A stretch of 64,000 nt of DNA from an uncultured Acidimicrobiales bacterium (GTDB taxonomy: Bacteria; Actinomycetota; Acidimicrobiia; Acidimicrobiales; SHLQ01), in NCBI GenBank assembly GCA_964517125.1, contig CAZFBD010000001.1, positions 236,338 to 300,337 of the forward strand. The letters run 5' to 3'. Positions 1 to 64,000 of the stretch are shown here, one piece after another. Every line of letters starts with the position of its first letter. Positions within the stretch are counted from its first letter, which is position 1. Under the pieces are notes generated by a model, which saw only the letters and a list, made by a program, of their open reading frames with translations, was not told where the DNA came from and did no database searches. The position numbers and the translations under genes were made by a program.

Positions 1-1
1 C

Positions 2-121
2 GGCAACCGCAGTGGCCAGACGGCGGCCATGATGAAAGAACTCGGTTTCACCGATGTGGCCGACGTCGACGGTGGTATCGGCGCATGGGCAGACGCTGGC
101 CTTCCCACGATCTCGGGATGA
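2..121 (+). CDS. rhodanese-domain protein, C-terminal fragment (5' end off-window)
   Basis: Frame 2 reads GNRSGQTAAMMKELGFTDVADVDGGIGAWADAGLPTISG, then TGA at 119-121. This matches the end of a rhodanese domain: the tail of the active-site loop (..G-N-R-S), then GG..AW. The catalytic Cys position lies just upstream of base 1 and cannot be seen. Confidence 0.6.
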   Translation, partial: GNRSGQTAAMMKELGFTDVADVDGGIGAWADAGLPTISG

Positions 122-133
122 CCCCGCAGCGAT

Positions 134-1309
134 TCAGCTGAGGGCTGTTTCCAGATCCTGAAGCAGGTCATCGATGTTCTCGATACCCGCGGAGTAGCGG
201 ATGAGTCCCTCGGGGATACCGAGCGCAGCGCGCTCCTCGGGGGAACACTCGACGTGACTGGTCGTAGCCGGCGGACCGATCGTGGTTTCGACTGCCCCAA
301 GGTTCGCAGCGCGATGCGCCAGACGAAGTTTGGGAATGACCGTCTTGACGGCATCGAGGCCGCCATGGAGCTCCATGCTGAGCATGCCGCCGAAGCCAGT
401 CATCTGCGCCGCTGCGATCTCGTGCTGGGGATGGCTGGCGAGGCCCGGGTAGTTGACTCCGCTGATGCGTTCGTGGCCCTCGAGGAACGAAGCGACAGCC
501 ATGGCATTGGCGGCCTGGCGTTCGACCCGAAGGTGAAGCGTCTTCATTCCCCGGAGCAAGAGGTATGCGGCCTCCGGGTGCAGAGTGGCGCCATTGATTT
601 CGCGGTACGAGTACACCTTCTGGACAAGCTCCCCGTCGCCAACCACCACACCGCCGAGCGCGTCCGCATGGCCGCCCAGGAACTTCGTGGCCGAGTGCAC
701 GACGAGGTCGGCTCCGTGCGTCAGCGGCAACTGGTTGACCGGTGTGGCGAAGGTGTTGTCGACGACGACCGTGGCGCCGTGGCTCTTGCCAGCGGCGATG
801 AGTCGGGGAAGGTCGAGCACCTTGAGCGTGGGGTTGGTGGGCGTCTCGAGGTAGAGCAGATCGCAGCCACGAGCGACGGCGGCCTCGATGGCCTCGACGT
901 CCGTCGTGTCGACGAGTTCCACATCGATGCCAATGGCCGGCAGATAGTCGAGGAACAGGAGACTGGTGCCGCCGTAGGTGTCTTTCACCGATACGACACG
1001 CTGCCCGGGCTTCAACAGGGCGTAGAGCATGTTTGATATGGCGGCCATGCCGGTGGACGCCGACGTCGCTGCCGCTCCCCCTTCGAGCGCCCGGACCTTC
1101 TCTTCGAAGACGGCGACGGTCGGGTTCGTGTTCCGCCCGTAGATGTGACCCGGTGCGTTCCCGGTCGCCACGTCGTACCACTCGTCGAAATTGTCGTATC
1201 CAAACCCGACGCTGTGAACCACAGGAACCTGCGTGGCACGATCGAGCAGGTACTGCTGCTCACCGGCCCAAACCGCTTGCGTTTCGAGCGTGAAGTCGTC
1301 GATGTCCAT
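134..1309 (-). CDS. Cys/Met-metabolism PLP-dependent enzyme (cystathionine gamma-synthase/beta-lyase/methionine gamma-lyase family)
   Basis: 391 aa ORF with an ATG start at 1309. Family motifs are present: YGRNTNPT, ETPTNPTL, the PLP-lysine motif HSATKFLGGH, and a C-terminal IRYSAGIE. Confidence 0.85.
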   Translation of the reverse strand: MDIDDFTLETQAVWAGEQQYLLDRATQVPVVHSVGFGYDNFDEWYDVATGNAPGHIYGRNTNPTVAVFEEKVRALEGGAAATSASTGMAAISNMLYALLKPGQRVVSVKDTYGGTSLLFLDYLPAIGIDVELVDTTDVEAIEAAVARGCDLLYLETPTNPTLKVLDLPRLIAAGKSHGATVVVDNTFATPVNQLPLTHGADLVVHSATKFLGGHADALGGVVVGDGELVQKVYSYREINGATLHPEAAYLLLRGMKTLHLRVERQAANAMAVASFLEGHERISGVNYPGLASHPQHEIAAAQMTGFGGMLSMELHGGLDAVKTVIPKLRLAHRAANLGAVETTIGPPATTSHVECSPEERAALGIPEGLIRYSAGIENIDDLLQDLETALS

Positions 1310-1356
1310 GCAGCGACACTAGGGCCTGCGCTGCCTCGGCAGCAGCGTCCGGGCCC

Positions 1357-2568
1357 CTACCCGGCGTCGACCGACTTCACGGCGTCGATGATGCGTTCGA
1401 GTCCTTCGACCAGCACGGCTCGTGGGAGGGCGACATTCACGCGAATGTGGTGATCGCCATCGGCGACGAACATTTCTGCCCCCTCCAGGAGGACCCCAGC
1501 GGATTCTGCGAAAAAGCGACTGATGTTGATGTCTTCGGGGAGCAACCCCTTGAGCCCGATCCACGCAAGATACGTGGCATCCGGGATGCGGAAGGACGCA
1601 CCTGGGAGCTGCTCGGCGATCATCCCCTCGACAACGGCAAAGTTCTGATCAAGGTATCCGGTCAGCTCCGCAAGCCACGGAGCTCCATTGCGAAAGACTC
1701 CGGTGGCGGCAGCGACGCTCACAGGGTTGACGACGGGCGAACCCCGGTCCTCCCAAATGGCGCGGTGTTCGTCGTTTGGAATCAGGACGTGGGCGAGACC
1801 GAGGCCAGCCAGGTTGAACGTCTTGCTCGCCGACATGCAGGTGATGATCTGGTCGCTGTCCGGATAGAGCTTGGCAAGTGGCGTGTGTGTCACCCCGGAG
1901 CGCAGCAAGTCGCAGTGGATCTCGTCGGAAACCACCACGACGTCGTTGGCGAAGCAGAGATCCGCCATCGTTCGAAGTTCCTGCTCGGCCCAGACTCGTC
2001 CGGTCGGATTGTGTGGGTGGCACAGGAAGAACATGCGGAGTTTCGGGTCGGACACGGCGCGTTCGAACTCGGCCATGTCCACGACGTAGGTCCCATTTGT
2101 GTCCTTCACCAGCGTACACGTGGCGAGTTCGCGGTCATGGTGAAGGACGGCGTGCTTGAAGAAGCCATATGCGGGTGTCAGGGTGAGGATCTTCTCCTCG
2201 GGCTCTGTGATGTACTCGACAAGGTCAAAGAGCGCTGGGACGATGCCGCCAGAGGCTACGAAGTGATCCCGATGCGGTGACCAGCCGTAGCGGGCGACGC
2301 ACCAGGCGTTGAAGGCGTCGAAGAGTTCGTCGTCGAACAGCGCCGAGTAGCCGAAGATCGGGTGTTCCAGACGGGCCGCCATCGCCTCAATCGCCGCTGG
2401 GGCTGATGCGAACGCCATGTCGGCGACCCACATGGAAATGGCGTCATCGTCTGCACACGGCAGAACGACCTCGGTTTCCTCGTCGCCAAACAGGTAGTCC
2501 CGGAAGCCCTGCTTCGCGACCGCGTTCGTGTTGGAGCGATCGATGATTTCGTCGAAGTTGACGGTCAC
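1357..2568 (-). CDS. PatB/MalY-type class I/II aminotransferase (cystathionine beta-lyase-like C-S lyase)
   Basis: Homology begins at VTVNFDEIIDRSNTNAVAK. Also present are LCHPHNPTGRVW and the PLP-Lys motif SASKTFNLAGL. I trimmed the 545 aa track ORF to the in-frame GTG at 2568 (403 aa) because its upstream 142 aa are Arg/Ser-rich and overlap the next gene. Confidence 0.8.
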   Translation of the reverse strand: MTVNFDEIIDRSNTNAVAKQGFRDYLFGDEETEVVLPCADDDAISMWVADMAFASAPAAIEAMAARLEHPIFGYSALFDDELFDAFNAWCVARYGWSPHRDHFVASGGIVPALFDLVEYITEPEEKILTLTPAYGFFKHAVLHHDRELATCTLVKDTNGTYVVDMAEFERAVSDPKLRMFFLCHPHNPTGRVWAEQELRTMADLCFANDVVVVSDEIHCDLLRSGVTHTPLAKLYPDSDQIITCMSASKTFNLAGLGLAHVLIPNDEHRAIWEDRGSPVVNPVSVAAATGVFRNGAPWLAELTGYLDQNFAVVEGMIAEQLPGASFRIPDATYLAWIGLKGLLPEDINISRFFAESAGVLLEGAEMFVADGDHHIRVNVALPRAVLVEGLERIIDAVKSVDAG

Positions 2569-2674
2569 GGCTGGTGGTCTCAATCCTGTGATGGCTTGAT
2601 GTGTTCGTCCTGTTGATTCTACTGCGCCGCCACGGAGCCCGATCCGATCGGAGTGGCCCCTTGGGGCATTGATC

Positions 2675-3439
2675 TCAGCGGGTTCGACGCAGGAGCGAGC
2701 CAAGCCCGCCGATCGGGTCGGTGACATCCGCCAGCTGGAGCAGGTGCCAGAACAGCGCCATGTTGCTCGACACGACGGGCTTCCCGATTTCGGCCTCGAG
2801 CGCCTCTGCGTTCGCGAGGAGCCGAAGACTGGTGCAGGAAACGAAGACGGCGTCGCACTCGGCCTGCGCTGCCACCGTGCGCACCGCGTCGGCCACCGAC
2901 GCTGGACTGATGCGGGCCACAACCATGTCACTGGGTTCGAGGAATGACCCCACTGCGGTGACGTCGAGTCCGGCGGACCGGAAATGGTCGACAATCGGCG
3001 CAGTCACGTCGGCCGTGTACGGCGTGACGACCCCGACGCGTGCAGCGCCGAGCGAAGCGAACGCAGCCACCGCCGCAGAGATGGGGTTGGTGCACGCCAT
3101 GTCCGGATGTGCCCGGCGGATTCCGTTGGTGATTCCGTCGGCGCCAATGAGCGTCGCCGCAGACGTGCATCCGTAGCCGATCGCATCAAATTCGAACTCG
3201 GTGGGGAGAAGAGCCGCCGCCGTGGGCAGGCGTTCTTCCATGTCGGTGAGGCTGGTCGGGGTGACTTCATCCTCCATGGGGATGCGAGCGTGGTAGAAGT
3301 CGACGCCCCGCAGGTCGAGCATGCGGGCCTCGGCCTCGATGGTCTGGTCGGTCTCGAGCACGATCAGCCCGATTCGGGCACGAGAGCCGAAGCCGTCGTC
3401 GGTGGTGAAGGGAAGCGGGATGAGATCGGAGGATGTCAT
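2675..3439 (-). CDS. Asp/Glu/hydantoin racemase superfamily protein (maleate isomerase / arylmalonate decarboxylase / EutA-like)
   Basis: 254 aa. It has IGLIVLETDQT near the N-terminus and two Cys-containing half-site motifs, GYGCTSA and FVSCTSLR. Its start overlaps the stop of the upstream PhyH gene by 4 nt. Confidence 0.7.
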   Translation of the reverse strand: MTSSDLIPLPFTTDDGFGSRARIGLIVLETDQTIEAEARMLDLRGVDFYHARIPMEDEVTPTSLTDMEERLPTAAALLPTEFEFDAIGYGCTSAATLIGADGITNGIRRAHPDMACTNPISAAVAAFASLGAARVGVVTPYTADVTAPIVDHFRSAGLDVTAVGSFLEPSDMVVARISPASVADAVRTVAAQAECDAVFVSCTSLRLLANAEALEAEIGKPVVSSNMALFWHLLQLADVTDPIGGLGSLLRRTR

Positions 3440-4320
3440 GGGTTCCTCCGGACGGGTTCCGCCTTGGCCTGTTGATCGAAGAAGGACGCCGTCGTTGGCA
3501 CTTCAGGGAACTCCATTTCGTAGGAGGAACAGCGCACCCGGTTGGTGCGCACACCTCGTACGACGTCACCGTCGTACTCGCTCGGGATGTGGTTCACCTG
3601 CAAGGGTTTGGCGTCTTCGGCCCGGTATTCGCTGATGAACAACGTGCGTGGCCGATCGGAGGCGTTGGGCGCCGACCCGTGAAGAAGGCGGGTGTGCATG
3701 AGGCAGGCCGATCCTGCGGGACCATGGATGGGCGTCGCCTGCGCAGCGAACTCGGCTTCGACGGCGTCGCTGACCGTACCGGTGAACACGCCATCATGCC
3801 AGTGATCGAACATGGGGCCACGATGGCTCCCGGGCACGACGGCGAGGGGCCCGTTCTCTGGCGTGACCTCGTCCAGGAAGAACAGCACGGCGATGAGGTC
3901 TTCATTGGAGTGGGGCTGGAAGAGGAAGTCCTGATGGAACCTCACCTCGGTTGCAGTACCCGGCTGCTTGGCGTTGACCTTCGAATTGTTGAACTCGATG
4001 TTCGGGCCAATGAGCTGTTCGACCGCATCGAGGGCCCGATTGTCTCGCATCACTGCCAGATACGAGTCCGACATCTCCACCGGAGACGCCACGCGCCGCA
4101 GTGCCGGCCGTTCGACCGTGTGGTCAGGTGCGAGGTCGAACCTGGCCCGGCCGTCGAGTGTCTGCCCATAGGGCTCGGAGTGCGCTCGGCTCTCCTCGAC
4201 CCATTTTGCGAAGTCCTCGCGCAGCATGGACAGTTGTCCGGAGCTGAGTGCGTCCGGGAGGAACAGATACCCGTTGACCCAGTAGCTGGCGCACTGCTCG
4301 TCGGTGAGGGGCGCAGTCAT
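3436..4320 (-). CDS. phytanoyl-CoA dioxygenase (PhyH) family Fe(II)/2-oxoglutarate oxygenase
   Basis: 294 aa. The N-terminus (GYLFLPDALS) is typical of PhyH. The HxD facial-triad motif is present as FHQDF, with a distal His in LLHGSAPN. It overlaps both neighbouring genes by 4 nt. Confidence 0.8.
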   Translation of the reverse strand: MTAPLTDEQCASYWVNGYLFLPDALSSGQLSMLREDFAKWVEESRAHSEPYGQTLDGRARFDLAPDHTVERPALRRVASPVEMSDSYLAVMRDNRALDAVEQLIGPNIEFNNSKVNAKQPGTATEVRFHQDFLFQPHSNEDLIAVLFFLDEVTPENGPLAVVPGSHRGPMFDHWHDGVFTGTVSDAVEAEFAAQATPIHGPAGSACLMHTRLLHGSAPNASDRPRTLFISEYRAEDAKPLQVNHIPSEYDGDVVRGVRTNRVRCSSYEMEFPEVPTTASFFDQQAKAEPVRRNP

Positions 4321-5477
4321 CGGCCGATGATGGGGATCTCGGGGGCGGCGCGACGGCTGAGCAACTCGGCGCCTGATGCCCGCACGACCAGGTTTTCCTC
4401 GTGGACCATGGCCTTGCCGGGCTCCCAGAGCAGCCCCGGCTCAAGCGTGAGCACCATGTTCTCCTCAAGGACGGTGTTGTCGTCAGCGGTGTGCGATGGC
4501 CATTCGGTGACCTGCATGCCGAGGCCGTGGCCCATACGGCCGACGTCGTTCCCCAACGACCCGTTGGCCTTCAGTACGGCATTCATCGCCTCGAAGACCT
4601 GCGTCGTGGTGGCGCCAGGTCGCACCGCTTCGAGACCGGCTTCGGTGGCCTCCCAGACGGCCTGGTAGGCATCCTTCGCCCCCTGATCGGCATGGGTGAA
4701 CGCGAAGTTCCGGTCGAAGTCACTGAAGTAGCCGTCGAAGGTTGATCCCGTGTCGAAGATGAGCAGATCTCCATCGGCGATGACCCGATCGGTCGGCTGA
4801 CGAATGATGTCGTCGATTCCACCCGGACCGGTCGCACCGACAAGGTACGGAACATCGTCGGCGCCTTGACGCAGAATTTCGACCCGGAAGGCGGCGAACG
4901 CCTGGCGCTCGGTCATTCCCGTCGAGAGAAGTTCCGGAAGCTGGTCGAAGGCGTTCGACACGACGCCGCAGATGTAAGCGTGCTTTTCGATCTCGGCCTC
5001 GGACTTCACCATGCGCAGCCCGCGAATGATGTCGGTGGCGTCGGCGAAGCTTCCGAACACCCCACGCAGCCGGTCAAGGTCCCGCAAGGGCATTCGCACG
5101 TGCGTCTCGGGCCCCATCGGTACACCAACCGTGCCGGTCTCCCCCACGACCTCCTGCAGGCAGTCGACAAGGAGCGACACGCCGTCGTCGTCAGGTTGGG
5201 GCGACGACCATGTACGCACATCGTCGATCCACGTCGCCGACATCGATGGACCACCGATACTCGGGATGACGGCGATGGGTTTACCCGCCGAAGGAACCAC
5301 CAGGAACCAGGGCCGAGTCGGACTCTGCCAGAACGGCGTGTGAAAGCCGGTGAAATAGCGAACCTCGGGCTCGGTACAGAGCAGCAACGCACCGATTCCG
5401 GCCGTGTTCATCAGCGCCTGGCATCGGCTCGTCCGTTGTTCGAACTCGATGTCAGGGAACCCTCGGGATGGCACCAC
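4317..5477 (-). CDS. M24 family metallopeptidase-fold hydrolase (Xaa-Pro dipeptidase / creatinase / ectoine-hydrolase-like)
   Basis: 386 aa. It shows pita-bread fold motifs: FDTGSTFDGYFSDFDR, HGLGMQVTEWP, and LTLEPG...HEEN. Confidence 0.8.
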   Translation of the reverse strand: MVPSRGFPDIEFEQRTSRCQALMNTAGIGALLLCTEPEVRYFTGFHTPFWQSPTRPWFLVVPSAGKPIAVIPSIGGPSMSATWIDDVRTWSSPQPDDDGVSLLVDCLQEVVGETGTVGVPMGPETHVRMPLRDLDRLRGVFGSFADATDIIRGLRMVKSEAEIEKHAYICGVVSNAFDQLPELLSTGMTERQAFAAFRVEILRQGADDVPYLVGATGPGGIDDIIRQPTDRVIADGDLLIFDTGSTFDGYFSDFDRNFAFTHADQGAKDAYQAVWEATEAGLEAVRPGATTTQVFEAMNAVLKANGSLGNDVGRMGHGLGMQVTEWPSHTADDNTVLEENMVLTLEPGLLWEPGKAMVHEENLVVRASGAELLSRRAAPEIPIIGR

Positions 5478-5726
5478 GCGCTTCTCGCTTCCGGTTGCCC
5501 AGCAAACGAAGTGGGCTCCTCCGATCGTAGAACCTCCCGCGGTGGGTAGACCAGCGGGAGCGCTCCATGCTCACTTCTCTCATTTCTCAACGGGCAGTCG
5601 ATGGGCGACTCGTTGCGAGGCCCTGGGCGTGACCCCGCAGCCACCAGGCGGCCACTCAACGACCGTTCGAAGATTTCGAGCGCCCTCCTCCTTTGCCCAG
5701 AGGGACGGTTCTGACAGGATTGACCT

Positions 5727-6953
5727 GTGCTCGAATCGCTCCGCTCCGTCGTCAGTCTGAAGCCCTTCGAACGTGACCGCACGACGCGCCGCCTGTCTTC
5801 GGCAGCGAACGTCGACGATCTCCGACGTATCGCGAAGCGCCGTCTGCCCGCCGGGGTCTTCGACTACATCGACGGCGCTGCCGAAGACGAGTCGGCCATG
5901 CACCGCAACGCGAGCCGGTTCGGTGACCGCACACTCGTGCCGCGGGTGCTGAACGACGTGTCGTCCATCGACGCCTCCACGAGCATCCTGGGGCAACGAG
6001 CGCCGATGCCGCTCATCATCGCCCCCACTGGTTTCCCGCGGATTGCGCATCCGGAGGGCGAGCTGGCAACCGCCCGAGCAGCAGCCACGGCACGCATCCC
6101 CTTTTCGCTCTCCACGATGGGAACTCGTTCCATCGAGGAAGTGGCGGCCGTCTCCGATGGGCGCAAATGGTTCCAGGTGTACGTGTGGCGGGACCGTGAG
6201 TTGACCAAGGACATGCTTGCACGGTGCAAGGAGCAGGGGTTCGAGGCGCTCTACATCACCGTCGACACGCCGGTTCTTGGTCGCCGTGAGCGCGACGTTC
6301 GCCGGGGTATGTCCCTCCCACCCAAGTTGGGTCTCGACACGTTCGTCGAAGGTGCCATGCGCCCAGAGTGGGTGCTCGACTTTCTGCGCAACGACCCCAT
6401 CGTCTTCTCCAACGTGGCCGTCAGCACACAACGTCTTTCCAACGGCACCGCCGACGGATCGTCAGCGGTGTCCCTCGCCGAGTACATCAACAGCCAGTTC
6501 GATCCGCGCTTGTCGTGGGACGACGTCGCATGGATCCGGTCCAATTGGGACGGCCCCGTGATCCTCAAGGGGATTCAGTCGGTGGCCGACGCGAAGATCG
6601 CTGCGGCCGAGGGACTCGACGCCATTGCGCTGTCCAACCACGGAGGGCGTCAGCTTGATTCGTCGCCGGCGATCATCGACCTCGTGGCTCCCGTCGCTGA
6701 TGCCGTGGGCGGACAGCTTGAGATCTACTGCGACGGTGGTGTCCGGCGAGGGAGCGACGTCGTGAAGGCCGTTGCTCTTGGAGCGAATGCCTGCATGATT
6801 GGCCGCCCCCACCTCTATGCGCTTGCCGCAGGTGGTGAAGCCGGCGTGACCCACATGCTCGACTTCTTCCAGGACGGTGTGGAGCAGACCATGGCGCTCG
6901 TTGGCATCTCGTCGCTGAGCGAAGCCAGCCCGTCACTGATCAGCGAGGACTGA
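5727..6953 (+). CDS. FMN-dependent alpha-hydroxy acid dehydrogenase/oxidase (LldD / lactate 2-monooxygenase family)
   Basis: 408 aa with a GTG start. Motifs present are FDYIDGAAEDE, LSNHGGRQLD and DGGVRRGSDVVKAVALGA. Confidence 0.85.
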   Translation: MLESLRSVVSLKPFERDRTTRRLSSAANVDDLRRIAKRRLPAGVFDYIDGAAEDESAMHRNASRFGDRTLVPRVLNDVSSIDASTSILGQRAPMPLIIAPTGFPRIAHPEGELATARAAATARIPFSLSTMGTRSIEEVAAVSDGRKWFQVYVWRDRELTKDMLARCKEQGFEALYITVDTPVLGRRERDVRRGMSLPPKLGLDTFVEGAMRPEWVLDFLRNDPIVFSNVAVSTQRLSNGTADGSSAVSLAEYINSQFDPRLSWDDVAWIRSNWDGPVILKGIQSVADAKIAAAEGLDAIALSNHGGRQLDSSPAIIDLVAPVADAVGGQLEIYCDGGVRRGSDVVKAVALGANACMIGRPHLYALAAGGEAGVTHMLDFFQDGVEQTMALVGISSLSEASPSLISED

Positions 6954-6958
6954 TTCCG

Positions 6959-7897
6959 TCACGCTCGCAGGTTCTGCAGCTGCTCGACATGCGCCGGGAG
7001 ATGCATGTCTGCCTGCGTCTCGACTGCGACCGCAAACCACGGGAGCTCGCGGTCGACCATCACGTCGCCGTTGTGCAGTAGCCGGCAATGCACGGCGGTC
7101 TGCAGTTGTTCTGGGGACAGACGGCGAAGCGCCGCGCCCACCAGGGCGGCGACGTGGCGCCCCCGTTCGATCAAGCCGGGGATGTCGGTCGAGGCCTCGA
7201 TCCATGCGCGCAACACCTGGGGATCGTGGCAGACCTCGTTCTCGAAACGGGTTGTGTTCTGGTGCACGATGGCCTGGCACACGGCGAGCATCGCGGCGTC
7301 GTTGAGCGCCACGTGCGCCAGCGTTTGCTCGGCCGACCATTCGCCTTCGGGTGGAGGGCCAAAGCCCCCTTCGGCCGCCTCGCTGTAGAACAGCGAGTAC
7401 GCGTTCTCGAGAGCTGCCGTGTCGACCGCATCCTCCCGCTCCTCGGCAACATCCGCGAAGTGATCGAGCACGTATCCCCATGCGTTCGGGCCCACATAAC
7501 CAAGCCGGCGAGACGCTGCGTCGTCGCCGAAGGCCTCCCAGCCGCGATGTTCGATCACGACGCGCGTTGACTCGCCGTGATCTTCGAAGGAGACGTCCAC
7601 CTGCGATGCTTCGGAGCGTTCGCGTCCGGGGTGCCAGGCGAGTGACACCATCGTTGGTTCGTTCCACTCCAGAACGTGCGCCCACACGGCCTCTCGCCCA
7701 TCGGTCGCTTGCTCGACGAGGAGCCCATCCCGAAAGGACACACTGGCCGATTCCGAACCGAAGAGACCATGCGTAGGCAGCGGCCACCAGGAGCCAATCT
7801 GTTGGGTGAAGGCAGCGAATGTCGCAGCTGGTGGACGGCGAACGTCTGCAGCGCGCACGACGGGCGGAAGTTGTTGCGGGAGGCTGTCTTTGGTCAT
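6959..7897 (-). CDS. SRPBCC (Aha1-like) domain fused to a DinB-like domain protein
   Basis: 312 aa. The N-terminal half resembles Aha1/SRPBCC proteins that commonly follow ArsR genes. The C-terminal half has a DinB-like four-helix pattern with conserved His residues. There is an ATGA overlap with the ArsR gene. Confidence 0.6.
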   Translation of the reverse strand: MTKDSLPQQLPPVVRAADVRRPPAATFAAFTQQIGSWWPLPTHGLFGSESASVSFRDGLLVEQATDGREAVWAHVLEWNEPTMVSLAWHPGRERSEASQVDVSFEDHGESTRVVIEHRGWEAFGDDAASRRLGYVGPNAWGYVLDHFADVAEEREDAVDTAALENAYSLFYSEAAEGGFGPPPEGEWSAEQTLAHVALNDAAMLAVCQAIVHQNTTRFENEVCHDPQVLRAWIEASTDIPGLIERGRHVAALVGAALRRLSPEQLQTAVHCRLLHNGDVMVDRELPWFAVAVETQADMHLPAHVEQLQNLRA

Positions 7898-8220
7898 GTC
7901 TGATCCATTTCCACGTGTTCAACAAATGCTGCGAGCGCGTCGTCCCAGAAGCCATCGACCCAGGAACGCACCGCAGCGAAGCCGTTCTGGTTGATCCGGT
8001 AGAGCCGGCGGGCACCGAGGGGACGGACGCTGACGAGCCCGGCTTCCCGCAGGACTCGGAGGTGTTGCGAGACAGCGGGCTGCGTGATGCGCATGTCGTC
8101 GGTGAGCTCCCGGACGCTCCGCTCTCCGTCGCGAAGCAGCTCGAGTACTTGGCGCCTGGTGGGTTCCGAGAGCGCGTCCCGTACTGGGTCATTGACGGCA
8201 CCTTCGACCTCGACTTTCAC
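7894..8220 (-). CDS. ArsR/SmtB family transcriptional regulator
   Basis: Core sequence LSEPTRRQVLELLRDGERSVRELTDDMRITQPAVSQHLRVLREAGLV. I chose the in-frame GTG at 8220, preceded by AGGTG, because no ATG exists closer to the conserved core. The first ~14 codons lie antisense to the WS/DGAT remnant. Confidence 0.8.
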   Translation of the reverse strand: MKVEVEGAVNDPVRDALSEPTRRQVLELLRDGERSVRELTDDMRITQPAVSQHLRVLREAGLVSVRPLGARRLYRINQNGFAAVRSWVDGFWDDALAAFVEHVEMDQT

Positions 8221-8883
8221 GTCCGACACCTGGGGCTGCCACCGCCCGGTGACTTCACACAGCTTCAAACTCAGGTGGCACGGCTGGCAGCCAGGCCGTT
8301 GGACCAGTCTCGCCCCTTGTGGGAGGCATATGTGATCGACGGTCTTCCCGATGACCGATTCGCGCTCTTCATGAAGGTGCACCACGCCACGGTCGACGGT
8401 GCAGCCGGAGCCGAGATGCTTGGCCGACTCACCGACACTGAGCCGGGGGCCGACCGGTCGGATCTTCAGGTGCCGCTCACACCAGCAGATCGCGTTCCGT
8501 CATCGATGGAACTCCTCACCCGCGGCTCGGTATCAATGTTGTTCGAACCAGCGCGCCTCGTTCGCTTTCAGGCCAAGATGATCAAGGACCTGGCCGACTC
8601 TTCGCGAAGCCACGGCTTGAAGAGCGTTGTCGATGCGGCCGCACGTGCCGTTCCGGGCCCAATTGGCCAGCTTGCAAGGAACTGGGCCGACGACACGGAG
8701 GACAGCCCCGTGTCCACACTCATCGAGGGTCAGGGCCTGAACATCACCGTCCAGAGCTACGTCGACAGCCTCGACTTGGGACTTGTCGCCTGCGCCGACC
8801 TCGTGCCGGACCTGGACCGACTGGCTGACCTGTTGGTCAACGAAATCGAGACCTTCGGCGCAGCGCTCGAAGCCGCATCGTGA
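8179..8883 (+). pseudogene. wax ester synthase/diacylglycerol acyltransferase (WS/DGAT) remnant, lacking its N-terminus and carrying an internal deletion
   Basis: The frame reads PYWVIDGTFDLDFHVRHLGLPPPGD...RPLDQSRPLWEAYVIDGLPDDRFALFMKVHHATVDGAAG, which contains the HHxxxDG active-site motif. Only about 75 aa later comes AVPGP (the NVPGP-motif equivalent), followed by LNITVQSYVDSLDLGLVACADLVPD, the C-terminal SY...G motif. About 70 N-terminal and about 150 central residues expected from mycobacterial Tgs-type enzymes are missing. Confidence 0.7.
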
Positions 8884-9791
8884 CCTACGCTGCCGAGATG
8901 GGACGCTCCCTCACCCTCACCCTCGACCTCGATGGCCCCGTACACGTCATGGACCACGGCGGCGAAGGGCCCCCGATTCTGTTGATTCATGGACTCGGAG
9001 GCTCCCACGTCAACTGGTCTGCGGTTTCCGACTCGTTCGCACACCACGGGCACGTGCGGGCGATCGACCTGATCGGCTTCGGCCTCACTCCGCTGCAGAA
9101 CCGAAGCGCCGGGTTCACGTCGCAGGTCGACCTCGTACTCCGATATCTCCGGGACGAAGTTGGGCAGCCCACGTTGCTCGTGGGCAACTCCATGGGTGGA
9201 GCGGTCGCCATGTATGTGAGCGCCGCCGCTCCGGAACTTGTCAGTGGCATGGTTCTGGTCGACCCCGCACTACCCATGATTCGACCGACCTTCGACCTCG
9301 GAGTGGCCAAATCGCTGCTGGGCCCGATCATCCCCGGAGCAGGCGCACGCCGCTTCCAAGCCGCTGCCGACGATCCCGAGTCCTATGTGGACGAGGTCTT
9401 CGCTCTGGTCTGCGCCGATCCTGCCCGGGTGCGACCGCACGATCGCGACCTCGCCATTGTGATGGCAACCGAACGGGCAGAAATGCCGTGGGCGGCCGAC
9501 GCGTTCTCCCAAGCAGCAACGTCGCTGTTCACGACCTTGTCACGCCGGTGGTCCTTTGCTGACGTCATCGGATCCTCCGATACGCCCGCGCTGGTGATCC
9601 ACGGCGACAAGGACCGTCTGGTCAACGTGGCCTCGGCGCGGTGGTTGTGTCGACGGGTACGGTCCGATTGGCGGCTCGTGGTACTTGATGGTGTCGGGCA
9701 CACGCCCCAGATGGAGACACCGGAGCGGTTCATGGAGGCGGTCGACGCCTGGCTGGCAGCGCAGGCAGTTGACGCTGCTCCTCAGGGCTGA
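8880..9791 (+). CDS. alpha/beta hydrolase
   Basis: 303 aa with PILLIHGLGGSH, the nucleophile elbow GNSMGG, and a C-terminal GH. Its GTG start overlaps the TGA of the WS/DGAT remnant (GTGA). An alternative ATG lies at 8898. Confidence 0.85.
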   Translation: MTYAAEMGRSLTLTLDLDGPVHVMDHGGEGPPILLIHGLGGSHVNWSAVSDSFAHHGHVRAIDLIGFGLTPLQNRSAGFTSQVDLVLRYLRDEVGQPTLLVGNSMGGAVAMYVSAAAPELVSGMVLVDPALPMIRPTFDLGVAKSLLGPIIPGAGARRFQAAADDPESYVDEVFALVCADPARVRPHDRDLAIVMATERAEMPWAADAFSQAATSLFTTLSRRWSFADVIGSSDTPALVIHGDKDRLVNVASARWLCRRVRSDWRLVVLDGVGHTPQMETPERFMEAVDAWLAAQAVDAAPQG

Positions 9792-9850
9792 GTTGCCCAG
9801 ACCGGCTCGAAACCTCACACCGGCAGAACAACGGTTCTCCCTGGACCGGC

Positions 9851-10258
9851 TCAATCTCCTTGGTCCGTGGACCACGCGTCGAGGATCGGTCGAGCCGTTC
9901 GCATCGCGTCGATGGCAGCAGGTAGGCCGCAATACGGGCCGGCTTGAAGAAAGACTTCCTCGATCTCGTGAGGCTCGACGCCGTTGTGGAGTGCCCCGGT
10001 GATGTGAATACCCAACTCGTGCGGGCGATTGAGTGCGGTCAGCATGGCCAGGTTGAGCATGCTTCGCTCGCGGAGCGACAGCTGGTCACGGGACCATGCG
10101 GTTCCCCACGCGAAGCCGGCCACCATCTCCTGTAGGGCGTGTTGGGCTTCGGTGGCTGGGGAGCTCACTGCATCGACGTAGGCGTCGCCGAGGACCTGTC
10201 GGCGCACAACCTGCCCGTTCGCCACGCGGTCGATCGGTCCCGTTGGTTCAAAGGTCAT
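9851..10258 (-). CDS. carboxymuconolactone decarboxylase family protein (PcaC-like)
   Basis: 135 aa with WSRDQLSLRERSMLNLAMLTALNRPHEL...HEIEEVFLQAGPYCGLPAA, typical of gamma-CMD. There is no CxxC motif. Confidence 0.8.
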   Translation of the reverse strand: MTFEPTGPIDRVANGQVVRRQVLGDAYVDAVSSPATEAQHALQEMVAGFAWGTAWSRDQLSLRERSMLNLAMLTALNRPHELGIHITGALHNGVEPHEIEEVFLQAGPYCGLPAAIDAMRTARPILDAWSTDQGD

Positions 10259-10333
10259 GTGTGTCTCCAGTTGCTGGTTCGTGCGGATCGTAGCCAGAAC
10301 CCCGTGCCCGACCGGAATCCGACACTCGTCGCG

Positions 10334-11218
10334 TCAGGACCGGGACGAACCAGCGCGTCGCTGTCGAATCCCAAGGACGACACCAACGACGATGACGACC
10401 AGCAGGCCAAGTCCGGCGAGCGCAAGGAGGCCGTACGTCCGGAGAACGGATGGGCCCACCGCGTACTGTCGCCTTCCCTCGGCGAACGCATCAGCCAGGA
10501 CCGTGACCGGATTCTGTCCGTCACCCTCGACCACGGCCACGGTGAGCAGGACCGAAGGTGCGTCAGCCGCATCGTCGGGTTCGGCGACGACGACCTGTGC
10601 GAACAACGCGGTCTGGTCTGCGCATCTCGAGTCACCGCCGGCATCGCCTCCGGCGACCAGCGCAGCGACAAGGCGCTCCGCAAGGTGCCCAGACGTCGCC
10701 TCGAACGCTCCAACGGCGTCGTAGACCACGGCAGGGCTGACCAGGATGTTGCCCTGCGCGCTGACGCTGCGACCTTGCGCATCAAGCGCGCCAGCAACAT
10801 TCGCATCGCCGGTGGCTGCCGCACTGTCCCCAGACACAGCAACCACCGCATGCTGGCGCTGCGAACTCTGGTCATCGAACGCCGAGTCCATGAGCGCCTC
10901 GACGATCGCACTTGGCGGCACTGTCGCTTCCAGCTGTCGACGGATCTCGGACGGCGCCTGCGAATTGAGGAGCGCTTGTGAGACACCTGCTCCGACACCA
11001 GGCACGATCACCACTGGCTCCAGGGGCTGATCCAGGTCCCCAAGGAGAACAGCAGGCACGCACGATGCGATCGCAACTCCAACGTCGCCGGTTTCTGGGT
11101 CGACCGCCACGATGGACCAGGTCGCGGTAGCCGGCGACATCGTTGCCACGAGCACAACCGCAACCACAGCCACGCCCACGAGGGAGGCTCGGGTGGCGTC
11201 AAGACGACATTTGCTCAT
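10334..11218 (-). CDS. DUF1028 (Ntn-hydrolase-fold) family protein with a signal peptide and a C-terminal transmembrane anchor
   Basis: I placed the start at the ATG at 11218 (MSKCRLDATRASLVGVAVVAVVLVATMSPATA). The mature sequence begins TWSIVAVDPETGDVGVA, matching the N-terminal T/S-FSIVA signature of DUF1028. The C-terminus is LLALAGLGLLVVIVVGVVLGIRQRR. Confidence 0.65.
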   Translation of the reverse strand: MSKCRLDATRASLVGVAVVAVVLVATMSPATATWSIVAVDPETGDVGVAIASCVPAVLLGDLDQPLEPVVIVPGVGAGVSQALLNSQAPSEIRRQLEATVPPSAIVEALMDSAFDDQSSQRQHAVVAVSGDSAAATGDANVAGALDAQGRSVSAQGNILVSPAVVYDAVGAFEATSGHLAERLVAALVAGGDAGGDSRCADQTALFAQVVVAEPDDAADAPSVLLTVAVVEGDGQNPVTVLADAFAEGRRQYAVGPSVLRTYGLLALAGLGLLVVIVVGVVLGIRQRRAGSSRS

Positions 11219-11358
11219 CACGTGTGGTCGCTTGCGGTCATGGCCTGCAAGACCAGCAGATGGGTGGACCAACAACAAATCACCCCCGAACCTCGCCAAA
11301 ACGGCGATCGGCCCCACCAGATCCGTAGGAATCCGGTGGGGCCGATCATCCGGAATGA

Positions 11359-13503
11359 CTAGGAGAGATCGAAACGATCTGCGTCCATCACCTTTGCGAA
11401 GGCGGCGGCGAAGTCGTTTGCGAACTTCTCTGCAGCGTCATCGGCGGCGTAGACGTCGGCGATCGCACGAAGAATCGAGTTCGAGCCGAACACGAGGTCG
11501 TTGCGGGTACCCGTCCACTTGGCCTCACCGCTCGCACGGTCCTTGCCTTCGAAGACGCCCTCTTCACCGGCAGCCGTCCACTCGGTGTTGTAGTCCATCA
11601 GGTTGACAAAGAAGTCGTTGCTGAGGGTTCCAACGTTGTTGGTGAGAACGCCGTGTCCGTCGGTGGTGACACCGAGAACACGCAAGCCAGCCACGAGTAC
11701 GGACATCTCTGGGGCGCTCAGGCCGAGGAGCTGTGCCTTGTCGACGAGCAGGTGCTCGGCCACGAGGGCGTTGCCCTTGCCAAGGAAGTTCCGGAATCCG
11801 TCCCACTTCGGCTCAAGCCATGCGAAGGACTCTTCGTCGGTCTGCTCCTGGGTCGCATCGCCGCGACCTGTGCTGACCGCAACACTGACGCTGTTGCCAC
11901 CTGCGGATGCAGCGGCTTCGACAGCAGCAGCGCCACCAAGGACGATGAGGTCCGCCATGGAGACGTCGACGCCGACGCTGGACTGCACACCTTCGAGGGC
12001 GGACAGTACGCCCGAGAGCGTGTCCGGGCTGTTTGCTTCCCAGCCGCTCTGCGGGGAAAGGCGAAGGCGAGCGCCGTTGGCGCCACCACGCATGTCGCTT
12101 CCACGGTAGGTGGATGCCGAGGCCCAGGCGGTCGACACAAGGTCGGTGATGCTCACACCGGAAGCCATGATTGCGGCCTTGACGGTCGCAACGTCGGCGT
12201 CGCTGAGTGCGGTGCCTGCAGGAACGGGGTCCTGCCAGATGAGCTCTTCGCTGGGAACCTCTGGGCCGAGGTAACGGACAGCCGGGCCCATGTCTCGGTG
12301 GGTCAGCTTGTACCACGCACGTGCGAATGCATCGTCGAGGAGCGACTGGTCGTCACGGAAGCGCTGCGAGATGGGACCGTAGATCGGGTCCATCTTCATG
12401 GCCATGTCGGCCGTCGTCATCATGGGTGCGTGGAACACGTCACCGCGATGCGCGTCGGGCACGGTGCCAGCAAGCGCCGGTGCGTGCCACTGCTTGTGAC
12501 CCGACGGGCTCTCGGTGAGCTCCCAATCGTTGTCCATGAGGGTCTCGAGGTAGTTGTTGTCCCACGTGGTGGGCGTGGAGTTCCATGCGCCTTCGAAACC
12601 GGAACCGGTGGTGTGCTCGGCCTTTCCGGACTCGAAGTCGTTCTTCCAGCCGATGAGCTGCTGCTCCATGGGAGCACCTTCGGGCTCAGCGTTGACCATG
12701 TCCTCGGGGCCGGCACCGTGTGCCTTGCCGAATGCATGGCCGCCGACCACGAGCGCAACGGTCTCTTCGTCGTTCATTGCCATGCGGCCGAACGTCTCGC
12801 GAATGTCGCGGCCAGAGGCGACGGGATCGGGGTTGGCGTTCGGGCCTTCCGGGTTCACGTAGATGAGGCCCATCTGCACGGCGCCGAGTGGCTCGAGCAG
12901 GTCACGGTCGCCGCTGTAGCGCTCGTCGTCGAGCCAGACGCTTTCGGGTCCCCAGTAGATGTCTTCTTCAGGAGCCCACACGTCTTCACGTCCGCCGGCG
13001 AAGCCGAAGGTCTCGAAGCCCATGGATTCGAGGGCGACGTTGCCGGTGAGGATCATGAGGTCGGCCCAGCTGAGCTGGCGGCCGTACTTCTTCTTGATCG
13101 GCTCGAGGAGAAGGCGAGCCTTGTCGAGGTTGACGTTGTCGGGCCAGCTGTTGAGCGGAGCGAAACGCTGGGTGCCGGAAGCGCCGCCGCCGCGACCGTC
13201 GTGGGTACGGTAGGTGCCGGCGGAGTGCCATGCCATGCGGATGAAGAACGGGCCGTAGTGACCGTAGTCGGCAGGCCACCAGTCCTTGGAGTCCGTCATG
13301 AGGGCGGTGAGGTCGGCCTTGACGGCAGCGAGATCGAGCTTGGCAAACTCCGAGGCGTAGTCGAAGTCGTCGCCCATCGGGTTCGAGGCGGCAGAGTGCT
13401 GATCCAGGATGTTCAGGTTGAGCTGGTTTGGCCACCACTGTTGGTTTGCCGAGGAACCCACGTCGTTCTGGTGAAAGACCGGGCACTTGTTTTCGTCAGT
13501 CAT
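11359..13503 (-). CDS. katG: catalase-peroxidase
   Basis: 714 aa with [21 protein letters not shown], and a duplicated peroxidase-domain architecture. Confidence 0.97.
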
Positions 13504-13571
13504 ATTGCTCCTTGATTACTGAGATGTTGGTTGGTTGGTGAGAATGTGGGTGTTCGGATCGCCGTGCGAGT

Positions 13572-13997
13572 TCAGTTCTTTCGGCACGACGGGCACCGAC
13601 CCCAATAGACAACTTCGGCTTCATCGATTTCGAATCCGTGGTCGTCGTTGGCTGTGAGGCACGGGGTTTGCCCGACCGCACAGTCGATGTCGAACATGAT
13701 GCCGCATCCGCGGCACACGAGATGGTGGTGGTTGTCCCCGACGCGATCTTCGTACCGTGCCGGCGAACCAGTTGGCTGGATCCGGCGGATGAGCTGTTTG
13801 TCCAGGAACACACCAAGCGTGTCGTAGACCGCCTGACGCGAGATGGATCCAATACTGGCTCGCACGTCTTCGGTAAGCTCTTCGGTCGTGGCATGAGGAC
13901 GGTCGGCGACGGCCTGCAGAATCGCCAGCCGCTGTGCGGTGACCTGCACTCCGTGTGTACGGAGCTGTTGCTCGATGCCGTTGTTCATCGAAGTCAA
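13572..13997 (-). CDS. furA: Fur family transcriptional regulator (FurA-type, upstream of katG)
   Basis: 141 aa with HHHLVC..C and C..C metal-site motifs and a winged-helix N-terminus. It lies 68 bp upstream of katG on the same strand, as in mycobacterial furA-katG. Confidence 0.85.
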
Positions 13998-14013
13998 TCA
14001 ATCACACTTTCTG

Positions 14014-14042
14014 GACTTAGTCAAGAGTTTGATTTGGTCAAA
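14014..14042. promoter_or_regulatory. AT-rich palindromes upstream of furA (candidate Fur-type operator)
   Basis: There is a 9 bp palindrome GACTTAGTC (14014-14022) and TTTGA-N5-TCAAA (14028-14042). Both sit in the only AT-rich stretch between the furA start (13997) and the next gene. Confidence 0.35.
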
Positions 14043-14050
14043 ACGGCCGC

Positions 14051-17000
14051 TCAACGTGGGACCCACGGACCGCCGATCGAGTCCAGCTCGTCTGTCAGGT
14101 TTCGGAGCATCTCCCGAGCACCGTCCAGGACAACCACGGCAGCTTCGAAGCGCTCCGCTGCCACCGACAGAACAGCACGCTGCGTGTCAGTTGGCGGACC
14201 GGTCGTGCCCCAGTGCGTCGACGAGACTCGGTCGGCCTGTTCGCGAATCGAGGGTTGGGCTGGCTCCGCGTGTGCCTCGCGGATGGGATCGCCGGTGATG
14301 GCGACTGCGACGTCCTCGAGCGAGCGGTGGGTGGCCTCGAGGCTGCTCACCAGGTGGGCGGCTGCCGGGGTCTGGGTCAACCCCTTGCGGACGTGTAGAA
14401 GTCGGCTTCGCATGGCATCGATGTCGGCGGATGCACCGCGTACACGGCGCACCAGATCGGAGGTCTCCAACCTGAACGACGAATCGTCCGCGGCCGCTCC
14501 GTCTGCGACAGTGGGAATGGGCCGAACAACGAAGCTCTCTGGCCCAGCGACACGTGTCTCGCCGGTGGCGTCTCGTCGTACGACCTCCACGGTGTACGTC
14601 CCGGTCGGAACCAACGCCCCGACCGTGTTCGTCGCCCACGGCGGCTGGAAGCCAGGGGCCTCGAGCTTCACAGGATCGGGCGCCGCATACCGGAGGTCCC
14701 AGCTCGTGCGATGAAGGCCTTTCGTGTGGTCCGCCACGATCGACCGGACCGCTTCGCCGTTCGCGTCGCGAACGAGCAGAAGCAGTATCGGTTCACCTTG
14801 CAGCTGTTCTTCTCGAAGTTCGTCCCACCCCGGAAACGCCACGTCGGCATCGTCCCGCTCATTCTCGTGTTCTCGGCGGACGCCCTTGGCCGACAGGAGT
14901 TCGGAGGTGAGGTGATACGTGAAGCTCGCACCGAACTCGGGGTTCGATGACCGAAACGAGGTAGAGCCAAGGGTCGGCTGATCGTTGGCCTGCATGGGCC
15001 TGTATGGCACGTACCACCATGCGTCACGAACGGGAAAGAGCGAAACCTCCTGCCCGAGAGTCTCGCCGTCCAGATGCCGAAGGACGCTGTAGTCATCGAG
15101 CACGTAGAACCCCCGCCCGAAACTGGCGCAGATCAGGTCATCATCCCGTCGCTGGAGGGCCAGGTCTCGGAACGAAATCGTCGGCACGTCGTTCGACAAC
15201 TGATGCCATTCGTTGCCGCCGTCGACCGTGATGTGCACGCCGTGTTCCGCTCCGACGAACAGCAGCTCCGGGCGCACATGATCCTGTTTGATGGTCCAGA
15301 CGATGCTTGTTTGCGGGAGCCCATCGCTGAGATCGACCCAGGTCCGGCCCCGATCGTCACTACGGAAGACGTATGGGGTGAAATCGCCGCTCTTGTGGTC
15401 GTCGGCAGCCAGAAAGACAACCGACGCATCATGGCGGGATGGCTCGATTCCGTTGATGAACGCAACATCGGGCAATCCGGCTGGACGGGTGGCCTCTCTC
15501 CAGCCAGCTCCGCCGTCCTCCGAAACGTGAATACGGCCGTCGTCGGTTCCCGCGTACAGCAGGGCAGCGTCCATCGTGGATTCCGCAAGAATCGAGATCG
15601 TTGCGTAGTGCGACATCGCGAACTGGTCGTAGAGCGAGTCGACGCTGACGACCCGCTCCCCCATCGGCAGTTCGTACCTGTTCACTCCCGTGGTCAGGTC
15701 GGGGCTGATCGCCTCCCACGAGTCGCCGCGGTCGTCGCTGCGCCACACACGCTGTGAGGCTACGTAGACCCTGCCTGACACATGTGTGCTGACCACGATC
15801 GGGGTGTCCCAGTTCCAGCGCTCGGGCGGGTCATCGGGACCCGGCTGCGGCTGAATGTCGGTCAGCTCCATGGTCCGTTTGTCGTGCCGCATGACGTTGC
15901 CGATCTGCCACTCCATGTAGCTGAGATCACCGTCGGTGGGGTCGAAGGCCACGTGGTAGCCGTCGGCTCCCAGCGGTACCCACCAGTCCTTGTTGCGAAC
16001 ACCGTCCACATGGAGTGTGCGGGTGGGGCCATGAATCGTTCCCAGGTCCTGCGCTCCGCCGAGAACGTTCGCGAACGGCAGGGAATCGTCGACCGCCACT
16101 CGATAGAACTGGCTGATCGGAAGATTCGACACGTGCCGCCACGCACCGCCATCGTCGAACGTCTCGTACAGGCCGGCATCGGTCCCCACGATGAGGTGCT
16201 GACCATTCAGCGGGTCGATCCATACGACATGGTTGTCGCTGTGCTTTTGTTTGCCGGTCTCCAGATTCGTGAAGGTGGCGCCGCCGTCCTTCGTGGCGTG
16301 GATGAACACGTCGGCGGTGTAGACCGTGTCGGCGTCGACGGGTGACGCAAAGATCTTCTGGTAGTAGTGCGGGCCGGTACCCCCCGACAGGTACTCGCTG
16401 CGACGTTCCCAGGTACGGCCACGGTTGGTGGACCGATAGAAACCACGCTCCTTCTTCTCCACCGCCTCGATCGTGGCGTAGACGACATGCGGCGCTGCTG
16501 GTGAGACGGCCAGGCCGATCCTGCCCATGTCTCCATCGGGCAGGCCGGCGGTCATCTTCTCGAACGTCGCACCGCCATCGGTGCTCTGGTGAATACCCGA
16601 GCCGGGGCCGCCGGCCAGGAACGACCACGCTCGCCGGCGCCGTTGGTAGGTCGCCACCGTCACGGTGTCCGGGTCGTCTGGTGCGAACACCGCGCTCGTG
16701 ACCCCGGTGTCATCGTCGACGTGCAGGACCAGCTCCCAGTGTTCTCCGCCGTCGGTCGTCTTGTACAGACCCCGCTCGCCGCCGCTGGACCACAACGGCC
16801 CCTCAGCCGCGACGAACACGACGTTGCTGTCCCGCGGGTCGATGAGAATGTCGGCCACATGCTCCGACTGCTGCAGACCCATGTGGGCCCAGCTGTCCCC
16901 GCCGTCGACGCTTCTGTACACGCCGTCGCCCCATGCGACGTGGCGACCGTTCACCGCTTCGCCGGTGCCGACCCAGACGTTGTTCGGATTCGACGGGTCG

Positions 17001-17248
17001 ATTCGCACACAGCCAATCGAGTACGACGGTTGATCGTCGAAGATGGGCCGCCAGGTGATTCCGGCGTTGGTGGTCTTCCAAACGCCTCCGGAGCCGACGG
17101 CGACCAGCCAGGTGGACGGTTCGGACGGATGGATGGCGATGTCGACGACACGCCCGCCCATGAACGCGGGACCGATGCTGCGGAGTCCGAGACCGGCGAT
17201 GGCCTCAGCGATCGGTGATTGGGTGTCTGGACTGTTGCGTTCGGCCAT
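14051..17248 (-). CDS. BNR/Asp-box repeat, VPS10/sortilin-like beta-propeller protein (annotated in other genomes as a glycosyl hydrolase BNR-repeat protein)
   Basis: 1065 aa with repeated S-x-D-x-G-x-T-W type Asp-boxes: TTNAGITW, SVDGGDSW, TTDGGEHW, STDGGATF, TKDGGATF, SEDGGAGW, TVDGGNEW. I see no obvious signal peptide. Confidence 0.75.
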   Translation of the reverse strand: MAERNSPDTQSPIAEAIAGLGLRSIGPAFMGGRVVDIAIHPSEPSTWLVAVGSGGVWKTTNAGITWRPIFDDQPSYSIGCVRIDPSNPNNVWVGTGEAVNGRHVAWGDGVYRSVDGGDSWAHMGLQQSEHVADILIDPRDSNVVFVAAEGPLWSSGGERGLYKTTDGGEHWELVLHVDDDTGVTSAVFAPDDPDTVTVATYQRRRRAWSFLAGGPGSGIHQSTDGGATFEKMTAGLPDGDMGRIGLAVSPAAPHVVYATIEAVEKKERGFYRSTNRGRTWERRSEYLSGGTGPHYYQKIFASPVDADTVYTADVFIHATKDGGATFTNLETGKQKHSDNHVVWIDPLNGQHLIVGTDAGLYETFDDGGAWRHVSNLPISQFYRVAVDDSLPFANVLGGAQDLGTIHGPTRTLHVDGVRNKDWWVPLGADGYHVAFDPTDGDLSYMEWQIGNVMRHDKRTMELTDIQPQPGPDDPPERWNWDTPIVVSTHVSGRVYVASQRVWRSDDRGDSWEAISPDLTTGVNRYELPMGERVVSVDSLYDQFAMSHYATISILAESTMDAALLYAGTDDGRIHVSEDGGAGWREATRPAGLPDVAFINGIEPSRHDASVVFLAADDHKSGDFTPYVFRSDDRGRTWVDLSDGLPQTSIVWTIKQDHVRPELLFVGAEHGVHITVDGGNEWHQLSNDVPTISFRDLALQRRDDDLICASFGRGFYVLDDYSVLRHLDGETLGQEVSLFPVRDAWWYVPYRPMQANDQPTLGSTSFRSSNPEFGASFTYHLTSELLSAKGVRREHENERDDADVAFPGWDELREEQLQGEPILLLLVRDANGEAVRSIVADHTKGLHRTSWDLRYAAPDPVKLEAPGFQPPWATNTVGALVPTGTYTVEVVRRDATGETRVAGPESFVVRPIPTVADGAAADDSSFRLETSDLVRRVRGASADIDAMRSRLLHVRKGLTQTPAAAHLVSSLEATHRSLEDVAVAITGDPIREAHAEPAQPSIREQADRVSSTHWGTTGPPTDTQRAVLSVAAERFEAAVVVLDGAREMLRNLTDELDSIGGPWVPR

Positions 17249-17286
17249 TCCGCCAACCTAGATGGCGCATGCGAGCGTTGCCGGAG

Positions 17287-17772
17287 TCAGCCGCCAGTGG
17301 CTTCGGAACGAGTCGCCGTGAAGGCGTAGCACCCACCGGTGACGTTGCGTCCGTGCACCATGAGCACGTCGGGGTCTTCCAGGATCTCGGCGACTTCGCG
17401 GGTGAGTGAACCACCGGACTGGACGTGGCGCACCAAACCATAGGAGATTCGGTGGTCGCTTCCGTATGGGCGCAGAACCATCGGCCGTTCGTCGAACGCT
17501 GATGCCAGGTCGGTATCGCTTGGTCCGCCACAACCATCAGCGTGAACCACGACCGGTCCGGTCTCGCGGTACGGACCGTCCCAGTCAAATGGCGACCAGG
17601 CAATGATCGCCACCTGCTCTCCCGGCGCCGAATCCTTCAGGCAGCAGCGCAACGGCCAGCCCCCGTCGGGGTCAGCGAAGGGCTCGACAGGGTTACCGCC
17701 GTGGTCGGTCCCGACAGCAAGGACGCGGTTGAGTTCCGTCGTGTCAATTCCAGAGAACGTGGGAGTGGTCAT
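17287..17772 (-). CDS. DUF1203 family protein
   Basis: 161 aa with a PLRCCL motif and the size typical of DUF1203. The call rests on recollection of the family. Confidence 0.5.
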   Translation of the reverse strand: MTTPTFSGIDTTELNRVLAVGTDHGGNPVEPFADPDGGWPLRCCLKDSAPGEQVAIIAWSPFDWDGPYRETGPVVVHADGCGGPSDTDLASAFDERPMVLRPYGSDHRISYGLVRHVQSGGSLTREVAEILEDPDVLMVHGRNVTGGCYAFTATRSEATGG

Positions 17773-17835
17773 GAGCTCAAGCTATTGGTGGAGCCCTGTA
17801 AGCACCGGCGGGAATCGGACACGCAGGCAGAAGAC

Positions 17836-18795
17836 TCAGTGAGCGGCGTGTGCGTCGTCGCTGTGGGAATCGCCAAGAAACTGTGCCACGACAGCTACGG
17901 CGATGGCTCCAACGATCAGCCCGACGACAGCCGACAGGCCGGTGTTCACGAGCCACGACAGAAGGCCACCGATGCCGCCCACGTCCTTCACCGCTTCCTC
18001 GGCGTCGTGGACGATGTCGTACGGCAGGTCCCAGCCGAGCTCGTGCGCTCCCACGACCATGATGTGCCCGCCAACCCAGAGCATTGCTGCGGTACCGATG
18101 ACCGACAACCATGTGAGCAGAATCGGCATACCCGCCACCATGGTGCGGCCGACCTTCTGGGCGCCCTCCGACTCTCGTCCGGCAAGCGACAGGCCGACGT
18201 CGTCCATCTTCACGATGAGGGCCACGACCCCGTAGACGATGATGGTGATGAAGATCGCAACCACCACAAGGATGACTGCCTGGCGCAGGAAGGGCTCGTC
18301 GATGACTTCTTTCAACGAGATCACCATGATCTCGGCAGAGAGGATGAAGTCCGTGCGTACGGCACCGGCAACGGTTGCTTCCTCGGCCTCGGGGCCTTTC
18401 ATGGCCACGGGGACGTCGTGGTCGTGATCGTCTCCCTTGAGCTTGTGGTAGATCTTGTGGACGCCCTCGTAACACAGGTACGTGCCGCCGCACATGAGGA
18501 TGATCTCCACGAGGAGCGGTGCGATCGCACTGAGGAGCAGCGCTGCGGGGGTGATGAACAGCAGCTTGTTGCGAAGCGAGCCTGTTGCAATGCGCTTGAT
18601 GATGGGTAGCTCGCGGTGTGCTGCAAGGCCTTGGACGTAGGCGGGTGTCACCGCTGTGTCGTCGATGACCACACCGGCGGCTTTCGCGCTTGCCCGACCT
18701 GAGGCCGCTGCAACGTCGTCGATCGATGCGGCGGCGAGCTTCGCCAACGCCGCAACGTCATCCAACAATCCGACGAGTCCACCGGCCATATTCAA
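17836..18795 (-). CDS. DUF808 (YedI-like) inner membrane protein
   Basis: 319 aa. The N-terminus LLDDVAALAKLAAASIDDV, then VIDDTAVTP, several transmembrane segments and a His-rich tail match DUF808. Confidence 0.7.
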   Translation of the reverse strand: MNMAGGLVGLLDDVAALAKLAAASIDDVAAASGRASAKAAGVVIDDTAVTPAYVQGLAAHRELPIIKRIATGSLRNKLLFITPAALLLSAIAPLLVEIILMCGGTYLCYEGVHKIYHKLKGDDHDHDVPVAMKGPEAEEATVAGAVRTDFILSAEIMVISLKEVIDEPFLRQAVILVVVAIFITIIVYGVVALIVKMDDVGLSLAGRESEGAQKVGRTMVAGMPILLTWLSVIGTAAMLWVGGHIMVVGAHELGWDLPYDIVHDAEEAVKDVGGIGGLLSWLVNTGLSAVVGLIVGAIAVAVVAQFLGDSHSDDAHAAH

Positions 18796-18882
18796 TCCCT
18801 CAACATCTGGACCAACAGCCCATCAGGGTAATTGGCGCGACGGGTCGGTGAGACGATGTCACAAAAGTCTGTGTCAGCGCGG

Positions 18883-19722
18883 TCAGCCGTGGACCAGTGG
18901 CCACCGTCGGCTCTGCATGGGTCCACCGATGTCGAACGCTTCGTCCGGGTCCGGCAACAGGGCCGGATCCTGGAAGACGCGGGCCCGGTACATGAGGTGC
19001 GCGTCGTCCCCGACGTAACGGGTGGAGTACGCGACGCGGCGCAGATCTGGTGAGTTGTTCCCACCCGACGAGTGCACGACTCGCGTGTGGAACATGACGG
19101 CATCTCCGGGCTCGTAGCTGAATTCCAACACCCCATGCGCGTCCGGGTCGTTGTGGAACGCAGGGGCTCCACCGTCGAGGAACTCGTGATCGGCATCCAC
19201 CGGGTCGGCCCGCTGGTCGATGCCGCCGCCGTCCAGCGATGAGCCGTCGAAGCCCTTCGGCCGGTACAGCCGCTCGTTGTGGTGTGTTCCAGGGACGAAC
19301 TTGAGTGCGGAGGTTGCAGGTGTGCAGTGCACGAGACTCAGCCAAAACGACACGATCTGGTCACCGGCGACTGGCCAGTACGGCAGGTCCTGATGCCAAT
19401 AGTGGTCGTCGACGGGGCTGTTCGGTTCGAAGACGAATGCGTGGTCAAAGTAGAAACGGGCGGTCGTGGAGCCCATGGCTCGGGCCGCGTTCTCCCCCAT
19501 GGTCGGGTGCAGGAGATACGAGCGCAGAGCCGGACGATCGATGCCGAAACAGCGGTCGGAGAGGTGCGTACCGGTGAGAAGCCACTCACTCGGGTCGGAG
19601 ATCTGTGCATCGATCGCGGCCAGCATGCCGTCGATTGCTTCACCGTCCACAAGCCCCGGCAGCTTCACGACGCCCTGCGACCGGTAGGTCTCGATCTCCT
19701 CGTCCGTCACCTGCCGAATCAT
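18883..19722 (-). CDS. phytanoyl-CoA dioxygenase (PhyH) family oxygenase
   Basis: I set the start at the ATG at 19722 (MIRQVTDEEIETYRSQGVVKLPG). The HxD motif is WHQDLPYW and the distal His is in VVHSSGGN. The 38 upstream codons of the track ORF run into the repeat-containing intergenic region. Confidence 0.8.
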   Translation of the reverse strand: MIRQVTDEEIETYRSQGVVKLPGLVDGEAIDGMLAAIDAQISDPSEWLLTGTHLSDRCFGIDRPALRSYLLHPTMGENAARAMGSTTARFYFDHAFVFEPNSPVDDHYWHQDLPYWPVAGDQIVSFWLSLVHCTPATSALKFVPGTHHNERLYRPKGFDGSSLDGGGIDQRADPVDADHEFLDGGAPAFHNDPDAHGVLEFSYEPGDAVMFHTRVVHSSGGNNSPDLRRVAYSTRYVGDDAHLMYRARVFQDPALLPDPDEAFDIGGPMQSRRWPLVHG

Positions 19723-19758
19723 GCCAACACCGTAGCAACACGCTCCCTCCACCTCGCC

Positions 19759-19773
19759 AGGGGTCTGACCCCT
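19759..19773. repeat. 15 bp palindrome AGGGGTCTGACCCCT, copy 1
   Basis: Perfect 7+1+7 palindrome in the divergent intergenic region between the PhyH and PRMT-like genes. Confidence 0.9.
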
Positions 19774-19781
19774 AAACGCCA

Positions 19782-19802
19782 ATAGGGGTCTGACCCCTGT
19801 TT
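19782..19802. repeat. 21 bp element ATAGGGGTCTGACCCCTGTTT, copy 2
   Basis: It has the same palindrome core as copy 1, with core starts 25 bp apart. It is identical to the copy at 20849-20869 except for the central base. Confidence 0.9.
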
Positions 19803-19826
19803 CGGGCGGGGCAATAACCTGCGGGC

Positions 19827-20849
19827 ATGCGAACACGCCTGACCGACACAGCGACCCGCAGCTTGCGATCGGCGCTGGGTCTTGGTGCGTCTCGAATCGC
19901 GTCGAGTCAGTGGCTCATGAGCGTGGTGTACGACCTCATGAACGAGACAAACTTCGCCGGACTCTCGGAGCACGAAGAGATGCTCAGCGACACGGTTCGC
20001 GTCGATGCGTATCACCGGGGGATTCACGGGAACGTTCAGCCGGGCGACGTCGTCGTGGACCTTGGCACCGGGACTGGACTCCTGGCGATGATGGCAAGCC
20101 GAGCTGGAGCGGCGCGTGTCTACGCCGTTGAACATTCAGACTTCATCGACGTCGCCCGGGACATCGCCCAACACAACGGATTCGACAACATCGAATTTGT
20201 GCAAGCCAACAGCCGAGAGTTCACTGCGCCCGAACTCGTCGACGTCGTCCTGCACGAGCAGATGGGAGACGAGCTGTTCAACGAGAACATGCTTGAGAAT
20301 CTCCTGGACCTGAAACGCCGTGTTCTCAAGCCGCAGGGCAGGATCCTTCCGGGCAGGTTCAAGCTCTTTGTCGAACCCGTGAGCTTCCATGAATCCATGC
20401 GAGTCCGCCGCTTTTGGAACATCGATCTTCCCGATGGCATCGACCTCACTCCCATGGAGCATTCGTTGGTTGCAGCACGATATGACACCGGACGGACCGA
20501 TCAGATCTGGGCTCGCCCGGGCTCCGTCGCAGACACACTTGCCGAGCCGCAGCCGATTCTCGACCTCGACCTGCAGGAACTCGCCGACACTGCGGACATC
20601 GCAATTGATCATCTGGTCGAACGGACGGCCGCTGCGGACATGATCGTCGACGGGTTCTGCGTTTGGTTCGAAGCGGAGTTTGATTCGGTCAATCGTCTCA
20701 CCACCTCGCCGCTCGCTCCGGTCACGAGCTGGGGCAATCGTTTGTTCCGCCTGGACGACCACATCGTCGCCGGCGAAACCCTCCGCTGCCACGTCCACCT
20801 CGGGCAGCTCGTCGAGCCCTCGACCTGGTCGGCCGAACGCATCCGCTGA
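19827..20849 (+). CDS. protein arginine N-methyltransferase (PRMT, type I-like) homolog
   Basis: 340 aa (an alternative start is M31 at 19917). It aligns by eye along the whole PRMT1 core:
- HEEMLSDTVRVDAYHRGI matches HEEMLKDEVRT.
- VVVDLGTGTGLLAMMASRAGAARVYAVEHS is SAM motif I.
- VDVVLHEQMGDELFNENML is the double-E loop with both Glu kept.
- A beta-barrel half ends in TSPLAPVTSWGNRLF, the THW-loop equivalent. Confidence 0.75.
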   Translation: MRTRLTDTATRSLRSALGLGASRIASSQWLMSVVYDLMNETNFAGLSEHEEMLSDTVRVDAYHRGIHGNVQPGDVVVDLGTGTGLLAMMASRAGAARVYAVEHSDFIDVARDIAQHNGFDNIEFVQANSREFTAPELVDVVLHEQMGDELFNENMLENLLDLKRRVLKPQGRILPGRFKLFVEPVSFHESMRVRRFWNIDLPDGIDLTPMEHSLVAARYDTGRTDQIWARPGSVADTLAEPQPILDLDLQELADTADIAIDHLVERTAAADMIVDGFCVWFEAEFDSVNRLTTSPLAPVTSWGNRLFRLDDHIVAGETLRCHVHLGQLVEPSTWSAERIR

Positions 20850-20869
20850 TAGGGGTCAGACCCCTGTTT
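20849..20869. repeat. 21 bp element ATAGGGGTCAGACCCCTGTTT, copy 3 (hairpin plus T-tract, likely terminator between convergent genes)
   Basis: It starts at the last base of the PRMT-like stop codon and lies between that gene and the stop of the DUF3726 gene (20873). It forms a GGGGTC/GACCCC stem followed by TGTTTT on the plus strand. Confidence 0.8.
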
Positions 20870-20872
20870 TCG

Positions 20873-21490
20873 TCAGTCGTTGTCGGAGGTGCCGGCTCCG
20901 GCGCCGTCTCGGCTGGCCTCAGTGGCCGGGGCATAGGTTCGGTGAGCGAACGCCTCGAGCCCGGCGCGGGTCTCCTCCGATAGATCCACGCGGCTTCTTC
21001 GTTCCACGGCGTTGGATTCACCGGGGCCCGTAACGCCGATGGTCAGGGGGTGCGTGCCCGCGGGGAGGTCGCCCTGCACCGTGAGCGACGTGGGGGTGAT
21101 CACGCTCCTGCCGCCGGACCATTCGAGCGTCGTGACTTGAGTGACATCCGATCCGCTCACCACCTGGAGGAACGGGATCAGCAGCAGGGGTTCCGCAGTG
21201 GGGCCGATGGTGTCGATCGGAACACTGCCGAGATCCGTGGCTGCGCTGCCGACGCAAATGGGGCACAGGCTGTTCACTCTGGCTCTCCAGGCTTCATCGG
21301 GCATGAGCGACGAAACGGCTCGTCCGTCGACGTGCTGGAGCAGCCGAAGCAGCACATCACCCGCCGGCAGCCCTGCCTCCGCAAGTCTGCTGGCAGCGAA
21401 GGCGCCATCCTCTGTGAGCCCCCAGGAGTATCCGACGCCCCGTAGCGCCTTGGCCGTCAGCGCTCGGAACTCGCCGAGCGACAGGTTCAT
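20873..21490 (-). CDS. DUF3726 family protein
   Basis: 205 aa starting at the ATG at 21490 (MNLSLGEFRALTAKALRGVGYSWGLTEDGAFAASRLAEAGLP). The N-terminal pattern matches my recollection of DUF3726. There is an ATGA overlap with the upstream gene. Confidence 0.5.
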   Translation of the reverse strand: MNLSLGEFRALTAKALRGVGYSWGLTEDGAFAASRLAEAGLPAGDVLLRLLQHVDGRAVSSLMPDEAWRARVNSLCPICVGSAATDLGSVPIDTIGPTAEPLLLIPFLQVVSGSDVTQVTTLEWSGGRSVITPTSLTVQGDLPAGTHPLTIGVTGPGESNAVERRSRVDLSEETRAGLEAFAHRTYAPATEASRDGAGAGTSDND

Positions 21491-23166
21491 GAGGCGAGAT
21501 CCACGGACGGATAGGTCCACGTGTCCGGGTCCGAGGACGAGAGATCGTCGGGAAATGGGGCGCCACGGAACATGTTGATGCGGACCCACCGGTCGGATCG
21601 CGGGTCGAAATGGGTGGCACCAAAGAAGCTGAGCTTGGCACGGAGCAGGTCGATGGGCAGCATGTCGGCATCGATCGTGTTGTCGCGAATCTCGGCATAC
21701 GGGGCTGTGGACGCCACGACGAGACGCCGAGCCATGTGGCGATGTTCGGGGCGCATCCGTAGGAACGCCGCCAACGTCTCCGACTCGGCCCACGATTCGA
21801 GTGCGGCGAACATTCGCGCAGCGTCACGTCCGGGCTGTAGGGGCTGCTCGAAGTCACCAACCGGCTCCTCGTGCCGCTCCCCCAACCTGGGCTCCAGCTT
21901 CTCCTCCGACACGTACCACGCTCGTGCGTCGGACATTGCCGAGTCCCAGTCGATGTCCAGGGCCCAGCCGTACTGGTCCTGAAGCTGGGCTCGGACCGCA
22001 GCAACCGTCGTTGCGCCATCGATCCAAACGGGAGTCGACTCGTCGGCATGCATCGTGTCGGCGAGGTCGTCGACGAGCTCGCCGTACGGTTCCATCAACA
22101 GTGAAACGATCAGTTCCTGGCCTTCGATGGACAGTTCAGCCGACGACCAGTCGACCAGTCGCTGCCACGGAAAGGCTCCGGAGAGCGCGTCGCCCTGCAG
22201 ATGCCGAGTGAGCAACTCCAGATCGTTCCGAAGCCCGGAGATCTTTGTCTGCTGGAGCTCATGTTCGGAATGCCACGAGTCGACCGAGAGACGCGCCCGA
22301 CGAACAAACAGTTCGAAGGTGCGAACGTCGGCCGGTGCTGGAGTCTCAACCGCGCACACTCTGGCCAGACCTGCCTCGCGTGCCGCGATCCAGTTGTTGA
22401 TGAGCCGTGGGTGCGTCAGCAGGAACGGAGCCATCCCGAGACCGGTGGAGTTTCCAATTCCGAATCGCCGCCGAAGCGCAGGATCGAGCCTCACGGCGTT
22501 CGGCGAGGCTGCGGCCGCCATGTGCTCCACGAGGTCCATGACGAAGGTGCGAATCAGGTAGACCGTGAGCATCTCTGCCTGAAAGGGTGCCAACAGCTCG
22601 GGGCGGTCGGCGATCGATTGACGGTCTGCGGCGCCGAACTTGCCGGAGCCGTACACGGCGGTGGTTCGCATCAGGTACCCGACCTGTTCGATGGCCTCGG
22701 GATCGGGCTGGTCACCGGCCGCAAGCGTCTCGACCACGGAGGACCAAAGACGGACGGATCGATTCGCTCGAGACAGGGTGAGCTCGCGCTCGGAGACGCG
22801 CCCGGCCTCCTGGAGCGGGACGTTGGCGCGGAGCCGTTCGATGTCGTCGGGAGTGGGGACGCCGTCGTGCAAGGCAAAGGTCGTGTCCCAGGCAGTGGCG
22901 ATCACCCGGTCGGACCGCAGTTCGTCGGGAAGGTCGTGAGCGAACGCGACGAGGGTGTAGGTCCGGCTGGGCGTGGTGGCCGAGTACAAGGCGTGGCCGA
23001 CGCCCCGCTCGTCGATTTCGAACTTGGGCCGGTCGAAGGTCCACGACTCAGCCTTCATACGACGGAGCAGGGTGCGCATGAAGGACAGGCGGCACTGGTG
23101 AAACGAGCCCATACGTTCCAAGCGCATGACCGTGCCCGGTGATCGGAGCTCCACTGATGGTGTCAT
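21487..23166 (-). CDS. conserved-looking hypothetical protein, 559 aa, no recognisable domain
   Basis: It has coding-like composition across 1.68 kb. The ATG at 23166 lies 1 nt after the TGA of the upstream M19-like gene. I rejected the longer 662 aa track ORF because it overlaps that gene. I could not assign any motif. Confidence 0.6.
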   Translation of the reverse strand: MTPSVELRSPGTVMRLERMGSFHQCRLSFMRTLLRRMKAESWTFDRPKFEIDERGVGHALYSATTPSRTYTLVAFAHDLPDELRSDRVIATAWDTTFALHDGVPTPDDIERLRANVPLQEAGRVSERELTLSRANRSVRLWSSVVETLAAGDQPDPEAIEQVGYLMRTTAVYGSGKFGAADRQSIADRPELLAPFQAEMLTVYLIRTFVMDLVEHMAAAASPNAVRLDPALRRRFGIGNSTGLGMAPFLLTHPRLINNWIAAREAGLARVCAVETPAPADVRTFELFVRRARLSVDSWHSEHELQQTKISGLRNDLELLTRHLQGDALSGAFPWQRLVDWSSAELSIEGQELIVSLLMEPYGELVDDLADTMHADESTPVWIDGATTVAAVRAQLQDQYGWALDIDWDSAMSDARAWYVSEEKLEPRLGERHEEPVGDFEQPLQPGRDAARMFAALESWAESETLAAFLRMRPEHRHMARRLVVASTAPYAEIRDNTIDADMLPIDLLRAKLSFFGATHFDPRSDRWVRINMFRGAPFPDDLSSSDPDTWTYPSVDLAS

Positions 23167-23167
23167 G

Positions 23168-24208
23168 TCATGCAACCCGTTCCGGTCCGAAGTTCTCGTC
23201 GAAGAACCGGTACCAATTGTCACCCATGACCGCAGCGACCGACGGATCGTCGAAGCCAACCGCCCGAAGTCCGGATTCGAGGTTGCCGAAGTCTTCGTTC
23301 GATTCGAACCAGCCGGGCTGCGGTGGGAAGCCCGGGGCTGACGCCGAGCCTTCGCCAAAGTCGATACCTTTCGTCCAGCGCCCAACCCGCATCCATTCAA
23401 CGATGGAGTCGGGTTGGTCCTGGCACAGGTCGCTTCCGATACCGAAGTGCTCCACACCATAGGTCTCGGCAGCATCGGCCACCATCTGGCAGAAACTCTC
23501 GAGTGTGCAGTCGGTCTTGTCCTTCAGGTGGTGCGGGTACAGCGAGAAGCCCATCATGCCGCCGTTGGCGGTGACGGCGTTGATGACCTCGTGCCGTTTG
23601 TTGCGCAGCGCCGGGTGCCATGCATGCGGGTTGGCGTGCGTGATGGCGATCGGACGCTCGGAGAGTTCGGCAGCCTCGATTGTGGAGCGGTCGGCCGAGT
23701 GGCTCATGTCGACGACGAGCCCGACACGATTCATCTCCTTGATGACCTCTTTGCCCATGCGGGTGATCCCCGGATCCTCGGCTTCGTAGCAACCCGTGGC
23801 GAGGAGCGACTGATTGTTGTAGCTGAGCTGCATGAAGCGAGCGCCGAGGGTGTGCAGGATCTCCACGAGGTCGATGTCGGCTTCGATGGGCGACGGGTTC
23901 TGGAAGCCGAAGAAGATTGCCGTTCGGTCGGTCTCGCGGGCCCGGTCGATGTCGGCGGCGGTTCGACCGAGGAGGATCAGATCCGAGTGCTGATCAAACC
24001 ACCGGTTCCACTTGGAGAATTCGGCGACGGTCTCACGGAACGTCTCGTGATACGCGATGGTCACGTGCACAGCATCGACGGCGCCGTCCCGCATTTGGCG
24101 AAAGATCGCCTCGGACCAGTTGGCGAACTGCAGGCAGTCGATGCGGTACATGATGCAATGGTACGGCCGTGCCTTGCCCGTGTCCCATATCGGTTCGCCG
24201 TCCACCAA
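23168..24208 (-). CDS. M19 (renal/membrane dipeptidase) family protein, variant lacking the N-terminal HxD
   Basis: It has VVDMSHS, AITHANP, GIGSDL and FFGFQNPSPIE motifs of the M19 amidohydrolase fold. The N-terminus reads IDCLQF instead of DGHND. The start is uncertain: TTG at 24208 or ATG at 24151. Confidence 0.75.
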   Translation of the reverse strand: MVDGEPIWDTGKARPYHCIMYRIDCLQFANWSEAIFRQMRDGAVDAVHVTIAYHETFRETVAEFSKWNRWFDQHSDLILLGRTAADIDRARETDRTAIFFGFQNPSPIEADIDLVEILHTLGARFMQLSYNNQSLLATGCYEAEDPGITRMGKEVIKEMNRVGLVVDMSHSADRSTIEAAELSERPIAITHANPHAWHPALRNKRHEVINAVTANGGMMGFSLYPHHLKDKTDCTLESFCQMVADAAETYGVEHFGIGSDLCQDQPDSIVEWMRVGRWTKGIDFGEGSASAPGFPPQPGWFESNEDFGNLESGLRAVGFDDPSVAAVMGDNWYRFFDENFGPERVA

Positions 24209-24245
24209 GACCGAATCCTGATGGCGGTCTCAGTCGAGGCTGGTC

Positions 24246-25286
24246 CTATCGGAGCGTCACCCCGACCCGGCCAGCCTCGGTGGCGCCAATTCGGGCGGCC
24301 GTGTGACCAGACGAAGCAAGTTCTGCGAGCACGTTGGATGTTGCGTCGGGACTGACCCCGAAGATCAGTCCGCCAGAGGTCTGAGCATCGGCGAAGAGGA
24401 GTTGATGCAGCTCGTCGTGCGAGCCTGCATCGAGATGCTCCGCGCCCCAGGCAAGGTTCCGCCGTGATCCGCCCGGCATGACGCCACCAGCTGCATGCTC
24501 TTTGGCGCCGTCGAGGAACGGGATCCGATCGAACTCGACGATGGCGTTCACCGAGGACTCAAGCGCCATGCGCCCCAGGTGTCCGAGAAGCCCGAATCCC
24601 GTCACATCGGTGCAACCAGTGGCTCCGGCTGCGACGGCAACACGCGAAGCGACGTCGTTCAACCTGGTCATGGAGTCGATTGCCTCGGCCGCCTGCTCAG
24701 GACTGGCCACGTCGGCCTTGATTGCCGTGGTGATGACGCCCACTCCGAGCGGCTTGGTCAAGATGAGGTCCTGTCCGGGCGTGAGCCCAGCGTTGGTCAG
24801 AATGCGGTCCGGATGGACCTCACCGGTCACGGCCATGCCGTACTTCGGTTCCGGGTCATCGATCGTGTGGCCGCCAACAATGGCGAAACCGCCTTCGGTG
24901 GCGATGTCCTGACCACCGGCAAGCAGTTCTCCCAAGAGCGACGTCGGGAGCGCGTCGGTGTTCCAACCCACGAGGTTCAGGGCGAACAGCGGACGGCCGC
25001 CCATGGCGTAGACGTCGGAAACGCTGTTGGCTGCGGCCACGCGGCCCCAGGTTCTGGCGTCGTCGACGACTGGCGTGATGAAGTCGGCGGTCGAGACGAT
25101 GGCCCGTTCCGCGTCGAGCTTCCACACGGCGGCATCGTCGCCGGTGGCTGTTCCCACGAGCAGTTCGGCAGGGTTGGCTGCATGCAAATCGCGCACGACG
25201 TGCGCGAGCTCGCCTGGAGCGAGCTTGCAGCCTCAACCGGCGCCGTGGCTGAACTGGGTGAGACGATGCGTTGTTGGTTCGGTCAT
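24246..25286 (-). CDS. selD: selenide, water dikinase (selenophosphate synthetase), selenocysteine-containing form with TGA-Sec at 25233-25235
   Basis: The track ORF (24246-25196) lacks the SelD N-terminus. Reading 30 codons further upstream in the same frame from the ATG at 25286 gives MTEPTTHRLTQFSHGAG-TGA-GCKLAPGELAHVVRDLHAANP. This is the canonical SelD glycine-rich loop (E. coli HGAGCGCK) with TGA at the Cys17 position. The rest of the protein has typical AIR-synthase-fold SelD sequence. Confidence 0.9.
25207..25225 (-). other. candidate bacterial SECIS hairpin of selD
   Basis: On the mRNA: UGA-N7-AGCUCGC-UCCAG-GCGAGCU, a perfect 7 bp stem. A second hairpin, GCGCAC-GUC-GUGCGC, follows. 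Confidence 0.5.
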
Positions 25287-25356
25287 CAGGTCCTCAATCG
25301 CAGAAGCGCAGACTACCTCTCACCAAACACCCAACCCGACCGTGCTCTTCACAACC

Positions 25357-26310
25357 TCACACACGGCGAACGACGGCCTGTCCAAACAGTCCCGTGGGGC
25401 GGATCATCAGGACGGCGAGCATGAGGACATAGGGCAGAACTGCCGTGTACCCGGTCCCGAGGAATGACGCGTATTCGCCCCACAACCCTCCGACCATGAC
25501 CTGCATCATCCCGACGATGAGGCCAGCCAGGTAGACGCCGCCGTACGAGTCCCAGCCGCCGATCACAAGAACGGGGATCGCCCGATAGAACAAGGCCGGC
25601 ATTGCAGCTGTCGCAAAGATGCCGGCTCCGAGCGGTGGCACGGAAAATGCGATCGCTGCGAGCGTCGCAAAGACTGCCGACATGCCCCAACCGACGGCAA
25701 GAACCCGTGACCGGTGGATGCCGACAGACAGGGCCACCTCATCGTCTTCGGCCACGGCCCGCGTCGCGATACCGAACCAGGATCGGTGGAAGCGGTTGAT
25801 TGCAACGAGCACGATCGGAGCCGTTGCGCACACGACGAGTGTCGAGACGAAGACATCGGCCTCGCCGAGCTTGAAGCTCGCAGTACCCCACGGCATCGAC
25901 ACGCGACGCGAGATCGGCGCCTGCGATGCCACGATCTGCAGGGGGATGGACACGGCAAGTGTGGCCATGGTGAGAACAATCGGCGACTGATTGCCGAGCG
26001 GCTTGATGGCCAGCCGATGCACCAACGCCCCAAAGCACGCCACCAGGAGCACCGACAGGAGGAAGATCAGCACCCATCCCGCAGGGTGGCTGGCCAGGGC
26101 CGGTACCGGACTCTTGCCCCGCAGAGCCGTGATCCCGAACGTCCCGTCCGACCACAGGCTCGCCAAGATCAGCGCACCGGCGGCCCCGAGCCCGGGAAGC
26201 GAGAAATTGAGCGCCTTCGAGGTCTTGTAGGTCGCAACGAAACCGAACGCGACGAGTGCGTACGCCGACCCCATTGCCCACCCCTGAATGAGCAGGATCT
26301 CCATCCTCAT
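25357..26310 (-). CDS. branched-chain amino acid ABC transporter permease (LivH-type), with no partner genes
   Basis: 317 aa, multi-transmembrane, with a LivH-like N-terminus (GSAYALVAFGF) and an internal AVAEDDEVALSVGI motif. No LivM, ATPase or binding-protein gene is adjacent. Confidence 0.7.
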   Translation of the reverse strand: MRMEILLIQGWAMGSAYALVAFGFVATYKTSKALNFSLPGLGAAGALILASLWSDGTFGITALRGKSPVPALASHPAGWVLIFLLSVLLVACFGALVHRLAIKPLGNQSPIVLTMATLAVSIPLQIVASQAPISRRVSMPWGTASFKLGEADVFVSTLVVCATAPIVLVAINRFHRSWFGIATRAVAEDDEVALSVGIHRSRVLAVGWGMSAVFATLAAIAFSVPPLGAGIFATAAMPALFYRAIPVLVIGGWDSYGGVYLAGLIVGMMQVMVGGLWGEYASFLGTGYTAVLPYVLMLAVLMIRPTGLFGQAVVRRV

Positions 26311-26384
26311 GGCGGCACCCTAACCGAGGTCAAGGTCGCGGAATGCCACTGTCCGACGCCCGATCGGCCGAAGTCCGCCGGCCG

Positions 26385-28085
26385 CTATCGGAGACTGCGG
26401 CGGATGGCTGCCGACGAAATATCGACGACGATGGTGACAACGAGAAGGGCCACGATCGTGGCCAGAATGCCGTCGTAGTCGAATGCCGAGGTCTGTTGGT
26501 CGAGTCGGCGCCCCAGGCCCGCTGCTCCGACCACGCCGACGATGACCGTTTCCCGAATCGCGACTTCCCAGCGATACAGCCCCAGCGCAGCGAAGCGGCT
26601 GGAAACTGCAGGAACGGTTGCCATCGTCAGCGCTCCCGTTGCCGTGGCCCCGGAGGCTCGGAGCAGATCCGCGGGTCTGCGATCGCTGTTCTCCAAGACC
26701 TCGGCCTGCAATCGACCGAGGACGCCGGCGTTGTAGATCGCCAGCGCCACCACACCGGGCCACAGCCCAGGGAAGAGTACGAATACAACAATGAATGCCC
26801 AGACGGGAGGTGGTACCGATCGGGCCACGAGCAGCACGAATCGAACGGACGCTGCGCCGAGCCGGAGTGTGACACCCCGTATGCCAGCGATTGGCCGGGG
26901 CCGCTGCCCGAGGAAGGCTATCGGCGACGCGACCGCCGAAGCCACCGCGATGGACAGGACAGCCAATGCGATCGTGTCGATCCCATCGCTCAGCAACCCT
27001 GCAAGACCGTCATCGCCGGCGGCCATCGGCCAGGACTCACGGACGAGCTCGACCGCGAGCGTTCGGGCACGGTTGTCCCACAGGGTGGATGGATCGAGGC
27101 CCAGGCGCCACGCAGCCACCGGGATGGCCAGGGCGAAGGCGACAGCACTCAGTTGGAGAAAGCGATCGTGACGTGGTTCGGCGTGCCCGCGGGTCTCGAC
27201 ATTGACCGCGGAGTCATCGACGAGTGCTCGGGTATGGGTCTCCACAGCGAGGGCATTGCGTCGGCGGCGTACCAGCGAAGACCACCGGTCGGCAAGTCCG
27301 CTGAGGAGAATCAACGCCCACAGCAGCGTCCACATCTGCTCGTAGCGCAGCGACTGGAACGAGAGCGCCAGCTGAAACCCCAGACCTCCAGCGCCGACGA
27401 TTCCGAGCACCGCTGCACTCCTCAGGCCGCACTCGAATCGGTAGAACGAATAGGAGACCAGGTCGTTGAAGACGGCAGGCACCGACCCAACGAGAAATGC
27501 ACCGAGCCGACCGGCGCCTGACGCTCGTAGCCCCAGTTCGACGTCTGCGGGAAGGTCGTCGATGAGTTCTGCGAACACCTTGGCGACTACCGCCCCAAAG
27601 GGAATCCCGATCGCGAGAACGGCGACGAGCGGGTTCAGACCGAGAATGTTCACCAGAATCAGGCCGAACACGACCTCGTGCATCGATCGGGGCAGCGCAA
27701 AGGCAACCCGAGCGACGAGCCACCCGACCCGCCCACGTTGCATAGGGCCATGCAGCGGGCTCCAGAGACGTTCCGTGAGCAACGGACCACCCAGAATGCC
27801 GATGACCAACGCCACGGCCGTGCCCACAACCGCGTACCCGACGGTCACAGCAGATTCCCGAATCGTGAGCTCGACCATGTCCCGACTCAGATCGGGCTGG
27901 AGCATGGCTGCGAAGAACTTTCGGACCTGTGTCCATCCCCTGGTGTTGATGACGTCGGCCGGGTTCGCTCCGGCCTTGCTGATGCTCCAAAGCACCACCG
28001 CCGTGATCAATATCGCCCACCACCTTCGGTCCCGCCGAATCGGCGCCCGCCCGAAGGTCCGTGGCGGGTCGACCGCCGTGGTCAC
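26385..28085 (-). CDS. phnE: phosphonate/phosphite-type ABC transporter permease, tandem PhnE-PhnE fusion
   Basis: 566 aa with two repeated PhnE-like halves. Each half has a motif of the type ES..TVGYAVVGT / E..A.....G followed by transmembrane bundles. Confidence 0.8.
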   Translation of the reverse strand: MTTAVDPPRTFGRAPIRRDRRWWAILITAVVLWSISKAGANPADVINTRGWTQVRKFFAAMLQPDLSRDMVELTIRESAVTVGYAVVGTAVALVIGILGGPLLTERLWSPLHGPMQRGRVGWLVARVAFALPRSMHEVVFGLILVNILGLNPLVAVLAIGIPFGAVVAKVFAELIDDLPADVELGLRASGAGRLGAFLVGSVPAVFNDLVSYSFYRFECGLRSAAVLGIVGAGGLGFQLALSFQSLRYEQMWTLLWALILLSGLADRWSSLVRRRRNALAVETHTRALVDDSAVNVETRGHAEPRHDRFLQLSAVAFALAIPVAAWRLGLDPSTLWDNRARTLAVELVRESWPMAAGDDGLAGLLSDGIDTIALAVLSIAVASAVASPIAFLGQRPRPIAGIRGVTLRLGAASVRFVLLVARSVPPPVWAFIVVFVLFPGLWPGVVALAIYNAGVLGRLQAEVLENSDRRPADLLRASGATATGALTMATVPAVSSRFAALGLYRWEVAIRETVIVGVVGAAGLGRRLDQQTSAFDYDGILATIVALLVVTIVVDISSAAIRRSLR

Positions 28086-28927
28086 GAGGGAGCCGACTCC
28101 TCGAGTGCGTACAGCTCATCCAGATGTGATGTCTCCACCGACGCCGACGGTAGATCGAAGTGAATCTTCCCATCTCGGAGCGCAATGATCCGGTCGCAGT
28201 GGCGTAGCGCGAGCGGTGCATCATGCATGCTGACGATCAGCGCCCGATCAGCATCCGTGGTCGCTGAGAGTTCGGCCATCACCGCCTCGGATCGCGCCGG
28301 GTCCAAGGCGCTCACGGGCTCGTCTGCAAGAAAGAGATCGGGGCTCTGGAACAGGGTTCGGGCGATAGCCGTGCGTTGCTGTTGCCCCCCCGAGAGCTGA
28401 TCGGTCCGGTCCCACACGTGTTCAGCGATGCCCACCCGTTCGAGAACCTGCACGATCTCGTCGATGGGGCCCGGTCGGACGAGCATTCGTGCCGGCCCGA
28501 GCACGCCGGTGGCCCCAAGGCGACCGCCAGCGACGTTCGTCGCCACGCGAAGCGCTCCGACCAGGCCAAAGTCCTGCGTGAGCACGCCGATGCGGGCCCG
28601 TGTCGGTCTGTTCGAACGCTTGCCGAGGACGTCGGTCGCCGTTCCGAACACGTGGGCTGCGCCACCGGTGGGGAGAACCAGGCCGGCCGCCACCCGAAGC
28701 ACCGTCGATTTTCCAGCTCCGGATGGTCCGATCAGGGCGATTCGTTCGCCGGGCTCCGCTCGAAAGCTGATCCTGTCGATCGCGGCGGAGTCACCGTTCG
28801 GATAACGAACGGTGACTCCGTCGAACGAGAGCGGAGTCTCAGCCGTCGATCTGTCCGATCTCGCGGCCGACCGCCTCGATGCTCGCGTAGTTCTCGCTCG
28901 CTGTTTCGATGAACGATCCTGCGCCAA
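28082..28927 (-). CDS. phnC: phosphonate/phosphite-type ABC transporter ATP-binding protein
   Basis: It has Walker A GPSGAGKST, the signature LSGGQQQR, and Walker B LFLADEP. The only canonical in-frame start is the ATG at 28927, which overlaps phnD by 89 nt. The conserved domain begins near 28830. Confidence 0.85.
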   Translation of the reverse strand: MAQDRSSKQRARTTRASRRSAARSDRSTAETPLSFDGVTVRYPNGDSAAIDRISFRAEPGERIALIGPSGAGKSTVLRVAAGLVLPTGGAAHVFGTATDVLGKRSNRPTRARIGVLTQDFGLVGALRVATNVAGGRLGATGVLGPARMLVRPGPIDEIVQVLERVGIAEHVWDRTDQLSGGQQQRTAIARTLFQSPDLFLADEPVSALDPARSEAVMAELSATTDADRALIVSMHDAPLALRHCDRIIALRDGKIHFDLPSASVETSHLDELYALEESAPS

Positions 28928-29768
28928 AGAAGTCGAGAATGATCGCGTGGTCGGCGTTTGCGGGGTCGAGGTTCATCAACGCATCAACCACGCGTGACTG
29001 GAGGTCGTCCCCGAGTTCGGGACGTGCCACCCAGTGGTAGTCGAAGTACGTGGGCGTTTCGAAGATGAGCTGCACGCGATCGAGGTCGACCTCACCAGCT
29101 TCGACCCGCGCGTTCCAGACCTGTGAGTTCAGTGCACCAACTTCGAAGGTGCCCGATTCGACGAGTTCGATGGTGGCGTCGTGCGATCCGCTGAAGCCGG
29201 GCTCACCGTCGAGGTCGGCAAGCGCAACGCCAGCTTCGTCCAGGAAGGACTGTGGCATCAGTCGGCCCGACGTGCTGGAGTCCGATCCGAAGGTCAGGGA
29301 CCGTCCGGCCACGACCTCGAGGCCCGCAACGTTGTCGACCGGTTCGATGCCAGAATCGGTGCTGGCAATGAACACCGAGGTGAAGGTCTCGTCGATGTCG
29401 CGCTGGGCAATGGCTTCGGCCCCGTCCACCTGCAACCGTGCCTGCACACCGGTGAGCCCGCCGAACCACACGAGGTCCAGATCGCCGACCCGGAATGCGG
29501 TGACTGCGGCCTCGTACTCGGTTACGGGCTCGAACTGCACCTCGACACCGAGTTCGTCGGCAAGGTACGTGGCGACGAGGTCGTAGTTGCGCGCCAGAAC
29601 CTCGGGATCCTGATCAGGAATCGCGCCGATGACGAGCGGACCGTCGAACTCGGCTTCGGTCTCTTCCATGGCCTCATCCGTCTCTGCATCAGCCGAGGTG
29701 ACGGTGTCGGATCCGCACGCGCCGAGAAACATGGCAAGAGCAGAGAAGATGAGCAGGAATCTACGCAT
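28839..29768 (-). CDS. phnD: phosphonate/phosphite-type ABC transporter substrate-binding lipoprotein
   Basis: 309 aa with a lipobox (LGAC) after a signal peptide and PhnD-family motifs (GAIPDQDP, SSTSGRLMP, YFDYHW). Confidence 0.85.
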   Translation of the reverse strand: MRRFLLIFSALAMFLGACGSDTVTSADAETDEAMEETEAEFDGPLVIGAIPDQDPEVLARNYDLVATYLADELGVEVQFEPVTEYEAAVTAFRVGDLDLVWFGGLTGVQARLQVDGAEAIAQRDIDETFTSVFIASTDSGIEPVDNVAGLEVVAGRSLTFGSDSSTSGRLMPQSFLDEAGVALADLDGEPGFSGSHDATIELVESGTFEVGALNSQVWNARVEAGEVDLDRVQLIFETPTYFDYHWVARPELGDDLQSRVVDALMNLDPANADHAIILDFFGAGSFIETASENYASIEAVGREIGQIDG

Positions 29769-29895
29769 GGGGGGTGCCTTTCGCTGGGAACATCATGACC
29801 CGATGTGGGTCAACGAATCGTACTCAACCCGCCAGATTCGCTGAGTAGTCCCGATTCATGTTCACGAAATGGAAAGAACTGCCGTAACCGGACCC

Positions 29896-30819
29896 TCAGA
29901 CCGCTCGAAACGCTTGGAGTACGCCGGCGAGCCACTGGATGCTGTCGAGATCGATCGGATCGACGCACAGCTGGACATGAGCAGCCCCAGCGGCTTCAAA
30001 CTCGCGCAACTGGTCGGCGAGTTCGGTCTCTGAACCGACGAGCGGCTCGACGCTCTGGCCGCCGTCGTCCCCCATCGCTCGGCCGACGCCTCCCTCGAGC
30101 CGGACGTACACGGCAGCGGTCGCGTCGACATCACCCGACCGTCCAAGGGCCAGCAGCCGTTCATCCACACGCGCCTTCTCGGCCGCGAACCCGGCTGCCG
30201 TGTTGCCGTAGGAGCTCCACCACATGTTCCATGCCGAGACGTGCGGCAGCGTGATCCCAAGCATCCGAGGACCGATGGAGCCGACCATGAGCGGAGGCCC
30301 GCCTGGTCTGGGCGACAACGGATGGAGCACACAGTCGTCGGCCCGGTAGTAGGTGCCGTCGTGGTCGATGGCGCCGTCGGCGAGCAGTGTGCGGATGATC
30401 GTGAACGCTTCCTCGAACCGGCTGACCCGGTTGTCGTACGGAAACCCGAATGCGTCGTATTCACGTCGGTTCCAGCCGGCGCCAAGGCCAAGGATGAGGC
30501 GACCCTCGGAGATCGCGTCGACGGTCGCCGCCTGCTTGGCCAGCATGGCTGGCGCGTGAAAGCTCGTCGAGGCGACGAGGGGCCCAAGTTCGATCGTTGT
30601 GGTGGATGCCGCTATGGCGGCGAGCGTCGTCCAGACCTCCCACGGTCCACGAGCGCCACCTGGTACGTCGTAGATCAAATGGTCGCCGTACCAGACCGAA
30701 TCGAACCCCACCGCCTCGGCTTCCTGCGCCATACGCAACAGCTCGGGGAATGGCACTTCCCACTCGATCTCCGGGAGCTGGACACCAATCTTCATTCGGG
30801 CTGCGCTGGGTTCGGACAT
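29896..30819 (-). CDS. LLM-class (luciferase-like) flavin/F420-dependent oxidoreductase
   Basis: Start at the ATG at 30819 (MSEPSAARMKIGVQLP). It has DSVWYGDHL and LGLGAGW motifs. Confidence 0.8.
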   Translation of the reverse strand: MSEPSAARMKIGVQLPEIEWEVPFPELLRMAQEAEAVGFDSVWYGDHLIYDVPGGARGPWEVWTTLAAIAASTTTIELGPLVASTSFHAPAMLAKQAATVDAISEGRLILGLGAGWNRREYDAFGFPYDNRVSRFEEAFTIIRTLLADGAIDHDGTYYRADDCVLHPLSPRPGGPPLMVGSIGPRMLGITLPHVSAWNMWWSSYGNTAAGFAAEKARVDERLLALGRSGDVDATAAVYVRLEGGVGRAMGDDGGQSVEPLVGSETELADQLREFEAAGAAHVQLCVDPIDLDSIQWLAGVLQAFRAV

Positions 30820-30873
30820 GCCCACACCGTAGGGCTTTTGGCCGCGGATCCTGAGCGTGCAATAGTTGCCCAG

Positions 30874-31419
30874 ATGGCCGAGTCCAACGAACAATCGCGC
30901 ATGCAGATCTCCGAGATCGTGGCGACGCTCACCAGCTTGCCCGCGGCGCTCGACGTGCTGCTGTCACCGGTGGACGACGATGCCCTTCGCACCCGGCCCG
31001 AGCCCGGTGAGTGGTGCCCCATGGAGGTCATTGGACATCTCATTGCGTGCGATTCAGGAGCATTCCGTGATCGGATCGTCGCAATCGTCGACGGAGCCGA
31101 CGTCATTCCGGCCTTCGATCCCTGGCAGGCCATCAACGAACGCGACTTTGCCAGCCAACCGCTACACGCCACGCTCGACGAACTCCGCCAGGAACGGTCA
31201 CGTTCGGCATCGCTTCTCCGCGAGCTCGAGCCACACGAGATGGACCTCGTCGGCACGTTCGAAAACGACGACAGGCCCTTTGCCGTCTCCGACTTCGTCC
31301 ACGAGTGGCCGTTTCATGACCACGACCACGTCCAGCAGATTCTCGAGTGTCTGAAGGTGCGTCACCTGCCGCATCTCACCCCGGTCATGCGACAGGCTCT
31401 GGTGCCAGAGCCGAGCTGA
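30874..31419 (+). CDS. DinB family protein
   Basis: 181 aa starting at the ATG at 30874. It shows a His-containing four-helix DinB_2 pattern (EVIGHL..., HEWPFHDHDHVQQI). Confidence 0.65.
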   Translation: MAESNEQSRMQISEIVATLTSLPAALDVLLSPVDDDALRTRPEPGEWCPMEVIGHLIACDSGAFRDRIVAIVDGADVIPAFDPWQAINERDFASQPLHATLDELRQERSRSASLLRELEPHEMDLVGTFENDDRPFAVSDFVHEWPFHDHDHVQQILECLKVRHLPHLTPVMRQALVPEPS

Positions 31420-31435
31420 ACCGCTGGCTCGGCGG

Positions 31436-32425
31436 GTGATGTTTGCGTTGGATTCCGCAACCGGCGATGCTGACCTCGTGGATGAGGAACTACGAATCGG
31501 CAACCTGTTCGGCGGCGCTGGTGGTGGCGGCTTCTTCGACATACCAGTCGTAGCGCCGCTCGATGTGGAAGGCGCCGACATCGTCGTGATTGGAGCACCG
31601 ACCGCCACTCCGTATGCGTCGGTTGGCGCCTACTGCTCGGACGGGCCGAGGGCCATCCGAGACGCCGTTGGCTGGCCAGGCATGGGTGACCACCACGATT
31701 TCGACCTCGACGGCACGCTCCTGAACGGGGCATACGCAGTGGACTGGGGCGACCTCGAGACGTCGGAGACGGACTTTGCAGGCAATCGCGAACGTTTGCG
31801 GACGCATACCTCCGCTGTGTTGGAAGCCGGCGCTGTCCCGTTGATCCTGGGTGGGGACGATTCCATTCCCATTCCCTGCCTCGCAGCATTCGAGGGCCGA
31901 GGGCCGATCACCATCCTGCAGCTCGACGCCCACATCGACTGGCGCGATGAGGTCCAGGGAGAGCGCCTCGGACTGTCGAGCAACATGCGCCGAGCGTCCG
32001 AGATGTCATGGGTCGACAACATCGTGCAGGTGGGCGCTCGGGGTTCCGGCAGCGCCCGGCCAGCTGACGTGGCCGACGCCGTGTCCTGGGGAGTCGACCT
32101 CTTCCCGATGCGCTGTATTCGTTCGCACGGCATGCACCAGGTCATCGATTCCATTGGGAAGGGAACCGACGTGTACATCGCGCTCGACATCGACGTGATG
32201 GACCCATCGATCGTCCCCGGGGTGATCGGGCCCGCACCGGGCGGTTTCCACTACGGCGAAGTCGTCGACCTGTTCGAGGCCGTCGCCAACCGATGCAGAA
32301 TCGTTGGCTTCAACCTTGCGGAGTTTGCTCCCTCAGCCGATGTTGGCAACCGCGGCGCACTGGCCGCAGCGCGAATCGCTGCTACGGCCATGGGGCTCAT
32401 CGCCCGACAGCGGTCCGGCAGCTGA
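31436..32425 (+). CDS. arginase/agmatinase/guanidino-acid hydrolase (ureohydrolase) family protein
   Basis: It has LILGGDDSI, LQLDAHIDW and ALDIDVMDP Mn-binding motifs. Confidence 0.85.
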   Translation: MMFALDSATGDADLVDEELRIGNLFGGAGGGGFFDIPVVAPLDVEGADIVVIGAPTATPYASVGAYCSDGPRAIRDAVGWPGMGDHHDFDLDGTLLNGAYAVDWGDLETSETDFAGNRERLRTHTSAVLEAGAVPLILGGDDSIPIPCLAAFEGRGPITILQLDAHIDWRDEVQGERLGLSSNMRRASEMSWVDNIVQVGARGSGSARPADVADAVSWGVDLFPMRCIRSHGMHQVIDSIGKGTDVYIALDIDVMDPSIVPGVIGPAPGGFHYGEVVDLFEAVANRCRIVGFNLAEFAPSADVGNRGALAAARIAATAMGLIARQRSGS

Positions 32426-32426
32426 C

Positions 32427-33581
32427 GTGGCCGAACTCCTGAAGAACCTTTTCGGGCCCGACATGGTGCACCGAGCTGCATCGGAGATTCATGCCGTCTA
32501 CGACGACTTTGATGTTGCCGCCTTCACCGCTGAGGCACTTGATGGCTTCGAAGGCCTGGAGCTGACGCCACGCTGCAAACAGATCGCCGCAGCGATGACC
32601 ACCCACCTGCCTGACGACCGCTCGCGTGCCATCGCAATCCTCGTGGATTCGCTCGGGCCTGAGCTCGAGAACTGCGACCCCGATGACGCGAAACCCACGG
32701 GCGACCCGGCGATCGACGACAACCCCATGTCCGGCTTCTTCCATATGCCACACGGCTACTTCGTGGCCGAGCACGGAGATGCGTTCTTCGATCTGACCAT
32801 GCGTGCGAACTATGAGATCACCAAACGAGCGACGTCCGAGTTCAGCATTCGCACGCCACTCCGGGACCACACCGAGCGCACGTTGGCCGTGCTTCGCGAG
32901 TGGGCGACCGACGACAACGTCCATGTTCGTCGGCTCGTTTCGGAGGGCACACGTCCCCGCCTGCCCTGGTCGTTCCGCTTGTCAGCGTTTCAGCAGGACC
33001 CAACTCCGGTCCTGCAACTCCTGGAACTGCTGAAGGACGACCCGGTCGAATACGTCCGCCGATCGGTCGCCAACAACCTCAACGACATCGCGAAGGATCA
33101 TCCGCAGCAGGTAGTCGAGGTGTGTCAACAGTGGTGGTCCGACGCCGATCACAACCGCCGACGACTCATTCGACACGCGATGCGGACCCTCATCAAGGCT
33201 GGAGACCCCGGCGCGCTTGCCGTGCTGGGGTACGGCCCAGACTCCCCTGCCAGCGTGGCATCCGCAACCATCGATCCCACGACGGTCAGCATCGGGGCGA
33301 AGGTTCGGCTCTCGGTCGACATCGAGAATCCATCCGACGACCGTTGTGGTGCCCTCGTGGACTTCGTCGTGCACTTCGTGAAGGCGAATGGTTCGACGAG
33401 CGCGAAAGTGTTCAAGGGCGCCGAATTGTCCCTGGATCCGGGCCAAACATCCACCGTGCGCAAGGCGATTTCCGTCGCTCAACACTCCACGCGCAAGCAC
33501 TACGCGGGATCCCACTCCGTGGACGTGCTGATCAACGGAACGGCCCGTCCGATCGGATCCTTCACCCTCACCGACGAATGA
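32427..33581 (+). CDS. DNA alkylation repair (AlkD-like HEAT-repeat) protein with a C-terminal beta-rich extension
   Basis: GTG start at 32427 (VAELLKNLFGPDMV). It has VRRLVSEGTRPRLPW and VRRSVANNLNDIAKDHP, typical of the family. Confidence 0.7.
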   Translation: MAELLKNLFGPDMVHRAASEIHAVYDDFDVAAFTAEALDGFEGLELTPRCKQIAAAMTTHLPDDRSRAIAILVDSLGPELENCDPDDAKPTGDPAIDDNPMSGFFHMPHGYFVAEHGDAFFDLTMRANYEITKRATSEFSIRTPLRDHTERTLAVLREWATDDNVHVRRLVSEGTRPRLPWSFRLSAFQQDPTPVLQLLELLKDDPVEYVRRSVANNLNDIAKDHPQQVVEVCQQWWSDADHNRRRLIRHAMRTLIKAGDPGALAVLGYGPDSPASVASATIDPTTVSIGAKVRLSVDIENPSDDRCGALVDFVVHFVKANGSTSAKVFKGAELSLDPGQTSTVRKAISVAQHSTRKHYAGSHSVDVLINGTARPIGSFTLTDE

Positions 33582-33616
33582 CCAGCGGCCGGCCAAGACG
33601 TGTGGGAAGGTGACGT

Positions 33617-34006
33617 ATGGCGTTCGGTCAGGCTTCGGGTCCACCCGCAACCGGAAAACAGATGCGTGACCTGGAGGAGCTGTTGCAGGCGGCCGGTCAT
33701 GTCGACTTTCGCGACGCTCGAGGCCCCATGGGGTTCACCCAGCGGCAGGCTGGCGGCAAGTTCACTCGCGATGAGGCCGAGTCCTTCATCGAACAGCTCC
33801 AGGCCGAGGTGCATGGTGACGGCCCCCCGGTGAACGTGGTCGAGACATCGTCGACGAGCATGGCGCGTCCCAAGGCGCCGAAACCAACCCCGCGGAACAC
33901 CAAGAAGTCATCAGGCCGTGACGACCACGTGGATCTCGCGAGCATTCCGTCCGAGCGTCTCGCGGCCGAGCTGCAGGCGCGCGGCTGGGCGGTTCTGGAG
34001 CCCTGA
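33617..34006 (+). CDS. hypothetical protein (129 aa)
   Basis: Isolated ORF with coding-like composition. It has a helical N-terminus, a Lys/Pro-rich linker and a short C-terminal domain. I did not recognise a family. Confidence 0.45.
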   Translation: MAFGQASGPPATGKQMRDLEELLQAAGHVDFRDARGPMGFTQRQAGGKFTRDEAESFIEQLQAEVHGDGPPVNVVETSSTSMARPKAPKPTPRNTKKSSGRDDHVDLASIPSERLAAELQARGWAVLEP

Positions 34007-34019
34007 ACTCCTGCCTGGG

Positions 34020-34490
34020 TCAGTCGCCCAGCAGGATCTTTGCCGCGTTCCCAACCCGGTTGTTCAGGTTCGCCTGACCGCAGACAGCAATCAGCTCCGC
34101 CCGTTCCTGTTCGCTGAAGTGCGAACGGAGCGACTCCTGAAGCGGCGCCGGCAGTTCGTGGGTCTCGCCGCACATCGCATCGGCAAGCTGCAGAGCCACC
34201 ATGGTGGACGGGTCGTACGTATCGGCCCAACTGTCGGGGTCGTGCAGCGCCTCGATCTCGGCGTCGGAGAGTCCTCGTCGTCTACCCGAGACGACATGGC
34301 TACTCAGTCAAGTGGGGCATTGATTGACGATCGAGGTCCGCATGAACACCAGCTCCTTGACCACGGCGGGAACTGCGAGGTCATCGGACCACAGTGCTGC
34401 TCCGAACTCCTTGTACGAGTCGGCCGTGCCGTCGACGAGCGCCAACGTGTACCCCATCGGGGCACCGGACAGTTTGAATCGAATTGCCAT
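34020..34490 (-). CDS. AhpD-like / carboxymuconolactone decarboxylase family selenoprotein (CxxU), with TGA-Sec at 34308-34310
   Basis: Two 60 aa track ORFs (34308-34490 and 34020-34202) lie in the same frame, and the stretch between them is open apart from one TGA. The joined reading is ...VKELVFMRTSIVNQCPT-TGA-LSSHVVSGRRRGLSDAEIEALHDPDSW...LADAMCGE.... This reproduces the AhpD-core signature N-x-C-x-x-C-x-x-x-H with TGA at the second Cys. The product is 156 aa. Confidence 0.85.
34277..34295 (-). other. candidate SECIS hairpin of the AhpD-like gene
   Basis: On the mRNA: UGA-N11-(U)GUCGUCU-CGGGU-AGACGAC(G), 7 Watson-Crick pairs plus one U-G wobble. Confidence 0.55.
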
Positions 34491-34511
34491 GTCGCCAGTA
34501 TGGCCGAGGAC

Positions 34512-35843
34512 TCACGGTCCGGAGAACACGCCCCCGGCGTCGGCGCCAAGGTTTGCGTAGTAGTCGCGCTTGGGGTCGTAGTCGATACGTCCACCGGCTT
34601 CCTTGGCCCGAAGCTCTGCGCGGCCGACAACATGCCAGTGCACCTCATCGGGACCATCGGCGAGGCGGAGCGTGCGCTGGCCTGCGTACATGGACGTGAG
34701 GGGCGTCCAGTTCGAGACGCCGGTTGCGCCGTGCACCTGAATTGCTTCGTCGATGATCTCGCAGACGCGAATGGGCACCAGGGCCTTGACTGCGCTGATC
34801 CAGACCCGAGCCTCGGCATTGCCGAGCTCGTCCATGGCCTTGGCTGCGGTGAGCACCATGCGACGCATGGACTCGATGTCGATGCGGGCCTTCGCGACGG
34901 TCTCCACGTTCTTGCCGAGGTTGGCGATGGGCTTGCCGAAGGCTTCGCGGGTGAGGCCGCGCTTGACCATGAGGTCGAGGGCCCGCTCGGCGGCGCCGAT
35001 GGAGCGCATGCAGTGATGGATGCGGCCCGGGCCGAGACGGAGCTGCGAGATCTCGAAGCCTCGCCCTTCGCCCAACAGCATGTTGGACGCAGGCACCCGC
35101 ACGTCGTTGAAACGAATGTGCATGTGTCCGTGCGGAGCGTCGTCGTTGCCAAAGACGTGCATGGGCCCGAGAACCTCGTAGCCCTCGGCATCGGTGGGAA
35201 CGAGGATCTGGGACTGCCGCTGGTGCGCTGGACCGTCGGGGCTGGTCTCGAGCATGCAGATCATGATCTTGCAGCGCGGATCGCCAGCGCCGGAGATGTA
35301 GTACTTCTCACCGCTGATCACCCATTCGTCGCCATCCTTGACGGCCTTGCAGGCGATCTGCTTGGCGTCGGAGGAGGCCACATCGGGTTCGGTCATGGCG
35401 TATGCCGAGCGAATCTCGCCGTTGAGCAGCGGGGTGAGCCACTGTGCCTTCTGCTCGTCGGTGCCGACGCGTTCGAGGACTTCCATGTTGCCGGTGTCGG
35501 GCGCTGCACAGTTCATCGATTCGGACGCGATCGGGTTCTTGCCGAGCTCTGTGGCGATGTAGGCGTAGTCGAGGTTGTTCAGGCCCTCGCCGGTCTCGGC
35601 GTCGGGAAGGAAGAAGTTCCAGAGGCCGGCTTCGCGTGCCTTCGCCTTGATGGAGTCCAGCAGCTCGAGCTGACCCTCGCCGTAGCCCCATCGTTCGGCG
35701 CGGCCTTCGCCGAGACGGAAGAACTCGTGCGTGTGCGGTTCGACCTCGTCGGCGATGAACGCAACGACGGCGTCGAACAACGGGCGTGCTCCCTCGGACA
35801 TACGCAGGTCGTACATCTCGGGTGTGCTCGGCAACGCGGTCAT
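34512..35843 (-). CDS. acyl-CoA dehydrogenase family protein (ACAD10/11- or FadE-like)
   Basis: 443 aa with YAMTEPDVASSDA and QVHGATG motifs. Its stop lies 21 bp upstream of the AhpD-like start. Confidence 0.85.
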   Translation of the reverse strand: MTALPSTPEMYDLRMSEGARPLFDAVVAFIADEVEPHTHEFFRLGEGRAERWGYGEGQLELLDSIKAKAREAGLWNFFLPDAETGEGLNNLDYAYIATELGKNPIASESMNCAAPDTGNMEVLERVGTDEQKAQWLTPLLNGEIRSAYAMTEPDVASSDAKQIACKAVKDGDEWVISGEKYYISGAGDPRCKIMICMLETSPDGPAHQRQSQILVPTDAEGYEVLGPMHVFGNDDAPHGHMHIRFNDVRVPASNMLLGEGRGFEISQLRLGPGRIHHCMRSIGAAERALDLMVKRGLTREAFGKPIANLGKNVETVAKARIDIESMRRMVLTAAKAMDELGNAEARVWISAVKALVPIRVCEIIDEAIQVHGATGVSNWTPLTSMYAGQRTLRLADGPDEVHWHVVGRAELRAKEAGGRIDYDPKRDYYANLGADAGGVFSGP

Positions 35844-35918
35844 TGAGGTCCTCTCGGTTGTTGAACGTTCACGACTCTACGCGGTCAGCGGCAGCTCGGC
35901 CTGATCCGGCGGGACGAC

Positions 35919-37076
35919 CTATCGGTGGCCGGGCGCCATGTAGAACCAGAACGGGAACGGAGCGTCCTGCGCTTTCATGCTCTCTCGAGCTTTGAGCACG
36001 GTGCGCCCCGCTTCGGTTGATTCGAAGAACCACGCCTCGGCGGCTCGCCCGCCGGGTGTTGGGCCGGTGGCGAGTTCAAGAGCGGCTTCGTTGTAGTACG
36101 CCCGGATGTCATGGCAGACGGCCACCGTGTTCTTGCCAGGCAGCGCGACCTCTTTCCAGTTGGCGCCCTCGGCCCACTGATGCAGGACGTCCAGCACCGT
36201 CGCAATGTCGTCGGGACCAACGGCTCGTCCGACTGCCGTGACGCCTCGACGCTGCACGGCTCGGTCGTACGCGGCCCGGAGTCCGCGGGCCTCGTCCACG
36301 GCAGGAGGAAGTGATGCGTCGTACCGAGGTGGAATCGTGCACGAGAGGGGCATTTCATCGGATTCGATCACGTCGGGGTGCGTCTCGAGCACGGGCTCCG
36401 GAGAATCGAGCAATGCGAGCGCCCGTTCGAGCACGTCCCGTTGGAAGGCAGCTTCACCAGGCCGTCCGAGCGGTCGGCCCAGCGGAAACTCGCAGTAGAG
36501 AACTCGAGGTGGTGCCATTCGTTCCGCCACCTCTTTCATCGAGGCCAGGACCACGGTTGCCAGACCGGCTGCTTCAAAGACGTGGGCAAGCACACTCACG
36601 GTGCGCGTACATTCCGGTCAAACGGGTGTGAGGATCACGACATCGACGCCGTCCGAGAGCAACTCCCGGGCGCAGGCCGGTGCAGTGTCGAGGCGGACCT
36701 CGCTGACGGTTTCCGGCTGATTCCCGGCGAACGCGAAGTGGCGGGGAGCCACTTCACCAATGACCCCGTCGGAAGCCAACTCCTCCAAACGGTCGATCGG
36801 GTAGACCACGTTCAGGTCGATCTGGAAACCGGTGTGGTCGAAGTTCGGGCTCCAATGACCCATGACGATGTTGCGGTCGGCGCGGTCGAGCGCACGGAAG
36901 CCGGTATCGGAGTTCGTGAAACGGTCCTGATCGGGTCGGTGGAGGGCAGCCGAGGTCACGACAGCCACGCGAAGCTCCGACAGCGGCTTGTCGAGCCGGG
37001 TGAAGGCCGGGTCGTCGAAGGTCGGCACCGGTTGGTTGACCCCGTACTCGCGCATTGCTGCATCGCCACCGGCCAT
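35919..37076 (-). CDS. PrdB/GrdB-family (glycine/sarcosine/betaine/D-proline reductase component B-like) selenoprotein, with TGA-Sec at 36618-36620
   Basis: The ATG at 37076 is preceded by AAGGAG. Track ORFs 36618-37361 and 35919-36599 are in frame and separated by a single TGA. The joined reading is ...VAVVTSAALH...NFDHTGFQIDLNVVYPIDRLEELASDGVIGEVA...GVDVVILTPV-TGA-PECTRTVSVLAHVFEAAGLATVVL. It parallels the PrdB/GrdB core (VFPIDRL..EG.IG; DAVILT..U..C........E.AGIP) with TGA at the Sec position. The product is 385 aa. Confidence 0.85.
36590..36606 (-). other. candidate SECIS hairpin of the PrdB/GrdB-like gene
   Basis: On the mRNA: UGA-N11-GCGCAC-CGUGA-GUGUGC, a 6 bp stem including one G-U pair. 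Confidence 0.5.
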
Positions 37077-37233
37077 CGTTTCTCCTTTGGTCACGCAGCG
37101 CCGTTTCCGCTGCGGTTCAGAAGCTAGTCGCTCGGCCAGCGCCGGCCGTTCTCGCAGATCGCTGTGTGTCCCGAGAATGCGAACGGCCTTGGCGCGTGGG
37201 ATCGTTGACGGGCCACACACCGAGGGAGTTGCC

Positions 37234-38340
37234 GTGACGATTGTTGAAGTGCGCGTGTACCGGGTTCCGCTGGAAACGCGTGCTCTGTACAACATGTCCA
37301 ACTCCACGGTTGCGACGCCGGAGTCCACCGTTGTGGAGATCGTGGATGACAGCGGGGCCATCGGGTATGGCGAGGCCTGCCTGGCGAGTCCACAGTTTCA
37401 GCCGGCTCACGACGCCGGAGTGCGGGCGTCGATGTCGGTGCTGGCTCCTGCAATCATCGGACACGACCCTCGACACGTCAGCGTGATCAACGCCGCCATG
37501 GAGGCCGCGATTTCCGGGCACACGGAAGGCAAGGCGGCGCTCGACATCGCCTGCTGGGACCTCGTTGGCAAGTTGCTCGACCAACGCGTGGTCGACCTTC
37601 TGGGCGGCCCCCGCATGGATGACATCACCACGTACCACGTGGTCGGGATCAGCGATGCGGAAACCGCAGCAGCGACTGCCACATGGCTCCAGGACGAGGG
37701 CCACACGCGCTTGCAACTGAAGGCTGGAGGCAGGCCGATTCATCACGACATTGCAAGCATTCATGCCGTCGCCGACGTGCTGTTGCCGGGAACCGACCTT
37801 GCCGTGGACACCAACCGAGGGTGGTCCACTGCCGAGGCCATTCAGGTATCCAACGCCTGCCGAACGATCACCATGTCCATGGAACAGCCCTGTGCCACGG
37901 AGGCTGAACTGCAGCAGGTGAAGGCACAAAGTGTTCACCCGATGATCGTCGACGAGAACTCGACCGACATCCGGGCCATTGCGCGGATGATCTCGTCCGG
38001 TCTCGCCGACGGGTTCGGGTTGAAGCTCACCCGGCTCGGTGGTCTCACGGCAATGCGGGCGGTACGTGACCTGTGCATGGCCACGCGCACACCGATGAGC
38101 TCCGACGACGCCTGGGGAGGCGACATCATCGCAGCTGCGGCTGTTGCACTTGGAGCCACGCTCGATCCGCAACTGAGCCGGGGTGCATGGATTGCGCATC
38201 CCTACCACCAGCACCACTACGACGAAGCGAACGGTCCCCGCATCGACGGCGGCTTCGTCACGCTCCCCAACGGAGGTCCGGGTTTGGGTCTGGTGCTTCC
38301 CGAGGGAAGCTTCGGCGCACCGGTGGCCCGCTACTCCTGA
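37234..38340 (+). CDS. enolase superfamily racemase/epimerase/cycloisomerase (mandelate racemase/muconate lactonizing enzyme family)
   Basis: GTG at 37234 is preceded by GAGGGAG. It has DIACWDLVGK, AVDTNRGW, MEQPC and IVDENS metal-ligand motifs. It is divergent from the PrdB-like gene. Confidence 0.8.
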   Translation: MTIVEVRVYRVPLETRALYNMSNSTVATPESTVVEIVDDSGAIGYGEACLASPQFQPAHDAGVRASMSVLAPAIIGHDPRHVSVINAAMEAAISGHTEGKAALDIACWDLVGKLLDQRVVDLLGGPRMDDITTYHVVGISDAETAAATATWLQDEGHTRLQLKAGGRPIHHDIASIHAVADVLLPGTDLAVDTNRGWSTAEAIQVSNACRTITMSMEQPCATEAELQQVKAQSVHPMIVDENSTDIRAIARMISSGLADGFGLKLTRLGGLTAMRAVRDLCMATRTPMSSDDAWGGDIIAAAAVALGATLDPQLSRGAWIAHPYHQHHYDEANGPRIDGGFVTLPNGGPGLGLVLPEGSFGAPVARYS

Positions 38341-39623
38341 GGCGCCGCCGCGGTCGGAGCGGTCCGGAGATCTGCACTTCGGGCGTGCCCCTCCATGCCC
38401 TCGAGCCGGGAGATCCTGGCAGCGACCGGGGCTTCGGCCGCGCCGGCTTCGGGCGTGAGCTCCTGCCACGTCAGCTGCTTCACGAACTTGAGGGTGTTCA
38501 GGCCGCCGCTGTACCGGGCCGCTCGGCCGGTGGGAAGGATGTGGTTGGGCCCCGAGGTCTTGTCGCCGAAGGTCACGTTCGTGTTCGGACCCAGGAACAG
38601 CGAGCCATAGTTGCGAAGGCGGTCACGCCACCAGTACAGATCCTCGGCGAGAACCTGGAGATGTTCTGGGGCGTAGTCGTCGCAAACGGCAGCCGCTTCC
38701 TCGGCGGTGTCGGTCAGGATCACCTCGCCGTGCGACGCCCAGGCGGCTGTCGCTGAGCTACGTGCCGGCTCCGGCAACGCCTGAGCGTGTCGTTGACAGC
38801 GGTCGTCCATGTCGGCGGCGAGCTCGGCCGACGTTGTAACGAGCCACACCGGCGAGTCCGGGCCATGCTCGGCCTGCCCGATGAGGTCGGTGGCCACCAT
38901 CTCGGGATCGGCGGTGTGGTCGGCCACGATCATCGATTCGGTCGGGCCTGCGACCACGTCGATGCCGACACGGCCGAACAGTTGGCGTTTCGCTTCGGCC
39001 ACGAAGCTGTTGCCGGGCCCCACGATCATGTCAGCTTCGAGGCCGGTGAACAGACCGTATGCGAGTGCTCCAATAGCCTGCACGCCGCCAAGACCAAGGA
39101 TGCGGTCGGCGCCGGCCACCCTGGCTGCATGCAGAATCGCCGGATGCACGCCGCCACGGTCGTGTCGAGCGGGAGAGGCCACCACGATGTGCTCAACGCC
39201 GGCGACGGCAGCCGTGGTTGTGCTCATGAGTGCCGACGCGATGTGCGCAAACCGGCCTGCAGGCACATAACAACCGGCCACCCCGATCGGGACGTTTCGT
39301 TGCCCGGCGATCAGCCCGGGAGCCACTTCCACCTGGAACTCGCTGATCGAGCGGAGCTGGGCCTCGGCGAAGGTCCGGATGTGGCGGTGGGCGTAGTTGA
39401 TGTCCTCGGCCACGCCAGGGGCGAGCTTGCCTTCGGCTGCGTCGATCTCCTCCTGCGGAACCTCGATTGGACCGGTCCAGCCATCGAAGTGTTCGGCCAG
39501 GCGAACGGCCTCCGACTCACCTTCCTGCTGCAACGTTCCGAGAAGCTCGCCAACCGTCTGACGCACACCTTCATCTGCTTCGTTGAGTGGTCGGATTGCC
39601 TGCTTGACGTGGGTGATGGCCAT
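38331..39623 (-). CDS. histidinol dehydrogenase family protein (HisD-like)
   Basis: 430 aa with GGVQAIGALAYG, VGPGNSFVAEAK and QAEHGPDS motifs. No other his genes are nearby, so it is probably a paralog acting on another amino alcohol or aldehyde. Confidence 0.75.
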   Translation of the reverse strand: MAITHVKQAIRPLNEADEGVRQTVGELLGTLQQEGESEAVRLAEHFDGWTGPIEVPQEEIDAAEGKLAPGVAEDINYAHRHIRTFAEAQLRSISEFQVEVAPGLIAGQRNVPIGVAGCYVPAGRFAHIASALMSTTTAAVAGVEHIVVASPARHDRGGVHPAILHAARVAGADRILGLGGVQAIGALAYGLFTGLEADMIVGPGNSFVAEAKRQLFGRVGIDVVAGPTESMIVADHTADPEMVATDLIGQAEHGPDSPVWLVTTSAELAADMDDRCQRHAQALPEPARSSATAAWASHGEVILTDTAEEAAAVCDDYAPEHLQVLAEDLYWWRDRLRNYGSLFLGPNTNVTFGDKTSGPNHILPTGRAARYSGGLNTLKFVKQLTWQELTPEAGAAEAPVAARISRLEGMEGHARSADLRTAPTAAAPQE

Positions 39624-39685
39624 TGGCTTCCACGCTAGGAGATCGGCTGCGGTCGCGGTGAGACGACCGTGGTAAACATCCGGGC

Positions 39686-40843
39686 GTGTCCGACGCCATC
39701 GCCGACTTTCGACCCGAGGTTCGCCGGGTTCTGCCAGCAGTCATCGGGGTGCGCTTCGCCATCAACATCGCCATGCGGATGACGTACACGTTCCTGCCGG
39801 CGTTCGCCCGCGGCTCGGGACTGTCGGTTGAAGCCCTCAGCCGGGTTCTCAGTGTTCGAGAGCTCACCGCGTTGTCCGCCCCGCTGAGCGGCCGTCTCAG
39901 CGACCGCTTCGGCCCTCTGCAGGTCATGGCCTACGGCGGGCTGGTCGCCGCGGCAGGTCTCCTGCTTGTCATGTTCGGGACCGTTGGTCTCGTTGGAGGT
40001 CTCGTTGTCTTCGGGTTCGGCCGTACCGCGCACCAGGTCGCCCTTGGTTCGTGGATCGGTGGGGCGGTCGCCTACGAACGGAGAGGACGCGTCACCGGGC
40101 TCATCGAGCTCACGTGGGGCGGAGCGGCCCTCGTCGGTCTCCCTCTGGTCGGCTTCCTCATTGGTTGGTTGCCGTGGTGGGCCGTCTTCACCTTCCTGGG
40201 CGTTGCCGCTCTGCTCTTCAGCCTTCGTGTCCGCTCCCATGAGCCCAACGAGCCGCTCCAGGACACCTCGCCGGGTCGACGCCCCCACATGACTGGTCCG
40301 GTGATTGCCGCGCTTGCCACGAACGGCGCAATGACCGCGGCCGCACAGTTCCTGTTCCTCGGTCACGGCCTCTGGCTCGAAGACACCTACGGGCTGGACA
40401 CGGCCGAGGTCGGGCTCGCAATCGTCGCCGTTGGCATCGTTGAGGTCGTGGCAACCCTCGGCTCGTCGCGTCTCACCGACCGGCTGGGAAAGCGGCGATC
40501 CATGCTCGGAGGAACCATGCTCATGACGGCAGCCATGGCAACACTCGCGTTCTTCAGCAGCCCGCCGCTCGGCGTTGGTCTGTTGTTGCTGGTCATTGCC
40601 TTTCTGGGCTTTGAGTACGCCATCGTTTCGGCCATCCCGCTGATCTCCGAACTCGATCCCGGCGCTCGCGCTCAGATGGTCGGGCGTTCGGTGAGTATCA
40701 CGACGGTGGTCCGCGCCGCGATCACGCTCGTAGCGGGGTCGCTCTACGTCACGCAGGGGTTTGCGACCCTCATGGCCGTTGCTGCAGTAGCCGGTCTCAT
40801 CGCCATGGGTCTCGCCGCCTTTGCCATGGTCGAACCGGCCTGA
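39686..40843 (+). CDS. MFS transporter
   Basis: 385 aa with about 12 transmembrane segments and the MFS loop motif GRLSDRFG. Confidence 0.8.
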   Translation: MSDAIADFRPEVRRVLPAVIGVRFAINIAMRMTYTFLPAFARGSGLSVEALSRVLSVRELTALSAPLSGRLSDRFGPLQVMAYGGLVAAAGLLLVMFGTVGLVGGLVVFGFGRTAHQVALGSWIGGAVAYERRGRVTGLIELTWGGAALVGLPLVGFLIGWLPWWAVFTFLGVAALLFSLRVRSHEPNEPLQDTSPGRRPHMTGPVIAALATNGAMTAAAQFLFLGHGLWLEDTYGLDTAEVGLAIVAVGIVEVVATLGSSRLTDRLGKRRSMLGGTMLMTAAMATLAFFSSPPLGVGLLLLVIAFLGFEYAIVSAIPLISELDPGARAQMVGRSVSITTVVRAAITLVAGSLYVTQGFATLMAVAAVAGLIAMGLAAFAMVEPA

Positions 40844-40868
40844 CCGGAGCCGTTGGAACGGCGAGCTG

Positions 40869-41726
40869 TCAGCGTTGCCAGACGAGTGGGTAGAGATCGG
40901 TTCCGGGACGGTCGCCCGGAGCCAGGCCGTGTTCTCGCATGATCTGGCTGTGGTCGGGATCCATTCCAACCTCCCGGAAGACGATCTCCACATCGTCGCC
41001 CAACCACTTCGAGGTGAAGACTCGAAGCTCGGTGTCGGGGTCGAGGAGCCCGGATCCGCCATGAAGAATCCTGCTGTTGAACACCACACAATCGCCGGGC
41101 TCCATGTCCCAACTGACCACACCGAACGCACTCGGGTCGGCGTCGATGTCTGGAACCTCGTCCTCGGCGATCGCCGCGAAATCCACGTGGTCGACGTCGA
41201 CCTTTCCATCCGGATTGAGTTCGCCAAAGTCGTACTGATCAAACACTGCGCCCGTCCGGTGCGAGCCGGGGACAAAGCCAAGGGCGTTCGCAGCCTTTAC
41301 CGGTACCAATGGCATCCACACGGTGCAGGTGTCGTGTCCCGACACCGACCAGTAGGGCTCGTCCTGGTGCCATGGGGTTCGGAACTGGCTGCCAGCGGTT
41401 CGCACGAAGACCGCGTCAAAGAAGAAGTTGACGGTGGTCGATCGCATGAGCTCGCCAGCGATCGCTGCGGCTGGAGACTGCATCACGAATGAGCGGTATT
41501 CGGGCACATCCATCCACGCCTGGCTGTCCCAGAACATGGTGCGCCCCGATTCGTCCCGATCCCAGATTCGGGCGCGGTAGGTGGGCGAGTCGAGCTGCGA
41601 GTCCAGGCCCCTGTCCAGCAGCCTGATCCAGTCCAGGTCGAACTGGTCTCGCAATACGACCACGCCGTCCCGATGGTAGGTCTCGACATCGGACTCCGTG
41701 AGGTGCGGCCGGCTCGCTGAGTTCAT
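40869..41726 (-). CDS. phytanoyl-CoA dioxygenase (PhyH) family oxygenase
   Basis: Start at the ATG at 41726 (MNSASRPHLTESDVETYHRDGVVVL). The HxD/E motif is WHQDEPYW and the distal His is in ILHGGSG. There is an ATGA overlap with the upstream hydroxylase gene. Confidence 0.8.
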   Translation of the reverse strand: MNSASRPHLTESDVETYHRDGVVVLRDQFDLDWIRLLDRGLDSQLDSPTYRARIWDRDESGRTMFWDSQAWMDVPEYRSFVMQSPAAAIAGELMRSTTVNFFFDAVFVRTAGSQFRTPWHQDEPYWSVSGHDTCTVWMPLVPVKAANALGFVPGSHRTGAVFDQYDFGELNPDGKVDVDHVDFAAIAEDEVPDIDADPSAFGVVSWDMEPGDCVVFNSRILHGGSGLLDPDTELRVFTSKWLGDDVEIVFREVGMDPDHSQIMREHGLAPGDRPGTDLYPLVWQR

Positions 41727-42697
41727 GACTCGGCCGACTCGCGGCGTCGGCTCTTCATCTGTTCGTGCGCCTCGACACTTCCGTCGTGGAAGGTGCCGAA
41801 CCACTTGTCCAGCGGCAACAGAAGCATCCCGTAGTTCACTTCGAAGTACCGATGGTGCAGGTTGTGGAAGTAGTCGCCGCCATGCAGCGTCGCCTGCCCG
41901 CCGACCCTGAACCGGTCGAAGCCCGAATGCGAAGGCGACGGGGAGATCATCAGGTAGACGAGGCAGAACGTGGCAATGAACGGTGAGCCTGGCAGGACCA
42001 GAAAGACGAACGGAAGCGAGAAGTACAGCAGATGCTCGAGAGGATGCATGCTGATCCCCGACCAAGGGCCGGTGTTCACGTTCCGGTGGTGGAGCGCATG
42101 GGCCCAGCCGTAGAGCGGGTCGACGTGAAGCAGACGATGATTCAGGTAGAAGTGCGCGCCCTCGATCCAGAACACGGCGAACGTCATTGCGGCGATCGCC
42201 CACAGCGATGACAGCTGAGGAATTGCCTCCCCGGCGTACAGCCGGAACATGACGGCTTCGTAGAGCGCGGCAACCGCGCCTCCGCTGACGAGTGTCCAGA
42301 ACATGTTGTCGCGTGTCTGGTTGTTGAAGGTGAACGAGGCTCGGTCTCGAGCGAGCCAGCGCTTCTCGTACTTGTACTCGGAGTCTTGGGCCTTGCGAAT
42401 GTGCAGCCACCAGTGCTGTCCTCCGATCACGACCAGCATGAGCACCGCATTCCGCAGCCAAAGAACTGCGACATCGCCAACGTCGAGGGAGGCGAAGCGC
42501 TCCAGGCCCGGGGTGAAGACGTTGTACAGGAGGGCAGCGAGGCCGATCCACAGAAGCGACTGGGGCCACAGGTACTTGGTGACCATCCAGGACACCATGC
42601 CGACGGGGTCGGAGGGCGTCCGGAAGAGCGGCGGCACGTCCATGGGTTCCGGGTCGTACCCCTTGGCCCGTTGCATTCGAGTCCGCGAATCGGTCAT
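41723..42697 (-). CDS. fatty acid hydroxylase / sterol desaturase superfamily membrane di-iron oxygenase
   Basis: It has three His boxes (HRLLH, HALHH, HNLHH) and four or more transmembrane segments. Start chosen at the ATG at 42697. Confidence 0.8.
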   Translation of the reverse strand: MTDSRTRMQRAKGYDPEPMDVPPLFRTPSDPVGMVSWMVTKYLWPQSLLWIGLAALLYNVFTPGLERFASLDVGDVAVLWLRNAVLMLVVIGGQHWWLHIRKAQDSEYKYEKRWLARDRASFTFNNQTRDNMFWTLVSGGAVAALYEAVMFRLYAGEAIPQLSSLWAIAAMTFAVFWIEGAHFYLNHRLLHVDPLYGWAHALHHRNVNTGPWSGISMHPLEHLLYFSLPFVFLVLPGSPFIATFCLVYLMISPSPSHSGFDRFRVGGQATLHGGDYFHNLHHRYFEVNYGMLLLPLDKWFGTFHDGSVEAHEQMKSRRRESAES

Positions 42698-42753
42698 GCA
42701 AACAGTCTTACTGAACGATCGTCCAGTTCGCAACTGCGTGAGGACCGTCGTAC

Positions 42754-44079
42754 TCAGACCAGATCGAGAGAAAGCTCCGTGAGCAGCTCGGGGCCAGCGT
42801 CGGTGACCAACACCTGGTTTTCAAGCTTCACGCCTTCTCCGCCCACGCGGGGCCCGACGAAGCTCTCCACGGTCAGGACCATGCCGGCCTCAAGAACGCC
42901 GTCGTATCCCCAGTCTTCCCACTGTTCCGGCCAGTAGATCTCGGGGTACTCGTCGCACTGCCCCACCCCGTGGAACTGACAGCAGTAGCGGCGGTATTCG
43001 TCCCATGGCGGCGACCACGAATCGAACGTGAGCTGCTTCAGCGTCGTTCCGGGACGAAGCAGTTCGGTGTTGCGGTGAATCTGCTCGAGAGCAAGGGCAT
43101 GGGTTGACGCCTGCGCTGCCGTGGGGGTGCCACCACCTACGAGCCAGGTTCGGGAAATGTCGACCATCATCCCGTATGCCCCGACCAGGTCGGTGTCATA
43201 GCCGAGAAGGTCGCCCTCCTCGAGAATGCGGCTGCTGGCCTCCTGCATCCACGGGTTGGTGCGGGGCCCTGACGCCAGAATCTGCGTCTCGATCCACTCC
43301 CCTGCCCGACGAATGTTGCCGGCATGGAGGATGGACCACACATCGCGCTCGGTCATTCCGGGAGCCATTGCCTCCTGCATCTCGACCATGGTGGTCTGGC
43401 ACGCATGGGCTGCACACCGCATGGCCCGGATCTCGTCGGGGCTCTTGATCACCCGGGCGAGCTCCATCATCTCGACACCGTTGCCGACCTCGATGCCCGC
43501 CTGGGCGAAACGTTGATAGCCGATCGGATGGCACTGGTCGACCGCGATTCTGGCCCCGGGACCGGCGTGCCCGGTCACGACATCGATGATCTCGTCGGCG
43601 AACTTGTTTGCCTGTTCAGCCCACCGTGGCCCGGCGAGGAAGTACGTGGAACCTCGGGCCGGTCGGGTCTCGGTCACGGCAGGGTTGTGGGCGTCGAGGA
43701 ACTGACATTCGTTGAACTCCCACACGATGCAGGAGCCGTCCATGCCGACCCAGCAATACCGCGCGGCGTTGTGCATCACCCAGATCTGCATGTTGGTGGA
43801 ATCGGTCGCGTAGCGAATGTTCATGGGGTCCATGAGCAGGGCGCCGTCGTACCCCATCTTCTCCATTTGGGCGCGAACCCGTCCGATTCGGTATTCCCGC
43901 ATCGCCGGCAGGTTCGGGAGCTCCAATCCGGCAGCCACCCACTCGGCCTCGAGTTGTTCCCCCGGCCCGATGTTCAGGTGGTGGAGGTCTGTGGCGGCTC
44001 GATTCACCTCGGCAGAGGCATCGGCGAGGCTGAGAGCGATCTTTGGCTGCTTCGGTGGAGCCGTGTCGTGCATGACCAT
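42754..44079 (-). CDS. DddP-like M24-fold protein (candidate dimethylsulfoniopropionate lyase family)
   Basis: 441 aa starting at the ATG at 44079. Several stretches match what I recall of roseobacter DddP rather than generic prolidase or creatinase: DPMNIRYATDSTNMQIW, SPDEIRAMRCAAHAC, GEWIETQILASGPRTNPWMQE, YDTDLVGAYGMMVDISRTW, HGVGQCDEYP, VKLENQVLVT. Confidence 0.6.
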   Translation of the reverse strand: MVMHDTAPPKQPKIALSLADASAEVNRAATDLHHLNIGPGEQLEAEWVAAGLELPNLPAMREYRIGRVRAQMEKMGYDGALLMDPMNIRYATDSTNMQIWVMHNAARYCWVGMDGSCIVWEFNECQFLDAHNPAVTETRPARGSTYFLAGPRWAEQANKFADEIIDVVTGHAGPGARIAVDQCHPIGYQRFAQAGIEVGNGVEMMELARVIKSPDEIRAMRCAAHACQTTMVEMQEAMAPGMTERDVWSILHAGNIRRAGEWIETQILASGPRTNPWMQEASSRILEEGDLLGYDTDLVGAYGMMVDISRTWLVGGGTPTAAQASTHALALEQIHRNTELLRPGTTLKQLTFDSWSPPWDEYRRYCCQFHGVGQCDEYPEIYWPEQWEDWGYDGVLEAGMVLTVESFVGPRVGGEGVKLENQVLVTDAGPELLTELSLDLV

Positions 44080-44181
44080 CGTCACAGTGTGGCACGGTCG
44101 GTTGCCAGCGTCATGGTCCTGACGGAGGTGCGCTACGTTCGCGTCACTGCGTCGGATGAGGTCACGGGCTAAACAGTTGGC

Positions 44182-45363
44182 ATGCTCTCCGACGCTGCGA
44201 TCAAGGACATCCGACTGGTCACGCCGGGCGTCGATCATGTGTTGCACTTCAACAACGCTGGCAGTGCTCTGCCGCCCAATGTCGTGCTCGAGACCGTCGT
44301 GCGTCATTTGGAACGCGAGGCGACCATTGGAGGCTACGAAGCAGCAGCTGAGGCACACGACCGCCTCGAGGCCGTATACGGGTCGCTGGCCACGCTCCTC
44401 GGCGCCGCTTCCGAAGAGATCGCGGTCGTCGAGAATGCGACGCGAGCCTGGGACATGGCGGTGTACGGCTATCCGTTCGTGCAGGGAGACCGCGTGCTCA
44501 CGTGCCGCGCCGAGTACGTCAGCAACATCGTTGCTCTGCTGCAACTCGAGAAGACCCGAGGCATCGAGCTCGTACTCATCGAAGACGATGCCGACGGCCA
44601 GATTGACCTCGCTCATCTGGAGAGCGAACTGTCCACAGGTGCCGCCATGGTGGCGATGACCCACGCTCCCACCAATGGCGGGCTCATCAATCCTGCCCGG
44701 GAGGTCGGCGTTCTCTGTCGGGCGTACGACACCTTCTACGTCCTCGATGCCTGCCAATCGGCGGGCCAGGTACCGCTGGATGTTCAGGAGATCGGGTGCG
44801 ACGTGCTGTCCGGCACCGGCCGCAAATACCTCCGAGGTCCTCGGGGCACCGGGTTCCTGTACGCGGGTCCCCGAGCAATCGAACGAATCGAGCCGCCGTT
44901 CCTGGATCTTCACGCTGCGGAGTGGACGAGCGAGCGTACCTACGAAATTCGGGCTGACGCTCGCCGATTCGAGAACTGGGAAACCAACTACGCCGGAAAA
45001 CTCGGGCTCGGAGCCGCCGTCGACTACGCCCTCGACCTTGGAGTCGCCGAAACCTCCGACCGAATCGTCCAGCTTGGAGCCGAGCTGCGCACATCCCTCG
45101 ACTTGTTGCGAGGCGTATCGGTTCACGACAAGGGTGCGCAGAGGGGTGGCATCGTGACGTTCGCTGTCGATGGCATCGAGGCCGAGAGTGTGCATGCCCA
45201 ATTGCGGGCTCAGGACATCAACACGTCGACCTCGCCGGTTACACACGCACGCATGGACCTCCCTCATCGTGGTCTGCCCACGCTCGTGCGGGCATCCGTC
45301 CACTACTACAACGACCAGGACGAAATCGTCCGCTTCGTCGAGGCGGTATCCCGTCTGCGCTGA
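44182..45363 (+). CDS. class V aminotransferase-fold PLP enzyme (cysteine desulfurase / selenocysteine lyase / C-S lyase-like)
   Basis: 393 aa with LDACQSAGQ, the PLP-Lys motif GTGRKYLRGPRGTGFLY, and a C-terminal VRASVHYYN. Confidence 0.75.
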   Translation: MLSDAAIKDIRLVTPGVDHVLHFNNAGSALPPNVVLETVVRHLEREATIGGYEAAAEAHDRLEAVYGSLATLLGAASEEIAVVENATRAWDMAVYGYPFVQGDRVLTCRAEYVSNIVALLQLEKTRGIELVLIEDDADGQIDLAHLESELSTGAAMVAMTHAPTNGGLINPAREVGVLCRAYDTFYVLDACQSAGQVPLDVQEIGCDVLSGTGRKYLRGPRGTGFLYAGPRAIERIEPPFLDLHAAEWTSERTYEIRADARRFENWETNYAGKLGLGAAVDYALDLGVAETSDRIVQLGAELRTSLDLLRGVSVHDKGAQRGGIVTFAVDGIEAESVHAQLRAQDINTSTSPVTHARMDLPHRGLPTLVRASVHYYNDQDEIVRFVEAVSRLR

Positions 45364-45372
45364 AGCCTGCGA

Positions 45373-45765
45373 TCAGCGGGCTTCGAACTCCAGGCGGGCC
45401 TTGCGAATGCGTCCGAGGTTCTGCTCTGACCAGTCGCGAACGGCACTCAACGGTTCGGAAGCACTGTGTCCGAGCTCGGTGAGCGAATACTCCACCTGGG
45501 GCGGCCGGGACGGGATGACTTCGCGGTGTACCAGACCGTCGTGTTCGAGCCGGCGGAGCGTCTGCGTCAGCATTTTCTGCGTGACGCCAGGAACGGCCCG
45601 GCGGAGCTGTCCGAACCGATGGGGATCTTCTTCCAACTTCCCGATGATCAGTGCTGACCACTTCGAGCCAATGAGATCGAGGATTTCCCTGCAGGGACAA
45701 TCGGACGAGTAGAGATCTCCGACCTCGGCCGCGTCACCGATCGCAGAGACCTTGGTAGTACCCAT
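45373..45765 (-). CDS. HxlR family transcriptional regulator
   Basis: 130 aa with CPCREILDLIGSKWSALIIGKL, FGQLRR..PGVTQKMLTQTLRRLEHDGLV and VEYSLTELG. Confidence 0.85.
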   Translation of the reverse strand: MGTTKVSAIGDAAEVGDLYSSDCPCREILDLIGSKWSALIIGKLEEDPHRFGQLRRAVPGVTQKMLTQTLRRLEHDGLVHREVIPSRPPQVEYSLTELGHSASEPLSAVRDWSEQNLGRIRKARLEFEAR

Positions 45766-45828
45766 TCGAAACCTGCCTCCCAGGCGTGGTGCTGTACCAC
45801 GCTTGGAACCATACCGGTGCTGGCGAAG

Positions 45829-46167
45829 CTAGCGTCCCAGTCGTTGGCGAATCTGCACCCGACCAGCTGCAACCGAGGTCGCGATCACTTCGCGCGAGCA
45901 GCCCAATTCGACCGCGGCGTCGGCGTACGACGAGCCACAGATGTCGACCAGCCACACCGCGGCGGCCTGTTCCATCGGCAGTTCCCCCGCGGCCTCGCGA
46001 GCGGTTGGGACGGCGGGGATTGCGGCCGACTCCTCACCCCGACGTCCGAAGCCGGTCAGCACATTGCGGACCGTGCCAACCCAGAGCGCGTCGACGGAGT
46101 GTCCGAATGCAAGGCAGCTCTTGATGCGTAGGTCAACGGCCATGTCCAAAGCGTACGCACCACGCAT
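45829..46167 (-). CDS. ECF sigma-70-like fragment (regions ~2.4-4 only), possibly truncated
   Basis: ALWVGTVRNVLTGFGRR resembles the end of sigma region 2. LPMEQAAAVWLVDICGSSYADAAVELGCSREVIATSVAAGRVQIRQRL is a region-4 HTH. No region 2.1-2.3 sequence is found in any frame upstream. Confidence 0.4.
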   Translation of the reverse strand: MRGAYALDMAVDLRIKSCLAFGHSVDALWVGTVRNVLTGFGRRGEESAAIPAVPTAREAAGELPMEQAAAVWLVDICGSSYADAAVELGCSREVIATSVAAGRVQIRQRLGR

Positions 46168-46378
46168 GGCCGGCTGCCGTCGATTCGCAAGGTCTTCATT
46201 GATTCTTGAGGACGAGCAACGCGACCGGGCAGGTGCGGGTTTCCTCGGGGTGCCCACCGCACGATCAGGTGCCTTCTTGATCTTCTCACTGTGCAGCCCC
46301 AAGATCAGGGCTGATGGCCCCGCCAGAAGTGTCAGTGCGAGTGGCGGCCGACAAGCTCTTGCGACGAAAGGCCCTGCC

Positions 46379-47185
46379 ATGACCACGATTCTTTTGACCG
46401 GAGCCACCGATGGGATCGGCCGGGAAACGACCAAACAACTGTCCGCATTGGGACACGACCTGATTCTCCATGGAAGGAATCCCGACAAACTCGACGCCGT
46501 TCTCGCTGAGGCACGCTCGGCGGGCGCAGCGTCAGCGAGCGGAGTCGTGGGCGACCTGTCCGACATGCGGGCCGTTGCCGCCTTCGCAGAGCAAACAGCA
46601 GGCGCTCACCCCGCCATCGATGTGCTGATCAACAACGCCGGCGTGTTCAAGACCAGCACCCCACGAACCGCCGAGGGGCTCGATGTCCGCTTTGCGGTGA
46701 ACACGCTGGCTCCGTGGCTGCTCACCCAGCGGCTAATTCCGAACCTGTCCAGCGCCGGGCGCGTCGTGAACCTCTCCTCGGCAGCGCAGGCCCCCGTGAG
46801 CACTGCTGCGCTCGATGGAGGCATGGAGCTTCCGGACATGGAGGCGTACGCCCAGAGCAAGCTGGCAATCACCATGTGGTCCCGTTATCTGGCAGAAACC
46901 CTTGGCAGCGAAGGTCCGTCGGTGATTGCCGTGAACCCGGGGTCACTTCTTGCTACGAAGATGGTTCGCGAGGGCTTTGGCATGGCCGGCAACGACATCG
47001 GGATCGGCGCCGGAATCCTCGTACGCGCTGCACTTGACGACGCCTTCGCCAACCCTGCAGGCCGCTATTGGGACAACGATTCGGGCCAGTTCGCTCCACC
47101 GCACCCGGACGGCATGAACCCTGCGCGCATCCAGGAAGTCATGGCACAGATGGAGGCAACACTCGCCCGTCTGACCCGGAGCTGA
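46379..47185 (+). CDS. SDR family oxidoreductase
   Basis: Start at the ATG at 46379. It has TGATDGIG, NNAG and YAQSK motifs. Confidence 0.85.
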   Translation: MTTILLTGATDGIGRETTKQLSALGHDLILHGRNPDKLDAVLAEARSAGAASASGVVGDLSDMRAVAAFAEQTAGAHPAIDVLINNAGVFKTSTPRTAEGLDVRFAVNTLAPWLLTQRLIPNLSSAGRVVNLSSAAQAPVSTAALDGGMELPDMEAYAQSKLAITMWSRYLAETLGSEGPSVIAVNPGSLLATKMVREGFGMAGNDIGIGAGILVRAALDDAFANPAGRYWDNDSGQFAPPHPDGMNPARIQEVMAQMEATLARLTRS

Positions 47186-47203
47186 CGTCTTCACAACACA
47201 AAC

Positions 47204-47219
47204 ACATTCAGATGAATGT
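47204..47219. promoter_or_regulatory. perfect inverted repeat ACATTCA-GA-TGAATGT upstream of marR (candidate MarR operator), with another TGAATGT half-site at 47237-47243
   Basis: It lies in the only strongly AT-rich stretch of this region (47190-47250). TTGACT (47220-47225) and TACTTT (47243-47248), 17 nt apart, could serve as -35/-10 elements. Confidence 0.45.
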
Positions 47220-47239
47220 TTGACTTCATATTCGTGTGA

Positions 47240-47728
47240 ATGTACTTTCTCGGTGTGTCCGCGCCCGAGTCCTCCTTTCTGAACGGCTACTTGCCCTACC
47301 TGCTTCGGCAGGCCGATCAGACCCTCTCCGCCCCGTTCTATGCCGTCCTCTCTGGCTACGGCATCGCCCGTTCTGAATGGCGTGTTCTCGCGGTCTTGTA
47401 TGAGATTGGCGAGCTGTCGGTCGCCGACCTCGCTGACGAGGCCCTGAGCCCGCAACCAACCGTCACACATGCCGTCCGGCGCCTGGAGAAGCGCAACCTG
47501 GTCACCCGCACACCCGGCACCCAGGACAAGCGGCAGCGGTTCATCGCCATGACGTCCGCAGGCACGACGCTCACCAACCAACTCATCGATGAAGCACAAC
47601 GCCTGGAGGCCGACGCGCTCGCCGGTGCCGGGGATCTTTCCGAACTGGTGGCGCATCTTCGCCAGCTGACCGCTCTGGTCGAAGCGAGCAGTGCAACCAA
47701 CGACCAGGAGGCCACACGTGCAGGCTGA
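47240..47728 (+). CDS. MarR family transcriptional regulator
   Basis: 162 aa with LPYLLRQA, the winged helix SVADLADEALSPQPTVTHAVRRLEKRNLV, and DKRQR. An alternative start is the GTG at 47255. Confidence 0.85.
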   Translation: MYFLGVSAPESSFLNGYLPYLLRQADQTLSAPFYAVLSGYGIARSEWRVLAVLYEIGELSVADLADEALSPQPTVTHAVRRLEKRNLVTRTPGTQDKRQRFIAMTSAGTTLTNQLIDEAQRLEADALAGAGDLSELVAHLRQLTALVEASSATNDQEATRAG

Positions 47729-48308
47729 CCCAACCGCGAAACCCGAAGATGCGAAGACCAACTACGACCCTTCGCCGCTCGAACGCCGGCCGTTCAACCT
47801 GCAGCGGTGGATCGACGATCACCGCGAGGACCTGACCCCACCGGTGGCGAACAAACAGATCTGGCGCGAGGCCGACATGATCGTGATGATCGTCGGCGGC
47901 GGCAACGAACGGAACGACTTCCACGACGATCCGCGCGAAGAATTCTTCTACCAGATCAAGGGCGACATGAACCTGGTCATCTGGCCCGAGGAGGGCACCG
48001 CCCCACACGACATGGCGATACGCGAGGGCGACGTGTACCTGCTGCCGCCCCGCGTCCGCCACTCGCCGCAACGTCCGGACCCGGACTCCGTCGGCCTCGT
48101 TGTTGAGTACCAGCGCAAGATCGGTGAACTCGACGGCTTCGAGTGGGCGTGCCCGAACTGCGCCAACCTGGTCCATCGCGTGGAGCTTCAGGTGCAGGAG
48201 ATCGACAAGGACCTTCCACCACTCTTTGCAGCGTTCCACGTCGACGAGGCTGCCCGAACCTGCCCACACTGCGGCACCCTGCACCCGGGCAAGGACGGCC
48301 GCTTGTGA
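47718..48308 (+). CDS. 3-hydroxyanthranilate 3,4-dioxygenase
   Basis: GTG at 47718 lies 6 nt after AGGAGG. It has a cupin core (FHDDPREEFFYQIKGDM, VRHSPQR) and a C-terminal rubredoxin-like CPNC...CPHC. It overlaps the marR stop. Confidence 0.85.
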   Translation: MQADPTAKPEDAKTNYDPSPLERRPFNLQRWIDDHREDLTPPVANKQIWREADMIVMIVGGGNERNDFHDDPREEFFYQIKGDMNLVIWPEEGTAPHDMAIREGDVYLLPPRVRHSPQRPDPDSVGLVVEYQRKIGELDGFEWACPNCANLVHRVELQVQEIDKDLPPLFAAFHVDEAARTCPHCGTLHPGKDGRL

Positions 48309-49546
48309 CGGGGACGACTGCCGCTGAACTCGACGCCGTCGACCCGCTCGCTCACCTTCGCGACGAGTTCGAGCTGCCTGAAGGCATCTACCTGGTTGGA
48401 AACTCGCTCGGGGCGCTGCCGAAGGCGGCCCGAGCGCATGTTCAGACCGAGTTCGACCGATGGAGCCAACTCGGCGTGGAGGGCCACTTCACCGGCGAGC
48501 TCGCCTGGAAGGACTATCACCATCTGCTGACAGCAAAGCTGGCCGACATCACCGGCGCACGCAGCACCGAGGTCGTCGCGATGAATGCGCTCACGGTGAA
48601 CCTGCACCTGCTGATGATCAGCTTCTACCGGCCGAGCCCGCGCCGAAACAAGATCCTGATCGAGTCGCATGCGTTTCCGTCGGACCACTTCGCCGCGGAG
48701 TCACAGATCCGCCAGCGCGGCTACAACCCCGACACATCCCTCGTCACCCTGGAGCCACGCGCTGGCGAGGAGACCCTCCGAAACGAAGACATCCGCGCCG
48801 CGATCGCCGAACTTGGTGATGAGCTGGCGCTCGTCCTTCTTCCCGGTGTGCAGTACTACACCGGCCAGGTGCTCCCAATGGACGAGATCGTCGCCGCCGG
48901 CCACGCGGTTGGGGCGACGGTCGGTTTCGATCTCGCTCACGCCGTGGGCAACATCGAACTCGAGCTCCACGACTGGAACGTGGACTTTGCCGCGTGGTGC
49001 ACCTACAAGTACCTCAACAGCGGCCCGGGCGGTGTGGCCGGAGCGTTCGTGCACGAACGGCACGTCGACGACCAGAGCCTTCCGAAGCTCCTGGGATGGT
49101 GGGGAACCAACGCATCAAGCCGGTTCAAGATGGCCACACAATTCGAGCCGATTCCCACGATTGACTCGTGGCAGCTGTCGAACGCTCCAATCCTGCCGCT
49201 GGCCACGCTCCGAGCGTCGCTCGACATCATCGAAGCAGCCGGAGGCATGCCAGCGCTCCGTCGCAAGTCTGAAGCACAGATCGCCTTCTTCGACCGCCGC
49301 CTCCAGGAGGTCCTTGGCGGTCGTGTAGAGAACCTCACGCCGGCCGCCATGCAGCAGCGTGGGTGCCAGTTCGCGCTTCGGGTCGTCGCCGGTGACGGCA
49401 AGCGTGTGTACGAGCGACTGGAGGAGGCGCGGGTCCTTTGCGACTGGCGTGAGCCCGACGTGATCAGGGTTGCGCCCGTTCCGCTCTACAACTCATTCGC
49501 CGACATCGAATCGTTCCTCCAGATCCTCGACGGGATCGTCGAATGA
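48305..49546 (+). CDS. kynU: kynureninase
   Basis: GTGA overlap with the upstream gene. It has YLVGNSLGALP, WCTYKYLNSGPG (PLP Lys) and LRVAPVPLYNSF. Confidence 0.9.
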   Translation: MTGTTAAELDAVDPLAHLRDEFELPEGIYLVGNSLGALPKAARAHVQTEFDRWSQLGVEGHFTGELAWKDYHHLLTAKLADITGARSTEVVAMNALTVNLHLLMISFYRPSPRRNKILIESHAFPSDHFAAESQIRQRGYNPDTSLVTLEPRAGEETLRNEDIRAAIAELGDELALVLLPGVQYYTGQVLPMDEIVAAGHAVGATVGFDLAHAVGNIELELHDWNVDFAAWCTYKYLNSGPGGVAGAFVHERHVDDQSLPKLLGWWGTNASSRFKMATQFEPIPTIDSWQLSNAPILPLATLRASLDIIEAAGGMPALRRKSEAQIAFFDRRLQEVLGGRVENLTPAAMQQRGCQFALRVVAGDGKRVYERLEEARVLCDWREPDVIRVAPVPLYNSFADIESFLQILDGIVE

Positions 49547-50892
49547 GTGGCCCAATCGTCGTTGCAGGCGCGGGCCCCGCCGGAGCGTTGCTCTCGATCT
49601 ACCTGGCGAGGCAGGGGCACGATGTCGTTGTCTACGAGAGTCGCCCGGACCTACGGCGCACCGACATCGATGCTGGCCGCTCAATCAACCTTGCGCTGGC
49701 AACTCGCGGAATCGTGCCGCTGATCGACGTGGGTGTCATCGCCGAGGTCGACGCCATCACGATTCCCATGCGAGGGCGCATGGTGCACGCAATGGGAGAC
49801 CCGACACCCGACCTCCAGCCGTATGGATCGAAGGCTCATGAGGTGATCCACTCGGTCTCACGTTCCGATCTGAACGCCATTCTTCTCGATGCAGCGGAAG
49901 CAACCGGCAACGTGCGGATCGAGTTCGAGACGCGCATCGAGCGTGTGGATCTGGACGATTCACTCATCGTCTTCGACGACGGCCGAACTGAACCCTTCGA
50001 GGTGGTGTACGGCGCCGACGGCGCCGGATCGCGGGTACGCAAGGCCATTGCGGCGAAGCAGAGCTGTACCTTCCGTACCGAATGGCTCGACCACTCCTAC
50101 AAGGAGTTGACGCTCCCCGCCCGTGCCGACGGCACGCATCGACTCGACCCCCACGCCCTGCACATCTGGCCCCGGGGTGAGTTCATGCTCATCGCCCTTG
50201 CCAACCCCGAAGGCGACTTCACAATCACACTCTTCGCTCCAACAACGACCTTCGACAACCTCACGATCGCCAACGAGATCGACGACTTCTTCGAGTCCGA
50301 GTTCGCCGAGTTCACGAAGCTGGTGCCGGACCTGGCCGAGCAGTTCCTCGAGAACCCGACCGGCCCCCTTGGCACACTGCGAGCCAATGGTTGGTCTCAT
50401 GGTGACAAGGCCGTTCTGGTGGGTGATTCGGCTCACGCCATCGTGCCGTTCCACGGCCAGGGAATGAACGCAGCCATGGAGTCGGCTCGCGCCCTGGAAC
50501 GTCACCTTCGGGTATCACCCGGCGACCGGGCTGCAGCGTTTCGTGCCTACGAGGATGAACGCAAGCCCGATGCCGACGCAATCGCCGACATGGCACTCCA
50601 GAACTACGTGGAGATGCGAGCGGGCGTCGTCGACCCCGACTACCTGGCCAAGAGAACCCTCGCCCTGGACCTGGAGCAACGCCACCCGGACCACCTGAGC
50701 CCCCGCTACAACATGGTCATGTTTTCAACCATGCCGTACAGCGAAGCCCAACGTCGCGCCGCTGATCAGGCAGCGATCATCGCCGATGCCATTGCCGACC
50801 CGTCACTCGACGTCGACGGACTCGTCCAAGCCCTCGCACCACTCCCCCCGTCCGACCCGCTCGCCGACCCCGACGCACTGTCGGTCACCTGA
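49543..50892 (+). CDS. kynurenine 3-monooxygenase
   Basis: ATGA overlap with kynU. It has the FAD motif VAGAGPAGALLSIYLARQG, GADGAGSRVR, and GDSAHAIVPFHGQGMN. Confidence 0.9.
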   Translation: MSGPIVVAGAGPAGALLSIYLARQGHDVVVYESRPDLRRTDIDAGRSINLALATRGIVPLIDVGVIAEVDAITIPMRGRMVHAMGDPTPDLQPYGSKAHEVIHSVSRSDLNAILLDAAEATGNVRIEFETRIERVDLDDSLIVFDDGRTEPFEVVYGADGAGSRVRKAIAAKQSCTFRTEWLDHSYKELTLPARADGTHRLDPHALHIWPRGEFMLIALANPEGDFTITLFAPTTTFDNLTIANEIDDFFESEFAEFTKLVPDLAEQFLENPTGPLGTLRANGWSHGDKAVLVGDSAHAIVPFHGQGMNAAMESARALERHLRVSPGDRAAAFRAYEDERKPDADAIADMALQNYVEMRAGVVDPDYLAKRTLALDLEQRHPDHLSPRYNMVMFSTMPYSEAQRRAADQAAIIADAIADPSLDVDGLVQALAPLPPSDPLADPDALSVT

Positions 50893-50905
50893 CCAGGAGC
50901 TGATC

Positions 50906-51718
50906 ATGAGCCTCCCCTTCGAGAACGATGACGCGTTCACCTACGGCAGCTACTTGCGGGTCCCCGAACTGCTGTCCCTACAGCAATGTGTATCGGTCGA
51001 TCCCGACACCGGTCGGCCCGAACACGACGAGACGCTGTTCATCATCATCCATCAGGTCTATGAGCTGTGGTTCAAACAGATGCTGCATGAGCTCGACTAC
51101 ATCGTCGCCATGCTCAACGACCACAAGGTCAACGGCGCCCGAAGCCATCTGAAACGTGTTCTGAAGATCCTGAAGACGCTCGTTGGCCAGATCGACGTGC
51201 TGGAGACAATGACTCCGGCCGAATTCGCGAGCTTTCGGTCGTTCCTTGCAAACGCAAGCGGCTTCCAGTCGGCCCAGTTTCGGGAACTCGAATTCGTCCT
51301 CGGCATCAAGGACCGCATTCAGATCGACTGGTTCGGTGGTGCCGAAGGTGAACGGCTCGCGGCCCGGTACGACGCTCCGACCCTTTGGGACGCGTTCGTC
51401 GGTGTCCTGCACCGCGACGGCTTCCATGTCCCTGAGCAGATCCTTCACCGGGATGTTCGCGAGCCCATCGAAGGTGACGCCGAGCTCCAGGCCAGCATTG
51501 TTGCGCGCTATTCCGACGAGGGCTTCGCTGGTCTCTGCGAGACGCTCACGGACCTGGACGAAGGCCTGCAGGAATGGAGGTACCGGCACGTGATGATGGT
51601 CCGACGCACCATCGGCACCAAGCCCGGAACCGGCGGCTCCGATGGCGCCGCCTACCTGGCCACAACACTCTTTCAGCCAGCGTTCCCCGACCTGTGGGCG
51701 ATTCGGACGGCCTTCTGA
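50906..51718 (+). CDS. kynA: tryptophan 2,3-dioxygenase
   Basis: ATG at 50906 follows AGGAG. It has YGSYLRVPELLSLQ, FIIIHQVYELWFKQ, SGFQSAQFRELEF and GTGGS. Confidence 0.9.
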   Translation: MSLPFENDDAFTYGSYLRVPELLSLQQCVSVDPDTGRPEHDETLFIIIHQVYELWFKQMLHELDYIVAMLNDHKVNGARSHLKRVLKILKTLVGQIDVLETMTPAEFASFRSFLANASGFQSAQFRELEFVLGIKDRIQIDWFGGAEGERLAARYDAPTLWDAFVGVLHRDGFHVPEQILHRDVREPIEGDAELQASIVARYSDEGFAGLCETLTDLDEGLQEWRYRHVMMVRRTIGTKPGTGGSDGAAYLATTLFQPAFPDLWAIRTAF

Positions 51719-51792
51719 ATGATGACCACCTGGTTCGAAGCTCCTTCCATCCTGTTTCCGCTTTCCGAATACGCTCGAAAGGACCAACGCGC

Positions 51793-53226
51793 ATGAGCTA
51801 TCCCGATCTTCAGCTGTACATCAATGGCCAGTGGCGCACCACTGGCACCGACATGCCCGTCATCAACCCGTCGACCGAGCAGGAAGTGGGCCGGTTCCCG
51901 GTTGCACAGGCCGACGATCTCGACGACGCGTTGCAGGCTGCGAAAGACGGCTTCGCGGTATGGAGCCAGACCTCGCCGAAACATCGAGCCGACCTCGTAC
52001 GCGAAGCCTCAGCGCTCATGCGTGAGCGACAGGACGAGATCGCCCACTCGATCACGCTCGAACATGGCAAGCCCTTTGCGCAGGCGCAGCTCGAGGTCAT
52101 CCGCGGGTGTGAGTTCTTCGAATGGGACGCAGGCGAAGCAACGCGCACCTATGGCCGGGTGATCCCGAGTGCGCCCGGGGTCAAGTACATCGTGCACCAC
52201 CAACCGATCGGCCCGGTTGCAGCGTTCTCGCCATGGAACTTCCCCATGAGCCAACCCGCTCGCAAGATCGCCGGAGCCGTGGCATCGGGCTGCTCAATCA
52301 TCCTCAAAGCGGCCGAGGAAACGCCCGCCGGAGCGATGCACATCGCCCGCGCCTTCCACGATGTGGGACTTCCCCCAGGAGTACTCAACCTCGTGTACGG
52401 CGTGCCGGCGGACATCTCCCAGCACCTCATCCCGAGCGATGTCATCAACCTGGTTGCCTTCACCGGCTCGACCAACGTTGGCCGACACCTGACCGGTCTC
52501 GCGTCAGATCACATGACCCCGGTGCTCATGGAACTCGGCGGTCACGCACCCGTCATCGTGTGCGAAGACACCGACGTCGAGGCCGCTGCCATGACGTCGG
52601 CGGTTCGCAAGATGCGAAACGCCGGTCAGGTCTGTACCTCCCCAACACGCTTCTTCGTTCACGACAACGTGTTCGACCAGTTCCTCGAGATATTCACCGC
52701 ACGAGCAGCGGCAACCGTTGTGGGCGACGGCATGGACCCCGGTGTCGAGATGGGCCCGGTCGCCAACGACCGCCGTCTGGCCGCCATGCGCACGCTCGTC
52801 GACGACGCGGTCGCCACCGGCGCCGAGCTCATGACCGGTGGAAGCCGGATTGGGACGACCGGCTATTTCTTCGAGCCGACCGTGCTCGCCAACGTTCCCG
52901 ACAACGCCAGAGTCATGCAGGAAGAGCCATTCGGTCCGCTCGCGATCGTCAACCCCGTCGATTCGCTCGATACCGCAATCGAGCGAGCGAACTCGGTTCC
53001 CTACGGGCTTGCCGCCTACGGCTTCACCAACCGGGCTGACTACGCCGACCGCATGGTCGACAAGGTGGAAGCTGGGAACCTCTCCATCAACACGCTCGAG
53101 GCATCGCTACCCGAGACGCCTTTCGGTGGCGTGAAATCCAGCGGCTACGGCCGCGAAGGCGGAGCCGAAGGCCTCCATCACTACACCGTCGTCAAGAACG
53201 TCTCCCACAGCGTCGCCATCGTCTGA
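51793..53226 (+). CDS. NAD(P)-dependent aldehyde dehydrogenase
   Basis: 477 aa with FTGSTNVG, ELGGHAP (Glu), GQVCTSPTR (Cys) and EEPFGP. Confidence 0.9.
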   Translation: MSYPDLQLYINGQWRTTGTDMPVINPSTEQEVGRFPVAQADDLDDALQAAKDGFAVWSQTSPKHRADLVREASALMRERQDEIAHSITLEHGKPFAQAQLEVIRGCEFFEWDAGEATRTYGRVIPSAPGVKYIVHHQPIGPVAAFSPWNFPMSQPARKIAGAVASGCSIILKAAEETPAGAMHIARAFHDVGLPPGVLNLVYGVPADISQHLIPSDVINLVAFTGSTNVGRHLTGLASDHMTPVLMELGGHAPVIVCEDTDVEAAAMTSAVRKMRNAGQVCTSPTRFFVHDNVFDQFLEIFTARAAATVVGDGMDPGVEMGPVANDRRLAAMRTLVDDAVATGAELMTGGSRIGTTGYFFEPTVLANVPDNARVMQEEPFGPLAIVNPVDSLDTAIERANSVPYGLAAYGFTNRADYADRMVDKVEAGNLSINTLEASLPETPFGGVKSSGYGREGGAEGLHHYTVVKNVSHSVAIV

Positions 53227-53258
53227 CCGCCGCTCTCTCCCACACGAGGACTGCCACC

Positions 53259-54212
53259 ATGAAGTACACGAGAACCAACGCGAAGGACCACGCCCGCGCC
53301 AACATGAACGGCATCTGGGCGGCAGCGCTCATGCCGTTCACCCGCGACCATCGAATCGACGAGGACGGCTTTCGCGAAAACGTTCGCCACTGGACCGAAG
53401 ACCTCGGCATCGAAGGCCTGTTCATCTCGGGCAAGCAGGGCGAGTTCTTCTCCATGAGCATCGAGGAGCGAAAGCGCACCTTCGAGTTGGCTGTCGAGGC
53501 CACCGAGGGACGGGGCCAGACGATCATGTCGTGTTCGGACCAGAACCTCGATGTCGTGCTCGACCTTGCCCGCCACGCGCAGGAGGTCGGCGCCGACTAC
53601 ATCGTGGTCCATGCACCTGCCCTGCACTTCTTCAAAGAGCAGGACGAGACGCTGTTGCGGTACTACTCCCGCATCTCCGAGCACGTCGACATCGGCATTG
53701 CGCTGTGGAGTCACCCGTCGAGCGGCTACCTGATGTCCCCGGAACTGTGCAATCGTCTGGCCGACCTCGACAACGTCGTGGCCATCAAATACAGCGTCGA
53801 ACGATCGATGTACTCCGAGCTCACCGCCTTGGCCTCGGACCGCATTCAGGTCAGCACGGCCTCGGAACCAGAGTGGCTCGACAACATTCTGGAGCTCGAC
53901 TGGAAGCTGTACCTGTGCTCGTCGCCGCCATTCCTGCTGCAGACCGCCAACGACCGCCGCATGCACGACTACACCCAGGCTGCGCTTGCGGGACATGCCG
54001 ACGAGGCCAGGGCCATCAGCGCCAGCCTGGACCCCGTGCGTGACGCCCTCTGGGGCACCCGCCCCGCCGAGAAACCCCATTCGCATCAGAAGTACTGGCA
54101 GGAGCTGCTGGGCCAGGTCGGAGGTTCGGTTCGGTTCCCCTTGTTGGAGCTCACCGACGAGGAGAAGGCCACCACCCGTGAGGCATTCGAGCGCTGCGGC
54201 CTCCAGGTCTGA
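53259..54212 (+). CDS. dihydrodipicolinate synthase family (DapA-like class I aldolase/dehydratase)
   Basis: 317 aa with SGKQGEF and the Schiff-base Lys in VAIKYS. Confidence 0.75.
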   Translation: MKYTRTNAKDHARANMNGIWAAALMPFTRDHRIDEDGFRENVRHWTEDLGIEGLFISGKQGEFFSMSIEERKRTFELAVEATEGRGQTIMSCSDQNLDVVLDLARHAQEVGADYIVVHAPALHFFKEQDETLLRYYSRISEHVDIGIALWSHPSSGYLMSPELCNRLADLDNVVAIKYSVERSMYSELTALASDRIQVSTASEPEWLDNILELDWKLYLCSSPPFLLQTANDRRMHDYTQAALAGHADEARAISASLDPVRDALWGTRPAEKPHSHQKYWQELLGQVGGSVRFPLLELTDEEKATTREAFERCGLQV

Positions 54213-54215
54213 CCC

Positions 54216-55022
54216 GTGCCGACGGCTGCACCACTTCGAGTTGCGCTCATTGGATGGGGAGCGATCGGGCAGACCGTGGGCAGGCTGCTCGCCGACGCTC
54301 CGGTCGAGTTCGTTGCCATCGGCGTCTCGGACACGTCGCTCCCCAGGGAAGGCATCCCGGCCGAAAGCAGGCTCATTGGCGACCCGGCCGAGCTCGCTGA
54401 CCTCGCCCCTCACGTTGTGGCCGAAGCGGCGGGACGCAAGAGCGTGGGGCCGTGGGGACGAGCGGCCCTCGAGAATGGCTCCGACTTCGTCGTGTCCTCC
54501 ATGTCGGCGTTCGCTGACGCAACACTTCTTGATGAGCTCCGAACTTCGGCGGAACGGTTCGGCGGGCAGATACAGCTGCAAGCGGGAGCACTGGCGGGAA
54601 TCGACGCGCTCGCTGCAGCACGCCAGCTCGGTCTCGACCATGTCGAGCATCAGATCGTGAAACCGCCGAAGGCCTGGGCCGGCACTCCAGCGGACTCCAT
54701 GCTGGACCTTGCGGAGCTTTCTGTTCCAACGACATTCTTCGAGGCCTCTGCACGTGAAACGGCCGAGGCGTTTCCGAAGAATGCGAACGTCGCAATGACC
54801 ACGGCTCTTGCCGGGGTCGGCCCCGACCGCACCATGATCCAACTCGTCGCGGACCCAAGCGCGACATCGAACCGCCACGAGATTCGGGCACGCGGAGCCT
54901 TCGGCGAGATGCAGGTTGCCATCGCCAACAACCCACTACCGGACAATCCAAAGACATCGGCGCTGGCTGCGCTGGGTCTGGCCCGCGCCATCCAGAACAG
55001 GGTCTCCCCCATCGTCATCTGA
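54216..55022 (+). CDS. nadX: L-aspartate dehydrogenase family protein
   Basis: 268 aa with GWGAIG, FPKNANVA, ADPSATSNRHEI and DNPKTSALAA. These parallel Thermotoga NadX (FPRNINVA, ADPAMDHNIH, ENPKTS). Confidence 0.75.
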   Translation: MPTAAPLRVALIGWGAIGQTVGRLLADAPVEFVAIGVSDTSLPREGIPAESRLIGDPAELADLAPHVVAEAAGRKSVGPWGRAALENGSDFVVSSMSAFADATLLDELRTSAERFGGQIQLQAGALAGIDALAAARQLGLDHVEHQIVKPPKAWAGTPADSMLDLAELSVPTTFFEASARETAEAFPKNANVAMTTALAGVGPDRTMIQLVADPSATSNRHEIRARGAFGEMQVAIANNPLPDNPKTSALAALGLARAIQNRVSPIVI

Positions 55023-55100
55023 TCCAGCGCTCGTCGCGCTGCGTGTGTCACAGCGGCCGCCGAACCGGTACGGATACGCTGGATGTAGGCCATCCTGGAG

Positions 55101-56375
55101 GTGCTGCAGATGTCGGACCAGAACCGGACTCGGGTGGTGGTTGTCGGCGCTGGCTTCGGTGGACTCGCTGCCACAAAGGCCCTCGCAGACGCACCGGTCG
55201 ACGTCGCGCTGATCGATCGGCAGAACCACCATCTGTTCCAGCCGCTGCTGTATCAGGTGGCCACCGCCGGGCTGAATCCGTCGGACATTGCACAGCCCAT
55301 TCGCCACATCCTGGCCAAGCAGGACAACTGCCAACCGATCCTCGCCGAGGTGACCGGGATCGACTCGGCAGAGGGCACCGTGGAGACCACCGCCGGAGCG
55401 TTTCCCTACGACTACCTGGTTCTGGCCACGGGGGCGACGCACGCGTACTTCGGAAACGACCAGTGGGCCGAGCACGCTCCCGGCCTCAAGAGCGTCGAGG
55501 ATGCGCTCGACATCCGCCGTCGAATCCTCCTGGCGTTCGAGCGTGCCGAACTTGCAGACACCGCCGACGAGCGTCAGCGCCAGATGACCTTCGTGGTCGT
55601 CGGAGCGGGGCCCACCGGCGTCGAGATGGCGGGTGCAATACGCGAGATCGCCACACAGACCCTGCATCGGGACTTTCGAAGAATCGACACCTCGAGCAGT
55701 CGGGTCATCCTGGTGGAGGCGGGGCCAGCCGTTCTTGGACCATTCCCCGAGCGGCTCCAGCGCTCGGCGGTGGAACAGCTCCACGACCTGGGAGTGGAGG
55801 TCCAGACCGGCACGCGCGTCACCGATATCACCGCCGACGGAGTGACCACGAGCGACGGATTCGTCGCCGCGGCGACCACGATCTGGGCCGCTGGGGTGTC
55901 GGCCTCGCCTCTGGGAGCAGCCATCGCCGACGAGACCGATCGTTCCGGTCGAGTCGTGGTGGAGACCGACCTGAGCATCGCCAACCATCCGAACGTCTTC
56001 GCCATTGGCGATGTGGCCGCCTGCACCGACGCAGCGGGTGTTGCGGTGCCGGGTGTCGCCCCCGCTGCTGAGCAGGGTGCGGAACACGCGGTGGCGTGCA
56101 TCCTTGCCGACCTGGCGGGCGCCGAGCGAACGGCCTTCGTCTACAAGGACAAGGGGTCCATGGCGACCATCGGCCGTTCGAAGGCCGTTGCCGACCTCGG
56201 TCCGAAGTTGCAGTTCGGTGGCCGTGCAGCCTGGTTCCTGTGGGGGGCCGTGCACGTGTGGTCGCTGGTTGGCTTTCGATCGCGCATTCGCACCATGGGC
56301 AGCTGGAGCTGGCAGTACCTGACCGGTCAGCGCACCGCTCGGCTCATCACCGGCGACACCACCGTCGACGGCTGA
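55101..56375 (+). CDS. ndh: type II NADH:quinone oxidoreductase (NDH-2)
   Basis: It has two dinucleotide folds (VVVVGAGFGG, FVVVGAGPTGVE), FQPLLYQVAT and GDVA. The start may instead be the ATG at 55110. Confidence 0.85.
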   Translation: MLQMSDQNRTRVVVVGAGFGGLAATKALADAPVDVALIDRQNHHLFQPLLYQVATAGLNPSDIAQPIRHILAKQDNCQPILAEVTGIDSAEGTVETTAGAFPYDYLVLATGATHAYFGNDQWAEHAPGLKSVEDALDIRRRILLAFERAELADTADERQRQMTFVVVGAGPTGVEMAGAIREIATQTLHRDFRRIDTSSSRVILVEAGPAVLGPFPERLQRSAVEQLHDLGVEVQTGTRVTDITADGVTTSDGFVAAATTIWAAGVSASPLGAAIADETDRSGRVVVETDLSIANHPNVFAIGDVAACTDAAGVAVPGVAPAAEQGAEHAVACILADLAGAERTAFVYKDKGSMATIGRSKAVADLGPKLQFGGRAAWFLWGAVHVWSLVGFRSRIRTMGSWSWQYLTGQRTARLITGDTTVDG

Positions 56376-56524
56376 CGTCTGGACCTCGGCTCAACGCCCC
56401 CGACCGCGCTCTACCGCCTCGCCGTTACCGCACGCCACGGTCTCGGCGGTCCCGGTTCGAGAACTTCACGCCATTCGCCGAAGCTGTGAGCCAGCTGGAC
56501 CCTGGTCGTGTTCGACCCCAGCGG

Positions 56525-57823
56525 TCAGCTCGGGTCGGGCTGAGGCGGACGAATTCGGACCTTCTCGATGCGGCGTCCGTCCACTTCTTCGACCGTGAGC
56601 TCGTGTCCTCCGTGCATGACGGTGTCGCCGAGCGATGGGACCGCTCCGGCATGAGCCAGGACGAGGCCGGCAATGGTCACGATGTCTTCGTGGTCGAACG
56701 ATTCGTCGTCGAGTTCCTGGCGAAGCTCGGTGAGTGTGGTGTCTCCGGGAACGGTCATGGAGCCGTCGATGTGGTGAATCACGCCGTCGGGGTGTTCGTC
56801 GTCCATGACCTCGTCGATCACGTCATCGAGCGAAACGAATCCGACCGTTGCACCGAATTCGTCGACGACGAGTGCGGCGTGTGCGGTTCCACGTTTGAAC
56901 TCGTCGAGCAGATCCTCGGCCGAGGTTGTTGCTGCGACCACGGGAAGCGGACGAACCAGGTCGCCCAACGAGGTGAAGGTGCCCAAACGGTCGGCCCGGA
57001 CGAAGTCCTTGATGTGGAGCATGCCAATGACATGGTCGAGGTCGCCGTCGACGACCGGATAGCGGCTACGTGGCGAAGCATCGACGAACTCCGACACGGT
57101 CTGGGCAGACGCGTTTCGGTCGATGGCGACGATGTTGTTCCGGGAGATCATGATCTCCTCGGCAGCTCGCGTGTCGAGCTCGAAGATGTTTCGAATCAGA
57201 TCTCGCTGAAGTCCACCAAGCTGGCCGCTCTCGGCCGACTCATCGGTCACGATGCTCAGTTCGTTGCTCGTGTGCAGCGAAAGACGCTTGTCGGGTTCGG
57301 GAATGCGCAGCGCACGCATGAGTGCGAAGGCGATCGCGTTGAGCACCGAAACCATTGGCTTGAACAGCGCACTGAACGTTCGCATCAGAGGATTCAGGCG
57401 GACACTCACCGATTCTGGCGCTTGCAGTGCCAGCGCCTTCGGAATCATCTCGCCAAAGACCACATGCATGTACGTGATAGCGCTGAGCGCCACGATGAAC
57501 CCGGCGGTGTGAGACGCACCCTCGGAGAAGCCGATGCTCTCCAGTGGCTCGTACAGCCAGTGGGCGACTGCTGGCTCCCCGTACATACCAAGGCCAATCG
57601 ACGCCAGGGTGATACCCAACTGCGCCACAGCGATGTAGCTGTCCTTGCCGGCGTGACGGTCGAAGACGGCAACAAGCCAACGTGCCGCTCCGTTGCCGCC
57701 ATCGGCGAGCGACTGCAGACGGCTCTTGCGGGCACCGACGAGTGCGAACTCAGCAGCCACGAACAGGCCGTTGAGCGCCACCAAGACGATGATGGCGAGG
57801 ATCGGGATGAGGTACTCGCTCAT
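56525..57823 (-). CDS. DUF21(CNNM)-CBS-CorC_HlyC family protein (hemolysin/TlyC-like)
   Basis: 432 aa with the N-terminal DUF21 motif NGLFVAAEFALVGARKSR, a CBS pair and a CorC C-terminal domain. Confidence 0.85.
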   Translation of the reverse strand: MSEYLIPILAIIVLVALNGLFVAAEFALVGARKSRLQSLADGGNGAARWLVAVFDRHAGKDSYIAVAQLGITLASIGLGMYGEPAVAHWLYEPLESIGFSEGASHTAGFIVALSAITYMHVVFGEMIPKALALQAPESVSVRLNPLMRTFSALFKPMVSVLNAIAFALMRALRIPEPDKRLSLHTSNELSIVTDESAESGQLGGLQRDLIRNIFELDTRAAEEIMISRNNIVAIDRNASAQTVSEFVDASPRSRYPVVDGDLDHVIGMLHIKDFVRADRLGTFTSLGDLVRPLPVVAATTSAEDLLDEFKRGTAHAALVVDEFGATVGFVSLDDVIDEVMDDEHPDGVIHHIDGSMTVPGDTTLTELRQELDDESFDHEDIVTIAGLVLAHAGAVPSLGDTVMHGGHELTVEEVDGRRIEKVRIRPPQPDPS

Positions 57824-59115
57824 GCGTCACCGCCTTCGTTGACGGAGAAGCTGATTCGCTCGATGGCATTGCCGTCGACCGTGTCGATCTGGACGAGGAG
57901 CCCGTCGGGGCCGAGCGAGACTTGTTCGCCTGCGCTCGGCATGCGGGACAGCGTGTGCCAGACGAGGCCACCGATCGTGTCGACATCTTCGGCTGGGAGC
58001 GACAGGTGATAGCGCTGATTCAGGTCGTCGAGCAGAACCTCGCCGGCGACCGACACGCGACCTGCGACCTCCACGATGGGGTCCGGGTCGACGTCGAATT
58101 CGTCCCGGACTTCGCCGAAGATCTCTTCGATTGCGTCCTCGAGGGTGACGAGCCCGGCCACGTCGCCGTATTCGTTGATCACGAACGCGCAGTGCTGCTC
58201 GCTGTCGTGCAACCGTCTCCACAGGTCGGGAACAGAGAGTGTTTCCGCCACCTCGAGCACTGGACGGGTCATGGCCGACACGGTGGTGTCCGGCGTGTTC
58301 CGAGCCGAGCGGTACAGGTCACGGAGATGCACGATTCCGGTGACGTCGTCCGTCGCTGTACCCCAGACGGGGAACCGGCTGTGCGGCGTCTCGACGACCT
58401 GGTCGAGTGCCGTGCCTACCGGAGCGGCAGCTTGCACGCCGACGAGCCGTCGCCGTGGCGTCATGATCTCGCGGACGAGGCGTTGTTCCACGTTCAGGAC
58501 ACCGGCGACCATGTCGCGTTCGGCTGCGTCGATGAGGCCTCCCTCGGCACTTTCGTCGAAGAGCGCTGCGAGTTCCTCGGGAGAATGGACGTGTGCGTGG
58601 CTGTGTTCGGTGTCGAGGCCGAGGGCACGCATGATGGAGAACGCCGACCCGTTGAAGATCTTCACGAGTGGGCGGAAGACCATCTGGCTGATCTGCATGG
58701 GTCGCAGCGTGGCGATCGCCAAACGCTCCGGGTAGCGAAGTGCAGCGGTCTTGGGAAGAAGCTCGCCAAGAACTACCTGGAGGGACGTGATGATGAGAAG
58801 GGTCACGAGAACGGCGACAGCGCGACCTGCAGAACCGAACAGTGGCTCGAGCAATGGGGTGAGGCGGGCCTGGCCGAACGCGCCAGCCACGAGACTGCTC
58901 AGGGTGATTCCCACCTGGCATGCCGCGACGTAGTTGTCGAGCGCCACGGGGTCCCCGACGATCTTGAACAGCGTTCCGGCTGCCCGGTTCCCCTCCTCGG
59001 CCGACGCCTGGATGCGGGATTTGCGACTTCCGACGGTCGCGAACTCGGCGGCAACGTAGAGGGCGTTGAGTGCAAGCATCACAACGATCGCCACGATGGT
59101 GATCAGCAAACTCAA
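57820..59115 (-). CDS. DUF21(CNNM)-CBS-CorC_HlyC family protein, tandem paralog
   Basis: 431 aa with the same architecture (NALYVAAEFATVGSRKSR). There is an ATGA overlap with the downstream paralog. Confidence 0.85.
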   Translation of the reverse strand: MSLLITIVAIVVMLALNALYVAAEFATVGSRKSRIQASAEEGNRAAGTLFKIVGDPVALDNYVAACQVGITLSSLVAGAFGQARLTPLLEPLFGSAGRAVAVLVTLLIITSLQVVLGELLPKTAALRYPERLAIATLRPMQISQMVFRPLVKIFNGSAFSIMRALGLDTEHSHAHVHSPEELAALFDESAEGGLIDAAERDMVAGVLNVEQRLVREIMTPRRRLVGVQAAAPVGTALDQVVETPHSRFPVWGTATDDVTGIVHLRDLYRSARNTPDTTVSAMTRPVLEVAETLSVPDLWRRLHDSEQHCAFVINEYGDVAGLVTLEDAIEEIFGEVRDEFDVDPDPIVEVAGRVSVAGEVLLDDLNQRYHLSLPAEDVDTIGGLVWHTLSRMPSAGEQVSLGPDGLLVQIDTVDGNAIERISFSVNEGGDA

Positions 59116-59224
59116 CAGAACCTCGACTTGCGCTCAGGACGGCGCTGGTCGCCACTCGGGAACATGTGGTGAGTATATGGCGCATGGGTCCAAGGGGATC
59201 TCATGCTGCCTGTGAACTCCGTGG

Positions 59225-60979
59225 TCACGTGGTGCAGTCCTGACCGATGTTGCACACGAGGTCACTCGCCGGGGTGTGGTCGATGGCCTTGGTGGTCCAC
59301 CATCCGTGGGGCCCGTCGTTGCTGAGCGCGTAGGCGTTGGTTCGGTTCGGGTCGCCGGCCACCGCGATCATGAACCGCTCGGGTTTGGTCACGATGGGGA
59401 CAGGACGAGCGGGGTCATCCGACGCAGCGAAGACGTCTGGGAGCAGATTCTCGTTCACCAGCTCGTGCAGCGTTCGCCGGCCGGCGGTGAGGTTGCTCCA
59501 CTCCCCGATCATGGCTTCGAACGTGCTTGCCGGTATTCGAGCGTGTTCGAACAGCCCACCCTGCACGTCGTGTTTGGACCAGCCTGCGTTCGCGAAGATG
59601 CGGGCAAGAACCGGGGACAGCACGAGCAATGGTTGGAACTGGTCGTGGCCCAGTCCGTGGACGTGGGTGAGGTCCCACGCCGCGGTCCGGGCCAGGCCAT
59701 TGCCGAGGTAGGGCAGGATCTCTTCTGGAGCGGAGCCGAAGACGCTGCCGATGATCGTGCCGCTGTTCATGCGAGCCATGGTCACGGTGTCATCGTGCGC
59801 GCTGAAGCCGAAGCTGGCCGACAGCGGTTCCCAGCCGATCTCCTCGAGGCACGCCATGTCTTCAGCCAGCACCACGCGAGTGCTGTTTCCGAAGGTCGCC
59901 TTGTCATGCTCCTCAGCGGTGAACCCGAACACGTTGCGGAGGTACAGCCGGAGCCAGCGCCCGACGCACGTGTTCGCGTGGGCTCCTTCGCGCAGCGCTC
60001 CGGGTCCGGAGTTGAAGCCGAGTGCGTCTACGTTCGGGCCATCGACAATGACCAGTGCATCTGCACCCGTTGTATTGCCGGAGTGTTCGGCGCCATAGTC
60101 CGGGTCGGCGAGCACCTCACACATACCGAGCAACACCGGGAGGTGTTCCGGGCGGCAGCCTGCCATGACGGCGTTGACGGCAACCGACCAGACCGTGAGA
60201 TCGCGCCCGCTCGACGACGCGACCCCAAGGATCTTCCACGGGTCGTGGCCCGATTCGGCAAGGAACGCCTCGACCCGATCCCGGGTTGGCGGCACGATGG
60301 GACTGCCGTCGGTCCAGCCGTTCGCCAGGAACACCTCGTGAATGTGATCGATCGCGCCGGAGGCGACGACGTCGAGGGCCGTGGGTTCGTCGCTCCCCTC
60401 TCCCTCATGTTCTGCCTCCACCGTGAGCCCATCGATGATCTGCTGCACGGTCGACTCGATGAAGTTCTGCACCATCACCTCGTACGGTTGCGCGTCGACG
60501 TGACCCACGGTGACGGCCAACGGGAGGCCATCGTGGCCATGTCCGCGCGCAGTTGCATTCGCCTGGCCAGCGAAACCCTCGCACACGATGGAGACCGAAG
60601 GGATTCCCGCCGACTCCGCTGCCATGGCTGCCCGCATCACGGCGGGCGTACAGCTGCCTCAACAACCCATCCCGGACACGACGGCATCGACCCCGCGACT
60701 CCGCAGGTCGTCGGGAAGGCGACCCACCCGCTCCTTCTCGTCAGAACCGTGCAGGTTCCCGAACACCGTGTGATCCACAATCTCGAGATCCGCTGACCGC
60801 GCCTTCAGCTCTCGTTCGAGCACGGGGAACAGTTCGTCGCCGCGAAACAGGTAGTCCCAGAGGAACGCAACTCGCTTGCCGTCAAGCGTGCGCAGCCGCG
60901 CAGCGGTTCGCCGTTGTTGGATCCCTCGCGGTGCGCTCGGCCAGACCACCTCGTACATCGGTTCCATATACGACATCAT
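59225..60979 (-). CDS. UGSC-motif selenoprotein module fused to a ~400 aa domain of unknown function, with TGA-Sec at 60659-60661
   Basis: Track ORFs 60659-60979 and 59225-60640 are in frame and separated by one TGA. The joined reading is ...RSRGVDAVVSGMGC-TGA-GSCTPAVMRAAMAAESAGIPSVSIV..., which gives a C-U-G-S-C motif in a context resembling the GrdB/PrdB Sec loop. After an acidic linker (EAEHEGEGSDEP), a large domain follows (GWTDGSPIVPPTRDRVEAFL...) that I cannot assign. The product is 584 aa. Confidence 0.8.
60630..60647 (-). other. candidate SECIS hairpin of the UGSC gene
   Basis: On the mRNA: UGA-N11-GCCCGC-CGUGAU-GCGGGC, a perfect 6 bp stem. Confidence 0.5.
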
Positions 60980-60998
60980 GCAACAGGTTCGATGTTGG

Positions 60999-63360
60999 CT
61001 AGCGGTCCGCGGCCAGCTCGAGGTTCAGTCCCTCGACCACCGCGATCAAGTCACCGGTCTCGACGAAGTCGGTTGCCAGAATCGTGGGCAGACGACCGCG
61101 CTCAGCTTCGCACTCTCGGACCCGTTCCAGCAGAGCGTCACGGCTGTTGATGGAGATGGCGGCTTCGCGCACGGGGATGCCGGTGGTGATCCAGTGGTTG
61201 ATCAAGAAGAGCGGGTTCGAGTCGACACCACGATTGGGGGCGCAGGAGAAGTCGCTGGGCACCGCAAACGTGTATGGAGTCTCGGTGAATGCTGCATCGA
61301 AGCCATTCTGGAACCAGGTTCCCGGCTCGCCCTGATTCTCGCCGTAGACCAGGACGCGCTGGTCCAAGTCCACCAGTTCGCCCAGTGTGGGAAACGGCGT
61401 TCCGGGTTGATGGACAAACGCCCGATCCAGAAGACCACTATCACTGAAGGCCGCCTCGAGATCCTCGGTGGAGATCTCGTCCTGCACAATGACAAGTAAC
61501 GCCTCATTTGGATTCTCATCGAGCCAGATGTTGATGTCCGAGAGCCCCGAGGTCAGGTCGGTGGCACCGAGTGCACAAAACCCGTGACAGAGCCAGGTCC
61601 CGGCACGAGGCTGATCGTCTCCAAGCGCCGCCTCGACCGTGGCTGCAGCGTCGTCAGCGGGCTTCGTCACCGTCGAGGCGCCCTTCGGCATGCCAATACA
61701 GGGCGTCGATCAGTAACGCCCGGATGCCGTGGTCAAGCTGGGTGATCATGTCTCCGTCCTGCATGGCCAACTGCCAACCGAGCGCATTCGACGACATCGC
61801 GTTGTGGGATCCGGCAAAGACGACCTCGTCGATGGTCCGACCACAGAGTTCCACGTGTCCGTTACATCCCTGATCAGCGGTCTGAGCAGCGGCGGAGTTC
61901 GTGGTGCTCCACACACCTGCACTCGCTGCGAGGGCCACCACAGCCGTTGCAACGAGCCATCGACGTTGGCTGCCTTCGGCCGCGTGCTCCCCCGCACTCT
62001 CGACAACCGTCGAAGAACTCCGGAAGGTGGAACGTGCGGTACGAGCGTCGAGCAATGCCTGCAACAACGACCCAACCGTTGCGAAGACCAACGTCGTCGC
62101 AAGCGACCAACCGGGCCAGAGCAGGAACGCGACGATCGTGAGAATCCCGACGTTCACCCGAATGCGGGATTCTGCAGCAACTGGCTCCGGTTGCTCGTCG
62201 ATTGAGAACCTCGAGCGAAACGCTGCGGCGCCTGCGCTGGTTGCGGTCACGCCCCAGATGATCCGCTGCGCGACAGCGACGATGACGAGAAGCGTCACGA
62301 GCACGCGCCACGTGGGCGTCGACCAGACCACGAGGATGATCACCAGCGAGAGCCAGACGAGCAGGCGCGCGGCGGCAGGATTTGCACGAATGGAATCGGC
62401 GATTCGGCCAACGATCTCGCCATCGTGATTCCAGAGGCTCCGTGGGAGCGAACGCAACACCTGGGCAGCCGGATGGTTGCCCAGAAGTACTCCCACGACT
62501 GCAAGGATCAGGCCGTTGACGATGAGCCCCCGTTGGAACTGGGCGTAGTCGGCAGACACGACTTCGGCCACGGCGAGCCCAACGTTCGCTCGCTGTTCGG
62601 AGAAGGCCCCGAGCAGGGCAAAGAGAATGGTCGAAACCACGAGGACGGAGATGAGGGCGGAGCCGGACAGAAAAAGTCCGGCGCGGACGAGTGCAATTCT
62701 GCGGTTCGGAGCCATGATTGCGGCTCCAATCAGGCAACCCAGCGCAAGCAGTGCCAGAAGTCCGCCAGCGGCTGGCACCCCCTGTGTGACCAGGAGAAGC
62801 GAACTGTTCTCGCCGTCCTCCTCGGCGAGAGTGAAGCGTCCGACGTCGGAGCCTGTCATGACCTTGGCCACGCCGGCACCAAGAGCAGGACCGCCGAGAT
62901 CGCGGCTGGTACGAACCAGAACCGCGCCCATGTCGATCGTGATCTCCGACTCGTCGGCGGTGAACTGTCTGTGCACTTCCCGAAGTGCGGACTGGCGTGC
63001 GTCCACAGCCACCTCGGTGTCGAGCAGTCGGAATGCAGCGTCGGTGAGCTGCGTCGTCGCCAGCCGGGTCGCTGGGACCACAAAGGTCCGAACCTGAGGC
63101 GGAAGGTCGGCTGTCAGCGTCTCGTCGGTCGTGATCACCTCGAGCATGGTTGCGGTCGCAACTTCGGCGACGCCCTGACGAGCCTCAGGGTGCGCAATTG
63201 CCTTGTCCGCGACCGAGACGAACGCATCTTCCTCGGTGATCACGTTGGAGATGTACAACAGCGGACCGGCCAACAGCACGAGCACTGCCAGCAGAACAAG
63301 CAGGATGGTTGAGACAGCCGGGCCGTAGCGAGAACGAAGTGACGCCTTCGCTTCGGTCAT
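60999..63360 (-). pseudogene. membrane-anchored PLC-like phosphodiesterase (PI-PLC X-domain family), interrupted by a frameshift near 61654-61711
   Basis: ORF 61654-63360 encodes about 480 aa of multi-transmembrane sequence, then an internal signal-like segment and CNGHVELCGRTIDEVVFAGSHNAMS...QLDHGIRALLIDALYWH. ORF 60999-61691, in another frame and overlapping by 38 nt, continues with WLCHGFCALGATDL...WLDENPNEALLVIVQDE. Together these are the two halves of one PLC-like X domain. The downstream frame is closed by a TGA at about 61711, so the shift must lie between about 61711 and 61654. Confidence 0.6.
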
Positions 63361-63405
63361 CGGGGCCTCCCTCCGTCAGCGGCACCGTGATCGTAGCGAG
63401 CTGGC

Positions 63406-64000
63406 TCAAACAGTGCCCTCATCGAGCTGTATCAGCACCTGGACCGCCCGCTCGCGCACGTCGTCCAGGTCCTTCAACCGACGCATCCCGGCCAGCTGTT
63501 GGCTCATGCGATGGTTCGAGCTGAATGCCTCCTCGTTGCGGGCCAGGAAGTCCCAGTAGAGCGTCGTGTACGGGCATGCGTCGTCGCCGACGCGCTTCTT
63601 GGGGTTGTACCGACAGCCCTTGCAGGAGTCGCTCATCTTGTTGATGTACGCTCCACCGCTCGCATAGGGCTTGGTTGCCATCTGTCCCCCGTCGGCGTGA
63701 AGCGCCATGCCGATGACGTTGGGGAGCATGACCCACTCGGCTCCGTCCACGAAGCTCGCCCACATCCAGTCGGTCATCGCCTGCGGGTCGACGCCGGCGG
63801 TCAGCGCGAGGTTCCCGAACACCATGAGTCGCTCGATGTGATGGGTGTAGCCGTGGTCATGCAGGTGCGACATCGCCGACGAGACGCACGCCATGTCTGT
63901 CGTTGCTTCGCCGGTGAATGCAGGAGGAACCGGTCGTGTCGCCCCAAGTGCGTTTCGGTCTCGGTAGCCGTCAGGCATCCAGAGCCAGTAGACGCCCCAC
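63406..64000 (-). CDS. FeS-BCP / PhrB-type cryptochrome-photolyase family protein ((6-4) photolyase-like), C-terminal part (5' end off-window)
   Basis: The frame stays open to the window edge (..WGVYWLWMPDGY..). It has HHIERLMV and the Cys pattern C-x2-C-x12-C (CKGCRYNPKKRVGDDAC), followed by YTTLYWDF. That spacing matches three of the four [4Fe-4S] ligands of PhrB-type enzymes. Confidence 0.75.
   Translation of the reverse strand, partial: WGVYWLWMPDGYRDRNALGATRPVPPAFTGEATTDMACVSSAMSHLHDHGYTHHIERLMVFGNLALTAGVDPQAMTDWMWASFVDGAEWVMLPNVIGMALHADGGQMATKPYASGGAYINKMSDSCKGCRYNPKKRVGDDACPYTTLYWDFLARNEEAFSSNHRMSQQLAGMRRLKDLDDVRERAVQVLIQLDEGTV

Follow-up and report, generated by a model that had tools for sequence, protein, structure and literature searches.

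The DNA analysed here (the window, 64,000 nucleotides from an uncultured Acidimicrobiales bacterium) encodes on its minus strand a PrdB-like selenoprotein, whose gene and immediate surroundings comprise the following features:

35919-37076, minus strand: whole gene of the PrdB-like selenoprotein; 385 codons, a single internal TGA among them, and a TAG stop
37087-37082, minus strand: Shine-Dalgarno-like AAGGAG, read from the sequence, 5 nt before the ATG of the PrdB-like gene
36402-37052, minus strand: N-terminal GrdB/PrdB-type domain, residues ~9-225, defined by a Pfam GRDB match and a sub-cut-off TIGR04483 match
36618-36620, minus strand: Sec codon TGA, codon 153, first position of U-P-E-C; a conserved TGA that aligns with Cys
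36609-36611, minus strand: Cys156 codon, invariant in two family alignments; putative resolving Cys of UxxC
36590-36606, minus strand: SECIS-like hairpin (stem 36606-36601, loop CGUGA 36600-36596, stem 36595-36590)
35922-36401, minus strand: C-terminal helical domain of ~160 residues, conserved in the family and outside known families
34512-35843, minus strand: acyl-CoA dehydrogenase gene with Pfam ACAD domains, 75 nt downstream on the same strand

Translation of the minus strand places the ATG of the PrdB-like gene at 37076 and its TAG at 35921-35919, with 385 sense codons and a single in-frame TGA as codon 153 (36620-36618). The preliminary description had proposed a joined ORF of 385 residues at this position, with a good ribosome-binding site (AAGGAG) and the motifs VVTSAALH, NVVYPIDRLEELASDGVIG and GVDVVILTPV-U-PEC...EAAGL; its coordinates are exact, the frame is confirmed by translation, the AAGGAG is present at the distance given above, and all of the motifs are found, the last one reading GVDVVILTPV-*-PEC...EAAGL before recoding. 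Alignments of the homologs from 80 genomes span residues 1-385 of the protein, across the TGA, and differences at third codon positions dominate on both sides of it. Closed Acidimicrobiia chromosomes that contain the gene include OZ242187.1, OZ240617.1, OZ243951.1, OY730477.1 and NZ_OZ244049.1. A scan for promoters and terminators returned none for the PrdB-like gene, the gap before the acyl-CoA dehydrogenase gene is free of terminator-like sites, and of the 160 upstream regions of homologs that were searched for an operator or promoter motif, at most 12 share any one 8-mer.

The TGA occupies the codon-153 column at 80 of 80 Acidimicrobiia genome loci (60-78% protein identity) and at 75 of 80 metagenome loci, which are more diverse than the genome loci; across these 155 loci the stop in this column is always TGA and never TAA or TAG, with flanking protein identity down to ~50%. 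The codon aligns with Cys151 of P0232, a bona fide PrdB, and with Cys in most full-length homologs, the column being U or C in most members of the family (P0039 and P0088 are examples of natural Cys forms), which bears out the earlier placement of the TGA in the Sec column. One clade has Gly in this column, yet retains C156 and C246, indicating that residue 153 can be dispensed with in part of the family; neither P154 nor C156 varies among the members. The hairpin noted earlier also proved to be conserved: its 6 bp (GCGCAC-CGUGA-GUGUGC, with a G in the apical loop) start 11 nt after the UGA, 99.8% of the cells are paired in 74 distinct homologous sequences, one pair covaries in these (C:G in 36, U:A in 36 and U:G in 2, with zero mismatches), and the synonymous sites within the hairpin are invariant. 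Only the comparative analysis is informative here, single-sequence folding of the region giving a non-significant z of -0.5, and an Rfam scan of the whole window returned no match at gathering scores, the SECIS-like hairpin included.

Public gene calls give two products, of 152 and of 224-226 residues, and a GTG start follows the TGA, as would be the case if the TGA were a true stop and the locus a pseudogene or a pair of small genes of 152 and ~224 residues. We find this reading hardly credible, since only TGA, and neither TAA nor TAG, occurs in one column at 155 loci despite such low flanking identity, Cys-containing homologs read straight through, the covarying hairpin lies at the canonical SECIS distance, and the window holds Sec machinery and three further TGA-containing selenoprotein genes:

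24246-25286, minus strand: selD (selenophosphate synthetase), in-frame TGA at 25235-25233, motif SHGAG-U-GCK
34020-34490, minus strand: AhpD-like/CMD selenoprotein gene, motif C-P-T-U, TGA at 34310-34308, with a downstream hairpin
60967-59225: UGSC-family (PF24696) fusion selenoprotein gene, TGA-containing

The selD product, which makes the selenium donor needed for Sec synthesis, scores 375.8 bits against TIGR00476 (cut-off 125) with Cys substituted for scoring, and the AhpD-like gene, the last gene of a co-directional run, matches Pfam CMD with 43.2 bits (cut-off 23). No tRNA gene, tRNA-Sec included, was found within the window, and neither selA nor selB was seen among the window ORFs scanned. 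From the conserved TGA, the Cys-aligned column, the coding on both sides, the covarying hairpin and the Sec-type selD in the window, we conclude that the PrdB-like gene is a real Sec-encoding gene, with UGA153 predicted to be recoded.

The assignment of the protein to the PrdB/GrdB family in the preliminary description stood in part. Membership of the superfamily is supported by Pfam GRDB (PF07355), which is passed with 33.7 bits (cut-off 22), residues 9-150 aligning to profile positions 200-345 of 347, whereas the NCBIfam PrdB and GrdB models all remain below cut-off: the PrdB model TIGR04483 gives 128.2 bits over residues 17-223 (cut-off 300), and the GrdB-type models give 59.2 for TIGR01917 (cut-off 602), 58 for GrdF (cut-off 800), 49.5 for GrdH (cut-off 775) and 58 for the subfamily model TIGR01918 (cut-off 65.45). 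By comparison, P0232 (241 residues) reaches 453 bits with TIGR04483 and is 30% identical to the PrdB-like protein. The hallmarks of PrdB/GrdB likewise hold for residues ~9-225, which are PrdB-like, but not for the extra ~160 residues that follow. This C-terminal domain contains an invariant Cys246 (codon 36341-36339) and is modelled by AF2 as six helices with a pLDDT of 84.9; it has no Pfam match even at E<=1, Foldseek against the PDB gave no match at E<=0.001 for the full model or for the C-terminal domain separately, and phmmer and profile searches against PDB sequences returned no credible relative of the protein. Among 14 full-length family members ~70 positions are invariant, and the invariant polar residues include H46, D57, R68, D80, D87, N89, R128, R158 and H165, with E168, R186, R191, Q212, E262, E347 and W349 also listed as such. 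Because all curated PrdB and GrdB cut-offs failed and because of the extra domain of ~160 residues, we conclude that the gene, as judged from its sequence, is a separate subfamily and not a PrdB or a GrdB.

The host had been described as apparently aerobic and catalase-bearing, and the window indeed encodes the catalase-peroxidase KatG with Fur, NDH-2 and several O2-dependent oxygenase families. The GRDA, Gly_reductase (PrdA/GrdE) and GrdC/D families are absent from the ~55 window ORFs that were scanned or pre-annotated, which agrees with the earlier statement that the window holds no PrdA, GrdA or GrdC-E partner, and no member of the Gly_reductase/PrdA family lies within +/-10 kb of the PrdB-like gene. 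When 19 window neighbours were compared by tblastn with the 80 genome loci, none was found beside the homolog, and the joined AhpD-like protein, compared in the same manner with 167 loci, matched only the window's own contig. Clustering of flanking ORFs, first at 81 loci and then at 164, revealed no neighbour family at more than 19% of the 164 loci; the commonest clusters were the large generic families SDR (31), acyl-CoA synthetase (22) and enoyl-CoA hydratase (16). A Pfam census of the genes immediately beside homologs (105 neighbours) showed no family more than five times, and GRDA, Gly_reductase and thioredoxin were absent among the 25 most frequent families. The pre-annotated contexts of three Cys/Gly forms had no consistent partner, with GCV_H 33 nt downstream in one locus only. 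A conserved partner gene was rejected by the tblastn comparison, the ORF clustering, the Pfam census and the three pre-annotated contexts. The consistent link to ACAD, AhpD-like or enolase-superfamily genes that had been raised earlier did not hold (0 of 80 genomes, and no family above the 19% just given): the ACAD, enolase-type and AhpD-like genes are local neighbours only and are not conserved with the PrdB-like family. The PrdB-like protein stands alone at 164 of the 164 loci examined, with no partner at any.

These data bear on the possibility that the protein belongs, as B subunit, to a genuine D-proline, glycine, sarcosine or betaine reductase complex, with the genes for the remaining subunits at other places in the genome. 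PrdB and GrdB models are its best family matches, and the automatic names at JGI and NCBI are PrdB or selenoprotein B family. However, it falls far below every equivalog cut-off (128 versus 300; 59 versus 602), has neither the N-terminal half found in GrdB nor a third Cys as in UxxCxxC, and carries a 160-residue domain that is absent from P0232, and its hosts are aerobic Acidimicrobiia. Furthermore, prd genes reportedly form a single operon in every organism studied (PMC3091704), whereas PrdA, GrdE and GrdA are not represented among the 25 most frequent neighbour families. From the family scores, the extra domain and the absent partner at the loci we therefore conclude that the protein is not a subunit of a Stickland complex, a role to which we assign only a very small probability.

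Most likely, the PrdB-like protein acts alone as a Sec153/Cys156 selenol-thiol reductase. UGA153 would be decoded as Sec by way of SelB and the SECIS-like hairpin that starts 11 nt further on, as is usual in bacteria, with selenophosphate presumably supplied by the selD product from the same window. The predicted product has two domains, one of the GrdB/PrdB type with Sec153-Pro-Glu-Cys156 and then the family-specific helical domain with its invariant Cys246. The Sec153 selenolate would attack an oxidised or electrophilic substrate, and the adduct would be resolved by Cys156 to a selenenyl-sulfide, a role that we infer for Cys156 because the mechanism of PrdB involves attack by Sec and then resolution by Cys to an Se-S bond (PMC3091704). 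Re-reduction may be brought about by a general dithiol system such as thioredoxin, possibly through Cys246, and the C-terminal domain may take the place that PrdA or GrdE occupies beside the clostridial B subunit. As for the physiological role, our leading guess is a housekeeping one, with a peroxide or an oxidised thiol reduced in redox defence or repair, and not dedicated catabolism. GrdB reportedly has peroxidase activity, as the title of a 2007 article by Groebe et al., cited in PMC3091704 and PMC2702500, has it. The guess draws on this report, on the co-directional AhpD-like selenoprotein gene and on the redox class given to the family in selenoproteome surveys. Those surveys, in their passages on 'PrdB', place the family among the redox proteins of oxic waters that depend on thiols (PMC1088965, PMC2398784). 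The AhpD-like neighbour occurs in the window's genome only, an observation that speaks against redox defence. Taken as a whole, the explanation by a lone two-domain selenoprotein with a Sec153/Cys156 redox cycle, probably in redox defence or repair, strikes us as probable, albeit by a slim measure.

The many invariant polar residues, together with the size and conservation of the extra domain, resemble a site for a specific small molecule more than a generic peroxidase, and they suggest a defined substrate pocket. Such a pocket would suit a self-contained reductive C-X cleavage: Sec153 would attack a carboxylate at its alpha-carbon, which carries a good leaving group, and Cys156 would then release the reduced acid. 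Candidate substrates are quaternary ammonium and sulfonium osmolytes (glycine betaine, proline betaine, DMSP), and in this genome the enzyme would be part of the amine and osmolyte catabolism encoded by the genes around it, an idea first put forward in the preliminary description. The PrdB/GrdB domain and the UxxC column are common to enzymes of such chemistry. A betaine cannot form a Schiff base, so that a betaine reductase would not need a pyruvoyl group. The gene context fits as well, with an enolase-superfamily gene nearest to cis-3-hydroxy-L-proline dehydratase (268 bits, cut-off 500), a DddP-like M24 protein (449, cut-off 600), and PhyH, an arginase-family gene, an MFS transporter and the ACAD gene nearby. 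Yet these neighbour annotations are all below equivalog cut-offs, and the neighbours are not conserved with the gene, neither in any of the 80 genomes nor across the 164 loci, whereas the gene for a dedicated catabolic enzyme would be expected to be accompanied by one for transport, for regulation or for a later enzymatic step. The host, moreover, is aerobic, and in aerobic hosts oxidative demethylation routes are usual. We regard C-X cleavage as possible but rather unlikely. The more far-reaching claim, that long-form PrdB-like proteins are the first single-polypeptide, pyruvoyl-independent selenoenzymes for reductive C-N/C-S cleavage, acting on osmolytes in aerobic bacteria, is in our estimation quite improbable. 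If it were true, the orphan C-terminal domain would replace PrdA/GrdE as the substrate-holding partner, the enzymes would act on osmolytes that abound in aquatic environments, for instance betaines or DMSP-like compounds, and oxic waters would have a selenium-dependent source of trimethylamine, dimethylsulfide or deaminated acids that has so far escaped notice, changing views of osmolyte turnover there.

If, on the other hand, the PrdB-like protein is a peroxidase or thiol reductase, it joins the known Sec-based redox defences. The family is still annotated by analogy with an anaerobic clostridial enzyme that it cannot be, and gene callers have broken the gene into two 'hypothetical proteins' in hundreds of genomes. 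Its stand-alone position at 164 loci, its orphan C-terminal domain and the presence of Sec in 80 of 80 genomes turn a mislabelled gene into a biochemical target, and the natural Cys forms P0039 and P0088 should be expressible without Sec machinery.

Among known systems, PrdB (TIGR04483) shares with the window protein a homologous domain of ~215 residues and Sec or Cys in the same UxxC column. Unlike the window protein, which has 385 residues, of which 226-385 have no PrdB counterpart, PrdB is a single-domain protein of ~240 residues (in C. sticklandii, Sec is residue 152 of 242; PMC3091704), and the window gene also differs in having no adjacent prdA or other prd genes, an aerobic host and a variable genomic context. 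From GrdB, GrdF and GrdH (PF07355; TIGR01917; TIGR01918; ~435 residues) the window protein matches the C-terminal half, profile positions ~199-421, but it has no equivalent of the N-terminal ~200 residues of GrdB; in place of the GrdB motif UxxCxxC (as given in PMC13188914) it has U-P-E-C-T-R-T, in which the third Cys is missing, and no grdA, grdE (or grdG/grdI), grdC or grdD was found among the window ORFs scanned or among the 25 commonest neighbour families of homologs. UGSC (PF24696) resembles the window protein in that its UxxC follows a D-x-V-V strand and precedes a helix-strand of the form A-x3-E-x-A-G-[IL]-x-[ST]-V, and it is also a stand-alone Sec protein of aerobic aquatic bacteria. 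A profile-profile comparison of the window family with UGSC gave a probability of 84.8% and an E of 6.6e-6 over 104 columns; the resemblance is remote, it rests on a UGSC alignment of little depth (Neff 1.4), and the flanking domains differ.

Full-text literature searches returned no functional study of the stand-alone form, in keeping with the earlier remark that the function of such homologs is not established. The form itself has been sequenced before. In their passages on the family, the Sargasso Sea and GOS surveys list a 'proline reductase PrdB' with UxxC in the pfam07355 family, and since 2005 have ranked it with the commonest selenoprotein families in metagenomes of oxic ocean water (PMC1088965, PMC2398784). 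The Sargasso Sea data (Zhang et al. 2005, PMC1088965) have 42 Sec genes versus 1 Cys homolog, and the GOS data (Zhang & Gladyshev 2008, PMC2398784) 235 Sec versus 110 Cys. In these passages the family is treated as proline reductase, the long stand-alone form is not separated, and the genomic neighbourhood is left unexamined. Within GOS Dataset S1, the string TPVUP occurs 29 times and UPLCTRT 22 times, and JCVI_READ_1280943 is 45% identical to the window protein over 317 residues (E 1e-93); it is of the same long form, and the match takes in both TPVUPLCTRT, where U falls at the same site, and the C-terminal domain. The novelty that the preliminary description implied for a stand-alone gene is lessened by the presence of this long form in the GOS file of 2008. 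We conclude that the PrdB-like family is not new, having been in ocean metagenome catalogues since 2005, and that the window gene, which shows no essential difference from the GOS and Sargasso Sea 'PrdB' family, is another member of it.

Pfam GRDB (PF07355) matches residues 9-150 of the window protein with 33.7 bits (cut-off 22), stopping two positions short of the model end, but the NCBIfam PrdB model TIGR04483 (residues 17-223) reaches only 128 bits against an equivalog cut-off of 300, the GrdB, GrdF and GrdH models align the C-terminal half of their profiles (~199-421) to residues 10-224 with 50-59 bits against cut-offs of 602-800, and the subfamily model TIGR01918 gives 58 bits against 65.45. 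With GRDB above its cut-off and the curated PrdB and Grd models below theirs, the protein is, as judged by these profiles, a member of the GrdB/PrdB superfamily, as the preliminary description had claimed, and no curated threshold makes it a PrdB, GrdB, GrdF or GrdH. The gene and its internal TGA lie at:

37076..35919, (-) strand: PrdB-like gene, a single frame with 385 sense codons and a TAG stop
36620..36618, (-) strand: in-frame TGA at codon 153, the sole one in the gene

This frame and TGA, the motifs quoted in the preliminary description, the AAGGAG (5 nt 5' of the ATG) and the 6-bp hairpin (GCGCAC-CGUGA-GUGUGC, beginning 11 nt past the UGA) were all found in the sequence.

No Pfam or NCBIfam family matched residues 226-385. 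AlphaFold2 modelling of the full protein from 14 sequences (pLDDT 86.5, pTM 0.83) predicted an alpha/beta domain (residues ~30-236) with a helical domain C-terminal to it, and the C-terminal 164 residues modelled separately (pLDDT 84.9) were predicted to form six helices. Neither model had a PDB relative by Foldseek (E<=0.001), and sequence and profile searches of the PDB likewise found none. The C-terminal domain is conserved family-wide, with Cys246, E262, E347 and W349 invariant, and the alignments delineate it as a family-specific second domain attached to the PrdB-type domain.

With 453 bits on TIGR04483, P0232, a 241-residue protein from the library search, is a bona fide PrdB; in alignment A5 the window TGA lines up with its Cys151, which opens the motif C-G-T-C. 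Sec occupies position 152 of 242 in C. sticklandii PrdB (PMC3091704), and UxxC is the PrdB motif in the reviews. Of 13 full-length relatives (382-401 residues), eight have Cys in this column, four have Gly and one has Ser; the eight Cys together with Cys151 of P0232 identify it as the Sec/Cys column. Pro154 and Cys156 are invariant in the full-length alignment, in agreement with a wider motif scan, and these comparisons put the encoded Sec at the UxxC site of the PrdB-type domain. Four homologs (P0038, P0052, P0062 and P0118) form one clade with Gly at the column (TPLGPMCTRT), indicating that residue 153 is dispensable in some lineages; because this clade retains Cys156 and Cys246, it hints that Cys246 may belong to the redox site.

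Gene callers report the PrdB-like gene as two products, one of 152 and one of 224-226 residues, and the relatives leave it extremely improbable that codon 153 is a real stop codon. Scanning one genome per species yielded at least 576 stretches that encode a relative; the best 80, all from Acidimicrobiia MAGs (Aldehydirespiratoraceae, Ilumatobacteraceae and others) with 60-78% identity and a match spanning residues 1-385, all carry TGA at the Sec column. So do 75 of 80 metagenome loci of greater diversity (G+C 50-75%); at the other five the motif search matched only unrelated sequence elsewhere in the locus. Differences from close relatives at the first, second and third codon positions are 0.145/0.066/0.586 before the TGA and 0.181/0.138/0.595 after it, third positions carrying most differences on both sides. 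Folded singly, the hairpin stretch does not exceed shuffled sequence in stability (z = -0.5), so a single sequence proves nothing about it, but across 74 distinct homologous sequences the hairpin is 99.8% paired. One stem pair, which links the synonymous third base of an Arg codon with a codon for Thr, Val or Ala, is C:G in 36 sequences, U:A in 36 and U:G in two, with no mismatch; the remaining synonymous sites of stem and loop are invariant, and third positions further 3' vary freely. This comparative support is good, short of formal proof because the kinship of the sequences inflates covariation counts. The window also encodes SelD:

25286..24246, (-) strand: selD, selenophosphate synthetase (375.8 bits on TIGR00476, cut-off 125)

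selD is itself a selenoprotein gene (TGA at 25235..25233, motif SHGAG-U-GCK), with a stem-loop, GAGCUCGC-UCCAG-GCGAGCUC, located 3' of its UGA. The window has no tRNA genes, and neither selA nor selB was seen among the ORFs scanned. Taken together, TGA conservation, codon signature, hairpin pairing and SelD identify this as a genuine selenoprotein gene, in keeping with the Sec reading first proposed. Next to selD and an M19 dipeptidase-like gene (23168..24208) lies a 662-residue ORF (21487..23475, (-) strand) with good coding statistics and no Pfam or NCBIfam match.

The PrdB-like gene is divergent from an enolase-superfamily gene, whose nearest family is cis-3-hydroxy-L-proline dehydratase (268 bits against a cut-off of 500), and heads a co-directional run:

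Directly 3' of the PrdB-like gene after a 75-nt gap, same strand: acyl-CoA dehydrogenase (ACAD) gene
34490..34020, (-) strand: AhpD-like/CMD selenoprotein gene, C-P-T-U, TGA at 34310..34308 (Pfam CMD, 43.2 bits)

The 75-nt gap holds no terminator-like site, and the AhpD-like gene, which callers render as separate 49- and 60-residue ORFs, ends the run, so that ACAD is flanked by two Sec redox proteins. The consistent link to ACAD, AhpD-like and enolase-superfamily genes suggested in the preliminary description did not hold: among 167 loci the three-gene arrangement and the AhpD-like gene were found on the window's own contig only, and none of 19 window neighbours was found beside the homolog in the 80 genomes. 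The sole recurring window neighbour is a 129-residue ORF (33617..34006, (+) strand) without a Pfam or NCBIfam family, relatives of which (~47% identity) lie just 5' of the PrdB-like gene, and co-directional with it, at 7-8 of 80 Acidimicrobiia loci. Each Pfam family represented among 105 immediate neighbours of homologs occurs five times at most, and GRDA, Gly_reductase and thioredoxin are absent from the 25 most frequent families listed for them. The top neighbour clusters over 164 loci, SDR (31), acyl-CoA synthetase (22) and enoyl-CoA hydratase (16), are large families of variable position and orientation, and no shared upstream motif accompanies the gene. PrdA/GrdE, GrdA and GrdC/D families are missing from the ~55 window ORFs scanned or pre-annotated, as previously noted, and none of the loci examined shows a conserved partner for the PrdB-like gene. 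The window ORFs do include NDH-2, several oxygen-dependent enzyme families and the following pair:

11359..13997, (-) strand: KatG catalase-peroxidase gene (714 residues, two peroxidase domains) and Fur-family gene

The Fur-family regulator gene lies directly 5' of katG on the same strand, an order we take to resemble the actinobacterial furA-katG arrangement, and the pair supports an aerobic lifestyle. That the protein is a true Stickland subunit is very unlikely. Elsewhere, 42754..45195 ((-) strand) encodes an 813-residue M24-family protein whose C-terminal half resembles the DMSP lyase DddP (449 bits on NF043017, cut-off 600). Its gene shares a block with PhyH, fatty-acid-hydroxylase, histidinol-dehydrogenase-like, MFS and enolase-superfamily genes, possibly a catabolic island for osmolytes or amines.

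In the mechanism we propose, the Sec153 selenolate would be the nucleophile attacking the substrate and Cys156 would turn the adduct into a selenenyl-sulfide, a resolution proposed for PrdB (PMC3091704). A general dithiol system would recycle the selenenyl-sulfide, and the added C-terminal domain would stand in for the PrdA or GrdE partner. On one metagenome contig, L084, a GCV_H-like lipoyl carrier gene (7236-7628, (+) strand) lies 33 nt 3' of a Cys-form homolog, with an EthD gene upstream, an arrangement encountered a single time; a lipoyl protein could act as dithiol donor. Within this stand-alone frame, redox defence by reduction of peroxides or oxidised thiols is a tentative candidate of slightly less than even probability, suggested by the scattered housekeeping-like context, the aerobic hosts, the peroxidase activity reported for GrdB (by the title of Groebe et al. 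2007) and the survey classification. The second candidate, reductive C-X cleavage carried out by the protein alone on an alpha-substituted acid, e.g. a betaine, is favoured by the strongly conserved polar positions and the chemistry of the parent family; we consider it unlikely and rank redox defence slightly higher.

The classification comes from selenoproteome surveys, which place the PrdB family with thiol oxidoreductases (PMC1088965, PMC2398784). In these surveys 'Proline reductase PrdB' (UxxC, pfam07355) is the third most abundant known selenoprotein family of the Sargasso Sea (42 Sec genes, one Cys homolog; PMC1088965), and 'PrdB' is among the top families of the GOS survey, with 235 Sec and 110 Cys forms in 38 samples (PMC2398784); 'Proline reductase' selenoproteins are also listed for Anaeromyxobacter and Geobacter. 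GOS Dataset S1 holds the same long form (TPVUP 29 times and UPLCTRT 22 times in its stored text), and the window protein shares 45% identity with JCVI_READ_1280943 across 317 residues, C-terminal domain included. The family has thus been catalogued for ~20 years under an undeserved name. Our representative library contains 3140 clusters related at E<=0.001, many of them fragments that stop at the Sec column or begin just past it, and the full-text literature searched yielded no functional study of the long stand-alone family. Of the preliminary interpretation, the superfamily, the Sec reading, the lack of partners and the statement that function is not established stand, while the gene linkage falls and the implied novelty was overstated: the gene is a further member of a known, functionally orphan family. 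What is new here is the systematic evidence for a stand-alone family, the delimitation of its C-terminal orphan domain and the comparative support for its SECIS.

A further selenoprotein of the window invites comparison:

60967..59225, (-) strand: UGSC-family selenoprotein gene, 580 codons, TGA at 60661..60659, motif GMGC-U-GSC

Its UGSC domain is fused to a ~400-residue C-terminal region without a Pfam family, and the whole probably corresponds to the 'UGSC/Unknown_1' fusion of the GOS paper (PMC2398784). Around the Sec site the UGSC and PrdB-type domains appear to be distant homologs: BLASTP aligned them (60967..60400 and 36750..36400, both (-) strand) with 37% identity over 41 residues, hhalign gave a probability of 84.8% (E 6.6e-6, 104 columns) with a shallow UGSC alignment (Neff 1.4), and the two UxxC motifs align to within one residue. 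The UGSC hairpin, GCCCGC-CGUGAU-GCGGGC, also begins 11 nt past its UGA, and its loop contains the CGUGA of the PrdB-like SECIS.

Follow-up and report, generated by a model that had tools for sequence, protein, structure and literature searches.

The window analysed here, i.e., the whole stretch of 64 kb, contains on its minus strand one gene which, judging from sequence comparisons, almost certainly encodes a Sec-containing fusion protein of two domains, with translation passing an internal UGA codon by insertion of selenocysteine (Sec). Ordinary gene callers split this gene at the UGA codon. The N-terminal part belongs to a family which made its first appearance, under the name "UGSC-containing protein", in selenoproteomes of marine metagenomes; few prokaryotic selenoprotein families are more abundant in metagenomes from the ocean and from freshwater, and the Global Ocean Sampling (GOS) data contain 255 of its Sec sequences (PMC2398784). 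Nearly all such selenoproteins, including UGSC, are known from bioinformatics only, and their functions are largely uncharacterised, as a 2026 review states (PMC13188914).

Results and Discussion

Reading frame and start codon

Translation of the window yielded, from 60979 to 59225, a single frame with only one in-frame TGA. The frame consists of 106 amino acids ending in ...VSGMGC, followed by the TGA and by GSCTPAVMRAAMAAESAGIPSVSIV..., which continues for 477 codons up to the stop codon; the initial annotation had described the same arrangement of a 106-aa ORF and a further 477 aa beyond the TGA. The translation also contained the other features noted there, namely the acidic linker EAEHEGEGSDEP and two motifs, GWTDGSPIVPPTRDRVEAFL and VMAGCRPEHLPVLL. 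While the single frame through the TGA thus agrees with the earlier description, its start at 60979 does not: the third ATG, at 60967, is probably the true start, since homologues begin with MEP.Y[ED]VVWP, and the product would then comprise 580 aa. Homologues with cysteine in place of Sec (Cys forms) and without interruption have 563–588 aa (about 575 aa). A scan of the 64-kb window for other in-frame TGA codons with coding-like flanks revealed no convincing candidate.

Table 1. Positions of the selenoprotein gene and of its features in the window.
Feature	Positions	Strand	Remarks
Full selenoprotein CDS	59225..60979	-	584 codons including one UGA = Sec; stop codon 59225..59227
UGSC domain, residues 11-186	60422..60949	-	alpha/beta, predicted flavodoxin-like topology; Pfam PF24696
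UGA = Sec (U107), motif G-M-G-C-U-G-S-C	60659..60661	-	TGA in 74/74 distinct related sequences and in 56/70 distant homologues
Cys110, C of UxxC	60650..60652	-	Cys in 47/52 diverse fused homologues, Ser in 5/52
Putative SECIS core hairpin GCCCGC-CGUGAU-GCGGGC, 18 nt	60630..60647	-	6-bp stem, 6-nt loop with GU
Acidic variable linker, about residues 187-199	60383..60421	-	low conservation, length variation in alignments
C-terminal domain, about 385 aa	59228..60382	-	family without Pfam/NCBIfam model
Cys275, MAGC motif	60155..60157	-	Cys in 45/45 diverse fused homologues with data

The UGA codon and the SECIS element

The TGA, together with a conserved reading frame upstream of it, was retained in 77 of 77 related Acidimicrobiales loci, counting only those with sufficient upstream DNA, and in the related loci the protein sequence was conserved on both sides of the codon. 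Upstream of the TGA the codons of the 74 distinct sequences showed synonymous variation with the amino acids kept, which argues for selection on this frame at the protein level. The 14 distant metagenomic homologues (n = 70) without TGA possess TGC or TGT at the same position, and full-length Cys forms without any interruption are known (P0124, P0142, P0148 and P0164). An in-frame UGA which orthologues share, and in place of which some homologues have a Cys codon, is the pattern expected of a bacterial selenoprotein. A search with ARAGORN detected no tRNA-Sec in the 64-kb window; selA was found adjoining the gene in one distant homologue.

A stem-loop is present immediately downstream of the UGA, beginning 11 nt past it (spacer 60648..60658). 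The same spacing of 11 nt is found in the minimal SECIS element of Escherichia coli fdhF. The codons +4 to +9 (ACG CCC GCC GTG NTG CGG) made use of a single synonymous codon in 73–74 of the 74 distinct sequences, compared with 2–6 codons in flanking positions. Because synonymous sites are frozen to this extent, the hairpin is considered to be a SECIS element, which would direct Sec insertion at the UGA. In a distant Sec-containing homologue (L081) this hairpin, including its loop, is kept in the same place, one of its base pairs differing in both bases and a second one in a single base; another such homologue (L084) has a different hairpin, located further downstream, with a similar CGUGA loop. 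An Rfam search of the 64-kb window retrieved neither a SECIS nor any other RNA family. In its GC-rich context the UGA-proximal region was no more stable than shuffled sequence (z = 0.28), and thus the case for the SECIS element rests on conservation and not on folding energy.

Were the TGA a true stop, the 106-aa ORF would either be non-coding or encode a small protein, with separate translation of the C-terminal part from GTG 60640 or ATG 60637. Both of these codons are present past the TGA, and public gene callers annotate proteins of 431–496 aa that start after it; yet this arrangement has very little probability, since one Pfam domain extends over the TGA, every locus conserves the upstream frame as protein, homologues with a Cys codon are uninterrupted, and a product from either codon would start midway through the UGSC fold. 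The ATG is replaced by TTG or CTG in 28% of relatives. The GTG, which the initial annotation had considered as an independent start that would render the upstream ORF an artefact, is no start codon but the conserved GUG in the invariant loop of the SECIS hairpin. A pseudogene, or a sequencing error in a genuine Cys-form (TGC) gene, is more remote still, although TGA is one base away from TGC or TGT: the TGA occurs in every one of the distinct close relatives, which stem from independent assemblies, and also in most distant homologues (Table 1), there are no further stops or frameshifts in the gene, and the SECIS is conserved.

The N-terminal UGSC domain

The Pfam model PF24696 (UGSC) matched the protein with 96.1 bits (cutoff 25; E 3.4e-27), at profile positions 2-171 of 172 and straight across the TGA, which places the N-terminal part in the UGSC family, as the initial annotation had proposed. 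The NCBIfam equivalog NF041046 gave 51.9 bits with U replaced by C, and its cutoff of 125 was not reached; the best E value among 67 relatives was 2.4e-32. The missed cutoff points to a fused subfamily which has diverged within the superfamily, and not to an equivalog of the stand-alone UGSC protein. With the stand-alone family (PF24696; NF041046) the protein has in common the U-G-S-C motif, the in-frame UGA with SECIS, and the rarity of Cys homologues; the canonical model is, however, about 150–170 aa long, whereas here the domain makes up the first third of a protein of 580 aa.

The first position of the U/C-G-S-C motif was Sec or Cys in 52 of 52 diverse homologues; Cys110 would be the probable partner for resolving an Se-S bond. 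When the Cys homologue P0124 was modelled with AlphaFold, strand 99-105 led into the motif and helix 110-123 came after it, so that the Sec position lies at the end of a beta-strand and the start of a helix. Foldseek searches with this model indicated flavodoxin-like or Rossmann-like folds for the N-terminal domain (azoreductase, NQO1/2, receiver (REC) domains), with probabilities of 0.9–0.99, all E values > 1e-3, and target-normalised TM-scores of about 0.4 for the flavodoxin-like matches. Thioredoxins were not among the confident matches covering this domain (all E > 1e-3); a relation of UGSC to thioredoxin-fold oxidoreductases has been suggested (PMC2398784). From sequence and model, the UGSC domain is predicted to be a flavodoxin-like alpha/beta domain which presents the selenol/thiol pair U107-x-x-C110 where a helix begins.

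The C-terminal domain

The linker preceding this domain is marked by dips of the AlphaFold pLDDT. The domain itself is characterised by the signature motifs W-[TS]-D-G-x-P-[IV]-x-P-P-T and A-V-N-x-V-M-A-G-C-x-P, and 3716 clusters (50% identity) matched it at E<1e-3. Structure models were made for the post-UGA part of the window protein and for the full-length Cys homologue P0124, the closest one; the former model reached a pLDDT of 90 and a pTM of 0.91. From sequence and modelling, the domain appears to be compact, conserved and enzyme-like.

It had been described as unassignable, and this description still holds after profile searches and after sequence and fold searches of the PDB, none of which gave a convincing match. 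Pfam and NCBIfam produced no match to the domain, and PDB sequence searches with the single sequence and with two profiles gave nothing meaningful for it. In these searches a similarity to the Clp/Hsp104 N-domain was marginal (E 0.012) and confined to a helical segment, and xylanase matches were noise. The best Foldseek match of the domain in the PDB had an E value of 1e-3, with probability 0.57–0.69, TM-score 0.17–0.21 and rmsd 17–19 Å. The folds of class I (Fe-S) fumarate hydratase, cyanuric acid hydrolase, CyuA and PrpD, with TM-scores of about 0.2, are leads and not assignments; a three-cysteine cluster-binding motif is absent, there being one conserved cysteine only.

This residue, Cys275, is the only invariant cysteine of the domain. 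It was retained in 16 of 16 Cys-form proteins, including those without the UGSC redox motif, in both halves of tandem-duplicated C-domain proteins, which lack UGSC, in members whose UGSC loop has lost Sec or Cys (such as P0143 and P0232), and in the UxxS variants. Conserved polar residues surround it (D224, N336, R341, N349, E373). By its conservation, Cys275 is a candidate for the catalytic residue.

Fusion and split genes

Fusion of UGSC and the C-terminal domain was seen over a range of 28–80% identity. The C-terminal domain occurs also alone, in tandem, or as a gene adjoining UGSC; in three metagenomic loci (L081, L084 and L085) a Sec-containing UGSC gene is followed by a separate gene for the C-terminal domain, and the linker is the break point in such split-gene versions. 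The UGSC part and the C-terminal domain appear to work together, because they are encoded by separate adjacent genes in these three loci; the initial annotation had argued that the existence of the two parts as separate genes elsewhere would indicate a joint function, and the adjacent pairs bear this out. The model of the full-length Cys form P0124 had a pTM of 0.93, which suggests rigid packing of the two domains.

Gene neighbourhoods

Gene neighbourhoods were mostly not conserved. In the window no informative neighbour was present, and across 80 related loci the gene was never again accompanied by one of the neighbours that it has there. When 139 + 95 neighbouring ORFs were classified with Pfam, only Lrp/AsnC regulators proved to be recurrent; a divergent gene for such a regulator lies upstream in 13–23 of roughly 77 Acidimicrobiales loci analysed. 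The gene for P0124 is flanked by genes for an SNF-type Na+ transporter and an acyl-CoA ligase, and MmgE/PrpD, TctC and DAO genes are among the neighbours of diverse homologues. A gene for a thioredoxin-reductase-like flavoprotein starts 8 nt after the Cys-form gene of P0142; this type of neighbour was observed in one locus family only, and Pyr_redox_2 neighbours numbered 2 of 95.

Proposed mechanism

Taken as a whole, the observations are best explained by a two-domain selenoenzyme of about 580 aa with SECIS-directed Sec, chemistry at C275 and a relay formed by U107/C110, an explanation towards which we lean. The presence of C275 in proteins with Sec- or Cys-less loops, in UxxS variants and in tandem proteins devoid of UGSC suggests that the cysteine of the C-terminal domain is the core, and the Sec loop an accessory partner. 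The redox-relay mechanism itself is proposed tentatively; the UxxC selenol/thiol pair could be a built-in relay for a catalytic domain based on Cys275. In such a scheme C275 would carry out chemistry on a small substrate, probably amino-acid-like or organic-acid-like; the U107/C110 pair would reduce or resolve either the substrate or a C275 that has become oxidised or adducted, and would thereby turn into a selenenylsulfide, which could be re-reduced by a system of the thioredoxin reductase type. The thioredoxin-reductase-like gene next to that of P0142 speaks for the relay, and the proposed class of substrate is suggested by the Lrp/AsnC regulators, by the transporter and ligase genes beside P0124, and by the MmgE/PrpD, TctC and DAO genes.

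Redox enzymes with a built-in relay domain of the thioredoxin or glutaredoxin type are known from the Prx-Grx and MsrA/B-Trx fusions. The protein described here would resemble them in that one covalent chain combines a domain with a catalytic cysteine and a dithiol domain for its recycling, in this case a putative selenol/thiol relay. It differs in that the relay domain is predicted to be flavodoxin-like and not of the thioredoxin fold, and in that the putative catalytic domain cannot be placed in any known family.

Relation to GrdB and PrdB

The initial annotation had pointed out a resemblance to the Sec loop of GrdB/PrdB. The resemblance recurred, in that PrdB, GrdB, GrdF and GrdH were the only recurrent remote matches of family members, but it was weak and below threshold throughout (4–7 of 67 members; best E 4.6e-4). 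With the window protein itself, TIGR04483 gave E 0.014 and 14.8 bits, so that its cutoff of 300 for a family-level match was not reached, and PF07355 gave no match. Like GrdB, GrdF, GrdH and PrdB (TIGR01917, TIGR04483, PF07355), the protein has a UxxC Sec motif after a beta-strand, and the weak profile matches recur round the Sec loop; in contrast to them, it scores far under the family cutoffs, is fused to an unrelated domain, and has no GrdE/PrdA pyruvoyl-subunit partner. Neither a pyruvoyl proprotein (GrdE/PrdA) nor a grd or prd cluster was present among the 139 + 95 neighbouring ORFs or in the window. Sequence and model point to a distant relationship of the UGSC domain with the Sec loop found in the reductase selenoproteins GrdB/PrdB.

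A mechanism of the GrdB/PrdB type in a single chain has to be weighed against the relay. The C-terminal domain would bind and activate an amine or osmolyte, in the role of PrdA/GrdE, Sec107 as nucleophile would reductively cleave a C-N or C-X bond, and C110 would resolve the selenoether or selenenylsulfide. Apart from the remote matches just described, the UxxC motif, which is identical to that of PrdB (Table 2 in PMC2398784), speaks for such a mechanism, and the Lrp/AsnC regulators, SNF transporter and acyl-CoA ligase in some neighbourhoods would fit the catabolism of amino acids or osmolytes. It is nevertheless unlikely, since the matches lie far below the family cutoffs and neither the protein nor its neighbours provide a PrdA/GrdE-like partner or a Gly_reductase domain. 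Some fused homologues without any Sec or Cys still keep C275, and thus Sec cannot be the essential nucleophile across the whole family. The hosts, moreover, are mostly aerobic marine or soil Actinomycetota and not Stickland fermenters. Quite improbable, and going further, is the notion that UGSC together with its partner domain represents a Se-dependent reductase, previously unrecognised and widespread in aerobic bacteria of the sea and of soils, and is thus the functional counterpart, in a single chain, of the glycine, betaine and proline reductases of clostridia; its C-terminal domain would bind or activate an amino acid or osmolyte via Cys275, and Sec107 would perform the reductive step. 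If true, one of the ocean's most abundant orphan selenoprotein families would obtain a biochemical role.

Previous reports and significance

A fusion of UGSC with a domain designated "Unknown_1" was already reported by Zhang and Gladyshev in 2008 (PLoS Genet 4:e1000095, Fig. S1A; PMC2398784), based on single reads; "Unknown_1" was described there as a conserved domain of unknown function with conserved Cys, which occurs also alone in a few aquatic organisms. By this text description, the C-terminal domain found here is probably identical with "Unknown_1", and in both cases a UGSC selenoprotein is joined to a conserved domain with conserved Cys. With single reads as data, the full domain, the invariant residues, the split pairs and the Sec-less variants were not described there. 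Close orthologues, with 72–80% identity, already bear the name "UGSC family (seleno)protein" at NCBI. Novelty is therefore modest: UGSC is a long-known marine family, its fusion was reported in 2008, the orthologues have been named, and the protein is not a new kind of system.

In the Acidimicrobiales, the usual form of the UGSC family would appear to be a two-domain enzyme of 580 aa, and standard gene calling truncates nearly all of the Sec forms in public databases. The partner domain constitutes a large family, with > 3700 clusters at 50% identity, which is without a Pfam model or a structural relative; a family model for it would be justified, and U107, C110 and C275 should be concrete targets for biochemistry.

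Reading frame and selenocysteine codon

Translation of the window gave 106 residues ending ...DAVVSGMGC, an in-frame TGA and then GSCTPAVMRAAMAAESAGIPSVSIV..., with 477 further codons; the description in the initial annotation is accurate. Its sole adjustment concerns the start codon, which is more likely ATG 60967, since the homologues begin MEP.Y[ED]VVWP. Coordinates of the features are compiled in the table.

Five lines of sequence evidence agree in assigning selenocysteine (Sec, U107) to the TGA at 60661..60659. The Pfam domain PF24696 (UGSC superfamily) spans the TGA as one domain when U is written as C (residues 11-186, 96 bits, E 3e-27). Scanning one genome per species gave 80 loci, each in a metagenome-assembled genome of Acidimicrobiales or Acidimicrobiia. 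Of these, 77 have sufficient upstream DNA, and all 77 carry the TGA at the identical codon, with conserved flanks (...VDAVVSGMGC*GSCTPAV...). Each of the 20 codons 5' of the TGA shows 2-6 synonymous variants but a conserved amino acid; thus, the upstream frame is under protein-level selection. Among 70 distant metagenomic homologues (28-70% identity), TGA is present in 56 and TGC or TGT in 14, and in 69 of the 70 no stop interrupts the upstream frame over at least 100 codons, provided that the sequence reaches that far. An exhaustive representative search yielded uninterrupted proteins of 563-588 aa (P0124, P0142, P0148 and P0164) with C-G-[SA]-C replacing U-G-S-C, which share the two-domain layout of the window protein.

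The gene product is almost certainly one Sec-containing fusion protein, and the comparisons show a two-domain polypeptide predicted to be made via SECIS-dependent recoding. A mechanical ORF list divides the gene into a 106-aa ORF (60659..60979) and a 471-aa ORF from GTG 60640, which the initial annotation had named as a possible independent start. However, this GTG is the GUG within the SECIS loop, and a true stop with independent translation of the C-terminal part is so improbable as to be effectively excluded. This applies even more to a pseudogene or a sequencing error as the origin of the TGA. In public collections (P0001-P0120), nearly all Sec-form orthologues are annotated as proteins of 406-496 aa starting past the UGA, many of which carry just a partial PF24696 match; this shortening is a systematic misannotation in the protein databases.

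SECIS hairpin

In its minimal form, the SECIS element of Escherichia coli fdhF consists of an upper stem-loop (~17 nt), located 11 nt from the UGA and with G/U in the loop. Each of the six codons of the hairpin in the window (ACG CCC GCC GTG NTG CGG) is fixed to one synonymous form in 73-74 of the 74 distinct related sequences, compared with three to six forms at the four-fold degenerate codons flanking it on both sides. Such frozen synonymous sites reflect selection at the RNA level rather than at the protein level. Only one stem substitution was found, CCC to CCT in locus L038, with a G-U pair preserved. A hairpin 3' of the UGA is present also in two distant Sec homologues. That of L081 has kept its position, stem and loop (CGUGUU), apart from one pair in which both bases differ and a second in which only one does. 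That of L084 lies further downstream and has another stem, of 7 bp, below a similar loop (CGUGA). A scan of the window with Rfam gave no match and the minimum free energy of the hairpin is not unusual at this GC content, so that the argument for a SECIS element rests on conservation. The complete 6.3-Mb Acidimicrobiales chromosome OZ244139.1 carries two fused selenoprotein gene copies far apart (L002 and L003), which are identical in the UGA/SECIS region.

Coordinates of the selenoprotein gene, its SECIS hairpin, neighbouring genes and related loci (window positions unless a locus is named)
Feature	Position	Strand	Remarks
Selenoprotein gene	60979..59222 (translated)	-	single 584-codon frame, one internal stop (TGA 60661..60659)
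Predicted SECIS hairpin GCCCGC-CGUGAU-GCGGGC	60647..60630	-	11-nt spacer directly after UGA
CNNM / CBS-pair / CorC_HlyC transporter paralogues	56525..57823 and 57820..59115	-	tandem, 4-nt overlap, directly 3' of selenoprotein gene
Frameshift-like ORF pair	60999..61691 and 61654..63360	-	overlapping, same strand, directly 5' of selenoprotein gene
190-aa ORF	63406..63978	-	window edge; several conserved-looking Cys
Lrp/AsnC regulator (example)	L001:4895-5350	-	immediately upstream of selenoprotein gene
Split pair	L081:400-2132		C-domain gene in different frame, break inside linker
Split pair	L084:220-1880		UGSC and C-domain genes overlap by 4 nt
Split pair	L085:3-1293		28-nt spacer between genes; only C-terminal end of UGSC on contig

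N-terminal domain

According to Pfam, the N-terminal part is a member of the UGSC superfamily, as had been proposed. With the NCBI equivalog model it scores only 52 bits versus a cutoff of 125; it thus represents a divergent, fused UGSC subfamily. Besides UGSC, the selenoprotein B subunits of D-proline, glycine, sarcosine and betaine reductases were the only recurring families in NCBIfam searches with 67 relatives, each matching 4-7 of them (best E 4.6e-4). The suggested likeness to the Sec loop of GrdB/PrdB thus holds as remote homology, by recurrent weak matches, but not as membership. The Cys homologue P0124 was modelled with AlphaFold (pLDDT 93, pTM 0.93). Here the motif is placed in a domain of alternating beta/alpha type, at the junction of a beta-strand and the beginning of a helix; confident Foldseek matches of this part were flavodoxin-like proteins, not thioredoxins.

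C-terminal domain

Residues ~200-584 gave no Pfam or NCBIfam match when the window protein and 66-67 relatives were scanned singly, and PDB sequence searches found no relative; as fold searches were equally without assignment, the initial view that this domain is unassignable stands. The part following the UGA is modelled with confidence (pLDDT 90.2, pTM 0.91). Its best PDB fold matches, class I fumarate hydratase, cyanuric acid hydrolase and CyuA (E ~1e-3, TM-score ~0.2, rmsd 17-19 Å), are leads at most. The family is large, with more than 3883 close clusters in a word-indexed search and 3716 clusters at 50% identity (E<1e-3) in an exhaustive one; among the clusters looked up, every name given by a source is 'hypothetical protein'. 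Diverse members conserve W222, D224, G225, P227, P230, P231, T232, N269, M272, A273, G274, C275, P277, P281, N336, R341, N349, D359, E373 and W383 (window numbering), C275 being the only invariant cysteine of the domain (45/45 and 16/16 sequences).

Fused, split and Sec-less forms

The UGSC and C-domains belong together. Separate genes for them, the occurrence of which had been anticipated, lie side by side at three metagenomic loci (L081, L084 and L085), with the UGSC gene first; in L081 and L084 this gene has an in-frame TGA of its own and a hairpin downstream of it. From the high pTM of the full-length model, the two domains are predicted to be packed in a fixed arrangement. The C-domain does not depend on this partner, and it occurs tandem-duplicated without UGSC in P0166 and P0197 (L086:7213-9366; ~715-740 aa); these genes adjoin a gene for an SBP_bac_5 solute-binding protein. 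Fused homologues with variant motifs, i.e., redox motif lost or U/C-x-x-S, are P0143, P0232, P0240, L134-L136, L161 and L169; the redox residues are lost in P0143 (GGGASGAA) and P0232 (GWSGVYT), and UxxS replaces UxxC in L135, L136 and L161. C275 is kept in all of these tandem and variant-motif forms. Other architectures (P0203, P0247 and P0175; 845-1254 aa) contain UGSC and two matched C-domain stretches, possibly with a second C-domain copy N-terminal to UGSC; one of them has also a Cu_amine_oxidN1 domain.

Genomic neighbourhood

The only recurrent neighbour at about 77 Acidimicrobiales loci is a divergently transcribed Lrp/AsnC regulator (13 loci by Pfam census, 23 by BLAST clustering), which is absent within the window. 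None of the window neighbours recurs beside the gene elsewhere, including the CNNM/CBS/CorC pair, beyond which NDH-2 dehydrogenase and aspartate dehydrogenase are encoded. On the 5' side, ORFs without assigned function resemble one frameshifted gene: the 568-aa ORF ends ...IRALLIDALYWHAEGRLDGDEAR* and the 230-aa ORF takes over in a different frame (...TWLCHGFCALGATDL...). Judged by eye, the product would be anchored in the membrane and have a PLC-X-like domain. Neither ORF has a Pfam match; the break may stem from faulty assembly or from a genuine frameshift. The 190-aa ORF, without Pfam match at E<=1e-3, is reminiscent of the C-terminal part of cryptochrome/photolyase-family proteins that contain an Fe-S cluster, and its gene probably extends past the window end.

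The neighbours of the distant homologues vary: the gene of P0142 is followed after 8 nt by one for a thioredoxin-reductase-like flavoprotein, P0124 stands between an SNF Na+ symporter and an acyl-CoA ligase, a branched-chain amino-acid ABC transporter is found near P0162, and MmgE/PrpD, TctC and DAO genes occur, as does a single selA. They hint loosely at a role in the metabolism of small molecules (amino acids or organic acids) and at thiol-reductase supply; they identify no pathway.

Possible mechanism

The C-domain may be the catalytic module, acting through C275, and the UxxC pair (U107 and C110) would be a tethered redox relay, cycling via a selenenylsulfide and recharged by a thioredoxin-reductase-type system. 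We prefer this relay, tentatively, since C275 persists in members that have lost the Sec loop; the single thioredoxin-reductase-like neighbour fits it too. In the main rival, Sec itself would attack, as the nucleophile, a substrate bound by the C-domain, in the manner of PrdB; the weak GrdB/PrdB similarity favours this reading. However, fused members exist which have no Sec, and any pyruvoyl partner is absent, which renders direct attack rather unlikely.

Relation to known selenoproteins

The UGSC-containing protein has been on lists of selenoproteins of unknown function since the mid-2000s (PMC1976440), was among the major GOS families with 255 Sec versus 21 Cys sequences (PMC2398784), and was still uncharacterised according to reviews of 2022 and 2026 (PMC13188914 for the latter). 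A 'UGSC/Unknown_1' fusion was explicitly reported in 2008, with Unknown_1 also occurring alone in a few aquatic organisms (PMC2398784); Unknown_1 is very probably the same domain as the C-domain of the window protein. NCBI already names fused orthologues 'UGSC family (seleno)protein'. The gene is a further member of a known orphan family, and its identification is correct and well supported. What is added here is the full anatomy, i.e., the SECIS element, the invariant C275 and the split and Sec-less variants, together with a confident model without fold relative and the association with Lrp/AsnC.
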